Source of the DNA: Amoebidium appalachense
Lineage: Eukaryota; Protista; Ichthyosporea
Length of the DNA: 8,689 bases
Reading direction: 5' to 3'
NCBI GenBank assembly: GCA_963693365.1
Contig: CAVNZM010000097.1
Coordinates: forward strand, 1-8,689
In this document: positions 1-8,689 of the stretch, one piece after another
Layout of the letters: each line of letters opens with the position of its first letter
Numbering within the stretch: the stretch's first letter is position 1
Position numbers and translations under genes: made by a program
The notes under the pieces: generated by a model
What the model was told of the DNA's origin: nothing
Databases searched by the model: none
Seen by the model: only the letters and a program-made list of their open reading frames with translations

Positions 1-36
1 TCTCGCCCCCTCCTCCCTTCTTCTTACTCTAAGCTT
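1..36 (+). repeat. Left terminal inverted repeat (pairs with 7671-7706)
   Basis: tctcgccccctcc tcccttcttcttactctaagctt vs the reverse complement of 7671-7706, tctcgccccctcc ctctctactctttctctaggctt. First 13 bp identical; 28/36 identical ungapped. Confidence 0.85.
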
Positions 37-103
37 GTAGGGTAGGGAGGTGTAGATTCTACCATAGTTGGGTAGAGTTGAGATCTGGGACCCTAGTTTA
101 GGG

Positions 104-170
104 TTTCCGAGTGGCCGTCTTGGATTTCCGAGTGGCCGTCTTGGATTTCAGAGTGGCCGTCTTGGATTTC
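104..170. repeat. 21-bp tandem repeat x3 plus a partial copy (TTTCCGAGTGGCCGTCTTGGA)
   Basis: Units start at 104, 125 and 146, with a partial at 167. One substitution (c->a) in copy 3. Confidence 0.95.
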
Positions 171-459
171 ATGCACCAATTTAGGAAATTGATAAAAATA
201 TTAAATTGTAATTAACAAGTTTATAAGGGAAAATAAGGGTAAATAGGTTTTAAATTCTTGAGACAGACGTGACTAATCTGAAATTAGAGTTTTAGCCGAT
301 CAGGGACTGGAATTTATGAATTTTATAAGAATCTTAAATAGGTATTAAACATATTTCTTTTAACAATAGTTAACCTAGTACTCTTTGAGTGGAGACGTAT
401 TTTGGTTAATTCATTTGATTCATGAGTCTAATCTCTTATAGGTTGGAGCACCGCGAAAG

Positions 460-479
460 TTCCGTAGGCTTCCGTAGGT
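460..479. repeat. Short direct repeat TTCCGTAGG x2
   Basis: ttccgtaggc ttccgtaggt, 10-bp period. Confidence 0.7.
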
Positions 480-524
480 ACCAACTTCTGCTCTACTTAT
501 TTATCTAGTTTCTGTTAGGAATAT

Positions 525-960
525 AAGATGGAATTAAGCAATGTAACAACAAATAATGCAACCAATCGACACAAGACGATCTGAGATGAAACCAATATGG
601 AATTAAGCAATGTAACAATAAGTAACGCAATAAACTTATACTAGACAATCCAAGATGTAATCAAGCAAGGAAGCAAGGTAGTAATAATTAATAAACAACA
701 AAATACAGCACAATGGTACGAAATGAAGGCATGCATGCAAGCAATGTAACTACAAGCCATTCACAAATCTATACTAGACAATACGAGATGTAATCAAGAT
801 GGAATTAAGTAATGTAACAACAAACTTACCCTAGACGATACGAGATGGAATCTAGCAATGTAACAACAAGGAACTTAACAAACTTATACTAGACAATACG
901 AGATGGAATCTAGATGAAACCAAGCAATAAGCCTCCACAAGACGAGATGGAACCCATAAA
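525..960. repeat. A-rich degenerate mosaic repeat (modules AGATGGAATTAAGCAATGTAACAACAA and ACTTATACTAGACAATACGAGATG)
   Basis: 'gcaatgtaac'-type motifs recur near 538, 607, 741, 809 and 855. 'tatactagacaat' recurs near 637, 770 and 885. Confidence 0.85.
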
Positions 961-984
961 ACATAAAGATACAAGTGTAAATAA

Positions 985-1215
985 CAAGATACAATGATAC
1001 AAATGGAAATAACAATAAGCCGCAATAAGACGAAAAGGTAATGATACAATGGTATAAATGGAAGCGGCAATGGTACAAGGATACTAGGGTATAAATGGAA
1101 GCGGCAATGATACAATGATACAAGGGTATAAATGGAAGCAGTAATGTTACAATGGTATAAGGATACAACTGGTAGCAGTATGATCTAATGATACAAGTGG
1201 AAGCAGTAATAATAC
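985..1215. repeat. Degenerate tandem repeat GGTATAAATGGAAGC(G/A)GCAATG(A/G)TACAA
   Basis: 'gtataaatggaagc' occurs near 1052, 1089 and 1126, with diverged copies near 1000 and 1195. Confidence 0.85.
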
Positions 1216-1412
1216 AAATAGAAGAAACAAGACACAATCAGATGAATGAAAACAACGAGATGAAAGTCTTAAACCAAAAATGACATAATACAACGATACG
1301 AGATTGAAGCAAGCAGGCTATTAAGCAAGTGAGCAACAAATAATAAGTAAGAACATAAATGAAACAAGATGTAAAGAAATAAAGCAAGTAACAATTTGAT
1401 TTAAAATGAAAG

Positions 1413-1475
1413 TAAGTAAGTGATGAAAGCCATAAAGAAAGCAAGTAAGCGATGAAAGCCATAAAGGAAGTAAGC
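1413..1475. repeat. ~29-bp direct repeat AAGTAAG(T/C)GATGAAAGCCATAAAG x2
   Basis: Two near-identical adjacent copies plus a partial third (aagtaagc). Confidence 0.8.
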
Positions 1476-1724
1476 AATCATATTATTAGCATAACCTCTC
1501 CAAGCCGAAAGGACTTTTATCATTTTCCCCAAGTACCACTTATTTTGACACTCATATCCTGTACTCAGAACACTATTGATTATTGCATGCAAGAGCACCA
1601 CTGATTTCTGCATGATCACAATTTCTTCTTGCACCCCTGTTATTTATGTGTGCCTGGCCTACCGTGCGTGGTCACAATTTCTTCATGCATTCCTGTTATT
1701 CATACGCGCCCATATTCGATCTAT

Positions 1725-1895
1725 GCACTTATGCTCTACCATGCACGAGAAACTCGTTAACATCGATGATCCATTTATATTCAAAAAAGCTAAATAATAT
1801 TTATGATACGGAACCAGGGCCTAATAGCTCAGCTATGCTTCCCAAGGATCAGCTATTACAGGATTGTCAAAATGTATATATAAACACTCATGAGC
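1725..1895 (+). repeat. Inverted copy of the block at ~4535-4704 (and ~3645-3768)
   Basis: gcacttatgctctaccatgcacgagaaactcgttaacatcgatgatcc...gctaaataatatttatgatacggaaccagggcctaatagct aligns with the reverse complement of 4600-4704. Similarity continues to tgtatatataaaca (~1873-1886) vs tgtttatgtataca (~4543-4556). Flanking 1545-1720 also matches the 3150-5050 motif family in reverse. Confidence 0.9.
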
Positions 1896-2076
1896 ATTAC
1901 TAATTTATGTTATACACTTTGCATTTCCAAAGTACCACTGACTTATGTCATACACTTAGAGTACCATTAATTTTGGTACTTCTGTTATTCATGCGCCCAT
2001 ACTATGTACTCGCATGCGCACCAATGCTATGTTCTCGCAGAGTTCTTACTACTCTAACAGTACGAGAGTTTCAGTA

Positions 2077-2132
2077 GAGCTTTCTCGCTAAGAGAAAAGT
2101 CTTATGTTTTGTCCTCATACGACGATAAGCTC
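2077..2132. repeat. Double-hairpin element, copy 1 (56 bp)
   Basis: gagctttctcgctaagagaaaagtcttatgttttgtcctcatacgacgataagctc. Confidence 0.85.
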
Positions 2133-2239
2133 GTTTGGATTCGCAAGGCTGTTTTATAATCCAATAGATAATATTTATGCTACGAAATGAAAGCTTGTTA
2201 ACTTTAATTAGGGGATCTGATGGGTATTAAACAATAGCT

Positions 2240-2413
2240 TAAGCTAGCTTGGGATGGTATCCTTGTGCATAAGGCGAATTGTGTAAGCTAGCTTGGGATG
2301 GTATCTTTGTACATAAGGCGATTTGCCTAGAACAGCTTGGGATGATATCGCTGTACCCAAGACGAATTGCCTAAATTAGCTTTAGATGATATCTCTGTGC
2401 ACAAGATGAATTG
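2240..2413. repeat. 44-bp tandem repeat x4, progressively diverged
   Basis: 'agctt(g/t)(g/a)gatg(g/a)tatc...tgt.c..aag..ga.ttg' starts at 2246, 2290, 2334 and 2378, an exact 44-bp period. Confidence 0.9.
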
Positions 2414-2442
2414 GTAATCTGGTGAGCCCAAGAGTCTTTCTT

Positions 2443-2499
2443 GAGCTTTTTCGCTAAGAGAAAAGTCTTATGCTCTCATCATCATACGATGACAAGCTC
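2443..2499. repeat. Double-hairpin element, copy 2 (57 bp)
   Basis: gagctttttcgctaagagaaaagtcttatgctctcatcatcatacgatgacaagctc. A truncated, diverged copy follows at ~2518-2546. Confidence 0.85.
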
Positions 2500-2624
2500 G
2501 TTGTGAGAGTCTCGCTTGAGCCTTATCGCTAAGGAACTATCTTATGTTTTTGGAAAATTCTCCTTACTCGTACAAGGTGAATTTGGACTCTGAGGAGCCC
2601 AAGCTTGTTGTGAGAGTCTCTAAA

Positions 2625-2681
2625 GAGCTTTCTCGCTAAGAGAAGAGTCTTATGCTCTTGTCAGCATACGACGACAAGCTC
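2625..2681. repeat. Double-hairpin element, copy 3 (57 bp)
   Basis: gagctttctcgctaagagaagagtcttatgctcttgtcagcatacgacgacaagctc. Confidence 0.85.
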
Positions 2682-2828
2682 GTCTAGAACTCGTAACTCG
2701 CCGATGTCTTCTGGTGAACTATCTCTTGATAGATTGTTTATAGGTGGAAGGTCTCTTGGAGTAGTCGTCATGCCTTGATGTAAACTCTCTTATGCTTTGG
2801 TTATCTGGTAATCCCAAAAATCTCTGAA

Positions 2829-2885
2829 GAGCCTTCTCGCTAAGAGAAGAGTCTTATGCTCTTGTCATCATACGACAACAAGCTC
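2829..2885. repeat. Double-hairpin element, copy 4 (57 bp)
   Basis: gagccttctcgctaagagaagagtcttatgctcttgtcatcatacgacaacaagctc. Confidence 0.85.
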
Positions 2886-3059
2886 GTTATGCACTCGCAA
2901 CTCATTGAGAACTCGCATGCGGAACTAGGTTAATTATGAGCTTTTGGTTACTTACACGCTTGTAAACTGGTTTGACAATTAATGGAGCTAAATTAACTGT
3001 GAACTGTTGATTACTTAGACTTTCGAGAACTAGTTAGATGGTTAGCTTGTATTAATATA

Positions 3060-3117
3060 TCGCCAATGTGTCGCCAATGTGTTGCTATTGTGTCGCCTAG
3101 GTTAGGCAATGTGTCGT
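3060..3117. repeat. 11-bp tandem repeat CGCCAATGTGT (degenerate)
   Basis: cgccaatgtgt cgccaatgtgt tgctattgtgt cgcc...ggcaatgtgtcg. Confidence 0.8.
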
Positions 3118-3269
3118 CATTAATGTGTGTATTTTAATTTTAGGGTATATGCTCTTAGATACATGGCATGAAGAGGATCGTGCATGAATCAGTGAGGTTC
3201 TTGGGAACATAACATAAGGCATTAATGATTGGAACTCTTAGATACATAGCATGAGTGCATAAAACAATT

Positions 3270-3780
3270 ATAATCATGAAGTAATCAGTGGTATTCTTGG
3301 GTACATGAATCAATTTGGATCATGGAGAACCTTATCGCTCTTAGGTCTCATGATCGTTATGGCAGTTCATAGTTCTTCATAGTTCTTTATAGATCTCATA
3401 GCTATTACTGTATACTTATTCGTAATCATGCATAGATTTCATGGGAGTTCATAGTTCTTCATAAATCTCATAGTAATCCATAGTTCTTCACGGTAGTTTA
3501 TGAATCTCATTACTATTGATGTACATTTCTTTGCAATCATATATGAGTTTTATTGTTATTTATGTAAGGGTCTTATTGTTACTTAGGGTTCACATGCCTG
3601 TCCATGTATGCTTTTTAGCTATAATGTAATAGACAACTCTTAGTCATCATGGATGAGCTACTAGGCCCTAATTTTGTACCATGAATATTATTTAGCTTTC
3701 TTAAATATCGGGGGGGGGGGGATCAGCGATGTTAATGAGTTACTCGTGCATATCATAACATAAGTACATGAATCAATAGG
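3270..3780 (+). repeat. Large direct-repeat block, copy A (copy B ~4295-4715, partial copy C ~4950-5045)
   Basis: A and B share the same order: atcatg.agtaatcagt...ttcttgggtaca.gaatcaatttggatc...gctcttaggt, then the catagttctt decamer array, then tcatggat.agcta.taggccct...cgatgttaatgagt...gtgcata...cataagtaca.gaatcaat. Confidence 0.85.
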
Positions 3781-3800
3781 TATCGGGGATGAATACATAG

Positions 3801-3900
3801 CATGAGTGCGAATGCCTGAATCAAATGTGGTTATGTATGATATGAGTGCGAATGCATGAATCAAAGGTGATTATGTATGACATGAGTGCGAATACAGGAA
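3801..3900. repeat. 40-bp tandem repeat x2.5
   Basis: (c/t)atgagtgcgaatgc(c/a)tgaatcaaa(t/g)gtg(g/a)ttatgtatga starts at 3801 and 3841, with a partial at 3881. Confidence 0.9.
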
Positions 3901-4294
3901 TTAATTATGATTACGCACGGTATTGCATGAATATATGAATAACAGAAGTGTAAAATTTAATGAGGGCTCTGGGTGTATGATATAAGTATATAAATTAAGG
4001 GGGGGGGGGGGCTCTAGGTATATGCCAAGAGTACATGGCATTAATACGCATGCGAGTACATAGTATGGGCGCATGAATAGCATAAGTATATGAATCGATT
4101 GAGATCGTGCAGGAATCCGGGGTGCTTTTGAGTATATGCAGGCCTTACATAAATGCAGGAAGAAATTGTGATCGTGCAGGAATTAATGGTGTTCTTGGAT
4201 ATATCAATCAATTATGATCATGCAAGACATAACAAGGAATGCATAGATAAAGAGTGATCGCGTATGACATGAGTGTGGCTGCAGGGATCATTTA

Positions 4295-4715
4295 TAATCA
4301 TGCAGTAATCAGTAGAATTCTTGGGTACAAGAATCAATTTGGATCGTAGACAACCTTGTTGCTCTTAGGTTTAGTGACAATTCATAAATTTCATAACAGT
4401 TCATAGTTTTTCATGGATCTCATAGCAGTCCATAATTTTTCATGGATCTTATAACAGTTCATAGTTCTTCATAGTTCTTCATGGTAGTTCATAGATTTCA
4501 GGGCATTTCATGCATCTCATGGCAGTTCATAGATTTCATAGCTGTTTATGTATACATCTTAACACTAATGTAATAAACAAGTCTTAACGATCATGGATAA
4601 GCTATTAGGCCCTGATTTCGTATCATAAATGTTGTTTAGCTTATTTGAATTAAAATGAATCATCGATGTTAATGAGTCCCTTGTGCATAGCAGAGCATAA
4701 GTACAAGAATCAATT
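4295..4715 (+). repeat. Large direct-repeat block, copy B
   Basis: See copy A. Contains a 10-bp-period CATAGTTCTT/CATGGATCT/CATAGATTT array at ~4383-4541. Confidence 0.85.
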
Positions 4716-5087
4716 GTGATCGTACACGGTAAGACATGAGTGTATAAAGAAATTGTGATCGTGCAGAAATCAATTTGGATCGTGCAGGAATCCGTGATGT
4801 TCTTGAGTGCATAGATAATAGAAGTGCTTAAATTAATTATGATTGCGCACAGAATGCCATGAATACATAGTATTGATGCGCACAGGAATAACATGCGTGT
4901 AAGGATCAATAGGGATACTGACGAAGTACATAAGTGCAGAGATCAATTTGGATCATGCAGTAATCAGTGATGTTCTTGGGTACAAGAATCAATTGGGATA
5001 GGGAACAGCCATAATGCTCTTAAGTCTTATAGCTGTAGATACATTCATCACATTTGAATCAATTCAAGAAAAAGGAGCTTAGATGCG

Positions 5088-5200
5088 TCTTCCATTTGTC
5101 TTTCACCTATTGATACATTTATGCCTCTTATAATCAATCCAAGAGATAGGTGTTCATATGCTTCCTTCATTTGTCTTTTACCTATTGACACATTCATTTC
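5088..5200. repeat. ~30-bp direct repeat x2 (CATTTGTCTTT(C/T)ACCTATTGA(T/C)ACATT)
   Basis: Copies at ~5093-5119 and ~5168-5194. Confidence 0.8.
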
Positions 5201-5811
5201 TTATAATATATTCTTTCGTCTCTTACTAATAAATCATGCCTCCGAACCATATCTTCATATAACATACTTTCTCTAGCTTACCGATTTTCAAATTGCTTCT
5301 TGAAAGTTCTCATCGCAACAAAAATAGATTAATATAATAGTGAGGAAATCCTTTACTTTTCACTCTAAATGATTGGTGCAAAACCTGAAAATTTAGGGTT
5401 CAGGATGTCGAAAGCAAAGGGAGGGGTACTTTTTCAAAACTGCGCCCATCTAAAGGAAATAACTTTCCGTAGATAGTGATAGAACTATAGAACAAAATAT
5501 TTAATTGCTTCATAGAATTAACTTATCAAACCTTAATTTGATTTAGTTAAACAAGGCATGTGTACCCCTATATACATATGGTCCGATAAAGCACTAATTC
5601 CCCCTATAAATTAGCGTCTAAGTGATCCGAGTGATCTCATTGATCGACTCTCCTATGTCACGAAGCAAACTTTATCATCTTCCTTTTATAAAGCTCTTAA
5701 ATCTTTTTTCTATAAAGTTATAATAATACTAGTTAGTATGTTTTACAACGTCTAGACCTATTAACTTTCAGTTATTCCCTTTTTTATATACACTAGATGA
5801 ATGAATGTCTC

Positions 5812-5858
5812 CTCTGTTTTACCAGAGAAAGTTTTACCTCTCAACTAGGAGAGGTGAA
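5812..5858 (-). terminator. Tandem stem-loops just 3' of the rps3 stop (putative transcript end or processing signal)
   Basis: ACCTCTC-aactag-GAGAGGT (5836-5855, perfect 7-bp stem) lies ~15 nt downstream of the stop. CTCTG-ttttac-CAGAG (5812-5827) is adjacent. Function is inferred from position only. Confidence 0.5.
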
Positions 5859-5869
5859 GTTACTATTTA

Positions 5870-7369
5870 TTAACGAAGAAAAATCTTTAATCCAATAGCA
5901 CCTAATTTAGTAAAGATAGTAGAAGAAGAATATTGAGAAGGTATAGTTAAAGAAGATAAGGAAAGATTACCATAGTGCGCTGAGAAGTGTTTAGCACGAG
6001 CAGATTTACCACCACGACCTGGAAGTCTTCCTGAAAGATAAAGACGAATACCTTTAAATTTAAGCAATGATAATTCCATAAGTAATAAATGATCTAAAAT
6101 ACTTTTTAAAACTAGAGAAATAAAGTAAGATTTAGCATAAAGAGTAGATAAAGAAGAAAGTTGTAGAAATAAAGTATAAATGGAAAAAGCGGAAGAAACT
6201 AATTGAATAAAGAAAGGATGAAGTTTAAAATAGAGAAGAACTTTTGTAATAGCAGAAGTAGAAATAGTAGAAGAAAGAGGTTGCATAACTAAAGTAGACT
6301 TCTGGAGAGAAAATAAGTATAAATTTAAGAGATTAAAATTTGAAGAAGTAATAGGTGTAGAAGAAGTCCCAACTACTTTAACTTTGAGAAGATTAATATG
6401 CTTATTAGTATGTAAATTGGTATGAGTCGTAAAAATAGTATTACAATTTAATGAAGGAGAAACTGGATAGGCTTTAACAATATAAATTAATAAACTAGTA
6501 ATTCAAAGTAAATAAATACGTCTAAAGTGTTTTAATCCAATTCAATCGTAATGTTGTAATGGCTGTAAGAAATCTAACCCTTTGTTTAGATTTTTATATT
6601 TATTAATAACCGTATTGAATATTCTTTTATATTCCTTTCTTTTTAAAATTCATGATGTAATATAACGCCCAATTAATTGTGAACTATGAATTCAAGGTTC
6701 AATTTGTTGTACATGAATTATAATATTTACATCTTTCACATATATAAGTAAATTTTCATATATTGTATTTAAAACCCTTTGTAAATCTTGTTTTCTTCTA
6801 CCTCGTGGATTGTCCCTAAGTTCGTTACTAACTAAACTTGTTTTGTATGCAGTTTTATTTCATAATTTATCTTTCTTTACTTTTTTTCTATTTATTTTGT
6901 TTTTATATTCTAAAAATGTTACTTTTCGTAATCGTTTTACTTCATTAAGCGAACTTTCATTAGAAGAATCTAATTGTTTATTATTATTCTTAGTATCAAT
7001 TATATTTTTAATATTATCATTTCATCCTTTAATTACAATTTGATCAAGCTGTAAAGTTATATTTTTTAATCTTTCGGATTTCTTTTTCATACCTAGTATT
7101 AAATGTTTAATTCCAATTAAAGAGTTTCCTTTTTTAATTGGTTCGACTTCTTTTTCTACTTGAATAATGATACTCATATCTTTTATTTTTCTTTTAATTA
7201 TAATTTCACCTACGCTATACCCTTGTGCTTCCATTGTTCCTTTTATATATTCTCTAATTAACATGTCTCTATATAAAAGTGTTCCATATTCTGTTTCAGG
7301 GCATTTTCATATCACTCTATAATTTCTTTGTGCACTTAATTTACTTTTATTTATATTTATTCTATTCAT
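5870..7369 (-). CDS. rps3: Mitochondrial-type ribosomal protein S3 (uS3m), 499 aa, TGA=Trp (table 4-like), with a long central insertion
   Basis: Hand translation: ATG at 7369-7367 (in-frame TAG upstream at 7384-7382) runs with no TAA/TAG to TAA at 5872-5870, followed by a second TAA at 5869-5867. In-frame TGA codons at + positions 7307, 7022, 6860, 6692, 6650, 6542 and 6503. N-terminal 'VIWKCPETEYGTLLYRDMLIREYIKG' fits the uS3 W...Y..LL..D..IR.YI motif, with the W encoded by TGA. C-terminal 'KGIRLYLSGRLPGRGGKSARAK...YGNLSL...QYSSSTIFTKLGAIGLKIFL' is the uS3 C-terminal domain of mitochondrial type. Confidence 0.9.
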
Positions 7370-7670
7370 CCTTTCTCTTTCCTACTATTGAATAATTTAA
7401 TTCCATTCCCAAATACTCTTATCTTGAATGGTACCTAATATTAAATTATTTAATTCTACTCCTATCATAACATTGAATAATTTTATTCTACTCCTAATGT
7501 AATATTAAGATAGCACTAAATTCCCTTCTATCTGTAATAAATAAGTTAATTAAATATTTAAGGTTTTTATTGATATCATAAATCCAACTCCTGATCTGCT
7601 AAAACTCCGATTTTGATAATTTACCATTATCTGGATTTAGGATTGTAGTTATCATCTTATATCGTGACAG

Positions 7671-7706
7671 AAGCCTAGAGAAAGAGTAGAGAGGGAGGGG
7701 GCGAGA
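7671..7706 (-). repeat. Right terminal inverted repeat (pairs with 1-36)
   Basis: aagcctagagaaagagtagagagggagggggcgaga is an imperfect reverse complement of bases 1-36. It lies about 40 bp before the telomeric tract. Confidence 0.85.
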
Positions 7707-7746
7707 TGAAATAACTAGACTGGGCCCCTGGGAACTTTGAACTCTC

Positions 7747-8352
7747 AAACCCTAAACCTAAACCCTAAACCTAAACCTAAACCTAAACCCTAAACCTAAA
7801 CCTAAACCTAAACCTAAACCTAAACCTAAACCCTAACCCTAAACCTAAACCATAAACCTAAAACCTATAAACCTAAACCTAAGCCTAAACCTAAGGCACC
7901 TAAACCCTAAACCACACTAAACCTAAACCAAAAATAAGCCTAAACCCTAAAAACCTAACCCTAAACCTAAACCTAAACCTAAAACCTAAACCTAAACCTA
8001 AACCTAAACCTAAACGAAACCTAAAAAAAGCCTAAACCTAAACCTAAACCAAAAAAATAAGCCTAAACCTAAACCCCTAAACCTAAACCTAAGCCTAACC
8101 CTAAACCTAAACCAAAAGGTAAACCTAAACCCTAAACCCTAAACCCTAAACCCTAAAACCTAAACCCTAAACCCTAAACCCTAAACCCTAAACCCTAAAC
8201 CCTAAACCCTAAACCCTAAACCCCTAAACCCTAAACCCTAAACCCTAAACCCTAAACCCTAAACCCTAAACCCTAAACCCTAAACCCTAAACCCTAAACC
8301 CTAAACCCTAAACCCTAAACCCTAAAGCCTAAACCCTAAACCCTAACCCTAA
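7747..8352 (+). repeat. Telomeric repeat tract, C-rich strand on +: mainly CCTAAA with variants (7747-~8126), near-perfect CCCTAAA (~8127-8340), ending in CCCTAA x2
   Basis: Directly visible. The reverse complement is TTTAGG/TTTAGGG; TTTAGGG is the Arabidopsis-type telomere repeat. Confidence 0.95.
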
Positions 8353-8355
8353 CCC

Positions 8356-8467
8356 CACACAAACACACACACACAAACACACACACGCAAACACGCACCC
8401 ACAAAAACAGAAACACATACACGACGGTCACACCACACACAGAAACACAAACACACACACAGACACA
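8356..8467. repeat. Imperfect (CA)n microsatellite
   Basis: acacaaacacacacacacaaacacacacacgc... interrupted CA runs. Confidence 0.9.
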
Positions 8468-8470
8468 CGG

Positions 8471-8478
8471 TCTCTCTT

Positions 8479-8554
<76 letters not shown>
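8471..8554. repeat. (CT)n microsatellite, followed by C17 (8573-8589) and A10 (8590-8599)
   Basis: Directly visible. Confidence 0.95.
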
Positions 8555-8559
<5 letters not shown>

Positions 8560-8689
8560 CCCCCTCTCCCCTCCCCCCCCCCCCCCCCCAAAAAAAAAAC
8601 TGCAATTGAACACCCAAACGGAAGCTTCAATTCAGACCCAGAGACATTATTCTTTTTCCAGCGCCAACTGCGAGGTAATGTAGAGTATG

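Follow-up and report, generated by a model that had tools for sequence, protein, structure and literature searches.

An rps3-bearing unit, probably a nearly complete mitochondrial chromosome from Amoebidium or a close relative, and its likely chimeric telomere-type tail

Does a 7.7-kb unit with one ribosomal protein gene between inverted ends represent a mitochondrial chromosome, and why is it followed by a telomere-type array? The unit opens the window, by which we mean the whole 8,689-nucleotide stretch of DNA analysed here. The joint explanation that we consider probable is that positions 1 to ~7726 make up an almost complete mitochondrial chromosome, linear in form, from Amoebidium or another closely related ichthyosporean, and that the tail is a chimera. 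The preliminary description had proposed a complete single-gene unit, capped by terminal inverted repeats (TIRs), at 1–7706. Its gene and its inverted ends stand, whereas its limits are off by ~20 nt at each end and the 0.95-kb tail was omitted from it.

The rps3 gene, encoding uS3m, occupies 5870–7369 on the minus strand, near the right end of the unit and directed inward, with its ATG at 7369 and its stop at 5870. The frame of 499 amino acids is open under translation table 4 only and contains seven TGA codons and no TGG, in agreement with the earlier claim of one intact, inward-facing rps3 near one end that reads TGA as tryptophan. Its GC3 is 0.12. By its sequence, the product belongs to the uS3/Rps3 family and is composed of N-terminal and C-terminal S3 domains. 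Both termini align with full-length relatives at 30–32% identity, the closest match reaches 64–66% over 64–67 amino acids, and a profile search (A1) matched uS3 chains with an E-value of 2.5e-11. The match to NCBIfam TIGR01009 rpsC (E 3e-13, in two stretches) lies under the curated cutoff, and that to Pfam Ribosomal_S3_C (E 5e-4) is also under cutoff. A whole-protein search found no relative at E≤0.001. Foldseek with the low-confidence AlphaFold model (pLDDT 54.5) likewise gave no match at E≤0.001, its top rows being ribosome chains, and the protein atlas returned no result for this Rps3.

No other gene was found in the unit with ARAGORN, Rfam or Pfam, as expected from its description as carrying rps3 only. 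Default ARAGORN predicted no tRNAs, Rfam gave no matches, and Pfam gave none in the seven further table-4 open reading frames scanned of the 35 listed. Relaxed ARAGORN calls were discarded as noise: the Gly call at 27–104 or 79–151 overlaps the end and the tandem repeats, and 22 calls appear at -ps70. Coding sequence accounts for 19.4% of the unit and self-repeats fill 59% of the remaining, non-coding DNA, which bears out the view of a repeat-rich molecule that is ~80% non-genic. The non-coding body (492–5030) is built of repeat families of 21–147 bp and holds no tRNA, Rfam or Pfam match; its segment 1568–2036 is inverted relative to 3242–4993. A 21-bp tandem repeat is present in 3.2 copies at 104–170 (plus strand).

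The unit was compared with short-read contigs from five of 24 runs (X1, X2, X4, X7 and X14), of which X1 and X2 derive from the same sample. All 30 bins of 1–7775 are covered in four runs from three samples (X1, X2, X4 and X7). The unique body is represented in X1 by eight listed pieces of 314–917 nt at a depth of 146–176, with no differing letters and one gap overall. The depth of unique pieces is also even along the length in X2 (mostly 5,100–6,600) and X4 (24–50). Run X7 has 303 C>T and 169 G>A places and resembles a conversion library. The X1 assembly amounts to 16.8 M letters, compared to 204.6 M for X2, and includes the unit at ~160x; the comparison of the two runs suggests a high copy number, far above nuclear depth. 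Contig depth and shared ends support the proposal of a linear mitochondrial genome, rich in repeats and highly fragmented, to which the unit contributes one chromosome. A mosaic of several smaller chromosomes, assembled into 7.7 kb through shared repeats, would be in keeping with the repeated non-coding DNA, with the many joints to other molecules and with the fact that no one contig matched to 1–7775 spans the whole unit. We give this reading almost no credence, as unique-piece depth is similar throughout X1, X2 and X4, every bin is covered in four of four runs, and the end motif occurs within the unit at its two ends only.

The inverted arms 1–36 (plus strand) and 7671–7706 are 78% identical (28 of 36 positions), exactly as first noted, and include a perfect 13-nt core that occurs once per end; a core of 13 was reached in one of 1,000 dinucleotide-Markov resamples. 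A second inverted pair, 281–359 and 7536–7613, is 76% identical (E 4e-9). The placement of the right end at 7706 needs correction, since the high-depth motif continues to ~7726 in X1, X2 and X4. Summed depth at 7704–7724 is 33,334 in X1, 687,119 in X2 and 15,372 in X4, corresponding to 202x, ~123x and ~439x the depth of the gene body, and then falls more than 10-fold. In all three runs the drop occurs ~1–2 nt into the bin beginning at 7725, which places the right end near 7726. The common terminal motif spans 7694–7726, and the molecule probably ends physically near 7726. We infer that the unit from 1 to ~7726 is likely linear, and the abrupt drop is compatible with a molecule end. End-motif depths of 120–440x the gene body indicate that very many molecules carry the same end; because summed contig depth is not copy number, the count of chromosomes is rough.

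At the left, contigs overrun an end of 1–7775 in X1 (14 of 1425), X2 (3 of 2405), X4 (2 of 506) and X7 (4 of 2018). We infer that this end is base 1, so the left copy of the repeat was probably clipped by ~20 nt, and base 1 is probably not a physical end. In four X1 contigs the loose end before 7694 resembles the flank of the left end when set against the reverse complement of 1–45. Inside each end lies a subterminal block common to many other molecules. The left (3'-side) block, 261–520, contains the 281–359 arm and has a summed depth, within bin limits, of 9,001 in X1, versus ~160 on unique pieces, and of 359,544 in X2. The right (5'-side) block, 7590–7693, is represented by many variant contigs, and summed depth at 7641–7661 is 27,012 in X1. 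Direct joints between left and right blocks occur in other contigs in the orientation of the window and run from 482 to 7592 in X1, X2 and X4 and from 484 to 7360 in X2; the sides of the 482–7592 joint measure only 18–26 letters, and repeats can imitate it. A hairpin (fold-back) end at the palindrome GGGCCC is not supported, with no strand-switch joint among those listed.

Shared elements also flank the gene and populate the body. A motif at 7367–7409 (minus strand) adjoins the rps3 ATG and is common to many contigs with differing flanks. Its depth in X1 is 1,200–1,400, compared to 165, and loose ends occur on both of its sides in X1, X2 and X14; it is a candidate translation signal or transcript 5' signal. 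Around and 3' of the rps3 stop, a shared block at 5461–5980 (minus strand) has a summed X1 depth of ~2,600–2,700 within bin limits. It is a candidate 3' processing or termination signal and contains two short hairpins that are not significant (z -1.3). A dispersed repeat of ~60 nt, present in five copies at 2064–2891 (plus strand), is high-copy elsewhere in the same runs, with a summed depth in bin 2601–2860 of 6,257 in X1 and 465,101 in X2. Its predicted DNA fold is weak (z -1.3 to -2.4 for four copies), and of seven hairpin folds computed for this repeat, the gene flanks and the end motif, one had a z-score below -2; we propose no structure from them.

Run X14, which we guess to be an RNA run, contains exact contigs at 7215–7318. 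In the same run 7515–7577 and 7662–7745 are uncovered, and among the listed contigs none is exact at 7319–7366; these gaps carry no weight in our argument.

We hypothesize that tens to hundreds of chromosomes, judged from depth, share these ends, and that the common terminal motif may serve end maintenance and replication. Transcription of rps3 would proceed inward from the right subterminal block, and the shared motifs at the start and stop of the gene may act as expression signals. It is also possible that recombination between shared blocks generates small chromosomes that lack genes, as well as broken copies of genes.

The junction between unit and tail (7727–7746) lies outside the high-depth motif. 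Two X4 contigs diverge in letters from the window past 7729, in a tail-side comparison that skipped the repeats at 7740–7800. The junction is followed by a CCCTAAA telomere-type array of 92 copies (7747–8356, plus strand), in which the C-rich strand leads away from the unit; the plus strand has 37 CCCTAAA and no TTTAGGG. The addition of a telomere onto the unit is rejected because the orientation of the array is opposite to that of a cap. The array is noisy near the junction, with 6 perfect units versus 29 six-mers before 8100 and 26 versus 4 after it. Runs of CA, CT and C, then ~90 nt of other sequence, adjoin the array at 8356–8689 (plus strand); they probably represent read noise or nuclear subtelomere. 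The CCCTAAA tail probably belongs to a nuclear chromosome tip that became linked to the unit, end against end, through a chimera at the level of the long read or the contig.

If the join were real, a mitochondrial chromosome would have been captured at a nuclear chromosome tip, as a NUMT or by end-to-end fusion, and the window would be the nuclear copy. The contig is continuous into the array and the microsatellites, a single-copy junction could escape notice among the contigs, and X7 has unconverted contigs at low depth (7–12x), of which two among the four listed show 5–9 differences. Against this, the body is almost letter for letter that of the high-depth contigs, the rps3 frame is intact, the join coincides exactly with the natural end that the molecules share, and the array is noisiest beside it, a pattern expected of an unpolished read end. 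Capture is thus very improbable, and even a real join would leave the depth requiring a family of free chromosomes.

Which organism does the chromosome come from? Chromosomes of Amoebidium parasiticum published so far reportedly measure up to ~8 kb. The mtDNA of this species is described as several hundred linear chromosomes with rps3, rps4 and rps13, UGA read as tryptophan and ~20% coding content (PMC7027106 Table 3), and as having inverted terminal repeats together with identically oriented 5' and 3' sequences (PMC2518934). Compared with these published descriptions, the unit likewise has a mitochondrial rps3, UGA as tryptophan and inverted terminal repeats, and its 19.4% coding content, for one unit, is close to the genome-wide ~20%. 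The two also share differing blocks inside the two ends, known for the unit from depth and mostly short joints, and very many chromosomes with common ends, indicated here by summed depth in three of three DNA runs and by many variant contigs; no point of difference emerged. The multipartite linear architecture of Amoebidium has been in print since 2003 (Burger et al. 2003, via PMC2518934, PMC7027106, PMC7194472 and PMC8303319), so the finding is not surprising. The unit is real and is probably an added example of a known architecture. The suggestion of a possibly undescribed lineage is without positive support, because every testable trait matches A. parasiticum (PMC7027106 Table 3, PMC2518934).

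A source outside Amoebidium, in a lineage for which the same architecture has yet to be described, is unlikely; in its most novel form, this reading means a second, independent origin of hundreds of TIR-capped chromosomes, each with about one gene, in a eukaryote whose telomeres are of the TTTAGGG type. It is favored by the lack of a near-identical Rps3 among the candidates scored and by the fact that no report of TTTAGGG-type telomeres in ichthyosporeans was found in the literature searched. The missing Rps3 match is, however, expected, because a gene with TGA as tryptophan would fragment in table 11 collections and A. parasiticum mtDNA was sequenced to only ~65%, according to PMC7027106, which also cites GenBank mitochondrial chromosomes such as AF538045 and AF538046. 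Our literature search, with most subscription papers outside it, found no Amoebidium end sequences, no full chromosome set and no other ichthyosporean with this architecture. No sister chromosomes with cox, cob, nad, atp or rRNA genes were retrieved; contig scans gave 0, 1 (chance), 0, 0 and 0 loci, the empty ones being those of viral and genome contigs. The one locus (L001), from the end-motif scan of metagenome contigs, is a match at the end of an open reading frame in a bacterial-looking, gene-dense contig.

Other linear mitochondrial genomes resemble the unit in part. The calcareous sponges offered for comparison in the preliminary description do not fit, because TIRs are reportedly missing there and animal mtDNAs, to our knowledge, are without rps3. 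PMC5633667 reports calcareous sponge chromosomes without TIRs; Calcaronean sponges (Leucosolenia, Petrobiona) have, like the unit, genes on individual linear chromosomes with common end sequences, numbering 50–150 or more. Linear mtDNAs of Hydra and cubozoans have inverted terminal repeats, and Hydra also has 5' and 3' identically oriented sequences, to which the two blocks of the unit may correspond, but these mtDNAs comprise two to eight compact, mostly multi-gene chromosomes without rps3 (PMC2518934, PMC3268669). Euglena gracilis has linear molecules of 5–8 kb, whereas the genes listed for it in PMC7194472 are nad1, nad4, nad5, cob, cox1–3 and rRNA pieces, with rps3 not among them. Sponges and Euglena therefore speak against an origin outside Amoebidium.

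The replication mechanism of such ends is called unknown in PMC2518934. The near-complete chromosome, the defined end motif at 7694–7726 and the candidate start and stop signals provide probes for the full chromosome set, and the same probes are usable for studying end structure and per-chromosome copy control. The window also flags a likely assembly artefact, in which natural mitochondrial ends are fused to nuclear telomeres. Five of the 25 listed and checked C>T places in X7 are CpG and read T at full depth, which is consistent with unmethylated DNA.

The window holds one long credible reading frame under table 4, the genetic code in which TGA encodes tryptophan, running from stop to stop over 5870-7381 of the minus strand. 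From its first ATG at 7369, the frame (5870-7369, minus strand) encodes a 499-residue rps3 product, the seven tryptophans of which are all specified by TGA and none by TGG; its GC3 is 0.12. The product matches the TIGR01009 rpsC model in two stretches (E = 3e-13) and the Pfam family Ribosomal_S3_C (E = 5e-4), both below cutoff, and a profile built from it and 10 of its 36 matches recovers uS3 chains from the PDB (best E 2.5e-11). Four full-length relatives of 652-696 residues align from its N-terminal methionine at 30-32% identity, and the best relative is an 89-residue fragment with 64-66% identity. A group of very long Rps3-like proteins (P0002-P0005 and P0039, 652-749 residues) comes from ENA and Logan contigs, one being located on a 55.9-kb contig. 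Neither tRNAs nor Rfam families were found in the window, and the seven other ORFs scanned, of 35, contain no Pfam domain. The intact rps3 gene with TGA as tryptophan, and its position as the only gene found, thus agree with the preliminary description. So does the estimate of about 80% non-genic, repeat-rich sequence: in the candidate chromosome (the unit, 1 to about 7726), 19.4% of the sequence is coding, and 59% of the non-coding remainder is covered by self-BLAST matches.

The unit, putatively linear, very probably behaves as an Amoebidium-type mitochondrial chromosome, whether from Amoebidium itself or from another lineage with the same architecture. Set beside the traits described for Amoebidium parasiticum, it likely originates from Amoebidium or a close relative. 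The relevant passages of PMC7027106 describe A. parasiticum rps3, rps4 and rps13, UGA as tryptophan, about 20% coding sequence and several hundred linear chromosomes, about 65% sequenced. Each chromosome has an inverted terminal repeat and identically oriented 5' and 3' sequences, and the genes are transcribed from the 5' block towards the 3' block (PMC2518934). Passages of PMC7194472, PMC3268669, PMC8303319, PMC2151934 and PMC3546061 give the same general picture. Calcareous sponge chromosomes are described in part of PMC5633667 as devoid of terminal inverted repeats, whereas the unit has inverted ends. PMC11244446 does not contain the string 'telomer', and its relevant passages do not describe mitochondrial chromosomes; nothing relevant was found in PMC3673629 and 10.64898/2026.07.21.739728. 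The architecture is already known, and the unit adds one more chromosome of this type.

The inverted arms (1-36 and 7671-7706, 28 of 36 positions matched) were reproduced as first described, and their perfect 13-nt core was equalled in 1 of 1000 resamples. A second inverted pair occupies 281-359 and 7536-7613. Part of the stretch is contained in 20 of 24 listed sequencing runs, and the short-read contigs of five (X1, X2, X4, X7 and X14) were compared with the window. All 30 bins of 1-7775 are covered in X1, X2, X4 and X7, which represent three samples; the eight X1 pieces listed have depths of 146-176 and contain no other letters. Within 7200-7800, the summed X1 depth increases from 165 to 27,012 (7641-7661) and 33,334 (7704-7724), and decreases to 2,498, a pattern repeated in X2 and X4. 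Since summed contig depth over-counts and does not equal copy number, the excess of the end motif over the unique body of the unit (about 202x in X1, 123x in X2 and 439x in X4) is taken to mean no more than that the terminal motif is common to molecules numbering in the tens to hundreds. High depth ends 1.2-1.6 nt inside the bin beginning at 7725; therefore, the right end of the unit is likely near 7726 and not at 7706, where it had been placed. Contigs overrun an end of 1-7775, yet none is placed beyond 7745, and in four X1 contigs the sequence from 7694 onward is joined to a flank resembling the left end. Base 1 is therefore likely not the end of the unit, as had been proposed, but the result of clipping by about 20 nt. 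The common end stops at 7721-7729 in a GGGCCC palindrome followed by one more C. Past 7729, two X4 contigs continue with other letters in a short extension unlike that of the window.

The tail beyond the unit contains a 7-bp CCCTAAA array identified by tandem-repeat search (7747-8356, plus strand), with 37 copies of CCCTAAA and 0 of TTTAGGG on the plus strand. In a telomere capping the unit, the G-rich strand would run outward. Because the array has the opposite strand orientation, it looks like the tip of a second chromosome, seen from that chromosome's left end; CA and CT microsatellites come after it. The array is noisy near the join (6 perfect units and 29 six-mers) and clean farther out (26 and 4). 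The join, at which the contig comparison skipped repeats at 7740-7800, would be explained most simply by a chimeric read uniting two natural ends. If native to an ichthyosporean host, the TTTAGGG-type array would reveal the telomere motif of the host's nuclear chromosomes; a single literature search found no paper on such a motif in ichthyosporeans.

X1 and X2 derive from one sample, with contig totals of 16.8 M and 204.6 M letters, respectively. The unit has a depth of about 160x in X1 despite the smaller total. This combination suggests that the unit is present in far more copies than nuclear DNA and points towards the organellar-level depth that the preliminary description had proposed to check. 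X7 differs from the window by C>T at 303 places and by G>A at 169, and judged from these substitutions it resembles a bisulfite-type library; five of the 25 listed C>T places checked lie in CpG, and these five are read as T at full depth. At 443-932, 1409-1747, 2239-2520 and 4687-4982, unconverted X7 contigs at depth 7-12 occur beside converted ones at 1,900-2,700; the conversion failed in these contigs, or else they come from copies that are protected or nuclear. X14, guessed to be an RNA run and possibly DNA, has exact contigs at 7215-7318, within the coding region.

According to summed contig depth, further high-depth blocks are located at 261-520 (different from that of the right end), 2341-3120 and 5461-5980, and a high-depth motif at 7367-7409 lies just before the rps3 ATG. 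Contigs of X1, X2 and X4 join 482 directly to 7592 in window orientation, with sides of 18-26 letters, and X2 contigs join 484 to 7360 in the same manner, with a side of 38. These joins would fit small gene-less sister chromosomes, though short sides can arise from repeats. Other contigs carry divergent, in some cases gapped, copies of the rps3 5' region, which are likely pseudogene fragments on sister chromosomes. The differences number 10-28 in the copies of 7215-7409, which comprise this region and the upstream motif, and some of these copies also have 6-7 gaps; an X2 copy reaches a depth of 5,353, similar to that of the unit itself. A 60-nt dispersed repeat, present in five copies within 2064-2891 and high-copy in the same runs, can adopt a two-hairpin fold of weak significance and is possibly a small mobile element. 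The non-coding body also contains a large inverted duplication between 1568-2036 and 3242-4993, of up to 183 nt at 76%.

Follow-up and report, generated by a model that had tools for sequence, protein, structure and literature searches.

The window, that is, the whole stretch of 8,689 nucleotides of Amoebidium appalachense contig CAVNZM010000097.1, was found to contain one predicted gene within a molecule whose ends are shared with other molecules, followed on the right by a telomere-like tail. The features are given below from left to right.

1 to 36, forward strand: left arm of the terminal inverted repeat, apparently clipped, beginning at the complement of 7706
260 to 518, no strand: left subterminal block common to many molecules, a candidate end-specific conserved block (bounds are bin bounds)
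520 to 5860, no strand: non-coding interior with short dispersed direct and inverted repeats (families D4-D20 and I1-I10)
5870 to 7369, reverse strand: rps3, predicted mitochondrial ribosomal protein S3 of 499 aa, open under table 4 with TGA read as Trp
7607 to 7697, no strand: right subterminal block, shared and variable between molecules, with depth rising from 7607
7698 to 7729, forward strand: shared terminal repeat of mitochondrial chromosomes, delimited by contig depth and converging flanks
7730 to 7746, forward strand: window-specific junction letters (17 nt), which differ from the CGAAC continuation of the contigs
7747 to 8129, forward strand: degenerate telomere-like tract found by repeat analysis, mainly CCTAAA 6-mers with irregular units
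8130 to 8356, forward strand: near-perfect CCCTAAA tract with perfect runs of 4, 8 and 15 units, the last two units being CCCTAA
8356 to 8599, forward strand: succession of simple repeats, namely (CA)n at 8356-8468, (TC)n at 8471-8554, a C run at 8560-8589 and an A run at 8590-8599
8600 to 8689, no strand: complex sequence of 90 nt with 5-mer complexity 0.98 and GC 0.44

The coding potential of the window was analysed. The reading frame at 5870-7369 is intact under table 4, in accordance with the earlier note, and broken under table 11. Its Trp codons comprise seven TGA and no TGG, and two of these, codons 21 and 289, fall on Trp positions conserved in relatives. The Pfam family Ribosomal_S3_C matched the frame with an E value of 5e-4 and 21 bits, which is below the curated cut-off of 34.1. 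A protein search against 1.84 billion representatives gave 36 matches at E<=0.001, the best having 34-39% identity (36-39% to full-length proteins); none of the 10 matches looked up was informatively named. An ORF of a related metagenome contig (L002) also matched rps3 (BLASTP E values of 8e-19 and 9e-13), and the ORFs flanking this homologue are presumably rps12 and rps19 before it and atp9 after it. Owing to the Pfam match, the use of TGA as Trp and the homologue lying amid rps12-, rps19- and atp9-like ORFs, the frame is, on the evidence of its sequence, mitochondrial rps3 and the sole credible gene of the window.

L002 (positions 1-7499) is itself a conventional multi-gene mitochondrial contig with tRNA-Met and tRNA-Gln and without terminal inverted repeats; a further ORF is taken by us to be a GIY-YIG-like endonuclease. 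Relatives with the long type of rps3 need not have fragmented genomes. An 89-aa protein (P0005) encoded on a 1649-nt contig showed 66% identity to residues 36-102 of rps3, and it is likely a closer relative, cut at a TGA by gene calling under table 11.

The coding share is about 19% of positions 1-7729. No tRNA genes were found in the non-coding interior, and no Rfam family matched it at E<=1. In this otherwise AT-rich interior, 12 consecutive G occur at 3710-3721 and 13 at 3999-4011, the first run of G being one base shorter in run X1. A short hairpin-forming stretch at 81-106 includes one TTTAGGG unit at 97, and a 21-nt tandem repeat with 3.2 copies (97%) lies at 104-170. A second inverted pair was observed at 281-314 and 7580-7613 (34 nt, 79%), its distances to the two ends being unequal.

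The presence of the window in public sequencing runs, which exist as contigs and not as raw reads, was then examined by alignment. Of 20 listed runs, 18 contain the window wholly or partly; these belong to five studies, plus four rows lacking a study entry. Six runs were aligned (X1, X2, X4, X5, X7 and X8) over positions 1-7770 and 7600-7780 only, and the low-share runs X14-X18, which carry no evidential weight, were left out. The study of X1 (P1) is possibly that of the source sample, while X4, X7 and X8 come from other studies. Alignment of positions 1-7770 to the contigs showed all 30 bins covered in four of four runs, from four studies (P1-P4). The eight listed pieces of X1 (4556 nt) have no other letters and one gap against the window, and those of X4 (eight pieces, 4876 nt) have two other letters and nine gaps. 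The numbers of records running past the ends of 1-7770 were 9, 2, 4 and 0; the end concerned is unspecified, hence these counts were not used. A real mitochondrial molecule is represented by bases 1 to about 7730; it bears the single gene rps3 and a terminal repeat common to many other molecules. In X7, C>T changes were observed at 81 places and G>A changes at 43, the pattern expected of a base-converted library; the converted places include CpG sites, for example 3024 and 5218, which fits unmethylated organellar DNA.

The summed contig depth over 1-7770 is much greater near both ends than in the interior, which fits many molecules having those blocks in common. The depth of 260-518 reached 8388 in X1 and 5441 in X4, against about 150-300 and 27-100, respectively, in many interior bins, and divergent loose ends of contigs are abundant at 436-484. 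Two distinct shared subterminal blocks, 260-518 and 7607-7697, were each seen in contig depth. Nine variable places lie within 7669-7694, where up to 66 X5 contigs carry another letter. Together with the gene content and the repeats, this profile makes the body of the window probably one linear chromosome of an Amoebidium-type mitochondrial genome of many chromosomes, and an ichthyosporean origin is rated as probable.

The summed depth was also raised at the internal blocks 5440-5957 and 2332-3108 (in X1 up to 2796 and 4696, respectively, against about 150-300 elsewhere), and owing to this rise both blocks would be common to other molecules. The block 5440-5957 is situated immediately downstream of the stop of rps3 and is a possible 3' conserved block. 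In contigs of X1, X4 and X8, position 482 was found joined to 7592 with few letters between, the two sides having only 21-26 letters. Such a join would correspond to a chromosome of about 0.65 kb that is 'empty' and consists of just the two end blocks. Amoebidium is known to have small chromosomes that lack genes.

The right end of the body was analysed with the alignment to 7600-7780, in which X1, X2 and X5 represent one sample and X4 a second. The inverted terminal pair 1-36 and 7671-7706 (78% complementary), followed by CCTAAA and CCCTAAA repeats on the forward strand at 7747-8356 and by CA and TC microsatellites, is present as the earlier note had described. Its placing of the end of the terminal inverted repeat at 7706 has to be corrected, as the shared repeat continues to 7729 and is among the deepest-covered positions of 7600-7780 in four of four runs. 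The summed depth at 7698-7718 is 205-530 times that of the 7600-7606 bin in four of four runs; at 7705-7711 the ratio to the same flank is 212 (X1), 314 (X2), 523 (X4) and 246 (X5). Summed contig depth is no copy number, and the contig counts are concordant with it. Individual pieces extend to 7722-7729, such as X2 record 16 and X4 record 23; the listed pieces pass 7706 by up to 23 letters, and none satisfies the 31-letter bridging rule. The apparent end of the repeat at 7706 is probably due to clipping of the window's left arm at the corresponding base, and the outer part of the left arm (the equivalent of 7707-7729 and beyond) would thus be missing from the window. What had been read as about 40 bp of unique linker therefore consists of the shared terminus at 7707-7729 and of a window-specific part that is only the 17 nt of 7730-7746. 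An adapter origin of 7707-7729 was considered and rejected, since this is native shared sequence.

Numerous different flanks converge at 7688-7694 onto the shared end. Among them are left-type flanks, which correspond to the window's left end in reverse complement and join the end block at 7694 (4 records in X1, 1 in X4 and 44 in X5). These flanks share only about 13 letters with 7694-7706 and so must, we infer, align onward into the former linker, which suggests that both end types carry that sequence. Beyond the repeat, two X4 records diverge from the window at 7729 and 24 X5 records at 7728, in both cases with CGAAC as the next letters. The loose ends are short, with a median of 11 letters in X4 and 14 in X5; past the five shared letters those of X5 are heterogeneous and A-rich, with an agreement of 0.51 across the full consensus. 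The molecule would accordingly end physically 5-11 nt past 7729, although proof of an end cannot come from contigs. In X4, the five final letters of the loose end equal the start of the Illumina adapter, but they are also a repetition of a motif at 7713-7719. A hairpin at the terminus found no support (z of -0.78 and 0.09). An exact search with a 30-nt piece of the terminal repeat gave no matches in metagenome_contigs and none in viral_contigs.

The junction at 7730-7746 did not match the body above shuffles, and its best match, to 96-112, equals the shuffle maximum. It probably consists of a few final native bases, rendered noisily, and about ten unexplained bases. A native origin of everything past the terminal repeat was also considered, namely a C-rich heterogeneous extension made by an organellar end-maintenance enzyme. 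The heterogeneity of the X5 loose ends after the terminus is consistent with it, as is the occurrence of the TTTAGGG unit in the body at 97, 3139 and 5392. However, no CCTAAA units occur in the loose ends of X4 and X5, which are short, the junction match to 96-112 does not exceed shuffles, and CA and TC microsatellites followed by complex sequence are not addable by a template-driven enzyme. A native extension is therefore regarded as highly improbable.

The composition of the tail was analysed further. The C-rich array at 7747-8356 was reported by TRF with period 7, 91.9 copies and a score of 622. The tokens in 7747-8125 are 31 CCTAAA against 7 CCCTAAA, with many irregular units, while those in 8126-8356 are 26 CCCTAAA against 2 CCTAAA. 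The irregular units recur, an AATAAG-containing unit being present at 7928 and 8049. The tail passes through five simple-repeat classes, its onset lies no more than about 17 nt from where the contigs diverge, and it stops after about 960 nt; only 22 G occur among the 853 nt of 7747-8599. The last part, 8600-8689, showed no match to the body above shuffles, and 8590-8689 gave only chance-level matches to plasmids (E 0.07) and phages (E 0.3). A fold-back (hairpin) read was tried as an origin and rejected: with four tail segments compared to both strands of the body, none of eight tests was above the shuffle maximum and one equalled it.

These features could be produced by base-calling noise, in which, beyond the physical end of a possibly blocked or structured molecule, the signal is called as a drift through simple repeats. 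The unbroken succession of five simple-repeat classes with so few G, the onset of the tail at the inferred physical end and the heterogeneous, A-rich X5 loose ends at 7728 all agree with such an origin, and nanopore base-callers do exchange repeat types and unit lengths, as described in the part of PMC9414165 that was available. The last 90 nt are nevertheless of normal complexity, the CCCTAAA run is long and clean, and all eight fold-back tests speak against the tail being a garbled copy of the body. A narrow literature search also found no paper on such tails at blocked ends. Noise of this kind is considered possible, at a rather low probability.

The orientation of the array bears on the remaining explanations. 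The tract is C-rich on the forward strand and thus cannot cap the right end of the rps3 molecule, where the G-rich strand would have to run outward; the earlier argument that a telomerase cap at this end would be G-rich on the forward strand is right. Telomeres usually carry perfect repeats distally and variant repeats proximally. With the array read as a left chromosome tip, the irregular CCTAAA-rich zone precedes the perfect zone, which puts the degenerate part on the would-be tip and the perfect part proximally. This polarity is the reverse of the usual one, and read errors could cause the reversal. As regards telomere type, the literature search found no paper combining TTTAGGG with ichthyosporean telomeres; Creolimax is placed among species with telomere repeats of a non-human type in the available portion of PMC7857110. 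The accessible parts of PMC11286789, PMC3673629, PMC12695648 and PMC3268669 contain no detail on Amoebidium termini or telomeres.

The left-tip orientation fits a fusion inside the cell, in which an entire mitochondrial mini-chromosome would have become attached to a nuclear telomere lacking its cap, as a terminal NUMT of very recent date that may be confined to a minority of cells. Such a NUMT would match the mtDNA exactly, and a minority event would not show, as contigs drop rare variants. An unexplained observation on the same side is the summed depth of X5 at 7733-7739, which is 627.6 or 0.13 of the X5 flank depth; variant termini aligning onward may account for it. The depth of 0 at 7733-7739 in X1, X2 and X4 and at 7740-7780 in four of four runs says nothing on absence, because repeats were skipped in the alignment (41 repeat letters in X5 and the repeats at 7740-7780 in X1) and rare variants are dropped from contigs. 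Against the fusion, the window stops 90 nt past the repeats with no chromosome following, a mitochondrial end that is bare and clipped would form the new tip, and the contigs of two samples continue otherwise at 7729. Telomere fusions usually come after telomere loss, hence the retention of about 610 nt of telomere repeat at the join also counts against it. The fusion is accordingly judged unlikely. The geometry of the end-to-end join proposed in the earlier note, a mitochondrial end followed by telomere-type repeats of the C strand, stands, but its junction had been placed wrongly. Capture at a telomere as a recent NUMT received no positive support, the linker on which it relied being the molecule's own shared terminus. 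The intact ORF, which had been taken as a sign of recency, is uninformative about nuclear residence since the letters of the body are those of deeply covered contigs.

The alternative offered in the same note, a ligation or assembly chimera, is now the favoured reading. According to it, the body is a real mitochondrial chromosome and the tail is a library-preparation chimera kept by the assembler from one or a few long reads; this is held with moderate confidence. After end repair, an abundant natural mitochondrial end would have been joined by ligation to a nuclear fragment bearing a telomere, at the C-strand start of the latter. A blunted telomere end joined to a natural mitochondrial end would give the C-strand start in the observed orientation, and the depth of 7600-7780 suggests that, among the natural ends of such a library, mitochondrial termini would have been the most abundant. 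The tail would then have stayed unpolished and been cut shortly past the low-complexity part, and the deletion-rich CCTAAA zone is proposed to result from the lack of polishing.

Several observations support this reading. The body is unaltered across runs and studies, the former linker is the shared end, and the contigs of two samples from two studies depart from the window at one place and have the five following letters in common, which differ from those of the window. The polarity of the repeats, degenerate at the would-be tip, is reversed. The left side has no nuclear flank and the right side has just 90 nt of complex sequence. The tail further begins where a read crossing the whole molecule would end. 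In published work, misassembled contigs arose from single chimeric long reads and telomeric repeats confounded the assembler (10.1101/866020, the part available), and repeats of different unit length are miscalled for one another in nanopore data (PMC9414165, likewise in part). The chimera is ranked above base-calling noise because the 15-unit run is clean and the final 90 nt are complex. Against the chimera stand the following observations: the X5 depth at 7733-7739, where a junction-bearing contig is possible; the 15 consecutive perfect CCCTAAA units, which are cleaner than expected of a poor read; and the recurrent irregular units, as real variant repeats could show. Taking ligation chimera and base-calling noise together, the tail is very probably an artefact of either kind. 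The proposed fusion to a nuclear chromosome is likely spurious.

The results describe a real mitochondrial chromosome, likely of an already known kind, in which the supposed unique linker is the shared terminal repeat. This repeat, located at 7698-7729 plus a few bases, can be used for collecting other chromosomes. Mitochondrial contigs of many-chromosome genomes may bear spurious telomere tails as well as clipped ends, and both mimic NUMTs or telomere-to-telomere contigs. It is improbable that organellar chromosome ends serve here as substrates for nuclear end-joining, with an intact mini-chromosome fused at a nuclear telomere in living cells. If true, such a fusion would be a one-step direct route of gene transfer to chromosome tips, and an entire organellar chromosome would have been caught moving to a nuclear tip, a testable NUMT route in organisms with linear mtDNA.

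The findings were compared with known systems. In Drechmeria coniospora a contig was misassembled from a single chimeric read and telomeric repeats at contig ends confused the assembler (10.1101/866020); as far as the available part of that paper goes, the case was demonstrated on raw reads, whereas the proposed chimera of the window is seen in contigs. The miscalling of repeat units in length, likewise demonstrated on raw reads, resembles the tail of the window, although a CCCTAAA-to-CCTAAA miscall is not named in the available part of PMC9414165. Like a NUMT or an interstitial telomeric sequence formed by end fusion or break repair, the window has mitochondrial DNA adjoining telomere-type repeats in tip orientation. 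A NUMT is embedded in nuclear DNA, whereas the body of the window is bordered by the terminal-repeat arm on the left and by simple repeats and 90 nt on the right. Unlike a NUMT, the window has no nuclear flank beyond 90 nt on either side and no decay, and its join has no independent support.

The chromosomes of the Amoebidium parasiticum mitochondrion reach about 8 kb in size, and their terminal repeat measures about 40 nt. In mtDNA of this type, genes are transcribed from the end-specific 5' block towards the 3' block. The mtDNA of this species is divided into several hundred linear chromosomes with about 20% coding sequence, UGA read as Trp and rps3 among the genes, as given in the available part of PMC7027106. 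Its chromosomes each have terminal repeats in inverted arrangement, together with 5' and 3' sequences of identical orientation, according to the accessible text of PMC2518934 and also of PMC8303319 and PMC7194472. The telomere-like extension sets the window apart from A. parasiticum mtDNA as far as these sources describe it. In architecture, by which the two were compared rather than by sequence, the window resembles that mtDNA in having one rps3, TGA read as Trp and a coding share of about 19%, within the description accessible in those sources. Its terminal sequence is likewise common to many molecules with distinct flanks, in four of four runs, and the terminal repeat is inverted at both ends of the window, the left arm being clipped.
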